NCBI GenBank assembly: GCA_000997385.1
Contig: LCBT01000002.1
Span: 119,424-183,423, forward strand
Direction: 5' to 3'
From: Candidatus Daviesbacteria bacterium GW2011_GWA1_41_61
Lineage (GTDB): Bacteria; Patescibacteriota; Microgenomatia; Daviesbacterales; UBA10151
DNA: 64,000 bases
Part shown: piece by piece, positions 1-64,000 of the stretch
Layout of the letters: the number at the start of each line of letters is the position of its first letter
How positions within the stretch are numbered: the stretch's first letter is position 1
Translations under genes and position numbers: made by a program
Notes under the pieces: model-generated
Databases searched by the model: none
What the model was told of the DNA's origin: nothing
Seen by the model: only the letters and a program-made list of their open reading frames with translations

Positions 1-573
1 AAGATGCAGGTCAACGCCGCAAGGCTTCAAGTAATTATTGAGAATACTCTTAATGTATCTATCTATGAGTCAGGAACGATGTCGCTCTTTCTGCAGCCTG
101 TAGATTTTGAAAAGTTGGTAGTAGATGTGGTTAATAACACCTTGCAGTTTGAGGCTGAGGATAAAAAGATCTATCTTAAGATGGATCTTCCCCAGATCCG
201 TCTACCACTTATCAGTGCTGATCCCCAGCGGTTAAAGGATGTGGTAATCAATTTGGTAGAAAATGCCATTAAGTATACTGAGCAAGGAGGAGTGACAGTA
301 AGCCTTTTACAAGACGGAGAGTGGGTGGTAATGGTAGTTGCCGATACCGGCAAAGGTATTGATCCCAAGGATCTGCCTAATCTTTTTCAAAAATTTTATA
401 GGGGGGGAGATTATAAAAACCGGACTATCCAAGGAGCGGGACTGGGACTTTATATTACCAAGAAGTTAGTGGAAAAACATCACGGTACCATTGAAATCAC
501 ATCAGAGCTGGGGAAAGGAACAGTGGTGACACTGAAGTTACCTACTCCTAAAGAAGGCGAGACATGGTCTTAA
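1..573 (+). CDS. Sensor histidine kinase, C-terminal part (HATPase_c); 5' end lies outside the window
   Basis: Translation contains ENAIKYT, DTGKGI and GLGLYITKKLVEKHHGTIEI, which match the N, G1 and G2 boxes of histidine kinase ATPase domains. The ORF runs off the window start. Confidence 0.7.
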   Translation, partial: KMQVNAARLQVIIENTLNVSIYESGTMSLFLQPVDFEKLVVDVVNNTLQFEAEDKKIYLKMDLPQIRLPLISADPQRLKDVVINLVENAIKYTEQGGVTVSLLQDGEWVVMVVADTGKGIDPKDLPNLFQKFYRGGDYKNRTIQGAGLGLYITKKLVEKHHGTIEITSELGKGTVVTLKLPTPKEGETWS

Positions 574-1139
574 ATACTAATTTTTTCCCAACTCTTCTAT
601 TTATAGGGGTAATAGGGGTACTTATTAATATTCATCTGCTCAGGCGGAAGATGGCGTTTTTTTTAACAAAAGTTGATAATCAGACATTGAACTTAAAGAA
701 AGAGCTAATAGAGATGGATAAGCAGCAACAAGTCATCTATAATCTTTCTACCTCAATTTTTCTACTTCGTGGTGTAAAAGAGATTATAAGTAGTACTATC
801 TCCGAAATTGTCGTCATGTATCACTGGTCCGATGTGGCCTATTTCCCTTATGGTCAGTTAGAGGTTGAGAGGAGTTTCTATGGCCAGCACCCTAAATATT
901 CAGCAGAGGAAGTCGCTGCTTTGCTTAAACAGGGAACGGGGACAGACATTATAAATAGTGAGAGATCAGGCCAGTATCTAAGCGTGTTTGGGGTTGGAGG
1001 TGATGGTAGGGCTTTAGGGGGACTGTATGTAGGTAAAAAAGAAGGACCTTTAACGGAAGGCCAAGTAACCTTTTTTAAGACAGTAGCCAGTTTCTTAACG
1101 GTGGCAATAGATAATATCCAAGCTTTAAAGGAACAATGA
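564..1139 (+). CDS. Membrane-anchored putative GAF-like sensor protein
   Basis: It has an N-terminal hydrophobic helix followed by a globular domain. Its C-terminal motif VTFFKTVASFLTVAI is paralogous to the next ORF. It overlaps the HK gene by 10 nt. The GAF assignment is tentative. Confidence 0.35.
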   Translation: MVLNTNFFPTLLFIGVIGVLINIHLLRRKMAFFLTKVDNQTLNLKKELIEMDKQQQVIYNLSTSIFLLRGVKEIISSTISEIVVMYHWSDVAYFPYGQLEVERSFYGQHPKYSAEEVAALLKQGTGTDIINSERSGQYLSVFGVGGDGRALGGLYVGKKEGPLTEGQVTFFKTVASFLTVAIDNIQALKEQ

Positions 1140-1795
1140 GTACTACTTTAATTGTCGGGATTCTACTAATAGGAGCTGCTCTTTGGGAACTCATTCCTTT
1201 ACTTCAGGATTTATACAATCTTAGACTCTTGACGCTTAAGCAGAAACAGACGGCGAAGCTTTTGTTGCAAAAGAAGAACCAGGGTATATTCCTCAATCGT
1301 TTGTACAAATCAGCTGATGATTATCAACCAAAAGAGGTCAGAACTGTTCAGCTTCTGGATGATTTGGAGTACAGTTTAGGTTGGAAGAGACTTGCCTACC
1401 TTGACTTTTTGGAGGATGAGCAGGCAATAATTTTTAGGGTAACAAAAGGTTTACCGCAAAAGTATCTTGATTTTGTTCATGAGGTATACCATGATCGTAT
1501 TGATATCGGCAGCCTGGCGGGAGGTCGGGCTATCTCGACTAAGCAGCCACTAATTGTCAATAATTGGACCCAAGACCCGCACCTTAAACATATCAGCTTT
1601 ATGTCTGAGTACGGGCACGTTATTTCTTTTGGGGCCTTTCCTATTGTCAGCAGTTTGACAACTTACGGATCTTTGCATGTTTACGGGGGCAGTGCCGGGA
1701 TGTTTAAACTTAATGAGGTACAGTTTTTTACCACTGTAGCTAACTCCTTGGCAGCAATTTTAGAACATGACGAATTTTGCTATGAAAGGAGGTGA
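1136..1795 (+). CDS. Membrane-anchored putative GAF-like protein, paralog of the upstream ORF
   Basis: It has an N-terminal TM helix and shares the C-terminal motif VQFFTTVANSLAAIL with the previous ORF. It has 4-nt overlaps (ATGA) on both sides. Confidence 0.35.
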   Translation: MSTTLIVGILLIGAALWELIPLLQDLYNLRLLTLKQKQTAKLLLQKKNQGIFLNRLYKSADDYQPKEVRTVQLLDDLEYSLGWKRLAYLDFLEDEQAIIFRVTKGLPQKYLDFVHEVYHDRIDIGSLAGGRAISTKQPLIVNNWTQDPHLKHISFMSEYGHVISFGAFPIVSSLTTYGSLHVYGGSAGMFKLNEVQFFTTVANSLAAILEHDEFCYERR

Positions 1796-2205
1796 TAAAG
1801 ATGGCAATGAATTTAGAAAAGGCGAAGAGAATTATTGAGGCAGCCAGGGAAGAGGCTCGGCAGATGGGTATTCCCCAAAATATTGCCGTGGTTGACGAGG
1901 GGGGAAATTTAGTTGCTTTTGAGAGGATGGATGGGGCGATGTTGGTAGGGGTGAATATTGCTCAGGATAAAGCCTATACGGCGGCAGGTACAGGCTTTCC
2001 CACAGATGCTTTAGGAGAGCTTTCTCAACCAGGAAAACTTGCTTATGGAGTGGCTTTAGCTGACCGCGGACGGGTGATAGTTTTTGCTGGAGGTTTACCC
2101 ATTAAGGAGGGAGACAAGCTGATTGGGGGTATCGGTGTCTCTGGTGGTATGGCTCCTGATGATAAAAAGGTAGCCGAAGCGGGACTGAAGGCCTTAGAGA
2201 AATAA
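1792..2205 (+). CDS. GlcG/HbpS-like (DUF336) heme-binding or sensor accessory protein
   Basis: Its size and motifs (VVDEGGNLVAFERMDGA ... GGIGVSGG) are typical of the GlcG/HbpS family. Confidence 0.6.
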   Translation: MIKMAMNLEKAKRIIEAAREEARQMGIPQNIAVVDEGGNLVAFERMDGAMLVGVNIAQDKAYTAAGTGFPTDALGELSQPGKLAYGVALADRGRVIVFAGGLPIKEGDKLIGGIGVSGGMAPDDKKVAEAGLKALEK

Positions 2206-2305
2206 TCTTATTAAAGTATCTTAAGCCATCCAGGAAATTTCGCATAACGCCGCTCTTGACGGGCAAAGTAGGATTTGCTAGCCTAAAAAGGTCACGGTAA
2301 ATTTT

Positions 2306-2692
2306 ATGCGAGTAGCCCTTATTGAAGACGAAGAAGTTTTGCGAGATCTCTACAAAAAAGAGTTTCAGTCAGTGGGGTATGTCCTGGATGGCTTTGCCAA
2401 TGGGGAAGAGGGTTTGGCCGGGGTAAAACAAAACAAGTATGATGTTATATTACTGGACCTGATGCTTCCTGGGATTGATGGGTTAGAGATTTTAAAGCAA
2501 ATAAAACAGGACGACAAAACTAAAAATACTCCCGTCATTATCCTTACTAACCTGGGTCAAGATGAGGTTATTAGGCAAGGTTTTAATTTAGGGGCGGAAG
2601 GTTATTTAATTAAGTCTTCAAACTCCTTCAAAGAGGTTGTAGAGGAAGTCCAAAATATCTTAAATAAGAAGGGAAGAACAGTTATTTCCTAA
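2306..2692 (+). CDS. Single-domain response regulator (CheY-like receiver)
   Basis: Acidic pocket DEE, phospho-acceptor context ILLDLMLPGIDG and a conserved K in YLIKS are present. A putative TTGACG promoter lies upstream at about 2248. Confidence 0.75.
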   Translation: MRVALIEDEEVLRDLYKKEFQSVGYVLDGFANGEEGLAGVKQNKYDVILLDLMLPGIDGLEILKQIKQDDKTKNTPVIILTNLGQDEVIRQGFNLGAEGYLIKSSNSFKEVVEEVQNILNKKGRTVIS

Positions 2693-3800
2693 AGAGTGTC
2701 AAACCTGGGTTTGCTTGAACAGATAAGGACTCAATAGGTTTGTAGTGATAAAGAGCACTGGTAGCAATATAGGCAGCGTTATCAGTACAAAGGGAAGGTG
2801 GTGGGAAAAATAGATCTCCACGTGATAGTTGGGTTTTGACCTCTTCCCCAAGCTTTTGCCGGAGCTTCTTATTGGCAGCTACTCCGCCTGCAACAATAAT
2901 TTGTTTAATATTAAATTTTAAAGCTGCGGTGATAGTCTTTTTAACTAGGACATCAGCAATGGCTTCTTCTACAGAAGCAGCTAAATCAGCCATTGAGTTA
3001 GGATTTTGTATATCTATTGCTTTGACAATATTTCCTACAGCTGTTTTTAAACCCGAAAAAGAAAAATCGAAATCATCAGTAGTCATCATTGGCCGGGGTA
3101 ACTTGAAGGCAGAAGGATCTCCTTTTTCCGCCAGCCTGGATATCTGAGGCCCTCCAGGATAGGGCAGTCCCATCAGTCTGGCAGTTTTATCAAAGGCTTC
3201 TCCGGCAGCATCATCCCGGGTTCCTCCCAAGTATTCATACTTACCATGGTCTTTCATTAAAACTAAATCAGTGTGGCCACCGGAAACAAGCAAGCCAATA
3301 AGGGGAAATTTTGGTACACCTTCCAGGTGGGCTTTGACTCCTGGAAGGTGGGTATCGGTGATCCAATTGGCATAGAAATGCCCCAGCAAGTGATTTACAG
3401 GAATTAATGGTTTTTTCCAAACAAGAGCCAGTGTTTTTGCAGTTTCTACGCCTACTAAAAGTGAGCCAATTAGTCCCGGACCATAGGTTACTGCAATAGC
3501 ATCTATAGCTGGACGGTAGATGGTGGAAGATAGAAGGTGTTTTTTGGGAGATGGAGGACAGAGGTTGGATTGAATAAGAGCCTCATTAATTACAGGAATG
3601 ATGGATTTAAGTTGCTCCCGTGCAGCTTGTTCTGGTATTATTCCGCCATATTTAGCGTGTATTTCAGCCGAGGAAGCGACAATATTGGACAATATTTTTA
3701 CTCTTTCTCCATCTTTTTGTACTACTGCAGCAGCTGTTTCATCACAAGAGGTTTCAATACCAAGAATAATTTGAGGTTGGAAATAATTTGTTTTTGCCAT
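2682..3800 (-). CDS. tsaD: tRNA N6-adenosine threonylcarbamoyltransferase TsaD (Kae1/Gcp family)
   Basis: The N-terminus ILGIETSCDETAAAVV, the GPGLIGSLLVG motif and a length of 372 aa fit TsaD. Confidence 0.85.
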   Translation of the reverse strand: MAKTNYFQPQIILGIETSCDETAAAVVQKDGERVKILSNIVASSAEIHAKYGGIIPEQAAREQLKSIIPVINEALIQSNLCPPSPKKHLLSSTIYRPAIDAIAVTYGPGLIGSLLVGVETAKTLALVWKKPLIPVNHLLGHFYANWITDTHLPGVKAHLEGVPKFPLIGLLVSGGHTDLVLMKDHGKYEYLGGTRDDAAGEAFDKTARLMGLPYPGGPQISRLAEKGDPSAFKLPRPMMTTDDFDFSFSGLKTAVGNIVKAIDIQNPNSMADLAASVEEAIADVLVKKTITAALKFNIKQIIVAGGVAANKKLRQKLGEEVKTQLSRGDLFFPPPSLCTDNAAYIATSALYHYKPIESLSVQANPGLTLFRK

Positions 3801-3945
3801 GGTAGTATTGTATCAAAATTAAGCATTGAAAATTTCTAATTTCTAAATAAACCCTAAGGTTCTAATGATTTAGGTTAATTTTTGATTCTGTTTGTTCCAC
3901 ATAATCTATCTTGTCTTGGGTAGCCTCTAGTTGTAGCTTAAATAT

Positions 3946-4803
3946 ATGGCTTCAGACAGCATTCCCCGGACTCACTCTTTTTCTTTGGGAGACTTCCATG
4001 ACTTTGACCGCTGTGTTTTTAGGTTTTTTGTCAACCACCATTTAGGGAAAAAATATGAGCTGGCGGAAGGATCAGCCAATCAGGTTATCGGTACTGTACT
4101 GGATCTAGCTATTAAAAAAATCCATCTAACTCATGCTTACGGCCAACCTTTGGATTACCTTTTAAATTATCTGCAAGCTGCAGAAAAAGAGATCAGGGAA
4201 GATGTAAATAAAAGAGGTAATATTTCTTTTTATGGAGCCCAACTCCCATATTTAACTCCTGAGGTGGTAGAACAAGCAAAAACCATCTTTGCTACCTATT
4301 ACCAAGGGATAGAAGGAAACTTTAAAAAAATGGTCACCACCCCTACTACCAAAAGGATAAAACCTTTTTGGGAGGTGATTTTAAGGGGGTCAACCCCTCT
4401 AAAGTTGTGGGGAGCTCCGGATTCTATTGAGATGGGAGAGGATGGGATACCGGAGGTGGTGGATTATAAATATTTTGGAGATAAAGAAAGGGGGGAGGAA
4501 AATTTGGATATGGATCTAATGCCTAAACTTTATACCCTCTTTTGCGCTGCAGAGCTTAAGGCTTTAGATTTTTCCAAAGTCCGTTTTATGGTTAGACTCT
4601 GGCAAGATCCCGGTAATAATTCCTACTATGAAGAGTTTGATCTGCCCCAGATGTCTTCTGTAGCTGATTTTTTTAAAGATAAAACAGAGAGAATTTTAAG
4701 GACCAAGGAGCTCGCCTTTTGCGGTAAGGAATACTGTCGGGTCTGTCACCATCAAGAAAAAGTGGCGTGGATTAAGGAGCTACAGCAATACTTGCACCAA
4801 TAA
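3946..4803 (+). CDS. PD-(D/E)XK nuclease with Cas4/RecB-like Fe-S cysteines
   Basis: One N-terminal Cys (DRCVF), a D...EVVDYK nuclease core and a C-terminal C-x4-C-x2-C (FCGKEYCRVCHH) resemble the Cas4/AddB nuclease-domain arrangement. It is standalone, with no cas genes nearby. Confidence 0.45.
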   Translation: MASDSIPRTHSFSLGDFHDFDRCVFRFFVNHHLGKKYELAEGSANQVIGTVLDLAIKKIHLTHAYGQPLDYLLNYLQAAEKEIREDVNKRGNISFYGAQLPYLTPEVVEQAKTIFATYYQGIEGNFKKMVTTPTTKRIKPFWEVILRGSTPLKLWGAPDSIEMGEDGIPEVVDYKYFGDKERGEENLDMDLMPKLYTLFCAAELKALDFSKVRFMVRLWQDPGNNSYYEEFDLPQMSSVADFFKDKTERILRTKELAFCGKEYCRVCHHQEKVAWIKELQQYLHQ

Positions 4804-4905
4804 TAATGACATCATAGTAATTTTTCATAAAATTTTTTCTATAACTCGTTTTTTTTATTTTATTATACTTAATTATTTAAATGTCTTTTATCGCTAAGGA
4901 AGAAC

Positions 4906-5472
4906 TTAAGAGCTAGTTAGTGGTACTTCAGCTAAAGTATTGTGGTGGTGGAAGCCTTCTTCCGGAACAGACTCAAAAAGCTTGATCGAGGAAATTTGAA
5001 TGGGGGCAAACTCTTTGAGCATCATATTTTGCAACTTGGCTTCTTGTTCAGTTGAAAGCTGAAAATTGCCGTTGATTTTAGCAATGGCGATATGGGGGAC
5101 ATAACGCCTTTCATCAGTGTCGAGCCCCAAGTGAGAGAGCCCGTCTTTAATTCTTTCCCGGATTATCATCAGCTTATCAATATCTCCTTTGGCTCCGACC
5201 CAAAAAACATGAGCACTGTGGAGATGGGGAAAACCATCAATATAACCCGGAGTAATGGTAAAAGGCGGGATGCCTCCCACGGCTTTGACAATAATTTTTC
5301 TTAAATCCTCTTTTAAATAGTCTGGTTGCTCCCCAATAAAGGCAATGGTCAAATGTAATTTTGGGCTGTCAGTTAGCCTGATTTGAGGGATAATTTCTTT
5401 TAACTGTCTTTGCACTCCTTCCAGTTGTTTTTGACAATTTTGGGGGATCTCTAAGGCCATGAAATAACGCAT
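4906..5472 (-). CDS. thpR: RNA 2',3'-cyclic phosphodiesterase (2H phosphoesterase, LigT/ThpR family)
   Basis: Two H-x-T/S-x motifs are present (HLTIAF and HIAIAK) and the length is about 190 aa. Confidence 0.7.
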   Translation of the reverse strand: MRYFMALEIPQNCQKQLEGVQRQLKEIIPQIRLTDSPKLHLTIAFIGEQPDYLKEDLRKIIVKAVGGIPPFTITPGYIDGFPHLHSAHVFWVGAKGDIDKLMIIRERIKDGLSHLGLDTDERRYVPHIAIAKINGNFQLSTEQEAKLQNMMLKEFAPIQISSIKLFESVPEEGFHHHNTLAEVPLTSS

Positions 5473-5483
5473 GCCTTTTGATT

Positions 5484-7343
5484 CTATTCTTTTGTTCCTA
5501 CTAAGTAAACCGCTTGCCAGGGGCGGTAGTTTGAATCAAAGGCTTCAGAGATTAAAGTTTCTCCACCTCTTGTGACAGTTCTAGAGAAGGTTACTTTGGC
5601 TCCCCAAGCTGGCCAATCAACCTGTTTAATCTCCCCTTTGGGTAGTGTTGGATCATCTTGACGAATCTCCGGCAGAGGTGGGGTTTGGCTTAAGATTTTG
5701 GGGGTAGTAACTGTGGCTACCCGGCCGTCGGAGGTGCCATAAAGATCCACATATAAATTATTGCCTAAAATATAAGCTTGAATGAGAATATGAGCTGGAG
5801 TATCGTTTTTAAATTTTAAATCCACACCGGGATAAAAAACAGTCGCATCCAGCCCCGGTTTAAACCCTCCTTGCTCGTAATAACTGACCCGGTAAGCATG
5901 GGCGGTCCTTTCCAAAATAGGCAGCCCGGTATTTAAAGCCACCCTAAAAACCGTCGTGGAGACCTGACACACTCCTCCCCCATCATCTAAAACTGTCCGC
6001 CCTGATTTGATAATGTAGGCTTGTTTATAACCGGTGACAGCGGAGATATCCCCGACGGTCTCTAAAAAGGAGAATGTTTCCCCCGGAGGGATTAAGATTC
6101 CGTTAAGGCGGGAGGCAGCCAGTCCGATATTGTAGATACGGTTAGTAATTGAGCCAGTAAAGGAGGAGACCCCTTGCCCAATCAGCTGGTTAATACCTAA
6201 ATTATTAACATCGGCATTGGTGATTTTAGGCTGAGTGACAGTAACCGGCAAAGTTATTCCCTGGGAGGAGCCTATAAAGAGGGCTTGAGAAATTAGTCTA
6301 GCGGTTTGTTCAATATCAACTTTACGTCCCTCCCGGGCAGATTGAAATTCAACAACTTTGATCTGTCCGTTGGGAAGTTTCTCTGCACTGAATTTAGCAT
6401 CTTGGGCCTGCTGATCAATTTTTTGGGAGACTTCTTTTAAAAAGCCAGCTAGTTTTGTTTGGTCAATGGTTATTCCTATCTCCTCCGAGGTCAGGTTAGT
6501 TCCTGAAAAATCCGTTCCTGTAAGCTGAGAGGAGGTTTGAGGGAGTGTTAAGACAGAGACAGGTGGAGGGTCCTCTAATGTTAACAGTTTAAACAACACT
6601 TTGTGATCAATAGTCCACTGCTTACTTTGATAGGTTAAGTTTAACGGTCTGGTTTTGACAGCCTCTAGAACTTGTTGGTATTTTTCAGCAGTGGGGGTGG
6701 TAAAGCCGGCCGGGATTTTTTGAAGAGGCAAAGTCATAGGAGGGGGAGCCTTTAAACTCAAATAATCAGTAAGCTGTTTTTTAAACAACTCCTGATCCAG
6801 TTTTTGTCCCTCAACGGAGGGGTTTAAGGTGATAGTTTCCCCTAAAATGATGCGGGCATCCTGGGGCTTTTTTTTGATTACCTGATCAATTTTTCCAAGC
6901 TGGGCGTTGAGTGCTGACGGGTTTTTGACAGTTACCTGGGGAAATAAAGTTGTTCCTGAGAAAACAGCCCACCCCTGTTCTTTTAAATCTACTAAGTAGT
7001 TGCCGGATCGGCCCATCTGATAAGCGCGGAGGATTTTTTGTCCTAAATCAATTGAGGGGGAGCTGTCAGCTAGGTTAAGAGTAAAAGTTTGACCTTGGTA
7101 AGTTAAGATTAAGGGAGTTTTAGCCCGCTTCTGAAACTCTTCTGATAACAGTTGGTGAGCGGAAGCAAGGGTATGGCCTCCTAAGGGAAGATAAGCTACT
7201 TTGATTCCGGGGTAAATCCGTTGGTAGTAATAAGCCAGAAAGGATAGATAGAAAAATAAAACCACTGTCCCTAAGGCTAAAGCAATAATCCCCGCTCTAA
7301 AAGGTAAGGGCAGATGATAACGGTTTTTTTTATTTTTAGCCAT
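5484..7343 (-). CDS. VanW-family protein with an N-terminal membrane anchor
   Basis: It carries the GGGVCQVSTTVFRVALNTG signature of the VanW domain and has an N-terminal TM helix. Confidence 0.6.
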   Translation of the reverse strand: MAKNKKNRYHLPLPFRAGIIALALGTVVLFFYLSFLAYYYQRIYPGIKVAYLPLGGHTLASAHQLLSEEFQKRAKTPLILTYQGQTFTLNLADSSPSIDLGQKILRAYQMGRSGNYLVDLKEQGWAVFSGTTLFPQVTVKNPSALNAQLGKIDQVIKKKPQDARIILGETITLNPSVEGQKLDQELFKKQLTDYLSLKAPPPMTLPLQKIPAGFTTPTAEKYQQVLEAVKTRPLNLTYQSKQWTIDHKVLFKLLTLEDPPPVSVLTLPQTSSQLTGTDFSGTNLTSEEIGITIDQTKLAGFLKEVSQKIDQQAQDAKFSAEKLPNGQIKVVEFQSAREGRKVDIEQTARLISQALFIGSSQGITLPVTVTQPKITNADVNNLGINQLIGQGVSSFTGSITNRIYNIGLAASRLNGILIPPGETFSFLETVGDISAVTGYKQAYIIKSGRTVLDDGGGVCQVSTTVFRVALNTGLPILERTAHAYRVSYYEQGGFKPGLDATVFYPGVDLKFKNDTPAHILIQAYILGNNLYVDLYGTSDGRVATVTTPKILSQTPPLPEIRQDDPTLPKGEIKQVDWPAWGAKVTFSRTVTRGGETLISEAFDSNYRPWQAVYLVGTKE

Positions 7344-7416
7344 AATATTTACTGGTTAATTGTAGTAGTTTTGGCTATCTGTAGCAAGCCAAAGTTAGTT
7401 GTAATATAATTAGGAG

Positions 7417-8736
7417 GTGAAGAAAGTAGCATTAATAGTTATCCTGGCAGCTATCATTTCAGGGATAGGTTTTTGGTGGTATATCTCAATTTACACCAAA
7501 TCCCAAACTCCCAAGGAAGTTACTTTAACTGTTTGGGGGCTGTGGGATGAGGAGGCCATCATCAATCCGGTTTTAGAGGCTTATCAAAAGTCTTACCCTA
7601 ACGTTAAGATCAGTTACGTTAAGCAATCAACCTTAAATTATTATCCTCGGCTGATAACTCAACTGCGCTCAGGTTTTGGCCCGGATATCTTTACCATCCA
7701 TAACTCCTGGCTGCCGATGATGATTTCTGATCTAGTGGCTGCCCCCTCTTCGGTAGTAAGTTTTAATGATTTTAGCAAGGCCTTTTATCCGATGGCTAAA
7801 GAGAGTTTGACTGCTCAAAATAAAGTTTACGGCTTGCCCATGGAGGTGGATGGTTTGGTAATGTATTACAACGAGGAGATTTTAAGGGGAGTTAATGCCT
7901 CTGTACCCGGGGATTGGCGGGAGTTTGCCGAGGTGGCCAAAAAGGTCACCGTGGTAAGTCAAGAGGGTCAAATTCAAACTGCTGGAGCGGCCATGGGGGC
8001 TACCAACAATGTTGATTTTTGGCCGGAGATTATTGGTCTGTTATATTTTCAGCAACCCAACGCTGATATCGCCTCTCCCAATCAGGGGAAAGGGCCGGAG
8101 GTTATCCAATTTTATACGGATTTTATTACTGATCCGAGGAAAAAAACTTGGGACAGTACCCTGCCAACTTCCACCAAGATGTTTACGGAAGGAAAGTTAG
8201 CTTTTTATTTTGCTCCGGCGAGAATTGCTCAAGAGATTAAAACCTCAAACCCTAACTTACAGTTTAAAGTAGCCCCGGTACCTCAACTGCCGGCTGTTCC
8301 CGGGGTTGCTGAGAAAAAGATTGTTTTGGGTGGATTTTGGGCTCAGGCAGTATCGGCAAGATCCGCCTCTTCAGAGGAAGCCTGGAAATTTGTCAAATAC
8401 TTAACTACCCCTCAGGTGCTGCAGGTTTTATACCAGCAACATCTCCAGGCCAGAGGACTGGGCAGGCCTTTCCCCAGAGTAGAGATGGCTAGTCTAATCT
8501 CTTCCCATCCCATCTTTGGGCCGGTGGTGACCCAGGCCCCTTATTATAAAAGCTGGTATTTAAACTCTACCACCGGGGACGGAGGGATTAATGATAAGAT
8601 TATTGACCATTTCAAAGGGGCCATTGATGGGGTACTGGCAGGGCAGGAACCTAAAGCCATGCTTTATACCACCTCAGTGGGTATTAACAGGGTGTTAAAC
8701 AGTTACACCCCCCAACCCACTCCAGTCAAAAAATGA
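7417..8736 (+). CDS. Extracellular solute-binding protein (ABC transporter, family 1 type)
   Basis: It has a signal peptide and an overall SBP_bac_1-like composition and length. The ORF starts with GTG just after AGGAGG. Confidence 0.5.
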   Translation: MKKVALIVILAAIISGIGFWWYISIYTKSQTPKEVTLTVWGLWDEEAIINPVLEAYQKSYPNVKISYVKQSTLNYYPRLITQLRSGFGPDIFTIHNSWLPMMISDLVAAPSSVVSFNDFSKAFYPMAKESLTAQNKVYGLPMEVDGLVMYYNEEILRGVNASVPGDWREFAEVAKKVTVVSQEGQIQTAGAAMGATNNVDFWPEIIGLLYFQQPNADIASPNQGKGPEVIQFYTDFITDPRKKTWDSTLPTSTKMFTEGKLAFYFAPARIAQEIKTSNPNLQFKVAPVPQLPAVPGVAEKKIVLGGFWAQAVSARSASSEEAWKFVKYLTTPQVLQVLYQQHLQARGLGRPFPRVEMASLISSHPIFGPVVTQAPYYKSWYLNSTTGDGGINDKIIDHFKGAIDGVLAGQEPKAMLYTTSVGINRVLNSYTPQPTPVKK

Positions 8737-8746
8737 TTCAGTAATT

Positions 8747-9487
8747 TTAGCAATTTGGGTTTTTCCAGAGAGTTATATGGTTGGGAGTGTTAAGTAATGC
8801 GACACCCTCGTCGGTTTTCCCTAAATAAAACCTATCTACGGCTAACTTTAAAGCTGTGAGGGCTTGAGCAGCTGCTCGAACGTGGTGTATTTTTGGGGAT
8901 AGGGAACGACCCCTTTTCAACTCAAAAGTAAAGCCTTTTTGATAATCTATTTCTCCGGCATAGGAAACCTCGATTTTGCCTGTTCCATTATTATGGAAAT
9001 AAGCTTCAGTTCTGGTTAGGGCTTCACCTCCACGGAGATTGGAATTTCTTTCATAAGTTATTTTTACCTCATCAGGTTCTTCTTGTGGTAAATGAAAATC
9101 TAATTGTAAATATATCCCATCTGGGGAGGAGGGTGCCTCATCTGTATAGTAAAAATCGGGACTTAATTCTTGATTTTTAGAAGCTAAGTTAATTGGTTCT
9201 CTTTCTGTAACAAGTTTGGTACTAACTTGTCTATACAGCGTCTTTTGGGTAGAAAGAAAAGATCTTCTTACTCTTTGCAGGAATTCCTTATCAGAAAGAA
9301 AACAAGGAATAGGAGAGGAGATTTTTTCTTCAAGATCTTTTTCAACGAAAGGGTTTATTCGGGAACCAAGATAACCAGCATGGAGATAAGCTGCTCTAAA
9401 TCTATCAACAAGCCTTTCTGGAACCGCTAATAAGCGGTCTTTTAAAGATCCTGTTGCTTTTGCGGTGGCTGCTTCAGCTTCCAACAT
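8747..9487 (-). CDS. Hypothetical protein
   Basis: Long ORF with no recognisable motifs. Confidence 0.35.
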   Translation of the reverse strand: MLEAEAATAKATGSLKDRLLAVPERLVDRFRAAYLHAGYLGSRINPFVEKDLEEKISSPIPCFLSDKEFLQRVRRSFLSTQKTLYRQVSTKLVTEREPINLASKNQELSPDFYYTDEAPSSPDGIYLQLDFHLPQEEPDEVKITYERNSNLRGGEALTRTEAYFHNNGTGKIEVSYAGEIDYQKGFTFELKRGRSLSPKIHHVRAAAQALTALKLAVDRFYLGKTDEGVALLNTPNHITLWKNPNC

Positions 9488-9916
9488 AAGATACTATATT
9501 ATATGATATTTGGGTAAGTTGTTAATTAAAATTTTTATTTGGGTTACTGCCGCTAGTCTCTCTCTTAAGGTTGAAGTGGTTAGGAGTTAAGGGAGCAAGT
9601 AGCCTCCTTTTGGGAGGAGAGAGGGTAATAATGTCATTTTGACCAGGGCAGTTTCCCTTTTCATTCAGCAATCCTTTATTTAATAGTGTAAGGGTACATT
9701 GAAGCACCTCCAACTCTTTTTTAGAGAAGACAACCTCTCTTTCTGGACTAAAATCTTTCATGATTTATATTATAAGCCCAAGAGATAAGTTTTAGATTAA
9801 AAACCTGTTAGAATATATCTAGTAATGAAGGTAACTCTACTTTTATTCCCAATATATTCTCTTGTTGGCTCTGTTAGCTATAGATGTTTTGTTCGTGGTT
9901 TCCCAACAATAGGGTA

Positions 9917-9972
9917 TTGACAAGTGATGGAAGATATTCTTAAAATAGCAAACGAATCAAGTCACTGCTAAA
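9917..9972 (+). promoter_or_regulatory. groES promoter (TTGACA-N17/18-TTAAAAT) followed by a CIRCE-type inverted repeat TAGCA-N15-TGCTA
   Basis: TTGACA is at 9917-9922 and TTAAAAT at 9940-9946. TAGCA at 9946-9950 and TGCTA at 9966-9970 are spaced exactly as in canonical CIRCE (TTAGCACTC-N9-GAGTGCTAA), but the inner CTC/GAG arms are degenerate. Confidence 0.5.
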
Positions 9973-9986
9973 GAAAAGTAGATTTT

Positions 9987-10316
9987 ATGGGCAGAAAACC
10001 AAAAATACAAATCAACAATCCTGCCAAAGTTGCTGTTAAACCATTGGCAGGTTATGTTTTAGTAGAGCCTGCCCAGGTTCAAAGTACCACTGTCTCAGGA
10101 ATAATCTTGCCAGAATCTGCTCAAGAAAAACCGGCCATGGGAGTAGTGCTCTCAGTTGGTGCTGATCTGGTTTTGGAAAATGGCAAGACTCTTAGATCCC
10201 CGGTGAAGCCCGGGGACAAGGTTTTTTATAAAAAATGGGGCGGAGATGAAATCAAGGTTGACGGGAAAGAGTTAAAACTGGTTAAATTTGATGACCTGAT
10301 GGCAACAGTAGAATAA
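9987..10316 (+). CDS. groES: Co-chaperonin GroES
   Basis: It contains GIILPESAQEKPAMGVVLSVG and KPGDKVFYKKWGG, the mobile-loop and core motifs of Hsp10. Confidence 0.85.
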   Translation: MGRKPKIQINNPAKVAVKPLAGYVLVEPAQVQSTTVSGIILPESAQEKPAMGVVLSVGADLVLENGKTLRSPVKPGDKVFYKKWGGDEIKVDGKELKLVKFDDLMATVE

Positions 10317-10326
10317 GGAAAAAAAG

Positions 10327-10689
10327 ATGACAGAAAGAATAATTACAGAAGCAGAGAGGGCAGTAGCAGAGTTACTGTTTGAAACCACTTTATTACTGCT
10401 TTCAGACAAACGCGATGCTATTGTGGAAAGATTAGGTTCCGATAGCAAGAAGTTGAAGGGAGGGCAAAGATTGATTTTGGCAAAACGGGTGAGAATATTA
10501 GATAGAGAGTGTGATCAATTTCTTTTTATGCTCGGTGAAACAAGGAAAGAAGGGAATGACTTTGCTAGAAGATTTGAAAGTATAGCAAAGGCTGAGGAAA
10601 TTAGAGAACAGGCCTTACTTTATATTCTTCAACCAAGTCAAGTCAAGGAAAATACAGCTGCAGAGCAAGTAGCAGGAGTTCAAACCTAA
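10327..10689 (+). CDS. Hypothetical small protein inserted between groES and groEL
   Basis: It has a good RBS (AAGGAAAAAAAG ATG) and a non-repetitive composition, with no recognisable domain. Confidence 0.4.
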   Translation: MTERIITEAERAVAELLFETTLLLLSDKRDAIVERLGSDSKKLKGGQRLILAKRVRILDRECDQFLFMLGETRKEGNDFARRFESIAKAEEIREQALLYILQPSQVKENTAAEQVAGVQT

Positions 10690-10699
10690 AGGAGAAAAG

Positions 10700-10975
10700 A
10701 TGACAGAAAATCTAGAAGGTGACATTTTAAAACAAATAGCAGTAGTAGGGAGTGCAGCTTCTATGGAGTTGAAAGAAGAGCAGGATGAGGTATATGAAGA
10801 GCTACGTAGGAATTTACGCATACAGTACTTGAGGGGTGTTATAGATACTACTGCTTACTTGTTAAAGTGTAGGGAAGGGGATGTGGCAATGATAGAAACG
10901 ATAGTCGGAAGGGGAAGATATCGGTATCGACGATCCAGAGAAATTGTTGATAGATATCCAGCTTTAGGAGAGTAA
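10700..10975 (+). CDS. Hypothetical small protein inserted between groES and groEL
   Basis: It has a good RBS (AAAGGAGAAAAG ATG) and sits in tight tandem with the previous ORF and with groEL. Confidence 0.4.
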
Positions 10976-10980
10976 TAAAA

Positions 10981-12621
10981 ATGGCTAAAATACTTAAATT
11001 TGATTCATCTGCACGGGAAGCCTTACTTAAAGGTATTAATACCTTGACTGAGGCTGTGGCTTCTACTTTGGGTCCCAAGGGAAGAAATGTGGCTATTGAT
11101 AAAAAGTGGGGAGCTCCCAGTGTGGTCCATGACGGGGTAACTGTAGCTAAAGAAATTGATCTGGAAGATCCTTTTGAGAATATGGGAGCCCAGCTGATTA
11201 AAGAGGCAGCTTCTAAAACCAATGATGTGGCAGGAGACGGGACTACCACCGCTACTATTTTAACCCAAGCTATTGTTTCGGAAGGCTTAAAAAATATCCA
11301 AGCTGGAGCTAACCCCATGATCCTAAGACATGGTATTGAAAAAGCTGTGGCTGTCTTAGTAGAGGAATTAAAGAAGATGAGTAAAAAGCTGACTACTCCA
11401 GAAGAATATACCCAAGTGGCCACTATCTCTGCTCAAAATGAAGAGATTGGCAAGATCATCTCTGAGGCTATCTCTAAAGTGGGTAAGGATGGAGTGATCA
11501 CTGTGGAGGAAGGGAAAACTTTGGAGATGAATGTGGAGTATAAAGAAGGAATGGAGTTTGATAAAGGTTATGCTTCCCCTTATTTTGTCACCGATACCGA
11601 TAAGATGGAGGCTACTATTGAAGATGCTTATATTTTGATTACTGACAAGAAGATCTCCAATATGCAGGAGCTCCTTCCCTTCCTGGAGAAATTCATCCAA
11701 GTTTCCAAAAATTTGGTAATTATTGCTGATGAAATAGAAGGGGAAGCTTTAACGACTTTGGTAGTCAATAAACTGCGAGGCATCTTTAATGTCTTAGCTG
11801 TTTCTGCTCCAGGATTTGGGGACCGAAGAAAAGCCCAGCTTTTAGACATTGCTATTTTAACCGGCGGGACAGTGATCTCCGAAGAAACCGGGAGGAAGTT
11901 TGAATCAGTTGAGGTGGAAGACTTAGGCAGGGCGGGGAGGGTGACTTCCACTAAAGATACGACCTTAATTGTGGATGGTAAGGGCAGTAAAGCTGGAATT
12001 GATTCCAGAATTTCCCAGATTAGACGTGAGCTAACAGCTACTGATTCCGAGTTTGATAAAGAAAAACTTCAGGAAAGGTTAGCCAAGTTAACCGGCGGGG
12101 TAGCAGTAATTAACGTTGGGGCAGCTACAGAAGTGGAGATGAAGGAGAAAAAGGAGAGGGTGATAGATGCTGTGGCAGCCACTAAAGCGGCGATTGAGGA
12201 AGGGATTGTCCCAGGAGGAGAGATAGCTTTAGTAAAAGCAGCAAGGTTGGCCCTTGATAACTTGAAGTTGGAAGACGAACAGCAGTTGGGGGTAAAGATT
12301 ATACAGAAAGCTTCTGAGGAACCACTAAGAAGGCTTGCAGTAAATGCTGGTCAAGATGGGGGTTGGGTGGTAAGAACAATTACAGACCAGTTTGAGGCTA
12401 AAGGAAGAAAGGATATGAACTTCGGATACAATGTTTTATTAAATGAGTTTGGTGACATGGTGGCCTGGGGTATAATTGATCCAGTTAAAGTAACCAGGTC
12501 AGCTTTACAAAATGGAGCTTCGGTAGCCATTATGGTCATGACAACTCAAGTGTTAATTACAGATAAGGTAGAACCCACCCCTCCTCCTCCGATGCCCCAC
12601 GGCGGCATGGGAGAATACTAA
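10981..12621 (+). CDS. groEL: Chaperonin GroEL (Hsp60)
   Basis: Full-length Cpn60 with [12 protein letters not shown]-like and [10 protein letters not shown] motifs and a C-terminal GGM tail. Confidence 0.95.
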
Positions 12622-12664
12622 AAATTAGGTAAAAAGGATATACAGAATGTAGTATCATTTATTT

Positions 12665-13258
12665 ATGGGGAAACTGCATTACCGGGAGGCTCCTTCGGAA
12701 AAAGAGAAAAAATCTTTTGCTAAATTCTTGGCAGAAGATGAAGAGCTAGTATTGGCTACCGGTTTAGGCAAAGCATACCTGCGATCTCAATTTATTATTG
12801 CCATAGCTTTACCGGGAATAATCTTTATCCTAGCCGGTTTAGGATTTGCTTATCTTTTGAAGCTGGAACTGGTTTGGGGATTAGTTCTGGGCTTGTTGGG
12901 AGACTGCTCTTTAGCTACTTTAAAAACTTTGCACCTTTACCATGCCAACCGTTATATCTTAACTACCAGACGGGTTTTGGTAAAAAAGGGTGTTTTTACA
13001 GTCCAACTTCATTCAGCTTTGTATGATAAGATCACCCATATTGAAGTGGACCAGCCGTTTTTTGACAAGATCTTAATGCACTATGGAACAATTGTTATCG
13101 ACACTGCCGGGATGAATAAAGTAGAGATTATTTTAAAGTATATAGATTACCCCATTGAATTTAAAAATCTACTGGAAAGGTTAATTAATAGGGAAAGGGA
13201 ACAATATGGTTACCGCGGTGGACCTATTGTGACAGTAGAAGGCGAGGTAGTGGATTAA
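12665..13258 (+). CDS. Membrane protein with a bacterial PH (bPH_2/YdbT-like) domain
   Basis: Two TM helices precede the segment RRVLVKKGVFTVQLHSALYDKITHIEVDQPFFDKILMHYGTIVID, which is typical of bPH_2. Confidence 0.4.
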   Translation: MGKLHYREAPSEKEKKSFAKFLAEDEELVLATGLGKAYLRSQFIIAIALPGIIFILAGLGFAYLLKLELVWGLVLGLLGDCSLATLKTLHLYHANRYILTTRRVLVKKGVFTVQLHSALYDKITHIEVDQPFFDKILMHYGTIVIDTAGMNKVEIILKYIDYPIEFKNLLERLINREREQYGYRGGPIVTVEGEVVD

Positions 13259-14045
13259 CTGCTGATGCTTCTTTGGTGTTAAATCCCAACTGAGTCATTC
13301 CTACCAAGGGAAGCTTGGGGCTGGAAGTGGGTGAAAGTGCTACTTTACCAGATTTAGATCTTTGAATTTCTGTTTTAGAGATGGGAAAAGGCTGACTTTT
13401 TCCTTGAGGGGCATCTCCGGCAGTTTTAGGCCAATTCGGGACAGCGGGGAGCAAAGTTAAAGGATCAGTAGACCGGCCGTTTTGGCTAATTTCCAAGTGA
13501 GTGTGGGGACCGCTGGTATTTCCAGTCATGCCTACTTCCCCCAAAGTAGAAGAGGTTAAGACTAAATCATTATTTTTGACAAAGATTCTTCCCATATGCC
13601 CATAGGTAGTTTTATACTCTTGCTCGTGTTCTACCACTACATAGTGGCCCAGCCCCCAGTAGCTGTAAACGACCTCCACTACCTTCCCATTATTTACTGG
13701 ATGAATAGGCATGCCGTAGCCAGTGGCAATATCCACTCCGGGGTGCCAGGAAGAGAACCGCTGGGTTAAGTATCCAGGATGGGGTAGTTGAAAGGGTTGA
13801 GATAAACTGTCAGAGCTGATATCTTGCTGTTGAGAAAATTCCGCCAAAACTACAGCCTTTTTAATAGGTGGAATAGCTAAAACTGGTTGGTACCCTGCCA
13901 TGTACAGCAGTACAACCATCCCCAAGGTGAGTTTTGTGAACTTGGAGAAGGCAGAGATTTGAATATTGATTTTAACTGGCTTCTTTAGGGCATTGCCAGC
14001 CCTTGTCTTTTTGGACCAGGGATTGTGATGTCCTGATGACCACAT
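13224..14045 (-). CDS. M23-family metallopeptidase (LytM-like)
   Basis: It has the HPGVDIA and HTHLEISQNG zinc-ligand motifs. Confidence 0.8.
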   Translation of the reverse strand: MWSSGHHNPWSKKTRAGNALKKPVKINIQISAFSKFTKLTLGMVVLLYMAGYQPVLAIPPIKKAVVLAEFSQQQDISSDSLSQPFQLPHPGYLTQRFSSWHPGVDIATGYGMPIHPVNNGKVVEVVYSYWGLGHYVVVEHEQEYKTTYGHMGRIFVKNNDLVLTSSTLGEVGMTGNTSGPHTHLEISQNGRSTDPLTLLPAVPNWPKTAGDAPQGKSQPFPISKTEIQRSKSGKVALSPTSSPKLPLVGMTQLGFNTKEASAVNPLPRLLLSQ

Positions 14046-14122
14046 AAAACCCGCCTATTGGGCGGGACAAGTGTCAAGTATAGCAGAGTTAAAACAAGAA
14101 AGCAAATTTAGTATAATAAATT

Positions 14123-14926
14123 TTGCCCATGAAAAAAGCCGTTGTTGTTACTTTGGTTATTTTGAGTCTGAGTTTAATTGGCCTGCGTTTGGCTTCTCAA
14201 CCTCTGCTTTCTGCCTTAGGTTACCAACAAAAAGCTGGGATCAGAGTAACCTCTGTTCCTTCCTCCACAGTCTTTTTAAATGGGGCTGAGGTAGGGCAAA
14301 CTTTATACCTTAATGAGGCTTTAAAGGCTGGAACATATCAGGTTCAACTTCAGGCAGAGAAGGGGTCTTGGCAGGGGATAGTGGAACTTACAGAAGGGAA
14401 AGTTACTTTAATCAACAGAGAGTTAGAGGAGACAGCAGCTTCTTCTTCAGGGGAGGTCTTAGTTTTAAATGAAGGCCAAGGGGTAGTCATTATTTCCAAT
14501 CCTTCCGGGACGCAGGTGGAGATTGATGGGCAGTTGTCTGGTAAAACTCCCTTATCAGTTTATGAGCTAGCTGCGGGAGACCATACCTTTTTGTTAAGCC
14601 ATGAGGGTTTCCTAAAAAGAAGCATTAGGGCCAAACTACCGGAAGAGATGTCCCTGCACTTAAACGTGGACCTGGCTTTATCGGAGCTGGATTTAGGCAC
14701 CTTTAAAGCCCCTACCGTAACTTCTTCTGCTACTCTCATAGTTAAAGAGACTCCCTTAGGTTTTTTAAGGGTTAGGGATAAGCCTTCCATCTCCGGCAAA
14801 GAGATGACTCAGGTAAAACCAGGGGATAGTCTAATAATGTTAGAAGAGCAGTCTTTTTGGTATAAAGTCAGACTGGCTGATGGTAGTGAAGGTTATGTTT
14901 CATCAAGTTATGTGGAAAAACGGTAA
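14123..14926 (+). CDS. PEGA-domain protein with a C-terminal SH3b domain
   Basis: It has a signal/TM start, repeated PEGA-like segments (VTSVPSSTVFLNGAEVG, VVIISNPSGTQVEIDG) and a C-terminal SH3_3-like WYKVRLADGSEGYVSSSYV. Confidence 0.5.
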   Translation: MPMKKAVVVTLVILSLSLIGLRLASQPLLSALGYQQKAGIRVTSVPSSTVFLNGAEVGQTLYLNEALKAGTYQVQLQAEKGSWQGIVELTEGKVTLINRELEETAASSSGEVLVLNEGQGVVIISNPSGTQVEIDGQLSGKTPLSVYELAAGDHTFLLSHEGFLKRSIRAKLPEEMSLHLNVDLALSELDLGTFKAPTVTSSATLIVKETPLGFLRVRDKPSISGKEMTQVKPGDSLIMLEEQSFWYKVRLADGSEGYVSSSYVEKR

Positions 14927-14929
14927 AAT

Positions 14930-15882
14930 TTATCCTCCCAGGTAGTAGTTAATAAAGATGACCATCACCAGCCACAAAACTACCGAGGCTAAAAGAGGAG
15001 TATCGGTGAGCAATACCTTCTCCGGAGATTCCCCCTCCCTTTTTTCATAAATAGCATAAAGGTATCTCATTACCCCATAGATTACCACCGGCACTGTCAT
15101 CATCATATATTTGGCTTCCCCTAACTCTGTAAAAGGTAGCCCAAAGGAAAGAGAACTATCACCCAAAAACTCTAAGACATTTGGGTTGATAGAGATTAAG
15201 GGTTGTTGAAAAGCAAAGAGAGCATAAGTTAGCCAGGCTGAGGTGGCAAACATAGTGGTTAGAGTGTCCAGTAAAGCCGGGGGATAATGAAGCAGTGTCT
15301 CCCGGTGTTGTTCAGCCCCCTTTTCCATCAAAGTCCGCTCAGACCGTCTTTTTCCAATAGCTAAAAAGAGGGCAAAGGAGATGACGGAAAGTAAAAACCA
15401 AACACTTAGGTGGGCATCAACGGCCCAAATACCGGCGTAAACCCGCAGGATAAAGCCAGTGGCGATGACAATGACATCCAGTAAAATAATCGATTTAAGG
15501 TAGGCAGAATAAAGGAGCTGTAACATTAGATAGGCTACGGCGGCATAAAAAAAAGGCGGCGAGAGGTGATAGGCAAAAGGTAAAAGAGTGATAATTAAAG
15601 CTAGGGCGAAAACCGTAGCCAGCGGAGCTGGAAAGATCCCTGAGGCAATGGGGCGCAATTTTTTAAAAGGGTGTTTTTGATCTCTTTTAATGTCAAAAAC
15701 ATCATTTAAAAAATAAGTGGCAGCGGTCAGTCCAGAGAAGATGATAAAAGCCTGGCTAATCAGCCAAAATGATTGAGGGTTGTTTAACTGGCCGGAAAAA
15801 ACCAACCCGGCAAAGAGGGCAAAATTTTTTATCCATTGTTTGGGCCGTGCGGCTTTGATAACCCCCCAAGCGAGTTTAACCA
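14930..15882 (-). CDS. UbiA-family prenyltransferase (decaprenyl-phosphate phosphoribosyltransferase-like)
   Basis: The N-terminal RPKQWIKNFALFAG motif and polytopic membrane profile fit the family. The listed ORF (to 16018) starts at a non-ATG codon upstream. The likely start is the internal ATG (MVKLAW...) near 15882, which still overlaps the upstream gene by about 50 nt. Confidence 0.55.
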
Positions 15883-16947
15883 TATGATAAAGCCTAAAAA
15901 GATGGCAGCTACACTGATAATAACAAAAAATTTGCTCTCGGTGCTTACTAATAAGGCTACCATGCCAAACATAGCAGATCCAAATATATAAAACAAGCTG
16001 ATTTTCTGATGGGACCACCCCAGATCCAGTAACCGATGATGAAGATGTCCCCGGTCATTCCACACCGGAGAGCGCCCGGAAAGAATTCGCCGGAAAAAGG
16101 TATAAACAAAGTCAGCCATGGGAACAGCCAGGACTAAGATAGCAGTGGCTACTTTGGCAGTAGAGAGGATAGAAAGAGTCGCCAGCATAAAGGCTAAGAT
16201 GGTAGAGCCGGAAAAAGCGGGCATAATTTTAGAAGGATACCAATTAAAGATCAAAAATCCGGCTGAAGTTCCAGCTACTAAAAAGGCTAGTTTGGCATTA
16301 TTAAGCTGACTGCTATCCCCTTGAAAGTAAAACTTTAAAGAGATCAGACCTAAAACTAGGGCGGCCACTAAAGTAATCCCCGGCATTTGCCCATCCACGC
16401 CTTTGGACCAGTTGATTACTTGGGTTAAGGTAACGATCCACAATATAGCAAAGATATCGGCCAGGAGAATAATCTGGTGAGGACCAAGCATTTCAAAAGA
16501 CAGAACAATCTGGTCCAGTCTTAAAAGAGAATCGTTGAAAGGTGGCGGCAGAAAGGGGAGTCCCAAAAAGGGGTTGTTGATAAAAGGCACGCCGATCCCG
16601 GAGCCCACGGCGATGAGGGCAGCCAAAAAAAGCAAGGTCAACCGTTTGTAAGGATTAAATTCTTTTAATTTATCATCTAAAAGGCCCATGATTAAAAGAA
16701 GGGTGATGCCGGCTAAAATTCCTACCAGTTTTTGGTCTAGAGGCAGAAAGATTAAACTGGTGGCAAGGATGGCTATATAGATAGCCATCCCTCCGGCCCG
16801 GGGAATAACTCTTCGTTGAACGTGGGCGGGATGGGGGCGGGTGCTGGGGTCATCTACCAAGCCATATTTTTTGGCTAGTTTAATAACTATAGGAGTGGAC
16901 AGGATGGTAACTATAAAAGAGGTGATGGTTGGTAAAATTAAATCCAT
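15829..16947 (-). CDS. Polyprenyl-phosphate N-acetylhexosamine-1-phosphate transferase (GT4 MraY/WecA family)
   Basis: The GLLDD motif and a polytopic membrane protein of about 370 aa fit MraY/WecA. Confidence 0.7.
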   Translation of the reverse strand: MDLILPTITSFIVTILSTPIVIKLAKKYGLVDDPSTRPHPAHVQRRVIPRAGGMAIYIAILATSLIFLPLDQKLVGILAGITLLLIMGLLDDKLKEFNPYKRLTLLFLAALIAVGSGIGVPFINNPFLGLPFLPPPFNDSLLRLDQIVLSFEMLGPHQIILLADIFAILWIVTLTQVINWSKGVDGQMPGITLVAALVLGLISLKFYFQGDSSQLNNAKLAFLVAGTSAGFLIFNWYPSKIMPAFSGSTILAFMLATLSILSTAKVATAILVLAVPMADFVYTFFRRILSGRSPVWNDRGHLHHRLLDLGWSHQKISLFYIFGSAMFGMVALLVSTESKFFVIISVAAIFLGFIIWLNSLGGLSKPHGPNNG

Positions 16948-16952
16948 AGTTT

Positions 16953-17312
16953 CTAAACAAAGATAAACATAATTTTAATGGCGGTAATTAAGATAGCTAA
17001 GGCTAAAAAGATGGAGTGGAAGATAATAAGCCTTTTTAGGACTATCTGCAGGGGATGAAGATGGGAAGCAATGAGGATATTGATTAAGGTCAGCAAAGCC
17101 AAGATGGAGGGGAGGATTAAAAATTGTTGCCGAGTTATCAATTGGGTTTGTCCCCAGGATAAGGAATAAAAAAGGGGCAGTTTGGACGGCAGATAGTTGT
17201 AAAGCACTAAATATGTCCCCATTATCAAGATAATAGCTACGGTCGAGGTAAAGATTGCCAGCAGCGCTAGCTGGTCTGCTTGGTTTAAAAAACGTAAAAC
17301 CTTGTTGATCAT
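16953..17312 (-). CDS. Small polytopic membrane protein, hypothetical
   Basis: Three predicted TM helices, translationally coupled to neighbours. Confidence 0.3.
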   Translation of the reverse strand: MINKVLRFLNQADQLALLAIFTSTVAIILIMGTYLVLYNYLPSKLPLFYSLSWGQTQLITRQQFLILPSILALLTLINILIASHLHPLQIVLKRLIIFHSIFLALAILITAIKIMFIFV

Positions 17313-19108
17313 TCTTTTAATCGGGCTTTATTGGTGGTGCGGTATTCCAAATATTTGCCTAACATCAGCCTGGTTTGGGCATCAATGGCCGGGATAGAGG
17401 TGATGGTAACTAAGATGATGGGAATTAAAGCCCATTGGATGTAAGACCAGATCCTCTGCAACAGGGACCACTTAGCAGGACGGGGGGGAGCGGTCTTTTC
17501 ATGAACAAAAATAGTCATAAAAAGACCAATAAAGGCTCCGGTTAAGATCCAAGAGGAGATAACCGGCAACTTGTAAGCGACCACTGATTGTGAATAATTG
17601 GGGTTAATTAAAGGTATAAAAAGCCCGGCAAAGGTCACAAATAAAGCCAGCGTTCCCCACTTAAAATAGCTCCAGAGAATAAATAACAGCTTGTCTGTTT
17701 TATCCCAAAAATCCAGTTCTTTGCTGGTAAAATACTTCCTGATGATATAGGGAACATGTTCTACTCCATAGGACCACCTTTTAAGCTGTAGATATTGGTT
17801 TTCAAAAGTTTTTAAAAGGTTGACATCCAAGACTGTATCTGCTGAGATCGGCATATAATGGGGGATAACTTTGTAATCGCCTTTAAAATGATAGTAAGCT
17901 TTCCAGTAAAAACCGGAGTCGTCGTTGACTTTATCCGGGATCCACAGCCCAATATCTAAAAGTGATTTCATATTCATGGAGAGGGAGGAAAAATTAATAT
18001 ATTTATCGCTTCCCACCATCTCTGCCAGTTGCCAGAAAGCTGTGCCGGTTGAGACCAACCTCATTGGAGCGGGACACTGCCAGTAGTTGTTATGGTACAA
18101 AAAGGCTCCGGTAAAAGAACGCTTATAACGAATCTGGGATGGAGTGGAGAGATATTTATGTAAAGCTCCGGCTAAAAATTGGGGATGGATCACAAAGTCG
18201 GCATCTAAAGTTGTTACTAAAACCTGCTCCGGCTTAAGACCTCTTTTGGCAAATTCTTTGACGGCGTTGTTTAAAATCCAGTTACGATTAGTGGCAGGGC
18301 CGGGGATTTCTCCCGGCAGACCAAAAGGATGAATAGTCAAAAAAATGCCACCAATTTTTTCTTGATTCTGTTTAACGTACTCCGCTACTTGGGCGTTTTT
18401 TTCCGGGGAGTCTCTTTCTTCTAAGCCGATGCCAAAGAAAATTTTTTGAGATGGATAATGGGAATTGATAATTGCCTCAAAGGCCGGTTTTAAAACTTCC
18501 ATCGGTTCTTTATAGGTATGGATCTCTACAAAGTGATAATAGCTTTTCCACTCTTTAGGGAAATCTGTCTGGAGTTTACTTAGCCAGTTTTGTTTTTTGA
18601 CGTATTCCATTTTTTTATAGCCAATATAGGTCAAAACTGCAATTCTTATTGCAGTGGCCAACCAGTAAATATCAGCCAGCAAGATGAGGTAGGCAATAGC
18701 GAAGGGCAGGGTAAAGGAAAGCCAGATGGGAGAGGTTAAAGCCAGCCACATTAAAGCCCCAGGGAGGATCTCTAAAAACCTTTCTACTTGATGGTCATGT
18801 TTTTGAATAAACCGTTGTTCCCATTTTTGGGAGATCAGGAAACTTTCGGAAAGCAGATGATAGATCAATATTCCTGTCCCAGAACCTAAAAGACAGGTGG
18901 AAAGCAAGATATCTAAAGGAGTTCCCATCACTGATTTGCCTATAAAAAAAACTGCCACCCCTGCAAGCAGTAAGATAACTCCCAAAAGGCTGATGGTAAA
19001 ACGGACCAGCTGGCTGATCTTTTTAGAACCTTTAACTAATCTGCTTAAGCCAGCAGACAAGAAGAAAAAAAGGATTAAACTGAAAACAAAAATTGCAATA
19101 ATCCGCAT
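17309..19108 (-). CDS. Processive family-2 glycosyltransferase (cellulose/chitin-synthase-like), membrane-embedded
   Basis: A DxD motif (TLDADF) and a QxxRW motif (QLKRW) are flanked by N- and C-terminal TM helices. Confidence 0.55.
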   Translation of the reverse strand: MRIIAIFVFSLILFFFLSAGLSRLVKGSKKISQLVRFTISLLGVILLLAGVAVFFIGKSVMGTPLDILLSTCLLGSGTGILIYHLLSESFLISQKWEQRFIQKHDHQVERFLEILPGALMWLALTSPIWLSFTLPFAIAYLILLADIYWLATAIRIAVLTYIGYKKMEYVKKQNWLSKLQTDFPKEWKSYYHFVEIHTYKEPMEVLKPAFEAIINSHYPSQKIFFGIGLEERDSPEKNAQVAEYVKQNQEKIGGIFLTIHPFGLPGEIPGPATNRNWILNNAVKEFAKRGLKPEQVLVTTLDADFVIHPQFLAGALHKYLSTPSQIRYKRSFTGAFLYHNNYWQCPAPMRLVSTGTAFWQLAEMVGSDKYINFSSLSMNMKSLLDIGLWIPDKVNDDSGFYWKAYYHFKGDYKVIPHYMPISADTVLDVNLLKTFENQYLQLKRWSYGVEHVPYIIRKYFTSKELDFWDKTDKLLFILWSYFKWGTLALFVTFAGLFIPLINPNYSQSVVAYKLPVISSWILTGAFIGLFMTIFVHEKTAPPRPAKWSLLQRIWSYIQWALIPIILVTITSIPAIDAQTRLMLGKYLEYRTTNKARLKE

Positions 19109-19163
19109 AGGCTAGATCTAGATGTAATTACTAAAGTAATTATACTGTAAAATCCTACTTATG

Positions 19164-19991
19164 TCAGTTTGAAGGTAGGGCAAATAGCTGGGTAGCGTTT
19201 TTGAAAACTTGGTGGGAAACTTCTCCCTCGCTCAAGTTTTTTACTTGGGCAATTACTTTTATTACCTCTAAAATATTAGCTGGTTCATTTCGCTGTCCTC
19301 TTTGAGATTGAGGAGGAAGGAAGGGGCAATCTGTTTCGGTTAAGATTTTATCTAAAGGGGTAGTTTTGATAATTTCTCTTAAGGCATCATTTTTAGGGTA
19401 AGTAATTGGACAGGAAAATCCTAGATAATAGCCCAGACTTAAAGCTTTATGAGCATCTTCTGATGATCCTGTAAAGCTATGAAAAACTCCTTGAGTTCCC
19501 TCAAGCTCAGGTAAGAATATATCCTGCCAACAGTCTCTGCAGTGAATAATTAAAGGCAGGCTCAGCTTTTTAGCCAGGTTGATTTGGCCTAAAAATAGCT
19601 CTTTTTGCAGCTTAATCAATGTTTCTTGAGATAGGGTAGAGGGGGTAAAATCTGCCCCGGCAAAATAATAATCTAAACCACATTCACCTAAAGCTACCAC
19701 TTTGTCTGCGTAGTTTTGGTAAATTGTCTCTAATCTATTTATGTTGTCATATATGGATTCATAGTTAGATAATTTAGAAGTTTCATGGGGATGAAGGCCA
19801 ATGGTGGAATAAAAAGAAATTTGACTAGTAGGGCTTTTTAACTGGGCTGCTTTTAAGCTGCTTTCTAAATCAGCCCCAATATTAATGATAGCTTTTAATC
19901 CGGTATCAGCAGCTTTTTGAACTACAGCCTCCAAGTCTGGCTCAAAGGAGTCCCAGGTTAAATGTGCATGAGTATCGATCAACATTAACAT
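19164..19991 (-). CDS. tatD: TatD-family metal-dependent DNase/hydrolase
   Basis: It has the N-terminal IDTHAHL and other TatD His/Asp motifs. Confidence 0.8.
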   Translation of the reverse strand: MLMLIDTHAHLTWDSFEPDLEAVVQKAADTGLKAIINIGADLESSLKAAQLKSPTSQISFYSTIGLHPHETSKLSNYESIYDNINRLETIYQNYADKVVALGECGLDYYFAGADFTPSTLSQETLIKLQKELFLGQINLAKKLSLPLIIHCRDCWQDIFLPELEGTQGVFHSFTGSSEDAHKALSLGYYLGFSCPITYPKNDALREIIKTTPLDKILTETDCPFLPPQSQRGQRNEPANILEVIKVIAQVKNLSEGEVSHQVFKNATQLFALPSN

Positions 19992-19992
19992 A

Positions 19993-21384
19993 TTAGACTC
20001 TGGGAAATAGAGGCGGGGCTGATTTAATACTACCAGAAAACTGAGACAAGATGTTTTCAGCAGTTTGGGGAAGGAATGGCTGGAATAATTTGACAGTTTT
20101 AACTATTTCACTGATATAAGAAGTTAAAAGTTTTTGTAGTTTGTCTTTATCTTTTATTTCCCAGGGTTTTTCTTGGCTGATTTTTTCATCAATATTTTTT
20201 AAATAATGGTTAGCTACTACTAAAGCTCCGGAGAAATCCAAAGATTCAATCTTCTCCTCAAAATCTTTAGTTTCATGTTCTCCCATGTCTTGGTTAATAG
20301 ATAACCCTGATTTCTCACTCAATCTGGCTACCCTGGCCACTAGGTTACCTAGACCGTTAGCTAGATCAGCATTATAAAGTCTATCAAAAAGTTCCCAGGA
20401 AAAATTACCATCTTCTCCAAAAGGAAAAGCAGCCAATAAAACATAACGTGTTCCATCAACGCCATACTTATTTATCAATTCCTCTGGCTTAATAACATTA
20501 CCAATGGTTTTAGACATCTTTTCCCCATTGATGGTGAAAAAACCATGAGCAAAAACTTCTTTAGGAGGTTCTTCCCCAATAGATAGAAGCATTGCTGGCC
20601 AGATGACACTATGGAACCAGAGAATGTCTTTACCAACTAAATGTAAGTCTGCTGGCCAGAGGTCGTTTGCTGAACCATAGGTATAGTAGTTAATTAAAGC
20701 ATCGATCCAGACGTAGGTAGTGTGACTGGTGTCAAAAGGTAATGGGATGCCCCACTCTAAATTAGCCCTTGAGATAGAGATATCTTCCAATCCTTGACGG
20801 ATTTTTCCTAAAACCTCATTTTTTCTAGTCAAGGGCCTTACTTTAATTTTGTCTTCAGAGATTAGTTGTTCCAGTTTTTGTTGATAATCACTTAATCTGA
20901 AGTAATAATTTTCTTCAGCATAATCGATTGGTGCAGTTTTATGATCTGGACATAAACCATTAACCAGTTCATCTTTAGACATAAATTTCTCATGAGGTAC
21001 ACAATAAAGTCCTTTATAAAGACGAGGTTTTTCTTCAACAGCTCCATTTTTATACATCTTTAACAAAAATTCCTGGACTATTTTTATATGATCTTCATCA
21101 GTGGTTCTGATAAATCTGACATAGTTAATATTTAGTTTATCCCAAGTTTTTTTGAATTCCTGGGAGATTTTGTCAGCATATTCTTTTGGTTTTTCTCCGT
21201 GTTTTTTAGCCGCTTCTGCAATTTTGGCTCCATGTTCATCAGTGCCTGTTAAAAGCTGAGCTTCTTTCCCTTTTTGGTGGTGGTAACGGGTGAGGACATC
21301 AGCAGCTATAGTAGTGTAGGTATGCCCGATGTGGGGGACATCATTGACATAATAAATTGGTGTGGTAGCAAAGAACTTGTTCAT
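19993..21384 (-). CDS. metG: Methionine--tRNA ligase (short form)
   Basis: It has HIGH (PHIGHTYT), KMSKT (EKMSKTIGNV) and the N-terminus TPIYYVN. Confidence 0.9.
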   Translation of the reverse strand: MNKFFATTPIYYVNDVPHIGHTYTTIAADVLTRYHHQKGKEAQLLTGTDEHGAKIAEAAKKHGEKPKEYADKISQEFKKTWDKLNINYVRFIRTTDEDHIKIVQEFLLKMYKNGAVEEKPRLYKGLYCVPHEKFMSKDELVNGLCPDHKTAPIDYAEENYYFRLSDYQQKLEQLISEDKIKVRPLTRKNEVLGKIRQGLEDISISRANLEWGIPLPFDTSHTTYVWIDALINYYTYGSANDLWPADLHLVGKDILWFHSVIWPAMLLSIGEEPPKEVFAHGFFTINGEKMSKTIGNVIKPEELINKYGVDGTRYVLLAAFPFGEDGNFSWELFDRLYNADLANGLGNLVARVARLSEKSGLSINQDMGEHETKDFEEKIESLDFSGALVVANHYLKNIDEKISQEKPWEIKDKDKLQKLLTSYISEIVKTVKLFQPFLPQTAENILSQFSGSIKSAPPLFPRV

Positions 21385-21423
21385 AGGTTGGATTGTATCT
21401 TGATCCTAATAGCTTGTCAAAAA

Positions 21424-21879
21424 CTATTTATTTTCCAGTCTACTGATTCTGACTTTGGGTTTAGGTGTTGTTCTAGTCAGTTTTGGTAGTTTGGCTTTGG
21501 GTAAAGGTTTTAAAAGATGGAGTTTTTCTTCCTTAATGGAGTGGTAGAACCTAGCTTTGGGAGGTTTAGTAATGAATTTTAAGATTAAAATTATACTTAA
21601 AACTCCTAGAAAAAAAATTAGGGAGTTTAAAATACTAAGTGATTTTAAAAATAACAACAAAATTAAACCTAAAGATAAAAAGGCACTTTTGGCCCAGTTT
21701 TTTAAGATCAAGTGAGTAAATATGGTTAAAAATATTCCTAAGGGAATAAAAAATAATCCTAGCTGGGGAAGTGTAGCTTCATGCAAAGATTGAGGAGGTT
21801 CAACTTTTAAAACTACTGCGAGTAATGTTATAGCCGTAAAGATCAGCAGTAAGGGTATAAAACTATTTTTAGGCATCAA
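21424..21879 (-). CDS. Hypothetical membrane protein
   Basis: Several TM helices and a lysine-rich C-terminus. Confidence 0.3.
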   Translation of the reverse strand: MMPKNSFIPLLLIFTAITLLAVVLKVEPPQSLHEATLPQLGLFFIPLGIFLTIFTHLILKNWAKSAFLSLGLILLLFLKSLSILNSLIFFLGVLSIILILKFITKPPKARFYHSIKEEKLHLLKPLPKAKLPKLTRTTPKPKVRISRLENK

Positions 21880-21933
21880 ACCATTCTAACTTATTTGGGT
21901 TGTTTTTTCTTTTAGTTAGTTTAAAATAATCTT

Positions 21934-22158
21934 ATGCCTTTATCTGAAATTGCTTATCTTTCTATTTTAGGAAAACCTCTAATTTTTTATCTGGGTATTT
22001 TAACCTACCTGTTATTTGTCTTTACTGCCATACTTGGGTATTCTAATTTCCGAGGCAGACCTATTTTACCCTTTATCTGGCACCCCCGAATAGCTGCAGC
22101 TGCTTTAATTTTAGCTACCATCCATGGCCTACTGGCTTTATCTGTTTACTTTTTTTAA
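21934..22158 (+). CDS. Small hypothetical membrane protein
   Basis: 74 aa with two TM helices. Confidence 0.25.
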   Translation: MPLSEIAYLSILGKPLIFYLGILTYLLFVFTAILGYSNFRGRPILPFIWHPRIAAAALILATIHGLLALSVYFF

Positions 22159-22197
22159 ATAATACTCATTTTATCTTGAAATTCCTTTTCTCCCTTC

Positions 22198-22734
22198 TTG
22201 TGTTACAATTTTTTTATGTTAAAGATTGATCCTCCAAATTATCAATATTGTCCCTTTTGTGGGAAAGGTTTGGGAGTAAGAGTGGAGGAAGGGAGAAAGA
22301 GAAAGTTTTGTTCCTCTTGCAGCTGGACTTATTACCCTTATGTGGCAGGGTCAGCAGGAGCAATTATCTTAAGAGGTGGTAAAGTCTTGATGGTTAAGCG
22401 AAAAAGAGAACCATATAAGGGAACTTGGATGTTTCCTGCGGGCTTTGTTGATTATGGTGAACATCCCAAAGAGACAGTGGTGCGAGAGGTTAAGGAAGAG
22501 ACAGGGCTAGAGGTTAAAACTGTTCAATTTGTAGATGTGATTCAAGCAGACGATGACCCGCGACAAATAGGGCACTTTATATTTTTATACAGGGTGGAAG
22601 TGGAAGATGGTGAGATGAAAACAGACGAGGAGGAAAATGAAGATATTTCTTGGGTAGAGATTAAAAATCCTCCTCCTATCGGCTGGCATGGCCACAAGCT
22701 GGTAATGAAAAAACTTCAGGAAAAGAAGTATTAA
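22198..22734 (+). CDS. NUDIX hydrolase with an N-terminal zinc ribbon
   Basis: The Nudix box GFVDYGEHPKETVVREVKEETGL follows an N-terminal CPFCG...CSSC. Confidence 0.8.
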   Translation: MCYNFFMLKIDPPNYQYCPFCGKGLGVRVEEGRKRKFCSSCSWTYYPYVAGSAGAIILRGGKVLMVKRKREPYKGTWMFPAGFVDYGEHPKETVVREVKEETGLEVKTVQFVDVIQADDDPRQIGHFIFLYRVEVEDGEMKTDEEENEDISWVEIKNPPPIGWHGHKLVMKKLQEKKY

Positions 22735-22764
22735 ACTCCTACCACTTCAAAGGTAGAATCGTTA

Positions 22765-23412
22765 CTAGATTTCTGATGGGTCATCGCTTACTTTTACCCA
22801 ACCTTGCATCTCTTTCATCGGTACATGGGCTAGAGGGTTAACTCTGCCTTTTAAAAACCTGGGAAGAAACTCACTGATAATCCACCAGTCAAAAAATTGT
22901 TGGGGATTAGATGGGTCTATGGGAAGTAGATTCCATCTCTCAGGATAATATTCAAGACTTAAGCCGCTTATAATTTCTGCTTCTCTTAGTTGACCAAATC
23001 TTTCTTTTCCGGTTAATCTCCTTCCGTTACTGGAGAGAGTAACCCGTCCCTTGTATCCTCCATTGGAAGGCCGATCGTTAAACAGAACTTCCCCCAATTC
23101 TCCTTTAGAGGTGTTTCCCCAATGTTTCCAGGCTACAAGTTTAAGGCGGAGTTCTGATGAGAGGTCTCCTAGGAGAATCATATATCCACAAGCCCGATCC
23201 ATGATTTTTCCTCCTATAGTATAATATTCATCATCTCGAGAGAATCTGCCTCTTCTGGCAATGACTGTATCTGGGTCAATATCTAATAAGAATGTATCTA
23301 CTAAAACTGGAGAATAGAAATTTACTTTTCTTAAAAGACCCCAAAATGCTGGTGATGGGTTAGTAAATTGTTCACCTTTAGGGAAAAATTGATCCAGGTC
23401 TGCTCTTTCCAT
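22765..23412 (-). CDS. Hypothetical protein translationally coupled to sbcC (third gene of the sbcDC operon)
   Basis: It lies 8 nt downstream of sbcC on the same strand and has no recognisable domain. Confidence 0.4.
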   Translation of the reverse strand: MERADLDQFFPKGEQFTNPSPAFWGLLRKVNFYSPVLVDTFLLDIDPDTVIARRGRFSRDDEYYTIGGKIMDRACGYMILLGDLSSELRLKLVAWKHWGNTSKGELGEVLFNDRPSNGGYKGRVTLSSNGRRLTGKERFGQLREAEIISGLSLEYYPERWNLLPIDPSNPQQFFDWWIISEFLPRFLKGRVNPLAHVPMKEMQGWVKVSDDPSEI

Positions 23413-23420
23413 AGCTTGGA

Positions 23421-25652
23421 TTATATACCCACAACTTCAAAGGTGGAGCCTGTGGGGCCTTTATTAACTTCAACTCTCACTGGGAATTCTTCCTTTAACT
23501 CTTCTAAATGAGTGATGATTAAAATTTTTTCAAAATCATCTTTGATGGCATCCATGGCTTCCACAATCCTGGATCTTCCCTGGGCATCTTGGGTGCCAAA
23601 GCCTTCATCAATGACTAAAAACTGTAACTTAGCTCCGGCCCGATGAGTTAACAGTTTAGATAAAGCCAGTCTGATGGCAAAGTTGACCCTAAACTGCTCT
23701 CCTCCACTATAAGCTTCATAAGGCCTTTCTCCCATCTCATCAGAGATAATAATATCCAACGTCTCAATAATCCCCGGCGTTTTAGCCTGCCCTGAACTTT
23801 GTCGAAGGGTTTTTGTTTCCCGCTGAGTTTCAAATCTAACTTTCATCCGCCCTTCTGTCAGTCTGTCTAATAATCTGTTGGCCTCATCTTCAATCTCTGG
23901 GATGGCAGTTTCGATAATCATGGCCTGGATGCCTTTTTTGCCAAAAGCTAAAGCCAACTCTTCATAAGCTGCTTTTTCCTCCTGGAACTTTTTCTTCTCA
24001 GTATGTTTGTCTTTCTGCAAGTTTTCCAATTGCTCGGCTTGGGATACTAACTGCTTTGCTTCTCCTACCTTGCCCCGAAGCTCTAAAACTTTTTGAGCCA
24101 GTTCTTGTTTGATTGAATCTTTCCCTTGAAGTTTGCTTTTAACCTCTTCCAGCTGTTGTTGATAAAAAGTGAGCTGCTCTAAACCTTGGCTCTCTTTATC
24201 AATCTGCTCCTGTTTATTTTGAGAGATTTTAAGAAGATCACTAATCGTTTCTTGATGGGCTTTGACCGCAGTTTCTGCTTGCTGAAGTTTGGTATATAAA
24301 TCAACATATTTTTCTAAGTTAGTAATTTTGATATTTAAAAAGCTCCACTCTTTAGTCTCTTCTTCCAGTTTTTGGATAGAGATCTCTTTATCATCAGCTT
24401 CTTTTTGTTGAGGAATGAGATAGTTTTTAACCTGGGCAATCTGTTTTTCTAGAGTTTCCAATTGAGCATTGTTTTTTTTTAACTTAGCCTCATTTTTGAC
24501 GATAATTTCTTTATTTTTATCCTCACCGATATTCTGTCCGCAGGTAGGGCAGAGATCTTTGTGGGATTTTAAGTGATCGAGCTGTTTTTGATATTGTTCA
24601 TTTTCGGTTTGTAGCCTTTTAATATCCACTTCTAAAGAAGTAATCTTACGGCCCCGTCTGTCTTCTAGTTCCAGGAGCTGTTTTTGCAGGGCAGCCAGCT
24701 CGTCCTTAACTGTAATAAGCTCCGACCTTTTTCCTTCCAAAGCTTTCTTCTCCTCCTGGAGTTTTTGTAACTGCTGGTAGGCAGTTTCAATTTGCTGCCT
24801 TTGAGATAAGATTACCTGATATTCTGTTTGAGCTTTTTCTTTTAAGGAGATCTGCAGCTTTAAATCTGCCAACTCTTTTTGGGCTGCCTCAATTCTGGTC
24901 TTGGTTTCTTCTAAGGACTGAAGCTTGGTAGCTGCTGCCTCCCGTTCTTTATCAATAAGTTTTATTTGTGCTTCTACCTCTTTAAGTTGAGATTCTACTT
25001 TTTTAGCTTCCTCTTCCGCCTCGGTGAGAGCTTGTTCCCGAGCCTCTTTTTGAGAAAGTTCTGCTTCAATTTCTAGCAGTTGATATTCTAAAAGTTGTAA
25101 TTTAGTTTGGACCTCTTTGGCTTTTTCCTTAGCTTTTTCTTCCAACTTATCATAGTGGGATAGTCCCAAAATATCTGCCAAAATCCTTTTTCGATCGGAA
25201 GGGCCTTTGGTGGTAAATTCATCAGCATGCCCTTGTCTTAAAAAAGCAGAGTTGATAAAGGTCTCATAAGTTAAATGGAGAGTATCAATAATTTTTTGTT
25301 GGGTAGTTTTGATAGTGCCTTCAGTTAAGTTATAAGAGTTAGAAAACATTTCTAAAGAAGTTTGTCCGCCTCCTTTTAAGACTCTACCTCGTTTGACAGT
25401 ATAGATATGCTCGTCTAGCTGAAAGGAAAACTCTACCGTCATACAAGTTTGTCCTAGCCTGACCAGTTGATCTGCTGAATCTCCCAGTCTGGATGAGCCC
25501 CACAAACACCAGGTAATAGAGTCTAAAAGTGATGATTTACCGGCCCCGTTTTGACCCGATATGGCTGCCATATGAAACTGGGTAAAGTCCAGCTCAGGGA
25601 CATCAGCTCCATAAGAGGTAAAATTTGCTAGTTTTAATTTAACAGGAATCAT
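23421..25652 (-). CDS. sbcC: SbcC/Rad50-like ATPase with coiled coil and CxxC zinc hook
   Basis: N-terminal Walker A (GQNGAGKSS), long coiled coils, a CPTCGQ hook and a C-terminal signature/Walker B (FLVIDEGFG) are all present. Confidence 0.8.
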   Translation of the reverse strand: MIPVKLKLANFTSYGADVPELDFTQFHMAAISGQNGAGKSSLLDSITWCLWGSSRLGDSADQLVRLGQTCMTVEFSFQLDEHIYTVKRGRVLKGGGQTSLEMFSNSYNLTEGTIKTTQQKIIDTLHLTYETFINSAFLRQGHADEFTTKGPSDRKRILADILGLSHYDKLEEKAKEKAKEVQTKLQLLEYQLLEIEAELSQKEAREQALTEAEEEAKKVESQLKEVEAQIKLIDKEREAAATKLQSLEETKTRIEAAQKELADLKLQISLKEKAQTEYQVILSQRQQIETAYQQLQKLQEEKKALEGKRSELITVKDELAALQKQLLELEDRRGRKITSLEVDIKRLQTENEQYQKQLDHLKSHKDLCPTCGQNIGEDKNKEIIVKNEAKLKKNNAQLETLEKQIAQVKNYLIPQQKEADDKEISIQKLEEETKEWSFLNIKITNLEKYVDLYTKLQQAETAVKAHQETISDLLKISQNKQEQIDKESQGLEQLTFYQQQLEEVKSKLQGKDSIKQELAQKVLELRGKVGEAKQLVSQAEQLENLQKDKHTEKKKFQEEKAAYEELALAFGKKGIQAMIIETAIPEIEDEANRLLDRLTEGRMKVRFETQRETKTLRQSSGQAKTPGIIETLDIIISDEMGERPYEAYSGGEQFRVNFAIRLALSKLLTHRAGAKLQFLVIDEGFGTQDAQGRSRIVEAMDAIKDDFEKILIITHLEELKEEFPVRVEVNKGPTGSTFEVVGI

Positions 25653-25662
25653 ATACTTTATA

Positions 25663-26826
25663 TCAACCTTCTAAAATAGATGCAGCATACTTTTCTAACT
25701 GTTTGATTTTTTCTGGACTGTATTTTTTGGATTCAAAATATTTTTGTAGAGCTTCAATGGGAGTTAGTCTTTCTACCTCTTCCTGACCCTCTAAAATAGT
25801 CCTCTCTTTTCTTTCTACATTTCTGGAGATGCCAGCAATAAAGTAGGCTGAATCTAAAGCTTTTTTAATTTTATCCATAGAGATCTCTTTACTGACTGAA
25901 GCTGGGATATCGATTATCAGACGAACCACCTTATTTTCTACGTCATGTTTTTTGATTTCTTTAAGAATAATTTCGGTAGGTTCTACCTCCTCCTCTTGTA
26001 ATGAAACCCTTATGGTTAAGAATTTCCGAGCATCAGAGGGGACAAAATCATAAGTGGTTTGGGCTGGTGTGGAGATATTAACTATTACAAATCCCTTCTC
26101 TTCCTTTTCTTCTCCAAAATCAATTCTTTGCGGTGAACCAGAATAAATAACTGGCGGATCTTTGGCCAAAACCTGATACTTATGAATGTGGCCTAAGGCA
26201 ACATAAGAAAGTTTTCTGTTTGTTAAAAGAGACAGGGGAATGGCGACATCATTGATAATAGCCAACCCCTTTTCGCTGCCAAAAGAAGCCCCTTCTACCT
26301 CCAGGTGTCCTACCAAAATAGCTGGCCCTGAGCTTGTCGAAGGGTTGATTTTTTCATACATGGCCGGCAGTTTATCTCCTAAAGTTTTAAACTCCCCTTT
26401 ATGCAGCCAGGGAGCAGTCAAAACTTGTAGATTTCCGGATTTAGTAGGGATGTTAAAAAACTGGGGTTGTCTGGAAACCCAAACATTCTCCATCTCTAAA
26501 GCAGAATAAATATCTAAAGTGTTGGCTTTGCCCTCCGCATTAGGGGTATCATGGTTGCCCACTACTAAAACAACCGGAATTCCGGCTTTGGTGATTTTTC
26601 TGATTCTTTCCCCAAAACCCCGTTGTTGGGTAGGAGAGGGATCACGGGTTTTATAAGCATCACCGGCAAAGATAAAAGCATCTAACTTTTTTTGGATAGC
26701 ATAGTCCACCATTAAATCCAAAGTTTTGAAAAAATCCAGAAGTCTACTTTCCAGCCCGGTTTCCGGGTCCAACTTAGAATAATTGGTCATGCCAATATGT
26801 AAATCTGCAGTATGAAGTAGTTTCAT
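25663..26826 (-). CDS. sbcD: SbcD/Mre11 nuclease
   Basis: Calcineurin-like phosphoesterase motifs: LHTADLHIG, GDAYK and GNHD. Confidence 0.85.
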   Translation of the reverse strand: MKLLHTADLHIGMTNYSKLDPETGLESRLLDFFKTLDLMVDYAIQKKLDAFIFAGDAYKTRDPSPTQQRGFGERIRKITKAGIPVVLVVGNHDTPNAEGKANTLDIYSALEMENVWVSRQPQFFNIPTKSGNLQVLTAPWLHKGEFKTLGDKLPAMYEKINPSTSSGPAILVGHLEVEGASFGSEKGLAIINDVAIPLSLLTNRKLSYVALGHIHKYQVLAKDPPVIYSGSPQRIDFGEEKEEKGFVIVNISTPAQTTYDFVPSDARKFLTIRVSLQEEEVEPTEIILKEIKKHDVENKVVRLIIDIPASVSKEISMDKIKKALDSAYFIAGISRNVERKERTILEGQEEVERLTPIEALQKYFESKKYSPEKIKQLEKYAASILEG

Positions 26827-27270
26827 GGCAAAGATTATACCCCCGGGATCAGCAGAAGAAAATCCGTAATAACTGATATTAAACTGGTCAAAAATTGTCG
26901 CTGAGCCTTATCACCCCTCAGAAGATCCTCAGATGTGGTTAGCCATACTTGCTGATCCAGATAATAACTGCTTCCAAATAGGCTCCCCAATGGAGTTTTA
27001 AATCTCTTCAAACTTGGCTTCTTTGGGATAGAGTAAAAGATAAGGATAGCCTTGTTGGTTTATTTTAATTCCCTTGCAGTCCTTTTTTTAAAAATTGAAT
27101 CATCTGCTGGGCAGTTTTCTTAGGATCTACTTCTTTTTTGCCAATATACTCTATCTCTACAAAATCCCCCAAGCCTTTGACCTTATCAATCTCTATTTCA
27201 GTATTTTCCATATTCCCCGATTATAACCTACTAGGAAAGTAGAGGGGGTGGGTGGTATAATTTTTGCTAC

Positions 27271-27825
27271 ATGAAGGCCACTCAGCAGCTAAAAGATGAA
27301 CATCAAGGGGTACTGTTGATGTTGGATATTTTAGAAGAGATTAGTCAGAGACTGAAAAAAGGACAGCAAGTTGATCTTACCCATCTAAACCAGATTTTAG
27401 AGTTTTTACAAGTTTTTGTCGATAAATGCCACCACAGTAAAGAAGAGGAGCTTTTATTCCCAGCCTTGGAAGAAAGTGGCATTCCCAAAGAAGATGGCCC
27501 TATTGGAATGATGCTTGTAGAACATGATATGGGCAGGGGGTATATTAAGGGCTTAAGGGAAGCTATCTTAAAGTATGAAAATGGAGAGGGGAAAGCTGCT
27601 GGGGAAATTGCGAAGAATACCCAAAAGTATATTGTTTTACTAAGGGAGCATATTGATAAAGAGGATAATATTTTATATATGATGGCTGACATGCATCTTG
27701 ATGAGGTAATCCAGAAAAGGTTGGCAAAAGAGTTTGAGAAGGTAGAAATGGAAAAAATCGGGGCAGGCAAACACCAACAGTTTCACAAACTTCTGGATAA
27801 TTTAAAAGAGATCTACCTTCAATAA
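27271..27825 (+). CDS. Hemerythrin-like (HHE cation-binding) domain protein
   Basis: Paired His/Glu motifs (DEHQ, CHHSKEEELLFP, VEHDMG, REHIDKED) fit the family. TATAAT lies 8 nt upstream of the ATG, so the transcript is leaderless or nearly so. Confidence 0.5.
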   Translation: MKATQQLKDEHQGVLLMLDILEEISQRLKKGQQVDLTHLNQILEFLQVFVDKCHHSKEEELLFPALEESGIPKEDGPIGMMLVEHDMGRGYIKGLREAILKYENGEGKAAGEIAKNTQKYIVLLREHIDKEDNILYMMADMHLDEVIQKRLAKEFEKVEMEKIGAGKHQQFHKLLDNLKEIYLQ

Positions 27826-27836
27826 TTCCCCTTTTT

Positions 27837-28328
27837 TTGCTATTATCATTTAATGAACATCCTTTAAGGATAGGCTTAAGTTTTGGTTTAACTTCAGGAG
27901 TGATTGCTACCTTAGGACTGATGGTGGGCCTTTACTCTACCACCCAATCTCAACTGGCAGTAGTGGGGGCAATTTTGACTATATCTATCGCTGATGCTTT
28001 CTCTGATGCTTTGGGAATTCATGTCTCCCAGGAAACAGACAGTAAATATTCTCTTAAAGAGGTTTGGCAAGCCAGTGGAGCTACCTTGCTGTTTAAATTT
28101 TTGTTTGCCCTAATTTTTGTTATTCCAGTGCTAACTTTAAGTTTAAGTACGGCTATTTGGACAAAGGTTATTTTAGGTTTAACTTTCTTAAACATTTTTA
28201 GCGTTTTTTTGGCTAAACAAAGAGGAGAAAAGGTTTTAGGGGTGGTTTTGGAACATTCCGCTATTGCTATACTCGTGATTATAGCCAGCGGTTTGGTAGG
28301 CAGTTTGATCTCCCAAATATTTAGGTAG
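27837..28328 (+). CDS. Hypothetical membrane protein (possibly VIT/CCC1-like)
   Basis: 4-5 TM helices. The VIT assignment is weak. Confidence 0.25.
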   Translation: MLLSFNEHPLRIGLSFGLTSGVIATLGLMVGLYSTTQSQLAVVGAILTISIADAFSDALGIHVSQETDSKYSLKEVWQASGATLLFKFLFALIFVIPVLTLSLSTAIWTKVILGLTFLNIFSVFLAKQRGEKVLGVVLEHSAIAILVIIASGLVGSLISQIFR

Positions 28329-28334
28329 CTAAAT

Positions 28335-28841
28335 TTAAACTCTGTAAAAATAAAAGTTGTTGATCTTTGTAAATGGCTGCCAGTTTTTGAAATGATAGGT
28401 TTGGGTTATCACTACCGATCTTTTATTAAGCTCCTTTTTAAGTTTTCCTTCCAGCTTATCCAAAGCTTTGGGCAGAAGATAGATATAGACGATATCAGCT
28501 GGGTAATAACTGCGGTCAAAGATATTGCCGTGAAAGAAATGAGCATTAGGAAGCTTTAATTTAGATGCTTGATAGCGGCTGAACCAGACTCTCAGCCAAG
28601 ATTGTTCTATCCCATAAGCTTGGGCTCCTGTGGCAGCTGCTTTTAGGACTACCCGTCCATCGCCTGAGCCCAGTTCATAAAAATTTTTGCCCTTTTTAAG
28701 TCCAGCCCGCTTAAATATGGACTGTAAAGAATGCATCTTAGTAGGAATAAAAGGAGCATCGGTCCCAGCAAACCAAGAGAGAGCTAGAAAACAAACTAGC
28801 AACAAAAATAAAGTCAGGATGAAGATAGAATCCATAGACAA
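28335..28841 (-). CDS. Membrane-anchored class I SAM-dependent methyltransferase
   Basis: N-terminal TM followed by motif I (LGSGDGRVVL). Confidence 0.45.
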   Translation of the reverse strand: MSMDSIFILTLFLLLVCFLALSWFAGTDAPFIPTKMHSLQSIFKRAGLKKGKNFYELGSGDGRVVLKAAATGAQAYGIEQSWLRVWFSRYQASKLKLPNAHFFHGNIFDRSYYPADIVYIYLLPKALDKLEGKLKKELNKRSVVITQTYHFKNWQPFTKINNFYFYRV

Positions 28842-28847
28842 CCCATT

Positions 28848-29882
28848 TTATCTTTGAACCAGCTTTAAGAGAAGTACCTTAATTTTATTAAACTTTTCTA
28901 AAGTATTAATCAGGATGTAAATAAGAGGGTTAAAAACCAGATCGTAAGTCCCGATGTATTCAACCAACTCTGCCCCTAGATTTTCTTTAAGACGGCTGAA
29001 ACCAAAATAGGGATCTTTAGCTCCTAAGTTAGGGTTAGCTCCCCCCCACAGATCAAATTTTTTTAACTTCAACTTTTTACCCAACTTAATGGCTTCCCAA
29101 GCAGTTAAGGTGGGAGCCATAACATTTTTATACTCTTTTAACGATCCTCCATAAGGGTAGTAAAGCGTATCTTTAAAATTAGTTATCATCCAAGCATTTA
29201 AAGGCAGAGGCTCTTTTTTATCTGACGGTTGGTAAAAAGCAATTAAAAGACGGGCCATTTGAGCTTGCTTTAAAGTTTCCCAGACCTGGCGGTGATATTT
29301 ATGAGTATGGCTTAAAAATCCCTGCCTTTGGGTAGTGGCAAAATGTAATTTGAGATAGATGGCAAAAGCTTGATCATCGGTCCTCTCTTCAACTTTCACC
29401 CCATGTTTTTGCGCGACCTTAATATTATACCTAAACTTAGGGTGCATTTTTTTTAAAATCTCTTCTTCTGGCTGGGTCAGATCTAATAGGTAGTTATATT
29501 TAGTAAACAAAGGCTTAGGTGAAACTTTAAATTTTTTATCTATTCTTAACCCTTTCCCTTTAACACTTAACGCTTCTACATCTGGTTCTACTTTGATAAA
29601 AGCGCATCTTTCTTCCTGAGCGATTTTTTTTAAAGCTTGGGCCAGATTTTCATCAGGGAAAGGGCCTTTGGGCAGATAACCAATATATGAGTTGGACAGA
29701 GGGATCTTATGGAAGGTCAGCTGAAAAGCTTGAACCATTTTTCCGTTTTTATAAAGACCATATCTTTTAACTTTAGTTCCCAGGCTTTGTCTGAATTCTC
29801 CCCACTGCCAAGACTGCATAATATGGGTCACTAAACTGTTGTATTCTTTTTTTTGTTGATCGGTAACGAGTTTTAAATCCAC
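28848..29882 (-). CDS. FemAB-family peptidoglycan peptide-bridge transferase
   Basis: Length and motifs (WQWGEF ... FKDTLYYPYGGS ... FDLWG) are typical of FemX/FemAB. Confidence 0.65.
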   Translation of the reverse strand: MDLKLVTDQQKKEYNSLVTHIMQSWQWGEFRQSLGTKVKRYGLYKNGKMVQAFQLTFHKIPLSNSYIGYLPKGPFPDENLAQALKKIAQEERCAFIKVEPDVEALSVKGKGLRIDKKFKVSPKPLFTKYNYLLDLTQPEEEILKKMHPKFRYNIKVAQKHGVKVEERTDDQAFAIYLKLHFATTQRQGFLSHTHKYHRQVWETLKQAQMARLLIAFYQPSDKKEPLPLNAWMITNFKDTLYYPYGGSLKEYKNVMAPTLTAWEAIKLGKKLKLKKFDLWGGANPNLGAKDPYFGFSRLKENLGAELVEYIGTYDLVFNPLIYILINTLEKFNKIKVLLLKLVQR

Positions 29883-29953
29883 TCCACAATTATATCTTCT
29901 TCCGGTTTACAGAAATAGTAGTTTGTGTTAAAATTATATAGGCTATATTAAAG

Positions 29954-30565
29954 ATGGACCCTAAAACTAGATCAATTATTATTGGAGCGGTGTCCTTAAT
30001 TGTCTTGGCGGCGATTATCGGGGGAATTTTTTTCTTTGGACGGATTTCCCGCGACAATGTGGATGTAACCGGGCCAAATGGGATTGATTCTCTTCCTCAA
30101 ATTGGTACGAGCCCTACTCCGGCTTCCGGTGTGACTACGAGTCCGGAGACAGGAACAGTTGATACTAAAAACTATCAAGCTGATGGGGTGGTAGTTAAAT
30201 ATCCGGCTTCCTGGGGACTTCTAACTTGTTCAACCAACTCTAATTTTGAACTTGATCCTGTAAGCAGTGCTGACGTTAAGGGTGTAGTTTGTGGTTATGC
30301 TTTAAAACCGGTGACCTTTTTAATAGTTAACCGTTTAAATTGTCCGGGAGAGGTAGTGACTTTAGGCAGTCATCCAGTAACTAAGTTCAAAAGTCTAACC
30401 AACGGCGCTACAACTTACCGTTGGTGTGTCAGCGTGGGTAACAAGAACTTAGATATTACTCACCGGGTTTCTCCATCGGGGTCCCGGGCCACTTCTACCA
30501 CTGATTTTTCAGCCCAAGTAGAACAGATCATTAAAGATCTTCAAGTTGCTCCAGTCGTCTCTTAA
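29954..30565 (+). CDS. Secreted/anchored protein related to the MQKGF-leader family (shares the KYP.SW domain)
   Basis: N-terminal TM, a T/P/S-rich linker, and VVVKYPASWGLL matching the FSLKYPTSW motif of the downstream paralogs. Confidence 0.4.
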   Translation: MDPKTRSIIIGAVSLIVLAAIIGGIFFFGRISRDNVDVTGPNGIDSLPQIGTSPTPASGVTTSPETGTVDTKNYQADGVVVKYPASWGLLTCSTNSNFELDPVSSADVKGVVCGYALKPVTFLIVNRLNCPGEVVTLGSHPVTKFKSLTNGATTYRWCVSVGNKNLDITHRVSPSGSRATSTTDFSAQVEQIIKDLQVAPVVS

Positions 30566-30607
30566 GTGGAATTTGTTTTTTACGGCTTTTCCAGTTAGAC
30601 TAATTTT

Positions 30608-30844
30608 GTGCAGAAGGGTTTTATATTAACTCTATTTTTAGTGGCAGTGGTGATTATACTACTGTTATCTGTGTACTGGGATGGTCCTGTAAAGATTAGA
30701 GATATTTTTTCTCGACTAGAACAACCGCGAATTTGTAATGTGGGACTTAGGGCTGCTGAAAATCCTAAAACTGGAGAGTGCCGGCAGTTTCCGACTTCCT
30801 GTGACATTCCTGATGGATGGGCAGTGGTAGAGAGCTGCCCTTAG
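30608..30844 (+). CDS. MQKGF-leader small Cys-rich secreted protein (family member 1)
   Basis: It starts MQKGF + TM (GTG start) and carries a Cys-rich module (C...C...CDIPDG...C) shared with members 2 and 5. Confidence 0.4.
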   Translation: MQKGFILTLFLVAVVIILLLSVYWDGPVKIRDIFSRLEQPRICNVGLRAAENPKTGECRQFPTSCDIPDGWAVVESCP

Positions 30845-31563
30845 AAGATCCTGATTTTGGCTTGTTGCTTTAGCTGTTGGAATTTCTCAGCAAAGATTTG
30901 AGAAAGTTTTTCCTGTTTTAATAAATCCTGGGCTTCTTTTTGCTGTCCAGCAGAGTCAGTTGCTTGAAGTCGGTCTTTATTCTCAGTAATAAATTTTTCA
31001 ACCTCTTGGGCAGAAACAGTTGCCTCGCCGTCATATATCTTTTCAATAATCAGTTGGAACTTCAACTGTTGTCTAAAGCTATCCCTGTTTTGTCCCTGGC
31101 TGGAGAGCAAACTATCCAGCATTTTAGACCCCCCTACTTTAGTTTCTACCTCAGCTACTTTATTATCCAACTCTTTATTGGAAATAGTGACTCCTTTTTT
31201 ACCAGCCTCATTAAGAAGAATTTTTTCGTTAATCATCTGGGTTAAAACTTGTTCCCGGTATTGTTTATTCAGTCTTTGCTGTAGCTCTAGATTAGAAACA
31301 GGAGTGTTGTTAACAGTGGCAGCAATAAACCACTCTTTTTTGTAAGAAGCCAAAAGGACTAAACCAATAGCTAAAAGTAATAGATAAGCACCTTTGGAGG
31401 GTCTATAATTTAAAAGAGCAGAGGGGGATTGTTTAATCTTGGAGAGAAAACTTTTCTTATTTGGTGTTGAATCTGTTTTAGGCCTGGAGGTTTTAGAAAA
31501 AGATTGGGAGGTTCTCCTCTTTGTTTCCCTATTTTTTGGGCCTTTTTGATTTATTCTTGTCAT
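30841..31563 (-). CDS. SurA N-domain-like periplasmic chaperone-like protein
   Basis: A basic N-terminus and TM are followed by a helical region resembling SurA_N/PpiC-associated domains. The assignment is tentative. Confidence 0.35.
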   Translation of the reverse strand: MTRINQKGPKNRETKRRTSQSFSKTSRPKTDSTPNKKSFLSKIKQSPSALLNYRPSKGAYLLLLAIGLVLLASYKKEWFIAATVNNTPVSNLELQQRLNKQYREQVLTQMINEKILLNEAGKKGVTISNKELDNKVAEVETKVGGSKMLDSLLSSQGQNRDSFRQQLKFQLIIEKIYDGEATVSAQEVEKFITENKDRLQATDSAGQQKEAQDLLKQEKLSQIFAEKFQQLKQQAKIRIF

Positions 31564-31627
31564 TGGCCGATATTAACATGAAACTTTTCTCTTTGACAAT
31601 AGGTTATTTTCACGCTACTCTGAAAAT

Positions 31628-32431
31628 ATGCAAAAGGGTTTTAGTCCCACTTCCGTTTTAGTTGGAATTTGCCTTACCGCTTTAGCGGTGGCAGGGGTTT
31701 ACTACTTAAAACCCAATACTCTTCCGTTTCCCAGGAATAACTCTCCTCAGGCTTGCACCCAAGAAGCCAAACAATGTCCTGACGGATCCTTTGTGGGAAG
31801 ATCAGGGCCTAACTGTGAATTTGCTCCTTGCCCTTCCCCCACACCTTCCCAAACCCCTGATGAAACTGCTAGTTGGAAAGCATATATAAATCACCAAAAT
31901 GCATTTTCAATACAATATCCTCAAGCTGTAATTATCAAGGAACTTAACCCAAACGAGATAACCATGCGATTGCCCGATGACACGGATAATAATTTAGTTT
32001 TTGATCTAATCTTTATTAATATTAATCCTGCAGGGGTTACAGATATAAAGCAAGCAATTAAATCTTATGATGCTACAAAATTGTCTTCTAATGATATAGT
32101 AATCGGTGGAATTAAAGGTCTTTACTTTGACTCTGTGCCAGCGGCGTATGAAGCATCTGATGCTTTTGTTATTAAAAATGGTTTGCTCTTTGCATTCCGT
32201 ATAGAAGGAAATTCACCCAAATTCTCAGAAAATAAAAAAATATTTAACCAAATTCTTTCTACCTTTAAATTTTTAGATGGTACTTTAGAAGAAAGAAACT
32301 ATGTTTGTCCGAAAAGTGAATGGGTTAATTGCATGCCGGGGCCGGATTTTAAAAATCAAGAGCAGTGTAGTGAGGACTTTTTAAAGTGGGCAAAAAGTAA
32401 CTGTCCTAGCTTTAAAGGCGGTGCTTATTAA
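31628..32431 (+). CDS. MQKGF-leader secreted protein (family member 2)
   Basis: MQKGF + TM, then Cys-rich CTQEAKQCPDG...C...C, then WKAYINHQNAFSIQYP. It ends with ILSTFKFL and KWAKSNCPSF. Confidence 0.55.
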   Translation: MQKGFSPTSVLVGICLTALAVAGVYYLKPNTLPFPRNNSPQACTQEAKQCPDGSFVGRSGPNCEFAPCPSPTPSQTPDETASWKAYINHQNAFSIQYPQAVIIKELNPNEITMRLPDDTDNNLVFDLIFININPAGVTDIKQAIKSYDATKLSSNDIVIGGIKGLYFDSVPAAYEASDAFVIKNGLLFAFRIEGNSPKFSENKKIFNQILSTFKFLDGTLEERNYVCPKSEWVNCMPGPDFKNQEQCSEDFLKWAKSNCPSFKGGAY

Positions 32432-32439
32432 CTAAAGTT

Positions 32440-33096
32440 ATGCAAAAAGGCTCTGTCCAGCTTTTATTAATCTTTGTAACGGTAATACTTATTGTTGGTG
32501 TAATATACTTTTACCAAAATACAAATAAGGGGACTTTACTACAAAGCCCCGCAACTACTTTAAAACAACCAGAAAAACAGCCAGAATTTAACAATTATTC
32601 AAATTCAGAATTTGGATTTAAGTATTCGAATGATTTAACCGTCGAAGTAGACTCAGAAGAGAAATTTAACAAAAGAGGCAGCACTAATTTTAGAAAGAAT
32701 TTTAGTGGTTCTGCGGGATATGAGCCGGGGAAATTTTTAAGGGCAGTAGTAGTGTTGGATCAGGAAGAAAAATATGACAGCAATCCTTTTAGTGTTTGGG
32801 TATTTGATAACCCTAATAATTTAACAGCAGAGGCATGGTTTGATAAATATTGGTACTACCCATATCTTTGGGGAGTGTTTGATTTTACATCAAAAGGACA
32901 TATTACTCCTGATGCAGAAGCCACAGTTTCAGACCAGGTAGGGAAATCTAAAGTTGTGGGTTACCAAGCTGGTGAGCCAAAATATATCTATATCTCAAAA
33001 GATAAAAAGATCTATTTGTTTAGGGTAATTACAGAAACAGGGGATCAAATCCTTTCCACCTTTAAATTTTTACCCGCCACAGCGGGCAGGGATTAA
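32440..33096 (+). CDS. MQKG-leader secreted protein (family member 3)
   Basis: MQKG + TM, with the shared FGFKYSNDL and C-terminal ILSTFKFL motifs. Confidence 0.55.
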   Translation: MQKGSVQLLLIFVTVILIVGVIYFYQNTNKGTLLQSPATTLKQPEKQPEFNNYSNSEFGFKYSNDLTVEVDSEEKFNKRGSTNFRKNFSGSAGYEPGKFLRAVVVLDQEEKYDSNPFSVWVFDNPNNLTAEAWFDKYWYYPYLWGVFDFTSKGHITPDAEATVSDQVGKSKVVGYQAGEPKYIYISKDKKIYLFRVITETGDQILSTFKFLPATAGRD

Positions 33097-33120
33097 AAAT
33101 GAAAGAACCGTTCCTAGAGA

Positions 33121-33149
33121 TTGACAAAAACAATACAGTGTGTATAATT
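33121..33149 (+). promoter_or_regulatory. Consensus sigma70-type promoter TTGACA-N17-TATAAT driving the toxin-antitoxin pair
   Basis: TTGACA is at 33121-33126, a 17-nt spacer follows, and TATAAT is at 33144-33149. Confidence 0.6.
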
Positions 33150-33178
33150 AGTGTGTATAGGTGAAGGGAAATTTCAGC

Positions 33179-33415
33179 ATGCAGACACAAAGAATTAACA
33201 TTACCTTACCAAATGATTTAGCCCGGGATCTTCGGAAGTTAATTCCTACCCGCTCTCGCAGCAAATTTATTGCTAGCGCTATTGAAGAGAAATTAAGCAA
33301 GAAAGATTTAAAAGATCTGCTTCGCAAGAGCGCAGAGGCACAACGGCAAATTATTGAAGAAATCCGCAAAGATTTTGCACGCGCCGATGAAGAAGCCTTC
33401 AGCAAGTTATCCTAA
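33179..33415 (+). CDS. Ribbon-helix-helix (CopG/MazE-like) antitoxin
   Basis: The N-terminal RINITLPNDLARDL is a typical RHH beta-strand. It is small, acidic at the C-terminus and overlaps the toxin gene. The likely ATG is 33179; the listed ORF begins at an upstream GTG (33161). Confidence 0.55.
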   Translation: MQTQRINITLPNDLARDLRKLIPTRSRSKFIASAIEEKLSKKDLKDLLRKSAEAQRQIIEEIRKDFARADEEAFSKLS

Positions 33416-33746
33416 AAACGGGGAAATTTTTATTGCCGATTTAAACCCTTCCTTTGGTCGGGAGATCCATAAAAAACGCCCGGTACTGGTTATCTCTAAC
33501 AACGTACTAAATCAAGTTCTGCCCACAGTAATTGTTATCCCCTTTAGCTCAATCATCCCACAATTCATTGGCCCGGATATAGTTAAAATTAACAAACAAA
33601 AGGGGCTAAATAAACAATCAACCATTATTGTTAATCAATTACGTTCTATTGATAAAGAAAGGTTAGTTAAAAAGGTTGGTAAGTTATCCAAAACAAATTC
33701 ACAAGAGGTAGAAGAAGCCATCAAAATTGTGCTAGACTTAAATTAA
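33387..33746 (+). CDS. mazF: MazF/PemK-family endoribonuclease toxin
   Basis: GEIFIADLNPSFGREIHKKRPVLVISNNVLN and TVIVIPFSS match the MazF/PemK core. Confidence 0.8.
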   Translation: MKKPSASYPKNGEIFIADLNPSFGREIHKKRPVLVISNNVLNQVLPTVIVIPFSSIIPQFIGPDIVKINKQKGLNKQSTIIVNQLRSIDKERLVKKVGKLSKTNSQEVEEAIKIVLDLN

Positions 33747-34444
33747 TGCAAAAAGGCTTTGCTCCTATTTTGGGTATCCTGGTAATTTTAGTCGCAGTTT
33801 CAATCGGATACGTAATATTAATTGGTTTTCCAGAAAATAAAAAATGCGGACAAGTGTTTGCTTGCCATGGTATCCCATTAAATAATCAATGTATAGGTTA
33901 TAACTCCACTTTTGCCTATGTTGACTGTGCCAAGACAAGTCTAACTGATGAAACTGTTGACACTGAGGGAACTCGAAGTGCTAACTGGAAAACATATACA
34001 AATAGTAAGTATGGATTTTCTTTAAAATATCCGACAAGTTGGACCCTAACAGAGTTTACCAATATAGAAAGTGGAAGCATATATCGGGTTTTTGATTTAA
34101 AACCACAAAATGAGGAAGATAAAAGAAGTCACAATACCATAAATTTCAGATATTTTAATAATCTTAAAAAACTTTCTTTAGAAGATTTTGAAAGAGAACA
34201 GGGCCCAAACAGTGAAGGAGCAGGAAATTGTGGGATTTATTTGCCTGATGATGTGTTAGTCAAAAATAATAGCGGAGTAGATGGCTATTATAGAAAAAAA
34301 GGGATTTGTGAACCACTAGATGCAAAATTTTATACATGGGCTAAGGGAGATAAAATATTTCAACTAATTGATTTTCGTTGGTTTAATGCATCTGAGGATA
34401 AACTACTCAATGAGATTTTTGAAAGCGTTAAATTTTTAGAGTAG
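33746..34444 (+). CDS. MQKGF-leader secreted protein (family member 4)
   Basis: MQKGF + TM, a Cys-rich module, WKTYTNSKYGFSLKYPTSW, and a C-terminal IFESVKFLE. Confidence 0.55.
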   Translation: MQKGFAPILGILVILVAVSIGYVILIGFPENKKCGQVFACHGIPLNNQCIGYNSTFAYVDCAKTSLTDETVDTEGTRSANWKTYTNSKYGFSLKYPTSWTLTEFTNIESGSIYRVFDLKPQNEEDKRSHNTINFRYFNNLKKLSLEDFEREQGPNSEGAGNCGIYLPDDVLVKNNSGVDGYYRKKGICEPLDAKFYTWAKGDKIFQLIDFRWFNASEDKLLNEIFESVKFLE

Positions 34445-35152
34445 GTATATATCAACAAATTTTGCTTTCCAACCTGCAGTTCTTGCATCATCGAAGCCCA
34501 AATCAATAATATTACCTTTAATGGCTCCCCCGGTATCACCTGCTACCGCTACCCCATACCCCGGAACATAAACTTTACTCCTTAGTTTTATAACTTTGGG
34601 GTCAACAGCAATGACCCCTTTTCCTTGTCTCATACCGATGGCTGTCCATTCGTTACATCCGAGGCAGTGAGAATCATAATGGGTGGCCCAAACCCGTAAT
34701 TTTTTCCAGTATCTGATCTCTCCGTCGGCAGTTTGTAAAGTTTTCCAAACGATTTTTGTTCCCCGGGAAATAATTTTGTCTTTAGGGTCTTGAGTCTCCG
34801 TGCCCACAATTTCCCGGGAGTATTCCTTTCCTTCGTATAAAGTGAGCTTAGTGACAGTAGTTTTTTTGCCATCCTCACCTTCCTGGAGGACGGTATCAGT
34901 TCCGGCTTCGGTTTCCGGGTCATCATTATAAACTGTTTTATAAGGGAGGCTTTCGGTTTTTTCTACCAACTCTTCTTTAAAACGGGACTCTGTTTTAATA
35001 GGTTGCAGAGAAGTTGGAGAATCTGAGCTGGCAGATAACACTGAAGGAGATTGATTAGCTTGAGTTGGGGTAGGGTGGGTCTGAAGTGGAGGCAGGTAGA
35101 AATGAATAAAAAAAGCTACGAGGATTAAAGCTGCTCCAATCAAAGATTTCAT
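34436..35152 (-). CDS. G5 + 3D domain cell-wall protein (YabE/YocH-like)
   Basis: A signal/TM start and a G5-like segment (EGEDGKKTTVTKLTLYEG) precede the C-terminal 3D-domain motifs (WATHYDSHC ... GVIAVDPKVIKL ... AGDTGGAIKGNIIDL). Confidence 0.6.
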   Translation of the reverse strand: MKSLIGAALILVAFFIHFYLPPLQTHPTPTQANQSPSVLSASSDSPTSLQPIKTESRFKEELVEKTESLPYKTVYNDDPETEAGTDTVLQEGEDGKKTTVTKLTLYEGKEYSREIVGTETQDPKDKIISRGTKIVWKTLQTADGEIRYWKKLRVWATHYDSHCLGCNEWTAIGMRQGKGVIAVDPKVIKLRSKVYVPGYGVAVAGDTGGAIKGNIIDLGFDDARTAGWKAKFVDIYLL

Positions 35153-35159
35153 TATTTAT

Positions 35160-37031
35160 CTACACATTGAGCCATTCATCTTGATCCTGATCAATTGTAA
35201 CATCATCCAAAAACTGGCCTCGGTCCTGATAATTTGTGGCAGAATTAATCAGTTCTTCTGGCAGATCAATGACAAAACGGGAGACTAAGTTATTAGAACG
35301 GGTGCCAAAATAAAGCCTTTGTCTGGTATAGGTTAAAAAAAGTCTCTCTTTGGCCCGGGTAATACCAACATAACAAAGCCTTCTTTCTTCTTCCAGCTCA
35401 TTGGGATTCAGTAAAGACCTCGAATGGGGGAACAAACCCTCTTCCATGCCAACTATAAAGACCATTGGCCACTCTAAACCTTTAGCCTGATGGAGGGTAG
35501 TTAAGGTAACAGTTTCTTTTTTGTTTTGTCCCCTTTTGAGCTTTTCATCTGAGGAATATTCACTTTCTACCAGGGCGACATTTTCTAAAAACTCTATTAA
35601 GTTGGGGTACTGCTGCGCCACCGAGCGAAGCTCTTTGACGTTTTCAATCCTTGATTTACCGGAATCAGCACCGTCATCCAGATAATCTAAATAATCAGTC
35701 TTTTGTAAAATTAAATCTAACAGCTCTAAAGTGGTATAGTTGGTTAAGGTCTCGCTGAAAAGTTCCCGGAACCTATTTGCTCGGGTTTTGCCGATTTTTT
35801 CAATCCTATTTTTAGAGATTGAATCCTCACTGTTGGCCAGAAGCCGCAGGTACGCGAGTATATCTTTAATCTCCTTTCTCTCATAGAACCTAATGCCCCC
35901 TACTAAAATATAAGGCACTCCGGCTTTGAGAAAAATTTCCTCTAAGGACCGGGATTGGGCGTTGGTGCGGTATAACACCGCACAACTGGAAAGAGGGAAG
36001 TTAAACTTTTTAATCTTACTGACAATAAAAAGGGCTTCTTCCTCTTCGTTCCTGGTTTCTACCACCTCAATTTTTTCTCCGGGAGGGTTGTTAGTCCAAA
36101 GCTTGAGGATTGGGTGGGAGTTGTTTTTAGAGATGACTGCAAAGGCAGCGTCCAAGATGATTTGGGTAGAGCGGTAGTTTTGCTCTAAGTTAAAAACTCT
36201 GGCTCCCGGGTAGTCCCTTTGGAAATTAACAATATTTCTAAAATCAGCTCCCCGAAACATGTAAATGGATTGGGAAGCATCCCCTACCACACAGATGTTT
36301 TTGTAGCGGTGGGCCAAAAGTTTGGAGAGTAAATATTGGACAGTGTTAGTATCCTGATACTCGTCAATTAAGATGTAGCGAAACTGAAGCTGGTATTGGG
36401 ATAAAACTTCCGGGTAAGTCTGAAACAGCTTGACGGTTAAAAGCAGTAGATCATCAAAATCTACCGCTTTGTTTTTTTCCAGTATTTTTTGGTACTCCAG
36501 ATAAATTTTAGCTACCGTTTCCTGATAGTAACCCCTGGCATATTGAGGATATTCCAGGGAGGAGATCATCTCGTTTTTGGCCTGGGAGATAGTATTTTTG
36601 ATTCCGGAAGGAGAGCTTTTTTGAGGGGAGAGGTCTAAATGTTTCATTGCCTCTTTGATGGCATCTAAGGCATCATGTTCGTCATAGATAGAAAAGGAGG
36701 GGGGGAGTCCTATAAGGTGTCCATCTTTTCGTAAAATCCGGGCACAGAAAAAGTGAAAGGTGCCCATGGTTGGGAGGTTAGAGGTTTTGGGTTGATAGCT
36801 TAAAAGCTTGATAATTCTGCCTTTCATCTCATCAGAGGCTTTGTTGGTAAAAGTTAAAACACAGATATTTTCTGGGGGGACAGCTTTTTCTTTAATAAGA
36901 TAGGCTACCCGGTGGGTTAAAGCTTTAGTTTTTCCACTCCCTGCTCCGGCCATGATTAGAGTCGGTCCTTCAGTAGCTTTAACAGCCTCTTTTTGCACTG
37001 GATTTAGGTCATCAAGAAGATTACTGAGCAT
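35160..37031 (-). CDS. pcrA: ATP-dependent DNA helicase UvrD/PcrA (SF1)
   Basis: Walker A (AGAGSGKT), helicase motifs (VDEYQDT, QNYRST, GLEWP) and a length of about 620 aa. Confidence 0.85.
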   Translation of the reverse strand: MLSNLLDDLNPVQKEAVKATEGPTLIMAGAGSGKTKALTHRVAYLIKEKAVPPENICVLTFTNKASDEMKGRIIKLLSYQPKTSNLPTMGTFHFFCARILRKDGHLIGLPPSFSIYDEHDALDAIKEAMKHLDLSPQKSSPSGIKNTISQAKNEMISSLEYPQYARGYYQETVAKIYLEYQKILEKNKAVDFDDLLLLTVKLFQTYPEVLSQYQLQFRYILIDEYQDTNTVQYLLSKLLAHRYKNICVVGDASQSIYMFRGADFRNIVNFQRDYPGARVFNLEQNYRSTQIILDAAFAVISKNNSHPILKLWTNNPPGEKIEVVETRNEEEEALFIVSKIKKFNFPLSSCAVLYRTNAQSRSLEEIFLKAGVPYILVGGIRFYERKEIKDILAYLRLLANSEDSISKNRIEKIGKTRANRFRELFSETLTNYTTLELLDLILQKTDYLDYLDDGADSGKSRIENVKELRSVAQQYPNLIEFLENVALVESEYSSDEKLKRGQNKKETVTLTTLHQAKGLEWPMVFIVGMEEGLFPHSRSLLNPNELEEERRLCYVGITRAKERLFLTYTRQRLYFGTRSNNLVSRFVIDLPEELINSATNYQDRGQFLDDVTIDQDQDEWLNV

Positions 37032-37078
37032 AAGACGAAGTTAAGTATACCAGGAGCAGGTAGAAGATACTATCTGTC

Positions 37079-37339
37079 TCAAGTTTCTCTTAGGGTGGGT
37101 TTTGCTAAAGTCGGCGGGGTACCCCATTCCTGAGCCATCATTCTGTCAATACTCTTTTCAGTATAAGGTTCTGTTTCTACTCCTAAATTCAATAAACCTA
37201 ATTTTTCTATTCGTACCTTCACACCTCGTGAAAGGGCAGAGTCTAGGGTTCTTATACCCCACTGTCTTTGGACGCGTAATCCCTCAATATGTACTTCCTC
37301 ATCGAACTTTCTTTGTTGTTTTGCGTTTCTTTCGACCAT
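37079..37339 (-). CDS. Hypothetical small protein upstream of the helicase
   Basis: ORF only; it overlaps an equally long opposite-strand ORF, so it is uncertain. Confidence 0.2.
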   Translation of the reverse strand: MVERNAKQQRKFDEEVHIEGLRVQRQWGIRTLDSALSRGVKVRIEKLGLLNLGVETEPYTEKSIDRMMAQEWGTPPTLAKPTLRET

Positions 37340-37442
37340 GGGATAATTGTAGGAAAAATTAATATTAATATCAATATAGGAATATTTTCTAGTATTTTTG
37401 GTATTTTACAAATTGAAAATCTATGGTATTATTTTTCTTCGT

Positions 37443-37703
37443 ATGGCAATTAAATTAATTGATTTCTGGGCCCCTTGGTGTTCCCCTTGCCAGGCGATGA
37501 AGCCGGTGATAGAGGAGCTTCATAAAGAGCTTGATGGTAAGGTGGAAATTGTTGAGGTGAATGTTGACGAAAACCCTACTGATGCCACCAAGTACGGGGT
37601 GATGAGCATCCCAACTTATATCATTTTAAAGGATGATAAGGAAGTTGGCCGTAAAATTGGCTATACTTCTAAAGCCGATTTATTAAAGTTGATCGCAACT
37701 TAA
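37443..37703 (+). CDS. trxA: Thioredoxin, minimal form lacking the N-terminal beta1-alpha1
   Basis: It has the WCSPC active site within DFWAPWCSPCQ and a cis-Pro motif (SIPT). The ATG is at 37443. TTTACA-N16-TATTAT ends 10 nt upstream, so the transcript is leaderless or nearly so. The listed ORF begins at a TTG at 37398. Confidence 0.7.
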   Translation: MAIKLIDFWAPWCSPCQAMKPVIEELHKELDGKVEIVEVNVDENPTDATKYGVMSIPTYIILKDDKEVGRKIGYTSKADLLKLIAT

Positions 37704-37744
37704 GGGTTTTAGTTTTTAACAATTTCTTCTAAACTATTGATAAG

Positions 37745-38059
37745 ATGGGCTTTAAGGAGCATGTTATCCGGGTGGTTAAACAAATTCCCCAAGGTAAAGT
37801 CACAACATATGGGACAGTAGCTACTTTGGCAGGGATGCCGCGGGGAGGAAGACTGGTGGGGGGTATTTTGCATTTTTGTACCGAGTCCAATGATTTGCCT
37901 TGGCAAAGGATAATAAACAGGGAAGGTTTTATTTCCACTAAATGTTTGGAACATCCTAAACAGGCACAAAAGGCTTTATTGGCATCTGAAGGGATAGAAG
38001 TTTCGGATGATTTTACGGTAGACTTGAATAAATATGGCTGGTTTGGAGAAAAGATTTAA
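37745..38059 (+). CDS. Alkyltransferase-like protein (MGMT family; Cys replaced in PWQRI)
   Basis: It has the MGMT DNA-binding domain. The active-site PCHR is replaced by LPWQRIIN, as in ATL proteins. Confidence 0.55.
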   Translation: MGFKEHVIRVVKQIPQGKVTTYGTVATLAGMPRGGRLVGGILHFCTESNDLPWQRIINREGFISTKCLEHPKQAQKALLASEGIEVSDDFTVDLNKYGWFGEKI

Positions 38060-38064
38060 CAGTT

Positions 38065-38739
38065 ATGAATAAGCAACTCTGGATTATTGCCAATTGGAAG
38101 AGCAATAAAAATATTAGGGAAGCTTTGGAGTGGATTGATAAAGTGGGACCGGAGTTAGAAAACCGCCTTCATGTTAAGGTAGTGGTTTGTCCGGCCTTTA
38201 CTGATATTGAAGAGGTCAAAAAGGCCGTTTTAGTAGGTAATTATCCCCTTATTGTTGGAGCTCAAGATGTATCTCCTTTTGCTGAAGGTCCTTATACCGG
38301 GGAGGAGTCAGCCAGAATTTTATCTGAATTGGTAGATTTGGCTATTTTAGGGCATTTTGAAAGACGGGAGAACTTTGGAGAGACTGATCAGATGATCTCA
38401 GAAAAGGTGCAGCAGGCAAAAAAGTTTAACATTACTCCCCTGGTTTGTGTTCAGGGAAAGGAAATTAAGGTACCAGAGGGAGTTAATCTCATCGCTTATG
38501 AACCCATTTTTGCCATCGGCAGTGGTAACCCGGATACTCCTCAAAATGCTGCCTTGGTAGCCCAGGGGCTTAAAGAACAATATGGGGAAGATTTAGAGGT
38601 TTTATATGGAGGAAGTGTGACCTCAGACAACAGCAAAGCGTTTTTACAACAGGAAGAGCTGAGCGGGCTACTGATTGGAAAATCTTCTTTGGATCCAGAG
38701 GAATTTGTAAAGATTGTAAAAATAGCCTATCTTATTTAA
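38065..38739 (+). CDS. tpiA: Triosephosphate isomerase
   Basis: ANWK, GHFERR (a GHSERR variant), the AYEPIFAIGSG catalytic Glu loop and YGGSV are all present. Confidence 0.85.
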   Translation: MNKQLWIIANWKSNKNIREALEWIDKVGPELENRLHVKVVVCPAFTDIEEVKKAVLVGNYPLIVGAQDVSPFAEGPYTGEESARILSELVDLAILGHFERRENFGETDQMISEKVQQAKKFNITPLVCVQGKEIKVPEGVNLIAYEPIFAIGSGNPDTPQNAALVAQGLKEQYGEDLEVLYGGSVTSDNSKAFLQQEELSGLLIGKSSLDPEEFVKIVKIAYLI

Positions 38740-38765
38740 TTTCATTTTAAAAAAATGGTACAATT

Positions 38766-40034
38766 TTGATCCGGTCAGGTCAAATTATGAGTAAACTAAA
38801 GCCGTTAAACTTGAAACAAAAAGAGCTGCCCCATGTATCTCCTTGGTTTAAACTTGGAGCCTTAATTCTGATCTTTTTAGGGATCGGGGTTTTTTTATTA
38901 ACAGGGGGGGATAAACCAAACAGGTCTTCAGTATTCAATTATGTTTTAGGCAGAGAGACTACTTTGGAGGAAGATCAAGGAAGAATTAATATTTTACTGT
39001 TAGGCATGGCTGGAGGAAGACATGATGGAGCAACTTTGACTGATACCATCATGGTAGCCTCTTATGATTTAAAAACCAAAAAGGCGGTGCTCGTTTCTTT
39101 GCCACGGGATCTGTGGATTTCTAAGCACCAGGCCAAGGTTAATACCCTTTATCAGACGGGGCTTAGTAGCGGAGAAGGACTAAAGTTTGTCCGGGAAGAG
39201 ATTGGCCAGATTTTGGGCCTAAAAATCCCTTATGCGGTGAGGGTAGATTTTGCTGGATTTGTTCAGGTCGTGGATTTAATGGAGGGGATTGATATTGAAG
39301 TAACCCGTTCCTTTGATGATTATTTTTACCCCCTTGAGGGTAAAGAGAATGACCTTTGTGAATATAAAGAAGAGGAGATAGAGATTGATGAGGAGAAGGC
39401 CAAGAAACTTAATATAAAAACAGGAAAGGTCAAAGTTCTTTTAGACAAAGAGGAGAAAATTGCTACTGCCGCGGCTGAGCCAGGAAAAAGTTTGGTTTAT
39501 AGTGATGACCAAGCCAAGACTTTTTTTTTATGCCGTTTTGAACATTTAACCTTTAAAAAGGGGATGACTCATATGGATGGAGCTTTAGCTCTCAAATTTG
39601 TCAGATCCCGTCATGGGTTAAACGGTGAGGGAAGTGATTTTGCCAGGTCCAAAAGGCAACAACAGGCGCTGCAAGCCTTTAAAAATAAAGTTTTGTCTTT
39701 TCAAACACTGTTTGATGCCGGTAAGATCGTTGAGTTAGGCAGGACTTTTGGCAGAAGTGTCGAGAGTGATATCCCCCAAACTCAGTATTTAGACTTTATC
39801 AAATTAGTTCAGAAAATGGGATCAACTAAAAGTGTGGTGATTGATGGCAGCGGAACCTCTCCCCTGCTGATTACCCCGACAGAGGGTAATTTTGGTGGAG
39901 CCTGGGTGCTTCTGCCCCCTGAGGATGATTTTTCCAGGATCCAACAGTTTATTAAAGATTCTTTTTTGGAGGAAATAGAAGCCACTCAAAGTGCTAATAT
40001 TTCACCTACCCAAAGCGAGAGCCTTAAAAGATGA
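38766..40034 (+). CDS. LytR-CpsA-Psr (LCP) family cell-envelope transferase
   Basis: N-terminal TM and the LCP core INILLLGMAGGRHDGATLTDTIMVASYD ... SLPRDLWI. Confidence 0.8.
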   Translation: MIRSGQIMSKLKPLNLKQKELPHVSPWFKLGALILIFLGIGVFLLTGGDKPNRSSVFNYVLGRETTLEEDQGRINILLLGMAGGRHDGATLTDTIMVASYDLKTKKAVLVSLPRDLWISKHQAKVNTLYQTGLSSGEGLKFVREEIGQILGLKIPYAVRVDFAGFVQVVDLMEGIDIEVTRSFDDYFYPLEGKENDLCEYKEEEIEIDEEKAKKLNIKTGKVKVLLDKEEKIATAAAEPGKSLVYSDDQAKTFFLCRFEHLTFKKGMTHMDGALALKFVRSRHGLNGEGSDFARSKRQQQALQAFKNKVLSFQTLFDAGKIVELGRTFGRSVESDIPQTQYLDFIKLVQKMGSTKSVVIDGSGTSPLLITPTEGNFGGAWVLLPPEDDFSRIQQFIKDSFLEEIEATQSANISPTQSESLKR

Positions 40035-40690
40035 AGATTGCCCTTTTGCACGGTCCAGGAGAGGTGGGGAAAAGAAGTGAACTTTTAAAGATCCGCAGCC
40101 ATTTTAGCCGGAATTTAGTAAGTATTGTTGATTTAAAGCAAGATGATATAGCTAAGATTGAAGAGATAATGTTGTCTCAACCGCTTTTGTTTGAGGGTAG
40201 AAGGTTGGTCTTGGTGGAGAATGCTCCAGAGACATTGGATTTGGAAAAGCTGCCTAAGTTGGCAGGTGAGCTGTTTTTGGCAGTAATGGCCCCTTCTTTA
40301 AAAAATGACTCCTTGATTTTAAAAAGTGCTCACAAACTAGGGGCCAAGATTTTGCTTTTTGAAGGAGAAAAAGAGCTTTCGGCCTTTCCCTTTTTGGATG
40401 CTTTGCTGGAAAAGAAACCTCAGGCTTTTTCAGAGCTTCAGAAGCTTCTTTTAGACTATGGCTGGGTTTATGTGGTGACGATGATTTATTACGGATTGCG
40501 GCGTAATCTCTTGCCTTTACCTCCCCAGGGATTTATTCAGAGAAAAATTTTAGCCCAAAGACAGAACTTCCACCCTCAGGACTTTGAACAATTATATAAA
40601 CTGGCTTTACAGACTGAGTTTAATATTAAAAATGGAGCTATGGCGGAAAAAGTAGCTTTAGCCAAGCTGGTCCAAGCTTTTATCGGCTGA
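40031..40690 (+). CDS. Hypothetical protein (possibly a reduced DNA polymerase III delta subunit-like protein)
   Basis: Its size and helical composition are compatible with HolA. The call is weak. Confidence 0.25.
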   Translation: MKIALLHGPGEVGKRSELLKIRSHFSRNLVSIVDLKQDDIAKIEEIMLSQPLLFEGRRLVLVENAPETLDLEKLPKLAGELFLAVMAPSLKNDSLILKSAHKLGAKILLFEGEKELSAFPFLDALLEKKPQAFSELQKLLLDYGWVYVVTMIYYGLRRNLLPLPPQGFIQRKILAQRQNFHPQDFEQLYKLALQTEFNIKNGAMAEKVALAKLVQAFIG

Positions 40691-41591
40691 CAGATTGATC
40701 CATCATCTGTAAGTCCTGATTATTGACCACTCCATCTTGGTTTAAGTCAGCTACCTTTTGGGTAGGCTTTGAACCAAAATTTTTTAGGATGATACTGCGG
40801 TCTAAAGAGTTAACTTTACCGTCGTTGTTAATGTCGAAGTGGGGAACAAAAGGAGCTTTAGTGGGGCTAGTTAAATTCTGATCTTGTCCTAATATCAAAG
40901 GAGAAGAGATCAGGGCAGCAGAGAAAGGGTTGATTGCTATCTGAGATTGTTGTTTATCATCAAAGATGGTCAGTGTAGCTTTAAGGTCGGGGTTGAAAGT
41001 AGGGATAACCTCGCTTGAGGAGGCGGGATAGATTTCCGTCAGAGGTAAGAGAAAATTTCCGGCCACTTTAGTGACAGTTGCCAATTTCTCCATTCCGGGG
41101 ATCTGTAAGGTAATAAGAGCTTCAACAACCGGCTTTTTAGATTCGTTGATTACTGTGCCAATTAAGGGTGGGAAGTCATAAGAGATAGTTTTGGGGAGCG
41201 TGGTAAAAGTTAAAAACTCCTTAGGCGGATAGGTTAACATTCCGGAGTTAATTTTATAATAATAGGTGGTACTCGGTTGAAGATTAGTCAGGGTGACAAA
41301 ATGGAGCTGATGGCTTTGAGGAGACTGCAAATCCCTCTCATCACGGAAAGTCTGGGTAGCTATGGGGGGCGTTCCCAGTTGGACAAACCCGACAGCCGGC
41401 ACTTGAGTTTGCCAATAGAGGGAGGCACGGGTGGCAGAGAGGTTGACTAAATTAATATTTTGGGGCTCCACGGAAGGGCTGGCTTTAGATTTTAAGGCCT
41501 GGTTTTGATTAGCTAGGAAGACACCCACACCCAGACCAACCAAAATAAGGCTTAATCCTAAAAGTGTTGGAATTTTGGTTTTGGGTTCCAT
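40680..41591 (-). CDS. Membrane-anchored FN3-like protein with a C-terminal dockerin-type Ca-binding repeat pair
   Basis: It has an N-terminal TM, an FN3-like STTYYYKI, and a C-terminal DINNDGKVNSLD ... DLNQDGVVNNQD dockerin signature. Confidence 0.45.
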   Translation of the reverse strand: MEPKTKIPTLLGLSLILVGLGVGVFLANQNQALKSKASPSVEPQNINLVNLSATRASLYWQTQVPAVGFVQLGTPPIATQTFRDERDLQSPQSHQLHFVTLTNLQPSTTYYYKINSGMLTYPPKEFLTFTTLPKTISYDFPPLIGTVINESKKPVVEALITLQIPGMEKLATVTKVAGNFLLPLTEIYPASSSEVIPTFNPDLKATLTIFDDKQQSQIAINPFSAALISSPLILGQDQNLTSPTKAPFVPHFDINNDGKVNSLDRSIILKNFGSKPTQKVADLNQDGVVNNQDLQMMDQSVSR

Positions 41592-41782
41592 GTCTTTACA
41601 AAGAGAGACTATTAATTACCTCTTGATCGAAGTTTGGGTTAACTGGTTCTAAAACTTCTTGTACTTGGGGAGAGATGTCGCTCTGGGTTCGGGTATGGAT
41701 GATGTCTGAAGCTACCCAAATAAGGACAGTGATTAAGGTAGCTATGAGGATATATAAAAATTGTCTTCCGCTCATTGTAAAG

Positions 41783-42388
41783 TTAGTTTTTTAATAGGTA
41801 AGCCTTTCCTGTTACTGATAACGACATATTTCCTTCTGCCGGTTTGTTTAGGACAATGTTGGTCAGTGTTACAATCCGGGAAGAATGTTTTAAGTAATCA
41901 AGGGTGGCCATAAGCTGTTGATATGATCCTTGAGCATTTAAAGCAAATTCGATCTCCCCTAAATTAGGGCTTGTTGTAGCTTCTGCAGCGTTGTCATAGA
42001 CTGTCACCGACTGAACTTGTAGAGCTGAAAAGGAAGCCTCTTTTTTAACTGAATCTTCCAGACTTTTGACTAAGGAAGTTACTTGAGCTTGGGAAGGAAG
42101 AGCCAGTTTAATCCGTTCTTTTGTTTGGGGATCTAGGCTATCAAAATTTTGCTTAGCTAAAGTTAAATCCTGGCCTTTTTTTTTCAACTGATCCAGAATT
42201 TGTTTGTGAGTTTCAATATTTTTTTGGAGTTGGGCAATAGTAGAGAGGGTGGGACGGATAATAAAGATCATAAACAAAGTAACGGCTAAAACACTAAAGA
42301 TATAGGGGGTAGAAGATTTGACCAGTTTGTTGGTGATAACAGGTGTAATATAGGTGTAATAACGGGAGTAATATTTGTTTTGTGACAT
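41783..42388 (-). CDS. PilO-like type IV pilus assembly protein
   Basis: N-terminal TM, then coiled coil, then a C-terminal alpha/beta region. It is coupled to the PilN-like ORF with a 0-nt gap. Confidence 0.4.
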   Translation of the reverse strand: MSQNKYYSRYYTYITPVITNKLVKSSTPYIFSVLAVTLFMIFIIRPTLSTIAQLQKNIETHKQILDQLKKKGQDLTLAKQNFDSLDPQTKERIKLALPSQAQVTSLVKSLEDSVKKEASFSALQVQSVTVYDNAAEATTSPNLGEIEFALNAQGSYQQLMATLDYLKHSSRIVTLTNIVLNKPAEGNMSLSVTGKAYLLKN

Positions 42389-42973
42389 TTAATTTATCCC
42401 TCCTCGGGGCAAGCTGCCGGAAATTGAAAATTTGATTTCGTTTTCGAAAGCCACATTAGTCAGGGTGACTTCGGAAAAAGCTGGATCTTTTTTTAAAGCA
42501 CGGATAAAAGCTGACAGTTCGTTGGTTTGGATGGGAGCCTGTCCATTGATGGTAAATGAAGTTTTAGGGTGGGGTTGGGTTTGCTCTAAAGCAATGCTAG
42601 TAAGCCGGCTGTTGAGAGGCATTAAGCTGCCAACCTTTGTTATTACGGCTGAATAGTTAGGGCTTTCAGCCTTTATCTTTTTAATAGTAGCCAGTTGGAA
42701 TTGAGTCTGCCTAATCATTATCTCGTCATTTCTGAGACTTTTTAAATAGGGTATTTCCTGATTAATCTTATCTTTGAGATCATCCAGTTCAGTGTCTAGC
42801 TGATAGCGATAGACAAGTGCTCCAATGACAATCAGTTCTACTAAAATGACAATAAACCTACCCGAGGATAAAATCCACTTTAGTAAAGCTACTAAGATTG
42901 CTACCGGCTCTCCTTTGCGTACCAGCAAGTTAATGCGGTAGAGGTTTTGACCCGGATTTTTGGAGGCAGCCAT
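42389..42973 (-). CDS. PilN-like type IV pilus assembly protein
   Basis: The N-terminal YRINLLVRKGE (INLLP motif) precedes a TM helix and a periplasmic domain. Confidence 0.5.
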   Translation of the reverse strand: MAASKNPGQNLYRINLLVRKGEPVAILVALLKWILSSGRFIVILVELIVIGALVYRYQLDTELDDLKDKINQEIPYLKSLRNDEIMIRQTQFQLATIKKIKAESPNYSAVITKVGSLMPLNSRLTSIALEQTQPHPKTSFTINGQAPIQTNELSAFIRALKKDPAFSEVTLTNVAFENEIKFSISGSLPRGGIN

Positions 42974-43048
42974 ACTTTTAGTTTACGCCCGAAACTTTAA
43001 AGATGCAAGTTTAAAGATGCAAGATTTTAAACTAAAAGAGTTGTCAAG

Positions 43049-43288
43049 TTATTTAGAAACCATCAATTTAGACAACTGAGACTTTAGGCGGGCGGCTTTA
43101 TTGCGGTGGATCAGTTTAACTTTAGCAGCTTTATCTAAAGTACTAAAAACAGCGCTTAGAGTTTTGGCACTGGGGTTTTTACGAGCTTTTTTAAGCAGGC
43201 TTTTAAGCTTGTTTTTTCTCGCTAGATTGCGGGCAGTTTTCACCTTATCTTGGCGTACTTTTTTAATCGCAGATTTGATAACCGGCAT
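43049..43288 (-). CDS. rpsT: 30S ribosomal protein S20
   Basis: MPVIKSAIKKVRQDKVKTARNLARKNKLKS is the S20 N-terminus, with the start at the internal ATG of the listed ORF. Confidence 0.8.
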   Translation of the reverse strand: MPVIKSAIKKVRQDKVKTARNLARKNKLKSLLKKARKNPSAKTLSAVFSTLDKAAKVKLIHRNKAARLKSQLSKLMVSK

Positions 43289-43353
43289 ACAGCTTGGTAT
43301 GGTAACACAGAGTATAGCTTTGGTGCAAGGATTGATGTTAAAATTTAACATCA

Positions 43354-44988
43354 ATGGTTAAAAATTTACTTTTTCTGCTTTCAGCTAGACAATCATCAAT
43401 TCTTTCCGGGGCTTTGGTGATTATGGCCACAGTGATGGCTTCCAAATTTTTAGGCTTAGTCCGTGACAGATTGTTGGCTCATACCTTCTCTCCGGATCAG
43501 ACAGCTGTTTTTTTGGCTGCTTTTAGAATACCTGACCTGATCTTTCAGTTGTTAATTTTTGGGGCTGTGTCAGTGGCCTTTATTCCTATTTTTACTGACT
43601 ACTTACATAAAAAAGGAGAAGAGGAATCTTTTAGATTTGCTGCGGATGTTTTTAATTTAGTTTTAGGGGGATTTATTTTAATTAGTATCTTGGTGTTTAT
43701 AGTAGCTGACCCTTTAACCAATTTAGTGGTTCCAGGATTTTCGGCAGAGCAAAAACAGTTAACAGCTGTTTTGACCAGGGTTATTTTGGGAGGGCAAGTT
43801 TTGCTGGTGGTAGGGTCTTTTTTTGCCGGAGTTTGCCAATCTTATCAAAGATTTGTTATCCCGGCTTTAGCGGCAGTTTTTTATAATGTAGGAATAATTT
43901 TGGGGATTATTTTTTTGACCCCCTATATTGGACTTTTTGGTCCGGCCTTCGGGGTGATTATCGGCGCTGCCCTGCATGCTTTAATCCAGGTTCCTTTGGT
44001 GGCTTCTTTAGGCTTTAAACACCGCTTCAGTCTTAACTTAAACAGTGAGGGAATTAAAGAGATCTCCGGGTTGATCAGTATTAGGACGGTAGGTGTGGCC
44101 GTGGAACAGATCAACGAGACAGTGGGCATAATATTGGCCTCTTTAATCTCGGTCTCTTCTGTAACTTATTTAACTTTTGCCCAGCATCTACAGACAGTCC
44201 CCATTGGTTTATTTGGGGCGACTTTAGCTCAGGCAGCTTTACCGGTTTTATCTCAAGAGCAAGCAAAGGGTGAAAATGAGGCTTTTAAGACTACCCTTTT
44301 GACTACTATGCATCAGGTGATGTTTTTAAGCTTACCCTCGGCAGCAATATTAATAGTCCTAAGGATTCCGGCAGTGAGATTAGTCTTTGGGGCTTCCCAA
44401 TTTGACTGGCCAGCGACGGTGCTAACTGGACAAACCGTAGCTTACTTGGCGGTGGGTTTGGCAGCTCAAGCAGTTGCCCTTCTTTTAGTGAGGGGGTTTT
44501 ATGCTTTAAAAGATACCCGTACCCCAGTAGTTGTTTCTATCCTTACTGTGGCCCTAAATATTATTTTAAGTGTCTTTTTTATCCAGATACTGCGGTTGGA
44601 TGTATGGGGTTTGGGCCTCTCTTATGCCATCGTCTCTAATTTATCGGTAATTCTCCTGTTATATTTTCTCCATAAAAAACTAGGGGGGTTTGATATTGCT
44701 AGTCTATTTATTCCCGCCGGGAAGATGATCTTGGCAGCAGTGGCAGCAGCAATAACGTTATACCTTTTGATGAAAGGGTTAGATATAGCTTTTGACACCA
44801 GAAAAACGGTTAATTTAATTCTTTTAACAGGCATTGCTTCTATTTTTGGTTTATCAGTTTATATCCTTTTGGTATGGCTTTTGAGGGTCAAAGAGTTAGA
44901 GACTTTTGGCAATTTAATCAAAAGAGTCTACAATGCTCAATTTAATGTTAAATCTCAGGAGATTCTAGAAGAAACAGGCCCAATCTAA
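43354..44988 (+). CDS. murJ: Lipid II flippase MurJ (MviN)
   Basis: A 14-TM profile with the typical N-terminus SILSGALVIMATVMASKFLGLVRDRLLAHTF. Confidence 0.85.
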   Translation: MVKNLLFLLSARQSSILSGALVIMATVMASKFLGLVRDRLLAHTFSPDQTAVFLAAFRIPDLIFQLLIFGAVSVAFIPIFTDYLHKKGEEESFRFAADVFNLVLGGFILISILVFIVADPLTNLVVPGFSAEQKQLTAVLTRVILGGQVLLVVGSFFAGVCQSYQRFVIPALAAVFYNVGIILGIIFLTPYIGLFGPAFGVIIGAALHALIQVPLVASLGFKHRFSLNLNSEGIKEISGLISIRTVGVAVEQINETVGIILASLISVSSVTYLTFAQHLQTVPIGLFGATLAQAALPVLSQEQAKGENEAFKTTLLTTMHQVMFLSLPSAAILIVLRIPAVRLVFGASQFDWPATVLTGQTVAYLAVGLAAQAVALLLVRGFYALKDTRTPVVVSILTVALNIILSVFFIQILRLDVWGLGLSYAIVSNLSVILLLYFLHKKLGGFDIASLFIPAGKMILAAVAAAITLYLLMKGLDIAFDTRKTVNLILLTGIASIFGLSVYILLVWLLRVKELETFGNLIKRVYNAQFNVKSQEILEETGPI

Positions 44989-45038
44989 GTTTTTTAAAGC
45001 AAATTGATTCAAAGTTCAAACTCCACTACAATACTCCC

Positions 45039-46871
45039 ATGGCAAACATCAGAAATTTTTCGATTATTGCTCATATTGATCATGGGAAATCGACCTTAGC
45101 TGACCGTTTGCTGGAGATTACCGGCACTGTGGCCAAAGACAAACTCCAACCCCAACTTTTGGATTCTTTAGCTTTGGAAAGAGAACGGGGTATTACCATC
45201 AAATTAGCCCCGGTCCGATTAAATTATACTTTCAACTCTCAACTTTACACTCTCAACTTAATAGATACTCCCGGCCATATGGATTTTTCCTATGAAGTTT
45301 CCCGGGCTTTGGCGGCAGTAGAGGGAGCGATACTTTTAGTTGATGCTACTCAAGGAATCCAAGCCCAAACTTTAGATCATGGACTGTCAGCTTTAAATCA
45401 GAATTTAACTTTAATTCCGGTGATTAATAAGGTTGACATGCTGTCAATCTTCCCTTCGCCTAACGGCGAACGTAAAATTGATTTTAGTCATCCAGAAATA
45501 GAAAAGTGTGCTCTCCAACTTATGGATACCTTTGGCTTTCGGGAAGATGAGATCATTCTGGCTTCTGGAAAAACTGGAGAAGGAGTGGAAGAGATCTTAA
45601 AAGCAATTATCGAGAAGGTACCTGCACCCAAAGCAGATCCTTCACCCGATAAATCGGGTTCAGGACGAGTTGCGCTGCGCGCACTAGTTTTTGATTCTTT
45701 TTTTGATTCTTATAAAGGAGTGATGGCCCAGGTAAGAATTGTAGAAGGGAGGACTCCTAGAAGTGGAGAAAAGATTGTCTTTTTGGGGACTGGAGCTAGC
45801 GGGCAAATTCTGGAAGTGGGTTACTTTGTTCCTCAGTTAACTGTTGCTGACTGCCTTGAGGCGGGGGAGATTGGTTATATTGCCACAGGTATTAAGCAAC
45901 CTGATTTAGTGAGAGTCGGTGATACTATCTCCACCGATTTGAATGTTGAGCTTTTGCCGGGTTACCGGGAGGTTAAACCGATGGTTTATGTGGGGCTTTA
46001 TCCTATTGAGACAGGAGAATATTTTGAGTTAAAGGAAGCTTTAGCTAAGTTTAGGCTGACAGATCCGGCCTTTTCTTATGAACTAGAGCAATCGGCAGTT
46101 TTGGGATCAGGCTTTAGGTGTGGTTTTTTAGGACTGCTACATGCTGAGGTGGTTCAAGAAAGGTTATCGGAGGAGTTTAATGTTAATCTCCTGGCTACTA
46201 CTCCCTCGGTGGAGTACCAATTTGCAGGCCAGACTATCAACAATCCAGCAGATCTTCCCCAAGGTGAAAACATTAAGGATTTAAAAGAACCGTGGGTAAA
46301 ACTGCAGATTTTTGCGCCTCAAAGTTATATCGGTCCGGTGATGGACTTAGTCCAGGAAAGAAGGGGTAAATTTATTAACATGCAGCACTATGGAATCCAG
46401 GTGGAGTTGTCTTATGAAATGCCTTTATCTGAGATGATTACCGATTTTTATGACAAACTAAAATCAGTCTCCTCAGGTTTTGCTTCCTTAGATTGGGAAT
46501 TTTTGGAATTTAGAGAGGTAGATGCTGTGAGGGTAGATTTTTTAGTAGGGGGAGAAAAAGTAGATGCGCTGTCAACTATAGTTTACAGGCCCAAGGCTGA
46601 ATCAGTCGGCCGGCGGATGGTAGAAAAGCTAAAAGAGATCTTGCCCAGGCAAAATTTTACTATAGCTATTCAGGCAGCTATTGGTGGGAAAATAATTGCC
46701 AGAGAAACAATTTCTCCTTTTAGAAAAGATGTGACAGCCAAACTTTACGGAGGAGACAGGACCAGAAAAGATAAATTGTTAGAAAAACAAAAGAAAGGTA
46801 AAAAGAAGATGAAAATGATTGGAAAGGTAGAAATCCCCCAAGAAGCATTTTTAAGTATCTTGAAATCATAA
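45039..46871 (+). CDS. lepA: Elongation factor 4 (LepA)
   Basis: IRNFSIIAHIDHGKSTLADRLL, a DTPGH switch, and the C-terminal LepA-specific domain. Confidence 0.95.
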   Translation: MANIRNFSIIAHIDHGKSTLADRLLEITGTVAKDKLQPQLLDSLALERERGITIKLAPVRLNYTFNSQLYTLNLIDTPGHMDFSYEVSRALAAVEGAILLVDATQGIQAQTLDHGLSALNQNLTLIPVINKVDMLSIFPSPNGERKIDFSHPEIEKCALQLMDTFGFREDEIILASGKTGEGVEEILKAIIEKVPAPKADPSPDKSGSGRVALRALVFDSFFDSYKGVMAQVRIVEGRTPRSGEKIVFLGTGASGQILEVGYFVPQLTVADCLEAGEIGYIATGIKQPDLVRVGDTISTDLNVELLPGYREVKPMVYVGLYPIETGEYFELKEALAKFRLTDPAFSYELEQSAVLGSGFRCGFLGLLHAEVVQERLSEEFNVNLLATTPSVEYQFAGQTINNPADLPQGENIKDLKEPWVKLQIFAPQSYIGPVMDLVQERRGKFINMQHYGIQVELSYEMPLSEMITDFYDKLKSVSSGFASLDWEFLEFREVDAVRVDFLVGGEKVDALSTIVYRPKAESVGRRMVEKLKEILPRQNFTIAIQAAIGGKIIARETISPFRKDVTAKLYGGDRTRKDKLLEKQKKGKKKMKMIGKVEIPQEAFLSILKS

Positions 46872-47088
46872 TAGTAAAAATGCTATTTTAAGAAAAATAT
46901 GTCAGCTGAAAAAAGACTTCAGGTTGTTGAGATTACTTTAGACACTAAACTTGAGGATATCCCAGACGGTCCACCTTGTATGGTTGGTGGTAAGTCGACT
47001 CAACTACACCAAAGGTATATTGATGAGCAACAAGTCCAAAGTATATACTTTTTTGTCTTGCCTAATGGACTTTTAGCAAAAAAACCTC

Positions 47089-47126
47089 TTGACAGAGATT
47101 AGCAGTCGTGATAACTTACTGCTAGT
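47089..47126 (+). promoter_or_regulatory. hrcA promoter -35 (TTGACA) followed by a CIRCE-type inverted repeat TTAGCAGTC-N9-TACTGCTAG
   Basis: TAGCA at 47100-47104 and TGCTA at 47120-47124 are separated by 15 nt, which is CIRCE spacing. 7 of 9 arm positions are complementary. The site lies about 30 nt upstream of the hrcA ATG. Confidence 0.55.
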
Positions 47127-47155
47127 AATAAACCAATCAGTATATCATTTTTTCT

Positions 47156-47884
47156 ATGAGTGATCTAAGCGATAGACAAAGACAACTTTTACAAGCCATT
47201 GTAGAGCTTTATGTTAAAAGTGGTGAACCTGTTCCTTCTGAAGCTGTTGAAAAAACTTATGATTTAGGCGTCTCTCCGGCCACTATTAGAAATGAGATGG
47301 TCAAATTAACTGATTTAGGATTTTTAAAACAACCTCACACCAGTGCTGGACGTGCACCTACTTCGATGGGTTTCCGTCTTTACATCGGTGAGTTGATGAA
47401 AGAAAAGGAGCTGCCGATAGTTGATGAAGTGGCTATCCGCCAGCAGGTTTTAGACCAACGATCCCAATTTAATAGAATGCTTCAGGTAGCTACTAAAGCT
47501 TTAGCTAAAAAATCCGGAGCTTTGGCTTTGGCTATTAATGGGCATGAGGTCTTTTATACCGGAGCAGCTAATATTTTAGATCTGCCGGAATTTTATGATA
47601 TTGACGTCACCCGCTTTGTGCTGTCGATGTTTGATGAATTTTCTATCTTGGAAAGAATTATCAACAGGGCTCAAGGTTCAGAGACTGTTCATGTTATTTT
47701 TGGGGAGGAGACAGAATTTGAATATCTTCGGTCCACCAGTTTTGCCTTCTTAGACTTTGAATTTGGTCCGGAGAAAGAAGGTATTATTGGGGTGATCGGT
47801 CCCAACAGGCTTAATTTCCCGATAGTGCTCCCCTATTTGAGATACATCGGTCAAGTGTTAGGCGAGGCCTCGAAAGTGGGGTAA
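47156..47884 (+). CDS. hrcA: Heat-inducible transcription repressor HrcA (short, 242 aa)
   Basis: The N-terminal winged helix RQRQLLQAIVELYVKSGEPV and GVSPATIRNEM fit HrcA. It is about 100 aa shorter than typical HrcA. Confidence 0.8.
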   Translation: MSDLSDRQRQLLQAIVELYVKSGEPVPSEAVEKTYDLGVSPATIRNEMVKLTDLGFLKQPHTSAGRAPTSMGFRLYIGELMKEKELPIVDEVAIRQQVLDQRSQFNRMLQVATKALAKKSGALALAINGHEVFYTGAANILDLPEFYDIDVTRFVLSMFDEFSILERIINRAQGSETVHVIFGEETEFEYLRSTSFAFLDFEFGPEKEGIIGVIGPNRLNFPIVLPYLRYIGQVLGEASKVG

Positions 47885-47896
47885 AAGTTATCAAAG

Positions 47897-48400
47897 ATGA
47901 GTAAAAAAAATCAGTTCAAAGAATTAGAAGATAAACTCTCCTCAGCCCAAGAGCAGCTAAAAAGAGCAGTGGCTGATTACCGGAATTTAGAGAAAAGAAT
48001 TCAGGAAGATGGGCTGATGATAGCTCAGTATTCTAAATCCCAGCTGGTAAATAAAATCCTGCCAGCTCTAGACAGTTTAGATCAGGCTGTAGCTGGAGCT
48101 GCTGAGTCTGAGGCAGAATCTGGATGGCTTAAGGGGGTAATGATGGCGATCAAGCAACTACGGCAAGCTTTGGTAGAAGAAGGACTGGTGGAGATTGATA
48201 CCTCAGGCCAATTTAATCCTAGTTTGCATGAAGCAGTTGACGTCAGAACCGGGGAAAATGATAAGATATTAGAGGTAGTCTTAAGAGGGTATATTTTAAA
48301 CGGTAAAGTATTAAGACCGGCCAAAGTGGTAGTAGGAAAATCTCAACCTGAGAAGATGAGCGAGGAAGCAACAAAAGAGATAGAAACAGAGGAGGTTTAA
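47897..48400 (+). CDS. grpE: Nucleotide exchange factor GrpE
   Basis: Coiled-coil N-terminus and the C-terminal GrpE beta domain (GEKFDPNLHEA-like NPSLHEAV). Confidence 0.85.
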
Positions 48401-48401
48401 T

Positions 48402-50327
48402 ATGTCAAAGATTGTTGGTATAGATTTAGGAACAACAAATAGTGTGGTGGCTGTCATGGAGGCTGGAAAGCCCAAGGTGATCCACTCAGCAGAAGGGGAA
48501 AATGTCATCCCCTCAGTGGTCAACCCCACTAAAAATATCGTCGGCAGAGTAGCCAAACGCCAGGCAGTGGTTAATCCTAAAGAAACAATTTTTTCTATCA
48601 AGAGATTGATGGGACGAAAGTTTGCTGACCCCGAGGTACAACGGGACTTAAAGTGGCTTCCTTATACCATCAAAGAGGGTAAAAATGGTATGGCAGTAGT
48701 GGAGGTGGAGGGTCATGAATATACCCCTCAGGAAATTTCGGCCATGATCTTGCAAAAAATTAAAGCTGATGCGCAGTCTTACTTAGGAGAAAAGGTGACC
48801 GATGCTGTGATTACTGTTCCAGCCTATTTTGATGATGCCCAAAGGCAGGCTACTAAACAGGCTGGGGAGATTGCTGGGTTAAATGTCCAAAGAATTATTA
48901 ATGAACCTACAGCTGCTGCTTTGGCTTATGGCTTGGATAAAGTTCATGCTCATACTATTGTTGTATATGATTTGGGAGGGGGAACTTTTGACATCTCGGT
49001 TTTAGAGCTGGGGGAGGGAGTTTTTGAGGTTAAGTCTACTGCCGGGGATACTCATCTGGGAGGAGATGATTTTGACCAAAAAATTATTGATTACTTAATA
49101 GAAGAGTTCAAAAAAGACCAAGGAGTTGATCTAAAATCTGACAGACAGGCTTTACAAAGACTAAGAGATGCAGCGGAAAAAGCCAAAATTGAACTCTCTT
49201 CTTCCATAGAAGCAGACATTTCTCTACCCTTTATTACTGCTGATGCCTCCGGCCCTAAACATCTGGAGATGAAACTTTCTAGGGCTAAACTGGAATCTTT
49301 AGTAGGTGATTTGATTGAGCAGACTTTTAAATCAGTCAAAGATGCCATAAAGGATGCCAAATTAACAGCCAAAGATATTGATGAAGTGGTCTTGGTGGGT
49401 GGAATGACTCGGATGCCGGCAGTACAAAAGGCAGTTAATGATTTTTTTGGTAAAGAACCTCACAAAGGCCTTAATCCGGATGAAGTTGTGGCCATCGGCG
49501 CTGCCATCCAAGGAGGGGTTTTAGGCGGGGAAGTTAAAGATATTCTGCTTTTGGATGTGACACCGCTGACTTTAGGCATCGAAACTTTGGGCGGTATTAG
49601 GACTGCCTTAATTTCCCGAAATACCACCATTCCTACCTCTAAATCGGAGGTTTTTTCCACCGCTGCTGATAATCAAACTCAGGTGGAGATTAATGTGCTG
49701 CAGGGAGAAAGGGAGATGGCTGCTGATAACAAGTCTTTAGGAAGATTTATCTTGGATGGTCTCCCACCAGCTCCCCGGGGCGTACCGCAAATTGAGGTGA
49801 CTTTTGATATTGATGCCAACGGTATCTTGAATGTCTCCGCTAAAGATAAAGCTACCGGTAAGGAGCAAAAGATTACTATCACCGGCTCCACCGGTTTGTC
49901 TAAAGAAGAAGCTGAAAGGATGGCTCAAGAGGCTGCCGCCCACGCCGAAGAGGACAGAAAGAGAAAAGAGGAGATTGAGGTGAGGAACCAAGGAGATGCT
50001 TTAACTTATACTGCAGAAAGAAGTATTAAAGACGCCGGTGACAAGATGCCGGCTGAAACTAAAGCTGACCTGGAAGGTAAGATCTCCGATCTTAGAGAAA
50101 CTGTCAAATCAGGGACAGCGGAAGAGGTGAAAAGTAAATCAGAAGTTTTGTCCGAGGCTTTATCCAAGTGGGGCCAATCAATGTACGGCCAGCAAACCCA
50201 AGCTACCCAGCAGGAACCGGAGATAAATCCTCAAGAAGAGGTAGAGGCTAAAGAAGAAGATGGTAAAAAAGAAGCAGTAGAAGGGGAGGTGGTAGAAGAC
50301 AAGGGGGAGGATGATGGGGGAAAATAA
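48402..50327 (+). CDS. dnaK: Molecular chaperone DnaK (Hsp70)
   Basis: [18 protein letters not shown] and [11 protein letters not shown] signatures, with full length. Confidence 0.97.
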
Positions 50328-50627
50328 GGTTGAGGAACCATTAATTGATTTAGAAAAACCTGAAGAGTCTATTCAACGTGTTTATGACGAGATTCAGTCT
50401 GCTCGGTTATCTCCTCAAGTAAAGAGGGCTGTAACAACAATAACAGAAGAAGCCAGAGAGTGTATAGAAAGAGTAGCTAGATTAGAAGGTAGAGAGATGG
50501 CAGGATCTTTAGATTCCAAACATCGTCCTACAAATGAAGTTGGACTAGATAAAATTAGGTGGAGAATGGGTTGGTAAAGAGGTTTGACTGAGAGTTATGA
50601 GTTTGGCCTCGGGAGACCGGGGCTTTT

Positions 50628-51191
50628 TTGATTATGGATCAAACTTTACACACAGAAAATCTTAAAGGTTTTGAAATCAAGTTCCATACCCTCCCGGGAG
50701 TATTTTCTAAACAGGGGTTAGATGGTGGGACAAAGTTGTTAATTGATTATTTAGAAATCAAAGATGAAACAGTGATGGCTGATTTAGGAGCTGGAGGAGG
50801 AGTCTTGGGCATCGTTCTAGCCAAGTTAAACCCTCATGGTCACGTTCACCTTTTAGAAGATCACTTAAGAGCCAAAGAGTTAGCCCAGGAAAATGTAGAG
50901 CTTAATGGCTTAAAAAACGTGGAAGTTTTTTTAAGTGATCTTTTTTCAGCAGTGGGCAGCAGGAGCTATCATCAGATCTTTTCCAACCCTCCCCAACATT
51001 TAGGTAATGAGTTTTTAGAGTTGATAGCCTTGGAGTGTTATAAACACCTAAAACTAGGCGGACAGCTTTGGTGGGTGATGCAAAAGCACCTTAAGCCATT
51101 TACCCAAAGATTGTTGGAAAGTCACTTCGGAAACTGTAAAATAGTGGCACACGGTAAAGAGCATGTTGTGCTTAAAGCAGATAAAAATTAA
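50628..51191 (+). CDS. Class I SAM-dependent methyltransferase (RsmC/MTS small-domain type)
   Basis: Motif I DLGAGGGVLG and motif IV NPPQH, about 187 aa. It is inserted between dnaK and dnaJ. Confidence 0.55.
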   Translation: MIMDQTLHTENLKGFEIKFHTLPGVFSKQGLDGGTKLLIDYLEIKDETVMADLGAGGGVLGIVLAKLNPHGHVHLLEDHLRAKELAQENVELNGLKNVEVFLSDLFSAVGSRSYHQIFSNPPQHLGNEFLELIALECYKHLKLGGQLWWVMQKHLKPFTQRLLESHFGNCKIVAHGKEHVVLKADKN

Positions 51192-51194
51192 CTT

Positions 51195-52109
51195 ATGGTT
51201 ACCAAAAGAGATTATTACGATATTTTAGGTGTTCCTAAAACTGCTTCTGAGGCAGAGATTAAGACTGCTTACAGAAGATTGGCAAGGCTTCATCATCCTG
51301 ATGTAGATAAATCAGCTGGGGCAGCAGAGAGGTTTAAAGAGGTTTCTGAAGCTTATCAGGTGTTATCAGATCCTCAAAAGAAAAAAGCTTATGATCAATT
51401 TGGCCATGCTGCTTTTGAGCCAGGAGGGGGTTTTGGAGCTGGAGCCGGTCCTTTTGGTGGATTTAGGACTTACTCTTACTCTACAGGGGGGCAGGGTCCT
51501 AATGTGGAGTTTGACTTTGGAGGTTTTACTGACCCTTTTGATCTTTTTGAACAGATTTTTGGGATGGGGGGATTTGGTGGGCCGTTTGGAGGGGCCGGGG
51601 GAAGAGGTTATAAGATAACTCCTACTTATCAGTTAGAGATAGGATTTGAAGAAGCCGTTCATGGGGCAAGGAAAGAGATTGAGTTTACTGATGAAAGCGG
51701 TAAGACCAAACGTATGTCTATTAAAATTCCCCCGGGGGTAGACAGTGGTACCAGGATGAGGTTTGAGGGGATTGATTTGGTTTTTAGGGTAAGGCGTCAT
51801 CCGGAGTTTTTAAGAGAAGGGGCGGATATCTTTTCGGAGGTTAATTTAACCATTCCCCAAATTGTCTTAGGGGATGTGGCAGAGGTGAAAACTGTCTGGG
51901 GTCCAGTGAAACTAAAAATTCCAGCAGGAACAGAACCCGGATCATTAATCAGGATTAAGGATAAAGGAATGCCAAGGCTGAGAAGCTCTGGCAAGGGAGA
52001 TCATTATGTTAGAGTGAGAGTCTCTATCCCCAAAAGGCTGTCTTCAGAAGAAAAAGAGCTTTATGAGCAACTCTCTAAAGTAAGTGCCAAGAAAAAACCT
52101 TGGTTTTAG
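51195..52109 (+). CDS. dnaJ: DnaJ-family co-chaperone lacking the zinc-finger domain (class B/CbpA-like)
   Basis: J domain with HPD ([11 protein letters not shown]), a G/F-rich linker and C-terminal substrate-binding domains. No CxxCxGxG repeats are present. Confidence 0.8.
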
Positions 52110-52443
52110 GTGACTGTAGAGATGAAAGCTTGTATAGCAGCCGTTGCACCTGCGGTTCCTGCTGTGAATGCGCACACCGTAACTAAACGGCTACCCCAAA
52201 AACCTGTACCAGGGGGTAATTTACCTTCTAGAAATGACTCTGGAAAAAGTGTTGTTAGATCCAGAATTCTTTCTAGACTGAATCTTGATCGGCCGTGTGG
52301 TTCACTAAAAGAAGGACCCTTGCTTTGTTCTACCATAGAATAAGGATTGTTATCTTCTACTATTTTTTCCATTTGGCCTTAGTTTACCATAGGATATCTT
52401 ATAAAAACAACCTCTCTTGTAGTGTACTTCCAAGGCGGAATGT

Positions 52444-53001
52444 TTAACGCAGTGTGATGATGGAATAGGATTCAATTAAGGCAGCAATTATTAAAAGTAA
52501 GGCAATAACCAATAGAGCGGAAGTAGATTTTAAAAGGGTTTTGAATCTGTCGCTAAAGCCTCGGCCCGGATGAGAAAGTTTGATGGCTAAAGCTCCAGCT
52601 AAAAGCAAAGCCGGGATTTCAAATACCCCATGAGGTAAAAGCATCTGCAGTATTTTAGGGACTGATAATCCCAATTCAGAAGCTAAAAGAATGACTATCC
52701 CCAAAAGTATGCCATTAAAGAAGATAATAGCTAAAGAAAGATAACGGTGCAGCACACCTAAAGCTACTATGATGAAAGCTGTAGTAAGGTTTTGTTTAAA
52801 TATAGAGAAGGTTAGTTCAAAGTAGTTGCCTGTTTGGGCAGCTTGAAAGATATCCTGATTTGCTTCTAATAAGTTTCTAAAAAACTCCTGGGCATTCATT
52901 TTAGCTACAGAAGCCAGGATTATTCCTAAAACCACCCCCACCCCAAAAACCTGGAAAGAAATTTTTAGCTCTTTGAAAAAATTTGATTTAGTTAAAAACA
53001 T
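52444..53001 (-). CDS. SpoIIM/DUF95-family membrane protein
   Basis: The HGVFEIPALLLAG signature sits within a multi-TM protein. The likely start is the internal Met (MFLTKSNFF), which avoids overlap with the divergent gene. Confidence 0.5.
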   Translation of the reverse strand: MFLTKSNFFKELKISFQVFGVGVVLGIILASVAKMNAQEFFRNLLEANQDIFQAAQTGNYFELTFSIFKQNLTTAFIIVALGVLHRYLSLAIIFFNGILLGIVILLASELGLSVPKILQMLLPHGVFEIPALLLAGALAIKLSHPGRGFSDRFKTLLKSTSALLVIALLLIIAALIESYSIITLR

Positions 53002-53061
53002 AAATTTTATTATATCTCCAAATTGATCTTGGTATTGTGAAGTAGCATAATATTTAAAGAT

Positions 53062-53535
53062 ATGCAAAGAGGATTTAGTACTTTAGTCATTATTCTAAGT
53101 TTAGTCCTTTTAGGAGGACTAATTGGTGGAGCTTTTTATTTAGGGAAAATTAATTATAGTAGTCAATCGGTTGTTAATAATTTTGAAGATTGTACCAAAG
53201 CAGGCTATCCGGTAATGGAAAGTTATCCAGCTCAGTGCAGGACTCCTGATGGTAAGGTTTTTATCCAACAACTTTCTGAAGAAGAAAAATCAAAGTTAGT
53301 TCCACCTGTCTCTGATAAATTTTTGGATCAAGAACAAAATAAATTAAGAGTTTGTCCTGAAAGATGGTTTGAATTTTTAAGTCCAATAAAAATAGAAGGG
53401 CCTTATTTTGGACAAAAGGGTCAATTTATAATGATAAAAGCCACTGGTTCTAGTGATTTAATACCTGCAGGGAGATTTGATCTAGAGTGGATAAAGAAAA
53501 ATTGCCCCTCAAAACAAATGGAACCTGTTGGCTGA
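53062..53535 (+). CDS. MQRGF-leader secreted protein (family member 5)
   Basis: MQRGF + TM, a Cys-rich module (FEDCTKAGYPVMESYPAQCRTPDGKVF) and the C-terminal EWIKKNCPSK motif shared with member 2. Confidence 0.5.
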   Translation: MQRGFSTLVIILSLVLLGGLIGGAFYLGKINYSSQSVVNNFEDCTKAGYPVMESYPAQCRTPDGKVFIQQLSEEEKSKLVPPVSDKFLDQEQNKLRVCPERWFEFLSPIKIEGPYFGQKGQFIMIKATGSSDLIPAGRFDLEWIKKNCPSKQMEPVG

Positions 53536-53965
53536 ATTATCCCCTTGGGAAACTACAGATTTTTTTCCTTGACTTCGGGTATTATTTGGTATATGGTAAA
53601 AAGAGACTGAAACAAACAGCACAAATTTTAATTATGGCGAATTCGCCGTAATTAAGATACCCAAGTCTAAATAAAAGACATGAAAAAAATTATCACCCAA
53701 GGTTTACAAATAGCTGTCATTAAAAATAATGACGAAGAATATATTTCTCTATTCCTCAACAGCCTGCTTATGATTGGAATGCAGTTTCAGCTGCTATTGG
53801 AGGTAATATTCCGGTTAATGTTCCCCAACCGTCACCGGAGGAGAGACCGGTTGAAGAAGGTGTGGTATCTGAAACAGTTGAGCCTGAATGGCTCACCCCC
53901 AAAATCTTCAAAGGCACTTCCTTAGGTTGACAAACGCCCTATAATATGATAAAATTTCAGAAATT

Positions 53966-54691
53966 ATGATTCAAGCAGAAAGGTTTTTAGCAGAAACAGT
54001 AGCTAGATTGCCTGAAGGTTCTGAAAGGGCAAGATTGGCAGGTTGGCTTCAAGAGGCTAGAGATTATAATGCTAACAAAAAACCTGAAGCTGCTTCAAAA
54101 ATAGACCTTCGTCAACAAACATATGATCTTTTAACTCTTGTTAGAAAACCATCAGAACAAGAGAGGGAAGTTTTAAAAAGAAGAGGTATAGTATTTCTGC
54201 CTTTAGAAACAAAATCATATGCACAAGTTGTTTCAGAAGATCCAGATTATTTTTGGTCGGGTGAAGGTGAATTAGATTATGCAAATATTAGACCAGAACT
54301 TCGAGATTACGCACTACCAGTGGCAGTAGAAGTAGGATTTAACCCAACACAACTAGCTTTACCTGATAGTTTTAGAAAATCCCGACCAGTTCAATTACAA
54401 ATGATTGAGGGTTACTCCCAACAGTTACAAGCTGAATTTCCCGATGCTAGAGTAGTTATGCTTCCATCAACAGGATACGCACAGGGAGACAGAGCTTACA
54501 AGGTAGCAACTGGTGAAGTATTATTTAGAAATTACTTTGCAAGGGCTTTAGATAACCTTTCTGAGGTCGATGCTGCTTATGCGGGTCGTCTTGATCCTTC
54601 GAGGCGATTCTTTGTCCATACTTGGTTTGCTGACGATGGCCTTGACTTTGTTGGGGCTGTTCCCGCGGTAGTGTTTGTTGGTAATAAGTAA
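53966..54691 (+). CDS. Hypothetical protein whose 3' end is partially duplicated downstream
   Basis: 241-aa ORF with no recognisable domain. The C-terminal 42 codons recur, degenerated, at 55044-55165. Confidence 0.4.
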   Translation: MIQAERFLAETVARLPEGSERARLAGWLQEARDYNANKKPEAASKIDLRQQTYDLLTLVRKPSEQEREVLKRRGIVFLPLETKSYAQVVSEDPDYFWSGEGELDYANIRPELRDYALPVAVEVGFNPTQLALPDSFRKSRPVQLQMIEGYSQQLQAEFPDARVVMLPSTGYAQGDRAYKVATGEVLFRNYFARALDNLSEVDAAYAGRLDPSRRFFVHTWFADDGLDFVGAVPAVVFVGNK

Positions 54692-55040
54692 TTGGTCAAT
54701 TGGATCTTTTGGATTTTTGCTTCTTGGTTTCCTCGAAAATTTTTACTACAATACCCTTGGATTTGTAAGCAGGCAGTGAAAGAATGAACTAGAGTTCTTG
54801 TTTTGTTGTAAACAATAACCACACAGCTTGTTCTTCGCCTTCTTCTAGACCTTTTCTAAAGTCAGAGTCTCAACGAAGTTTTTTTGTTGAGAGTGTACTT
54901 CAATTTAAGTGTGCTAGACACTACGAATATCCTTCTTTTGATCCACTAATTGGTGGGATCGGATGAAATACAAGGAAGATTCTGCTATGTAGCTGAAAAT
55001 TTCTGGTGAATTTTTATACGGAAGAATATTCAACTTATCT

Positions 55041-55301
55041 TTGGTCAATGCTGCTTATGCAGGTCGAAATGATCCTTCGAAGCAATTCAATGTCAATGAT
55101 TGGAATGCTGACAATGGCAATGACAATGTTGGGGCTGTTCCCGCGGTAGTTTCTAGTTTTAAAAGGTTCAATCTTGTACTGATTTTTGCTTGGTGGATCG
55201 TATCCAACCACCAAGCATCTTACCTAGCAGTGATTGAGAAATATATCCAAGATCAGGGGAGAGTTGAGGATCTGAAGCAGCTAAAATTGTTTGAGCTTTG
55301 A
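55041..55301 (+). pseudogene. Gene-end remnant: degenerate duplicate of the 3' end of the 53966-54691 gene, fused to unrelated sequence
   Basis: VNAAYAGRNDPSKQF...NVGAVPAVV parallels VDAAYAGRLDPSRRF...FVGAVPAVV. The 23-nt stretch gttggggctgttcccgcggtagt is identical in both copies. Confidence 0.45.
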
Positions 55302-55463
55302 CTCTAACACCCTGCGGTCTCTGCCGCAGGGTATTTTACTATAATATTGTTCGTCTTTAATATAGAGAATCAGGAAAAATAACAACAATAGTTGTAACGC
55401 CAGGCAACAATTTGAAATAATTCATCTCACTCTTAGCATACATCTTCTGCTATACTTATCTTT

Positions 55464-56087
55464 ATGCATTTTGATCTGGCTTCTTTGATTCAAACAGTTG
55501 GGTATTTGGGAGTATTTACCATAGTTTTTTTAGAATCCGGTCTTTTAATCGGTTTTTTCTTTCCCGGGGACAGTCTTCTGTTTACAGCCGGATTTTTAGC
55601 ATCTCAGGGATTTTTTGACATTAAAATCTTAATTGCCGGTTGCTTTGTGGCCGCGATTGCAGGTGACAGCATTGGCTATCTAATCGGAGCAAAACTGGGA
55701 CCTAAGATTTTTACAAAGACAAGTTCAATCTTCTTTCATAAAAAACACCTGGAAAGGGCTCAAAGCTTTTATGATAAACATGGAGGTAAAACTATCATTT
55801 TGGCAAGGTTTATTCCGGTAATTCGAGCTTTTGCCCCGGTTGTTGCAGGGGCCGGTAAGATGGATTACAAAAGGTTTGTTTTCTTTAATTTTTTTGGAGC
55901 TGTTCTTTGGGCAATTGGGGTAACTCTGGCAGGATATTACTTAGGAAACCTGATCCCGGATGTTGATAAATATCTCCTGCCAATTGTTGGGCTGATCGTT
56001 ATTGCCTCCATATTACCAGCTCTACACCACATCTTAGTTGATGCAGAAATCAGAGCGAGTATTCTTAGGAAGTTAAAAAGAAAGTAG
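55464..56087 (+). CDS. DedA-family membrane protein
   Basis: FLESGLLIGFFFPGDSLLFTAGFLA and ARFIPVIRAFAPVVAGAGKMDYKRF are the DedA/SNARE-associated signatures. Confidence 0.8.
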   Translation: MHFDLASLIQTVGYLGVFTIVFLESGLLIGFFFPGDSLLFTAGFLASQGFFDIKILIAGCFVAAIAGDSIGYLIGAKLGPKIFTKTSSIFFHKKHLERAQSFYDKHGGKTIILARFIPVIRAFAPVVAGAGKMDYKRFVFFNFFGAVLWAIGVTLAGYYLGNLIPDVDKYLLPIVGLIVIASILPALHHILVDAEIRASILRKLKRK

Positions 56088-56230
56088 TCGGTTTGCAAAA
56101 ACTTAAGTTTCTGATATACTAAGTATTAGTCTAACATCGCCTTGGGTGATGCGGAGCAATAAGACGGATAGTCAATAGCATGCGTTTTAGAGCCGCGAAA
56201 CATCATCAATTATAACCGGCCAAGACTAGA

Positions 56231-58792
56231 TTGGCTGGTTTTATGAAATTCACTAAATTTTTTTCCTGGACATTCTTAGGTTTGGCCTTTGTTACTTTTA
56301 TTTTCTTCTCCGGCATTGTTTCCTTGATTACTGACTGGTGGTGGTACCAAGAAGTAGGGTTTACCGAAATCTTTATCAAATCGCTCAGCGCAAAAATCAT
56401 TGTGGGAGCTCTAGTAGGAATTCTTGCTGCTGCCTTTCTTCTTACCAACTTATCTTTTGCCATCCGTTCAAAAATACCCTGGATGGCAGCCATCCCCGAA
56501 GCCCTAATTGGTACTAATCAACCCCTTAGCCTGAATAGCCGCTTACTTGGAAAGCTCGGCATTATTTTAAGCTGTATTATTGCCCTTTTTATCGGTCTTT
56601 TAGCCTCAAGCAGCTGGCACGAGGTTTTAAAGTTCCTATCAAGCGTGCCATTTGGCCAAAAAGACCCGATATTTGCTGCTGACGTATCTTTTTACGTGTT
56701 TTCCCTGCCTGTTTTTTCTTTGGGGCTTGGCCTTATAAAAACCGTTATTTTAATATCGCTTATCGGTTGCGGCGCAATCTACATTCTGCGGGGCAGCCTC
56801 AATTTATCAAGCCTTTTCCCTAAAATTAACCTCTCCAAATTAACCGGAAAACCTGAAAGTCTGATTATTAGACCTACGAAAGATCAAACCGAACCAAAAG
56901 CCAGACTGCATATCAGCATTCTGCTAGCTCTTTTTCTTACAACCATTGCCGTCGGTACCTATCTTTCTCTCTATAATTTACTTACCAGCCAGAGCGGCCC
57001 GGTGTTTGGCGCGACCTTCACCGATGCCAATGTCATGGTACCGATCCTTCGCGTATCTGTTTTTGTTTACGGGGCGGCTGCCATCCTGGCATTATTTTAT
57101 GGTGTGAGCGGAAAAATTGCGCCTCTTTTTGGAGCAATTTTTTTAACTGTAATAGTCGGGTTTGCTTCTTCAATCATCCCTGGTGTTTTTCAAAAACTGG
57201 TGGTTGCACCCAATGAACTTACCAAAGAAACGCCTTTTATCAAATACAATATTGAGGCCACCAATAAGGCTTATGGTCTGGACAGAGTGGAAGAGCGGGA
57301 AATAGCCGCGGATAAACCGATTACAGCTCCTGATATAGCAGCCAACAATCTGACCATCAAGAATGTCAGACTGTGGGACAGAGCGCCGCTCCTGTCCACT
57401 TTTTCGCAAATCCAGGAGATTAGAACTTACTACGAGTTTACCTCTATTGATAACGATCGTTATACAATCAACAATGAACTGCGCCAAATTATGCTTTCTC
57501 CCCGGGAATTAGCCTCGGACAGCCTGCCGAACAAAAACTGGATTAACGAGCGGCTGACCTTTACTCACGGCTATGGGGTTGCCGGCGGACCAGTGAACCA
57601 GGTTACTCCGGAAGGATTGCCGGTTTTATTTGTCAAAGACTTACCTCCAAAATCCGAAGTCAAAGAACTTGAGGTCACAAGACCGGAGGTTTACTACGGG
57701 GAAATCCCCAATGATTATGTCATAGTCAAAACAAAGTCCAAAGAATTTGATTATCCCAAAGGAGATGAAAATGTGTATACTACATACGGCGGAGTAGGTG
57801 GCGTTGAGATTAACTCACCCCTTCGCCGATTCCTGTATGCGCTGCGCTTTGGTTCCCTCAAATTATTTTTATCTGCTGATGTAACATCGGAGAGCCGTAT
57901 CCTTTATTATCGCAATATAAAAGAAAGAGTTGCTAAAATTGCCCCGTTTCTTGCCTTTGACCGAGACCCATACCTTGTAATCGCTGAAGGTAAAATGTAT
58001 TGGGTACTTGATGCCTATACCTCAACAGACCATTATCCGTATTCTCAACCGCTACCGCTAAATGGCGGTAACGTAAACTATATAAGAAATTCAGTCAAGG
58101 CAGTAATAGACGCTTACAACGGGACAATCAAATTCTATCAAACAGATCCGGATGATCCGATTATCAAAACCTACGCCAAAATTTTCCCCAAAACTTTCCT
58201 TCCACTAACTGAGCTGCCCAAAAGTTTAACTGCTCATTTGCGTTATCCGCAAGATTTGTTCACTCTGCAAACAGCAATCTACACAACCTATCATATGGAT
58301 GATCCGCAGATTTTCTACAACAAAGAGGACCAGTGGGAAATTCCTGCTATTGCCCAGGGGGGCGAGGCACAACCAGCCAAGGTACCGGTAATGGATCCTC
58401 GGCACATGATTATGAAGCTTCCCGGTGAGAAAGCCGAGGAGTATATTTTGATGCTGCCGTTTACCCCGCGGGCAAAAGATAATCTCTCTGCCTGGATGGT
58501 GGCCAGAAATGACGGAGAGCAGTATGGTAAGCTGGTTGTCTACCGCTTCCCCAAGGATAAACTGGTATTTGGTCCCAAACAGATTATCGGCCGAATCAGT
58601 CAGGATGCGCAGATCAGTCAGCAGATTTCCCTTTGGGATCAGGGCGGTTCGGAGGTAATTCAAGGCCCGCTTCTGGTCATTCCAATTGAGGAGTCTTTGG
58701 TCTATGTCCGTCCGCTCTACCTTGAAAAATCCCCGAACTCAAACGGGTCATTGTTGCATATGAGAACAAAATTGCCATGGAAGAAACATTAG
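56231..58792 (+). CDS. UPF0182-family large membrane protein, N-terminal 853 codons up to a frameshift
   Basis: The N-terminus DWWWYQEVGFTEIF has 7 TM helices followed by a large soluble region typical of UPF0182. The reading frame continues in the -1 frame from 58726 (see the next feature). Confidence 0.7.
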   Translation: MAGFMKFTKFFSWTFLGLAFVTFIFFSGIVSLITDWWWYQEVGFTEIFIKSLSAKIIVGALVGILAAAFLLTNLSFAIRSKIPWMAAIPEALIGTNQPLSLNSRLLGKLGIILSCIIALFIGLLASSSWHEVLKFLSSVPFGQKDPIFAADVSFYVFSLPVFSLGLGLIKTVILISLIGCGAIYILRGSLNLSSLFPKINLSKLTGKPESLIIRPTKDQTEPKARLHISILLALFLTTIAVGTYLSLYNLLTSQSGPVFGATFTDANVMVPILRVSVFVYGAAAILALFYGVSGKIAPLFGAIFLTVIVGFASSIIPGVFQKLVVAPNELTKETPFIKYNIEATNKAYGLDRVEEREIAADKPITAPDIAANNLTIKNVRLWDRAPLLSTFSQIQEIRTYYEFTSIDNDRYTINNELRQIMLSPRELASDSLPNKNWINERLTFTHGYGVAGGPVNQVTPEGLPVLFVKDLPPKSEVKELEVTRPEVYYGEIPNDYVIVKTKSKEFDYPKGDENVYTTYGGVGGVEINSPLRRFLYALRFGSLKLFLSADVTSESRILYYRNIKERVAKIAPFLAFDRDPYLVIAEGKMYWVLDAYTSTDHYPYSQPLPLNGGNVNYIRNSVKAVIDAYNGTIKFYQTDPDDPIIKTYAKIFPKTFLPLTELPKSLTAHLRYPQDLFTLQTAIYTTYHMDDPQIFYNKEDQWEIPAIAQGGEAQPAKVPVMDPRHMIMKLPGEKAEEYILMLPFTPRAKDNLSAWMVARNDGEQYGKLVVYRFPKDKLVFGPKQIIGRISQDAQISQQISLWDQGGSEVIQGPLLVIPIEESLVYVRPLYLEKSPNSNGSLLHMRTKLPWKKH

Positions 58793-59028
58793 AAGCAGGT
58801 CTTGCTAAGATATTTGGCACTGCCGAGGGCAAAGTAAAACCATCCGGGGAAACACCTGCCCCGAGTGCATCTACCGATGGAAGCAAAGAAGGTCTCCTTC
58901 AACAAGCCAGTCAGGCGTATGAAGCTGCTATCCGTGCACAACGGGAAGGAGATTGGGGGAGATACGGAGAGGAAATAAAACGCTTAGGAGAAATCCTAAA
59001 TAAGCTAAGCTTGCGTTCTTCGAACTAA
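58726..59028 (+). pseudogene. Frameshifted C-terminal continuation of the UPF0182 gene (-1 frame)
   Basis: Frame B reads KIPELKRVIVAYENKIAMEETLEAGLAKIFG..., a sensible continuation of ...PLYLEKSP. The shift maps to a C4 run at 58731-58734. Confidence 0.55.
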
Positions 59029-59128
59029 AGCTGCGCTAATACTTTAATTAGTCAATTTGTTTTCAATCATCTTTTCAACTTTTCTTTTTGCTTCCTCTAA
59101 AAGCTCTTTTGATTTTTTCCTCGATATA

Positions 59129-59710
59129 TTATTTTGCATTTTCTAACCAAGTTGCAAAATTGTTATATCCATTTCCGCTTATCCAATCATAACACTGAAC
59201 CCAACTTGACAGCTTGAAACCCTTGCCCCAATACTGTCTATCAAAACTGGCTGTCTTGGACGGCAAATCCTGATAAATCTTCCAATCTGTTCCGTCGTGT
59301 TCGTAATAGGTAATTCTCCTTCCGTCTTCGCTTGTCACAAATCCTAGAAAATCAAACGGATTTTGCCCCTGAAAAAAAGTCTGTCTATTTTTGTCAGGTA
59401 CGCTGTTTATATGAACGCCAAACAATGTATTTCCTCGATCATAACTTTTTAATATTTCGTACCTAACCCAACGCCTGTTCCAAGTATTTGTGCCAATAAG
59501 AACACAAGTAACGGTTGTGTCATCAAGGTTTGAATTTATAAGTCGTTTTACTGAATCGGCACCGTATCTTTTTGCATCTTCCCAAATTGAGGCATCAAAA
59601 AATCCTGCTTCTTGACCATTCGCTTTTGTAAAACCATGATTTCTTACAACATTGGCACGAAATGTTTTTACATCGTCATAATGAAAACTGAAGAATACCT
59701 GCTTTGCCAT
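59129..59710 (-). CDS. TIR-like domain protein (ThsB-like, DUF1863-type)
   Basis: From the internal Met it reads MAKQVFFSFHYDDVKTFRANVVRNHG ... FDASIWEDAK ... VTCVLIGTNTWNRRWVRYEI ... GVHIN ... NPFDFLG. This closely resembles Thoeris ThsB-type TIR proteins, as recalled from memory. The ATG lies 2 nt after the stop of the upstream TM-protein gene. Confidence 0.6.
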   Translation of the reverse strand: MAKQVFFSFHYDDVKTFRANVVRNHGFTKANGQEAGFFDASIWEDAKRYGADSVKRLINSNLDDTTVTCVLIGTNTWNRRWVRYEILKSYDRGNTLFGVHINSVPDKNRQTFFQGQNPFDFLGFVTSEDGRRITYYEHDGTDWKIYQDLPSKTASFDRQYWGKGFKLSSWVQCYDWISGNGYNNFATWLENAK

Positions 59711-59712
59711 AT

Positions 59713-60114
59713 TTAGTTTATTAAATACACAATAAAAAGCATGATAAAAATTAGGGATAGATAAAACCACAAAAGAGTCAGTGAAGACATTGAGCTTAAC
59801 CAACTGTTGCGCTTGTTCTTTTTATACTTCCGCGTGTCCATGGAAAAATCTATTTCTTTTTCATCAAGTTTTCTGACATCATCATATAAATCACGGAATA
59901 ATCGCTCTTGAGAAAGAAAATAACCGTCCAAAACCCAGAACATAATAACCGGAAAATAAGCAATGAAAATGTACTTCGGATTTGCATCCTTTGCAGATAA
60001 AGCAAAAAGTGCGGCAATCAATGTAATCGCCCATCCTTTCAGAAAAAACGAATTGCCTGCCATTTTATTGATGACTCCTTGAATGAACTCAAGATGTTTT
60101 CGCTTATTTTCCAT
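59713..60114 (-). CDS. Small 3-TM membrane protein coupled to the TIR gene (candidate effector, SLATT-like?)
   Basis: From MENKRKHLEF there are three hydrophobic helices (GWAITLIAALFALSA; IFIAYFPVIMFWVLDGYFL; LTLLWFYLSLIFIMLFIVYLI) and a charged loop. There are 2-nt gaps to both neighbours. No SIR2/SLOG/Macro domain is present. Confidence 0.45.
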   Translation of the reverse strand: MENKRKHLEFIQGVINKMAGNSFFLKGWAITLIAALFALSAKDANPKYIFIAYFPVIMFWVLDGYFLSQERLFRDLYDDVRKLDEKEIDFSMDTRKYKKNKRNSWLSSMSSLTLLWFYLSLIFIMLFIVYLIN

Positions 60115-60116
60115 AC

Positions 60117-60914
60117 TCAAATAATTACTGTTGCTTTTTCGTACAATATTGGTAAACAATCCTGCCTCATTCGAAATTTTGTGCCATGATTGTGCCCCGT
60201 GCGTGCGTCAAAATCCACAAGGATTTTGCCTTCTTCTAATGCTTTCAAAAATCCTTCAAAGCTGAATTTTTGCAACATCATTACTTTTGTGTAGTGATAA
60301 TATTCCTTTTTCCCTTCAATTTTTACTTCAGCCTGAACATAAAAAGTATTAAGTAATTTTGTTCCAGCTTTATGATCCAGATCATCAAAGCCCCAATATG
60401 GTTGTGGATTAAGTTCATCTAGTCCAACACGCTTTTTGACAGATTCAAGCCATTCTTTATGCCTTTTATCAACGCTTTCTGCATCGAAAGAAATTAAAAT
60501 TTTCCGCTCCTTACGGTCAATTACTACCATGAAACCACGATCGCTTCTTGCCAGCCCATGGATAGTAAGGCGAAAACTCATCTCGCCTTTTTGATATTTT
60601 TTACCGTCTTCTTGATGCGTCCAGCCGTATCCAGGCAAAAGGACTTGGGGGACGAAACGAACTGCTCTAGGTGAAGGCTCGGTATGAAAAAGGGTTGTAA
60701 GAGATGAAGAATTGAGTCGTTGCGCTTTTAATTCCCACTCCGCAGCATTTGGAATTGGTAAATTATTTTCTTTAATATCAAGTAAATCTTCGAGTGTGTT
60801 CCCTATCCCACCAGAGTTATCTCGCCGGGCGTTCGTAACCCAACCCATAGCGGCAATTTCTTTAAGTTTATCAATTAATGTTTGCTTTGAATAAATAATA
60901 GGTTTATCTGTCAT
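60117..60914 (-). CDS. Type II restriction endonuclease, MvaI/BcnI family
   Basis: GNTLEDLLDIKENNLPIPNAAEWELKAQRLNSSSLTTLFHTEP parallels the BcnI/MvaI N-terminal catalytic region (ENN ... GE.ELK ... NLTLFH..P). It is about 265 aa and immediately downstream of an N4-cytosine methyltransferase. Confidence 0.7.
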   Translation of the reverse strand: MTDKPIIYSKQTLIDKLKEIAAMGWVTNARRDNSGGIGNTLEDLLDIKENNLPIPNAAEWELKAQRLNSSSLTTLFHTEPSPRAVRFVPQVLLPGYGWTHQEDGKKYQKGEMSFRLTIHGLARSDRGFMVVIDRKERKILISFDAESVDKRHKEWLESVKKRVGLDELNPQPYWGFDDLDHKAGTKLLNTFYVQAEVKIEGKKEYYHYTKVMMLQKFSFEGFLKALEEGKILVDFDARTGHNHGTKFRMRQDCLPILYEKATVII

Positions 60915-60920
60915 TGTTAT

Positions 60921-61730
60921 TTACAAAAGACTAATTTGAGATTGGTCTATTCTAATCCTTTCTTCAGCCATATCGCAATATTCTGGCGAGATATCTATCC
61001 CAATATAATTTCGTTTGAAGTTTAGAGCGGATATTGCAGTTGTGCCAGATCCCATAAAAGGATCAAGGATAACTTTTGCATTTGTTGACGAGATAATTCG
61101 ATCAATTAATTTGACAGGGAAAGCGGCAGGGTGTTCGTTTTTCATCTCTTGTGTAAATTCCCAAACATCACCGTAAGCATTGGCTTTTGGTGCAAGTTTA
61201 AACCTCGGCTTTGCAATAAGATAAATTACCTCATAGGTGGGAAGAAAGTACCCTGCATTAAAATTAAGACCTCCTTTCCTCTTCCAAATAATAATTTGCC
61301 TGACAGGAAATCCAGCAACGATATCTTGACGATCTTGTAACAAGCCATCTTGAACACGCCATTTATGATTGTAGAAAATCGCGCCATCTTCTGGAATTAT
61401 TCTCATCATTTCATTCAAACACTCTTTTTGCCATTTAACATATCCATCATGGGGCATACAATCGTCGTGATGTGTGTATCCATTTTGGAGTGCAGCATTT
61501 GCCCACTTTCCGCCACGCCCATCTTTCATGCCGTTACCAGTTGAATTTTTGAGATTATACGGTGGTGAGGTAACAACTAAATCAACCTTTCCATCAGAGA
61601 TTTGCTTCATTATCTCGACAGCATCACCACATAGAATTCGATTTATAAAATCTTCCGGATATAAAAGCTTTTTAACACTCTTTTTGTTAGACTGATAGTC
61701 TAATCCAGTTTTGTTTATACCTTGTGGCAT
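60921..61730 (-). CDS. DNA N4-cytosine (or N6-adenine) methyltransferase, beta class, SPPY motif
   Basis: Motif IV DLVVTSPPYN precedes motif I DPFMGSGTT. The likely start is MPQGINK at 61730, 7 nt after the LexA-1 stop. The listed ORF extends to 61763. Confidence 0.8.
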   Translation of the reverse strand: MPQGINKTGLDYQSNKKSVKKLLYPEDFINRILCGDAVEIMKQISDGKVDLVVTSPPYNLKNSTGNGMKDGRGGKWANAALQNGYTHHDDCMPHDGYVKWQKECLNEMMRIIPEDGAIFYNHKWRVQDGLLQDRQDIVAGFPVRQIIIWKRKGGLNFNAGYFLPTYEVIYLIAKPRFKLAPKANAYGDVWEFTQEMKNEHPAAFPVKLIDRIISSTNAKVILDPFMGSGTTAISALNFKRNYIGIDISPEYCDMAEERIRIDQSQISLL

Positions 61731-61737
61731 TATAATA

Positions 61738-62355
61738 TTATCCATTGATTTTACTCTTCCCAAGTATACCTACAACCTTACCTAATAATCTAGTCTCAGG
61801 GTATATGGGAATATTTCTATATTTTGGGTTCTCCGGTTTCAGATAAACCTTACCATCAGCATGAATAAATCTTTTAACAGTAGTCTCGCCATCCCAACGG
61901 GCTAAAACTATGTCACCGTTTTTAAAGTCTTTTGCATACCTTACTAAAACAGCATCATCATCCTGTATTCCAGCACCAATCATAGAGTCTCCTTTTACTT
62001 TTACTACAAATAAATCTACTGTTGTTTCAATATCGCCTGCTGCTTTCCATTCAATATCTTCAAACGCTTGCATATATGCACCAGCTGCGCTGATTCCTAC
62101 ATATGGCATTATTGGTTGCGTGTCAAGAGCCTCAAATCCTTTTTGCAGAATCTTTAGTCCTCGTGCCATACCTTCTTCCTTCTTAATAAATCCCTTATTT
62201 TCTAATAAGCGCAAAAGGTCTAAAACTGATTGATTTGAAGAAACATTTAGTTCTTCGCGAAGATCTGCGAGTGTTGGGGGAAAACCTGAATCTTTGAGAG
62301 ATCGATAGATAGCTCTGAGCGTCTGTTTTTGCCGGGGGGTTAATTTACTTTTCAT
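61738..62355 (-). CDS. lexA: LexA-type S24 repressor, paralog 1
   Basis: LexA winged-helix N-terminus (LTPRQKQTLRAIYRSL ... FPPTLADLREELNVSSNQSV), an Ala-Gly cleavage site (SAAGAY), Ser (GDSM) and Lys (VKRF) of the S24 peptidase. The true ATG is 62353-62355. The listed ORF starts at a TTG inside the promoter. Confidence 0.8.
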   Translation of the reverse strand: MKSKLTPRQKQTLRAIYRSLKDSGFPPTLADLREELNVSSNQSVLDLLRLLENKGFIKKEEGMARGLKILQKGFEALDTQPIMPYVGISAAGAYMQAFEDIEWKAAGDIETTVDLFVVKVKGDSMIGAGIQDDDAVLVRYAKDFKNGDIVLARWDGETTVKRFIHADGKVYLKPENPKYRNIPIYPETRLLGKVVGILGKSKING

Positions 62356-62362
62356 AGAGTAA

Positions 62363-62391
62363 AATATACTGACTATATAGTCAGTTGTCAA
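62363..62391 (-). promoter_or_regulatory. Promoter TTGACA-N17-TATATT with the 18-bp palindrome ACTGACTATATAGTCAGT filling the spacer (putative LexA operator)
   Basis: -35 is rc of 62386-62391, the palindrome is at 62368-62385, and -10 is rc of 62363-62368. The ATG is 7 nt downstream, so the transcript is leaderless or nearly so. Confidence 0.6.
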
Positions 62392-62498
62392 GATAGCAAA
62401 TTATACAGCTTTCTTTGAGCCCGTAAACTGCCTCTTCATTTTTGAATATCTTTCCAATCACATCTTCGGCTTTATTTGGTTTTATAGTTGGCATAAGT

Positions 62499-63137
62499 TT
62501 AAGAAATCATCCTCCATTGACCATTTTTCAAAACAGAAATAACTTTACCCTCTAAAACCACGTCTTCTGTAAAGTAAATAATTTCATACTTTGGATTTTC
62601 CGGTTTTAAATAAAGATATGGCGGTTTATCTTCCGAAATAAAACGTTTTACCATAGACTCATCTCCGACTTTTGCCAGTACAACATCTCCCGAAACGAAT
62701 TCTTTTTGACTTTTTACCAATACTTTGTCCCCATCATCTATTCCCGCATTGATCATCGAGTCGCCTGAGATTTGAAGAAGAAAAACATTATCTTGAAGCA
62801 TTGCAACCTGAGAAGAAAGAATTTGCCATTCACCGGAAATTTCAATGGCTTGAAGAGGAACGCCTGCGGATGTAGCACCCAGGAAGGGAGCAATTGGTGG
62901 TTTGCCGAGTACCTCGTAGCCAAGAGGCAATATCGTTATGCTTCGCGCTTGGGATTCGTTGCGCTTAATGAGCTTTTTCTTTTCCAGTTTCGCTAATAGA
63001 TCAATCACTGACTGATTGGAGGAGACGTTTAGTTGCTCTCGCAATTCTTCAAAAGTCGGAGGATAACCCGTACTTATAATATACCTGTAAAGGTTTTCCA
63101 GTAATTCCTTCTGCCTTTCCGTGATGGAAGAAACCAT
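62499..63137 (-). CDS. lexA: LexA-type S24 repressor, paralog 2
   Basis: ITERQKELLENLYRYI ... YPPTFEELREQLNVSSNQSV, an Ala-Gly site (TSAGVP), GDSM Ser and VKRF Lys. Confidence 0.8.
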   Translation of the reverse strand: MVSSITERQKELLENLYRYIISTGYPPTFEELREQLNVSSNQSVIDLLAKLEKKKLIKRNESQARSITILPLGYEVLGKPPIAPFLGATSAGVPLQAIEISGEWQILSSQVAMLQDNVFLLQISGDSMINAGIDDGDKVLVKSQKEFVSGDVVLAKVGDESMVKRFISEDKPPYLYLKPENPKYEIIYFTEDVVLEGKVISVLKNGQWRMIS

Positions 63138-63146
63138 AGCAATTCA

Positions 63147-63175
63147 AATATACCCGACTATTTAGTCGGGGTCAA
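63147..63175 (-). promoter_or_regulatory. Promoter TTGACC-N17-TATATT with the 18-bp palindrome CCCGACTA(AA/TT)TAGTCGGG in the spacer (putative second LexA operator)
   Basis: The palindrome is at 63153-63170. It shares the core GACTA-NN-TAGTC and the same promoter architecture as the site upstream of paralog 1. Confidence 0.6.
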
Positions 63176-63190
63176 GAGGCAATTGTAACC

Positions 63191-63780
63191 GGCATACTAG
63201 AGTGGTGGAGCATATTTTTTTGTCAAATCCCAAACTCCGCAACCTCAAGTTCAAAATCAGGTTGTAGTTTCTCAAACTCCTAAATCTACTACTATTCCAG
63301 ATGGAACTGCTAACCCCAATCCCGACCAATTCGGGACCGATTTAATCGGGGCTAACTGAAAAATATATGAAAACCCGTCTTACAAATTTAGCCTTAAGTA
63401 TCCTTCGGATTGGCGGCAAGAGACTCAGGTTTCTACTTATGGTGATCAAACTTTAGCAGTGTTAACTTTAGATCCTTCCTGTTCGGATGTAGGTTGTAGT
63501 GGTAGGCCAAGGGGTGTGTATATTTACCTTTAAAGACTATGTTAACCAGATAGTTATACCGCAAAACTCCTCTGCGAAAATCATAAATCAGCAGAAGTAC
63601 TTTAGAAATCTTGATGCGGTAGTTGCCGAGGGGTTTTCAGGAGCGGGGTCTCCAGGGTTAGTAGCATTTATAGCTAAAGAAACAAATATTATTGAGCTAT
63701 TTTCAGACGGTATTGATGAAGCTATTGCAAATAAATTTTTTCCACCTTTAAATTTATCCAGTAAAAATAAACTTGTGTGA
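63191..63780 (+). pseudogene. Multi-frameshift remnant of an MQKGF-family / KYP..W-domain paralog
   Basis: Three frames carry consecutive pieces: a Q/P/T-rich linker (63191-63358, no start codon), KIYENPSYKFSLKYPSDWRQE... (matches FSLKYPTSW of member 4), then the ORF 63499-63780. Confidence 0.45.
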
Positions 63781-63822
63781 GTTTGTAAAATTACAGGATA
63801 AGAGGTATGATTGTTTCGTTTT

Positions 63823-64000
63823 ATGAAAATTGCTCAAATTGCACCTATTGTGGAGAGAGTTCCTCCTAAAAAATATGGAGGAACTGAGCGAGTAGTTTAC
63901 GCTTTGACTGAAGATCTCGTGAGACTTGGACACGATGTGACATTATTTGCCAGCGGCGATTCTATTACTTCCGCCAAATTAATATCTGTTTACCCCCGTG
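63823..64000 (+). CDS. GT4-family glycosyltransferase, N-terminal part (runs off the window end)
   Basis: MKIAQIAPIVERVPPKKYGGTERVVYALTEDLVRLGHDVTLFASGD is the classic GT4 (group 1) N-terminus. Confidence 0.55.
   Translation, partial: MKIAQIAPIVERVPPKKYGGTERVVYALTEDLVRLGHDVTLFASGDSITSAKLISVYPR

What the first reader, a model, noticed from the sequence alone, without database searches (positions are those of the whole stretch)
61738..63180. Tandem LexA paralogs, each autoregulated from a promoter whose 17-nt spacer is a distinct GACTA-NN-TAGTC palindrome
Both LexA genes are preceded by the same architecture. A -35 box (TTGACA or TTGACC), a 17-nt spacer almost entirely occupied by an 18-bp perfect palindrome, and a -10 box TATATT sit 7-9 nt before the ATG. 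The palindromes ACTGACTATATAGTCAGT and CCCGACTAAATAGTCGGG share a 5+2+5 core, GACTA-NN-TAGTC. This core differs from both the E. coli (CTGT-N8-ACAG) and Gram-positive (GAAC-N4-GTTC) SOS boxes, so it would be a new LexA-box type. The differing outer triplets could give each paralog its own specificity. No further copies of the core were seen elsewhere in the 64 kb, so the regulon may be local to the island.
Basis: seen in the sequence. Interest (0 to 1): 0.7.

Follow-up and report, generated by a model that had tools for sequence, protein, structure and literature searches.

The report
Two LexA repressors heading restriction-modification cassettes
The two palindromes are real self-repression sites of two LexA genes, but the motif is the standard one found at lexA throughout the Patescibacteria, and the tandem pair arose when a second lexA arrived with a restriction-modification cassette.

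Summary
Two minus-strand genes (62499..63137 and 61738..62355) are full LexA proteins. Each sits behind the best sigma-70-like promoter of the region, with a GACTA-NN-TAGTC palindrome filling the spacer (2 exact copies; 0.01 expected).

The motif is not private to this island. The same promoter-operator unit precedes lexA in 77 of 79 readable Patescibacteria loci. A 2017 paper that I could not read validated LexA sites in this superphylum, so "new box type" is probably already published.

The upstream gene, LexA-B, is the superphylum-wide orthologue. LexA-A belongs to a smaller Microgenomates clade whose operators are always CTGAC..GTCAG. That flavour tracks a Lys/Arg in the DNA-binding wing (17 of 17, against 2 of 61).

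No further sites were found in the window or in 1.25 Mb around 80 lexA genes. Exact metagenome matches were promoter-like only at lexA.

An unexpected result: about 67 of 75 Patescibacteria lexA genes are followed directly by a DNA methyltransferase gene, usually hsdM-cargo-hsdS. In this window a lexA-A/methylase/MvaI-BcnI endonuclease/defence cassette replaced that operon. Codons 1-28 of hsdM and the last 21 of hsdS remain. Whether recA or repair genes carry this box could not be tested.

The parts
62499..63137 (-). lexA-B, 212 aa. It is the orthologue of the LexA found across the Patescibacteria.
   Evidence: Pfam finds LexA_DNA_bind and Peptidase_S24. TIGR00498 scores 144.3 bits. It is 56-72% identical to the LexA of L019-L084.
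63147..63175 (-). lexA-B promoter: -35 TTGACC (63175..63170), 17-nt spacer, -10 TATATT (63152..63147). The ATG lies 9 nt downstream, so the mRNA is leaderless or nearly so.
   Evidence: The spacing between the -10 box and the start codon is 6-9 nt in 59 of 70 related loci.
63153..63170 (-). Operator B, CCCGACTAAATAGTCGGG (7+4+7 palindrome). This is the consensus form of the superphylum-wide lexA operator.
   Evidence: It scores 30.1 bits on the B matrix and 16.5 on the A matrix.
62411..62494 (-). Remnant of the first 28 codons of the about 650-aa hsdM-like gene that normally follows lexA. It lies inside a 37-codon ORF (62381..62494).
   Evidence: tblastn of the L022 protein: 64% identity over residues 1-28, E 8e-7. 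The ORF is called as a gene in L001.
62363..62391 (-). lexA-A promoter: -35 TTGACA (62391..62386), 17-nt spacer, -10 TATATT (62368..62363). The ATG lies 7 nt downstream, so the mRNA is leaderless.
   Evidence: 11 of 12 consensus matches.
62368..62385 (-). Operator A, ACTGACTATATAGTCAGT (perfect 18-bp palindrome). This is the form specific to the LexA-A clade.
   Evidence: It scores 30.5 bits on the A matrix and 20.0 on the B matrix.
61738..62355 (-). lexA-A, 205 aa. It belongs to a second LexA lineage found in Daviesbacteria, Woesebacteria and Curtissbacteria.
   Evidence: (152.7 bits). It aligns over its full length with solved LexA structures.
60921..61745 (-). N4/N6 DNA methyltransferase. 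Its start overlaps the last 8 nt of lexA-A, so the two are co-transcribed.
   Evidence: Pfam N6_N4_Mtase, 2e-40. PADLOC MTase_II, 4e-119. Gene calls in L001.
60117..60914 (-). MvaI/BcnI-family type II restriction endonuclease.
   Evidence: Pfam MvaI_BcnI, 4e-66. PADLOC REase_II.
59713..60114 (-). 133-aa predicted membrane protein, matching the candidate defence gene PDC-M50A.
   Evidence: PADLOC, 5e-52. Gene call in L001.
59129..59710 (-). ThsB-type TIR protein, matching PDC-M50B.
   Evidence: Pfam ThsB_TIR. PADLOC PDC-M50B at 5.5e-56 and ThsB at 7e-53.
59062..59124 (-). Remnant of the last 21 codons of the hsdS specificity gene. It marks the far edge of the replaced segment.
   Evidence: tblastn of the L067 HsdS: residues 429-449, 71% identity, E 0.006.

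Best explanation
The two palindromes are the autoregulatory operators of two LexA-family repressors. A LexA dimer bound to the 16-18 bp palindrome fills the space between the -35 and -10 boxes and keeps RNA polymerase off. Each promoter is therefore held low by its own product. Relief would come when DNA damage (RecA on single-stranded DNA) triggers LexA self-cleavage at the Ala-Gly bond.

lexA-B and its operator are the ancestral unit, present in nearly every Patescibacteria genome. There it normally heads an operon of an hsdM-like methylase, variable defence cargo and hsdS. lexA-A comes from a second LexA lineage. It arrived as a portable unit (promoter/operator, lexA-A, N4/N6 methylase, MvaI/BcnI endonuclease) together with a two-gene TIR defence pair. 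This unit replaced the interior of the old operon.

Both LexAs share the recognition helix SSNQSV and hence the core GAC-N6-GTC. A Lys/Arg in the wing of LexA-A goes with T/A at the outer operator position, which suggests partly separate specificities.

Shown here: domain content, catalytic and cleavage residues, promoter and operator positions, conservation, gene order, remnants and covariation. Inferred: DNA binding, repression, RecA-dependent induction, co-transcription and specificity.
For: Both proteins are LexA. Ser124 and Lys161 are invariant, and Ala91-Gly92 aligns with the canonical cleavage site. The two promoters are the best in the region. The core occurs twice against 0.01 expected. 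The same -35/palindrome/-10 unit precedes lexA in 77 of 79 readable loci from Daviesbacteria through Parcubacteria and Peregrinibacteria to Saganbacteria. G13, T14 and C15 are invariant in 65 of 65 B-clade sites, and conservation is at the level of bases. Of 46 exact metagenome matches to CCGACTAAATAGTCGGG, 26 lie within 50 nt of a lexA start, and no other gene family has a promoter-like copy. All 12 A-clade operators read CTGAC..GTCAG. The wing residue is K/R in 17 of 17 LexAs with that operator and in 2 of 61 others. Gene order: 52 of 75 loci have an about 650-aa HSDR_N_2 + N6_Mtase gene directly after lexA, 12 an N6_N4 methylase cluster, and 3 an Eco57I-type cluster. HsdS lies further downstream in 43 of 54 loci. 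Remnants of hsdM and hsdS flank the cassette. Window 60092..62402 is 76-81% identical to L008-L010, where it sits in other genomic contexts.
Against: No binding, cleavage or expression data exist for these proteins. recA is absent from all sequence I could reach. The window's repair genes, uvrD and sbcCD, have no site. It is therefore not shown that this box governs a DNA-damage regulon rather than only the lexA operons. The covariation is confounded by phylogeny: 13 of the 17 cases are one clade, leaving about 3 independent events. Hybrid operators (CCCGAC..GTCAGT in L027, L047, L050, L082) and B-clade proteins with A-like operators (L063, L071, L080) show that the outer positions are not a strict discriminator. 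Operator A still scores 20 bits on the B matrix, so LexA-B may cross-bind it. The hsdS remnant is short (21 aa, E 0.006). Only representatives of each methylase cluster were checked against Pfam and PADLOC.
Confidence: 0.8

Rival explanations
1. The LexA proteins of this lineage are not global SOS regulators. They act as DNA-damage-sensing controllers of restriction-modification and defence cassettes, and the operator occurs only at lexA itself.
For: About 67 of 75 lexA genes are followed at -29..+25 nt by a methyltransferase gene of varying type. L204 has yet another R-M pair behind a LexA-B 75% identical to the window's. No further sites occur in 1.25 Mb around lexA genes: 14 weak hits against 8-13 in shuffles. 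None occurs in the window. Exact metagenome matches are promoter-like only at lexA.
Against: Only +-10 kb around lexA and exact consensus copies were examined, so weaker sites at recA, uvr or polymerase genes elsewhere would be missed. The 2017 paper's title speaks of a DNA damage-inducible network, which implies further targets. This reading extends the best explanation and does not exclude it.
Confidence: 0.35
2. The palindromes are transcription terminators or RNA hairpins, not protein-binding sites.
For: The terminator scan lists both palindromes as a 7-bp stem, 4-nt loop and T-rich tail. Identical CCGAC..GTCGG palindromes followed by T runs occur as terminator-like hairpins in unrelated metagenome contigs.
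Against: They sit exactly between the -35 and -10 boxes, 7-9 nt before the -10-to-ATG stretch. They are present upstream of lexA whatever lies upstream. Across 77 loci the bases themselves are conserved, with no compensatory stem changes, and in many loci the left arm is degenerate so that no hairpin can form. The T-rich 'tail' is the -10 box itself.
Confidence: 0.03
3. The palindromes are bound by another factor, such as an R-M controller protein, or they are recognition sites of the linked methylase. LexA would not be the binding protein.
For: The position at the promoter of an R-M operon resembles C-boxes.
Against: No other DNA-binding gene is conserved in the module. The downstream R-M type varies (type I-like, N4/N6, Eco57I-type, none) while the motif stays constant. 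The motif variant tracks a LexA wing residue.
Confidence: 0.04

Closest known systems
Patescibacteria LexA-binding motif and SOS network (Sanchez-Osuna, Barbe, Erill 2017, Environ Microbiol 19:3465, PMID 28618189)
   Same: It covers the same superphylum and the same protein family. According to Table S2 of PMC8565304, it validated LexA sites for a Collierbacteria (Microgenomates) protein and a Parcubacteria protein. Any motif search on lexA promoters of this group would recover the element seen here, since it is present in 77 of 79 loci.
   Different: I could not read the paper. I do not know whether it reports this exact motif, the A/B flavours, the tandem arrangement or the methylase linkage. 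PMC7739468 cites it in connection with direct-repeat LexA motifs, whereas the sites here read as palindromes with an often degenerate left arm.
Classical LexA autoregulation (E. coli CTGT-N8-ACAG; Gram-positive CGAAC-N4-GTTCG)
   Same: The repressor has a winged-helix domain plus an S24 domain with an Ala-Gly site and a Ser/Lys dyad. A 14-16 bp palindrome sits in its own promoter. The A form retains CTG-N10-CAG. The B form retains CGA...TCG ends, and many B-clade left arms read GAAC.
   Different: The inner half-site is GACTA rather than CTGTA or GAACA. A single operator fills the spacer. The mRNAs are leaderless. The downstream genes are methylases, not repair genes.
Duplicated LexA with diverged motifs (Xanthomonas LexA1/LexA2, Leptospira interrogans LexA1/2, Bacteroidetes SOS-regulator paralogues; model in PMC8565304)
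   Same: Two LexAs in one genome each sit behind a distinct variant of the motif. This fits the published model of duplication followed by motif divergence.
   Different: Here the two genes are adjacent. The second copy looks acquired with a mobile R-M cassette rather than duplicated in place. The divergence is confined to outer operator positions and a wing residue.
Restriction-modification controller (C) proteins such as C.PvuII, C.AhdI and C.Esp1396I (from general knowledge)
   Same: An autoregulated DNA-binding protein is encoded first in an R-M operon and binds a palindrome at the operon promoter.
   Different: C proteins are small Xre-type helix-turn-helix proteins without a protease domain. 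They act as concentration-dependent activator/repressors on paired C-boxes. LexA would add a DNA-damage input.

Membership tests
LexA repressor (TIGR00498) | N-terminal LexA-type winged helix DNA-binding domain | tested here: met
   PF01726 at 3e-15 and 1.5e-13. The whole-protein equivalog model scores 152.7 and 144.3 bits against a cutoff of 110.95.
LexA repressor (TIGR00498) | C-terminal S24 peptidase domain with a Ser/Lys dyad | tested here: met
   PF00717 at 2e-26 and 2e-23. GDSM Ser124 and VKRF Lys161 are invariant in 24 aligned sequences that include both proteins. LexA-A aligns with solved LexA structures.
LexA repressor (TIGR00498) | Ala-Gly scissile bond in the linker | tested here: met
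   A91-G92 is invariant (SAAG in LexA-A, TSAG in LexA-B) and aligns with the AAG of PDB LexA.
LexA repressor (TIGR00498) | Palindromic operator in its own promoter (autoregulation) | tested here: met
   Sequence evidence only. The palindrome fills the spacer of the best promoter-like site upstream of each gene and is conserved in 77 of 79 loci.
LexA repressor (TIGR00498) | Binding to the operator and RecA-stimulated self-cleavage | not testable with these tools
   This needs purified proteins.
LexA repressor (TIGR00498) | Control of DNA repair or mutagenesis genes (an SOS regulon) | tested here: inconclusive
   There are no sites at uvrD or sbcCD in the window and none in 1.25 Mb of lexA flanks. 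recA is not present in any sequence held.
Published Patescibacteria LexA box (PMID 28618189) | Identity with the motif validated in that paper | not testable with these tools
   The paper is not held. Only its existence and the two validated proteins are documented.
E. coli-type SOS box CTGT-N8-ACAG | CTGT and ACAG arms 8 nt apart | tested here: not met
   Operator A is CTGA-N8-TCAG and operator B is CCGA-N8-TCGG.
Gram-positive SOS box GAAC-N4-GTTC | GAAC and GTTC arms 4 nt apart | tested here: not met
   The arms are GACT and AGTC in both window operators. Some related loci have GAAC as the left arm only.
R-M controller (C) proteins | Small Xre-type HTH protein without other domains | tested here: not met
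   The proteins are 205 and 212 aa, with a LexA winged helix and an S24 domain. PADLOC gives no hit.
R-M controller (C) proteins | First gene of an R-M operon, with a palindromic site at the operon promoter | tested here: met
   The lexA-A stop overlaps the methylase start, and the endonuclease follows 6 nt later. The same layout occurs in L008-L010.

The most novel reading that the evidence does not exclude
In the Patescibacteria, lexA with its operator serves as a portable, DNA-damage-responsive regulatory head for restriction-modification and defence cassettes. Nearly every lexA drives a methylase operon, and the cargo behind it is exchanged between lineages. This window would then have caught one exchange in progress: an incoming lexA-A/R-M/TIR cassette, with its own operator flavour, overwrote the resident hsdM-hsdS operon. 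The SOS signal would raise methylase and restriction expression after damage or foreign-DNA attack, and there may be little or no classical repair regulon.
Probability: 0.3. Interest if true: 0.7.

Novelty: new member of a known kind. Interest (0 to 1): 0.45.

Why it matters
As originally posed (a new SOS box), the finding matters little. The motif is the lineage's ordinary lexA operator and has very probably been described.

Three other points may matter. First, the window places an ancestral LexA and a second-lineage LexA side by side, with operators that differ only at outer positions. Those positions covary with one wing residue (K68). This gives a simple, testable case for how LexA specificity drifts after a second copy appears.

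Second, lexA heads a DNA-methylase or R-M operon in about nine of ten Patescibacteria loci examined. If real and unreported, this would tie the DNA-damage signal to restriction-modification in a huge uncultured group with tiny genomes.

Third, the remnants document cassette replacement at a defence locus.

Tried and rejected
1. I looked for other regulated genes. A matrix scan of the window, of 80 lexA loci and of the metagenome and source-organism loci found nothing beyond lexA promoters. The few weaker hits were coding sequence or stacked hairpins.

3. I scanned viral contigs for CGACTAAATAGTCG. There were 86 hits, none with the promoter layout, which is chance level.

4. I scanned viral contigs for relatives of the protein. 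Only S24 domains of phage-type repressors matched, at 35-42% identity over residues 83-196. No close LexA-A or LexA-B relative was found, so there is no evidence that the cassette is phage-borne.

5. Literature. The 2017 Patescibacteria paper is not held. Eight searches found no open-access text that states the motif or describes a lexA-methylase operon in this group. The supplements of PMC8565304 name only the validated proteins.

6. The terminator reading of the palindromes was considered and rejected (see rival explanations).

7. I first took the about 650-aa gene plus HsdS for a BcgI-like type IIB system. PADLOC calls them type I methylase and specificity subunits, and no HsdR was seen, so its class remains open.
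Full report
**What is in the sequence.** The window is chromosomal DNA of Candidatus Daviesbacteria bacterium GW2011_GWA1_41_61 (Microgenomates, Patescibacteria). The 205-aa protein is 100% identical to the LexA of that record. The rest of the window carries housekeeping genes such as dnaK, dnaJ, lepA, groEL and metG.

Two adjacent minus-strand genes, 62499..63137 (called lexA-B here) and 61738..62355 (lexA-A), each have a LexA winged-helix domain and an S24 peptidase domain. Both pass the curated LexA equivalog model. They are 47% identical to each other. The Ala-Gly bond, the catalytic Ser (GDSM) and the Lys (VKRF) are invariant in an alignment with 22 relatives. They line up with solved LexA structures.

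Read on the minus strand, each gene is preceded by TTGACA or TTGACC, a 17-nt spacer filled by a palindrome, and TATATT, then 7 or 9 nt before the ATG. The consensus scan ranks these as the two best promoter-like sites in 58800..63400. GACTANNTAGTC occurs exactly twice in 64 kb, against 0.01 expected.

**The motif is lineage-wide.** A scan of one genome per species returned 80 lexA loci, 78 of them from Patescibacteria. Printing the 110 nt upstream of each showed the same unit almost everywhere: a TTGAC-like -35 box, the palindrome, then TAnnnT. A matching site was found in 77 of the 79 loci that have upstream sequence. The two exceptions are outgroups with GAAC/GTTC-like boxes.

In the 65 sites of the large clade, G13, T14 and C15 are invariant. 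The right arm TAGTCGGG is nearly so, while the left arm is often degenerate (CCAGAAYA). Conservation of bases rather than of pairing, together with arms that cannot pair, argues for a protein-binding site and not a hairpin. The -10 box ends 6-9 nt before the start codon in 59 of 70 loci, so these lexA mRNAs are probably leaderless.

**Two LexA lineages.** LexA-B is 56-72% identical to the LexA of loci from Parcubacteria, Microgenomates, Peregrinibacteria and Saganbacteria. LexA-A is 55-69% identical to a smaller set, L007-L018 (Daviesbacteria, Woesebacteria, Curtissbacteria), and only 42-52% identical to the rest. No other locus has two lexA genes in tandem. Two genomes have two lexA genes on separate contigs.

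Both lineages keep the recognition helix SSNQ(S/A)V, which fits the shared GAC-N6-GTC core. All 12 A-clade operators read CTGAC..GTCAG. The residue aligned with LexA-A Lys68, in the wing, is K or R in all 17 proteins whose own operator has that form. These are 13 A-clade proteins plus L029, L063, L071 and L080. It is K or R in only 2 of 61 others.

Hybrid operators also exist. Operator A still scores 20 bits on the B matrix, whereas operator B scores 16.5 on the A matrix, below every A training site. One-way cross-binding is therefore plausible.

**Regulon.** In the window the next best matrix score after the two operators is 9.3 bits. There is nothing upstream of uvrD (35160..37031) or sbcCD (23421..26826). 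In 1.25 Mb of lexA flanks there are 14 weak extra hits, against 8-13 in shuffles.

Of 46 exact metagenome matches to CCGACTAAATAGTCGGG, 26 lie within 50 nt of a lexA start. One more looks like a promoter at a contig end. The rest are terminator-like hairpins or lie in coding sequence. recA is in none of the sequence I could obtain. Whether this box also controls repair genes therefore remains open.

**Context: lexA heads methylase operons.** Clustering the gene immediately downstream of lexA gave three main groups. In 52 of 75 loci it is an about 650-aa protein with an HSDR_N_2 nuclease-like domain and an N6 methylase domain; PADLOC calls it a type I methylase (557 bits). In 12 loci it belongs to an N4/N6 methylase cluster, and in 3 to an Eco57I-type methylase cluster. 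The gaps are mostly -29 to +25 nt. Only representatives of each cluster were checked.

HsdS lies further downstream in 43 of 54 loci. Variable cargo sits between hsdM and hsdS: NYN, DUF3800, a DUF4145 protein matching PD-T7-4, and unknown genes. No HsdR was seen. Upstream neighbours are not conserved. A metagenome relative with a LexA-B 75% identical to the window's carries yet another pair behind lexA: a 257-aa protein plus a type II methylase.

**How the tandem arose.** The 37-codon ORF between the two lexA genes matches the first 28 residues of the 650-aa methylase (64% identity, E 8e-7). Just past the TIR gene, 59124..59062 matches the last 21 residues of HsdS (E 0.006).

Between these remnants lie five genes. 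They are lexA-A, an N4/N6 methylase whose start overlaps the lexA-A stop, an MvaI/BcnI endonuclease, and the two-gene candidate defence system PDC-M50 (a membrane protein plus a ThsB-type TIR protein).

The segment 60092..62402 (promoter/operator, lexA-A, methylase, endonuclease) is 76-81% identical at the DNA level to L008-L010, where it sits in other genomic contexts. The simplest reading is that a lexA-led R-M cassette replaced the interior of the resident lexA-B-hsdM-hsdS operon.

No convincing terminator separates lexA-B from lexA-A. Transcription from the lexA-B promoter may therefore read into the cassette, where LexA-A bound at its operator could act as a roadblock. This is inference.

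**Mechanism proposed.** Each LexA dimer binds its palindrome in the promoter spacer and excludes RNA polymerase. RecA activated by DNA damage promotes cleavage at Ala-Gly. That would derepress lexA and the co-transcribed methylase, endonuclease and defence genes. Everything from binding onward is inferred from family knowledge.

Two rationales for linking damage sensing to methylation and restriction are possible. One is protection of newly synthesised, unmethylated repair DNA from self-restriction. The other is a boost of defence when foreign DNA is being degraded. I could not test either.

**Known or new.** PMID 28618189 analysed the LexA network of exactly this superphylum. According to Table S2 of PMC8565304, it validated sites for a Collierbacteria protein and a Parcubacteria protein. 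PMC8565304 also counts it among the papers reporting distinct LexA motifs. I could not read it. Since the element is at nearly every lexA promoter of the group, I presume the motif is published.

I found no open-access description of the tandem arrangement, the clade-specific operator flavour with its wing-residue correlate, the cassette replacement, or the near-universal lexA-methylase linkage. I cannot exclude that the 2017 paper covers some of these.

**Verdict.** The operators are real and the autoregulation reading is sound. The claim of a new, island-private box is not supported. As a motif the finding is ordinary, and it is moderately interesting for what surrounds it.

Noticed in passing
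L012, L017-L083 (related loci), 10-60 nt upstream of the lexA -35 box; absent from the window: The perfect DnaA-box consensus TTATCCACA is concentrated at lexA promoters. Of 57 exact copies in 1.19 Mb, 33 lie within 150 nt upstream of lexA, 30 of them in the same orientation. Of 80 loci, 42 have a copy there with at most one mismatch. This suggests DnaA co-regulates the lexA-methylase operon in many Patescibacteria. DnaA plus LexA control of E. coli uvrB is a precedent (PMC6015884, listed).
   Followed up: partly
window 62355..62368 and 63137..63152; related loci L007-L084: The -10 hexamer ends 6-9 nt before the lexA start codon in 59 of 70 loci (mode 6), and 7 and 9 nt in the window. No room is left for a Shine-Dalgarno sequence, so lexA appears to be translated from leaderless mRNA throughout the group.
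   Followed up: partly
related loci L007-L084, downstream of lexA: About 67 of 75 Patescibacteria lexA genes are followed directly by a DNA methyltransferase gene. Usually this is an about 650-aa HSDR_N_2 + N6_Mtase protein, then variable cargo (NYN, DUF3800, DUF4145 matching PD-T7-4), then HsdS. No HsdR is in sight.
   Followed up: partly
window 59129..60114 (-): A 133-aa predicted membrane protein and a ThsB-type TIR protein match the two components of the PADLOC candidate defence system PDC-M50, at 5e-52 and 5.5e-56. They lie at the tail of the lexA-A cassette. No ThsA-like partner was seen.
   Followed up: partly
window 62400..62427 (-): A third good promoter-like site, TTTACG-16-TATAAT (10 of 12 matches), lies inside the hsdM remnant, just upstream of the lexA-A -35 box. 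It has no palindrome and could give LexA-independent transcription into lexA-A, or it could be a chance match.
   Followed up: no
window 23421..26826 (-), 35160..37031 (-), 3946..4803 (+): The repair and nuclease genes sbcC, sbcD, uvrD/pcrA and a PD-(D/E)XK nuclease are present. None has a LexA-box-like site upstream; the best score is 9.3 bits, inside sbcD.
   Followed up: yes
L018 (Patescibacteria AH-259-L05), downstream of lexA: An IS605-type TnpB (OrfB_IS605 plus a Cas12f-like TNB domain, 419 aa) is inserted between lexA and a fragmented hsdM-like gene with pieces of 534, 245 and 96 aa. This is another example of turnover at this locus.
   Followed up: no
L019 12323 (+), Daviesbacteria NC_groundwater_149: A second, distant S24/LexA-like gene (233 aa, 25-28% identical to the window proteins) lies 2.3 kb downstream of the LexA-B orthologue, after an N4/N6 methylase.
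   Followed up: no
L175 11084, L064 2333 and metagenome loci L176, L182, L192, L198, L203, L211: Palindromes of the CCGAC-N6-GTCGG type also occur as stacked or T-tailed hairpins in intergenic regions unrelated to lexA. Sequence matches to the box outside promoters are therefore not evidence of LexA binding.
   Followed up: partly
L008-L010, L012, L013, L015, L017 and others (record titles): Many 'binchicken' MAG records titled 'uncultured Gammaproteobacteria' or 'uncultured Candidatus Saccharibacteria' carry lexA loci 60-80% identical to Daviesbacteria and other Microgenomates. Their taxonomic labels look unreliable.
   Followed up: no
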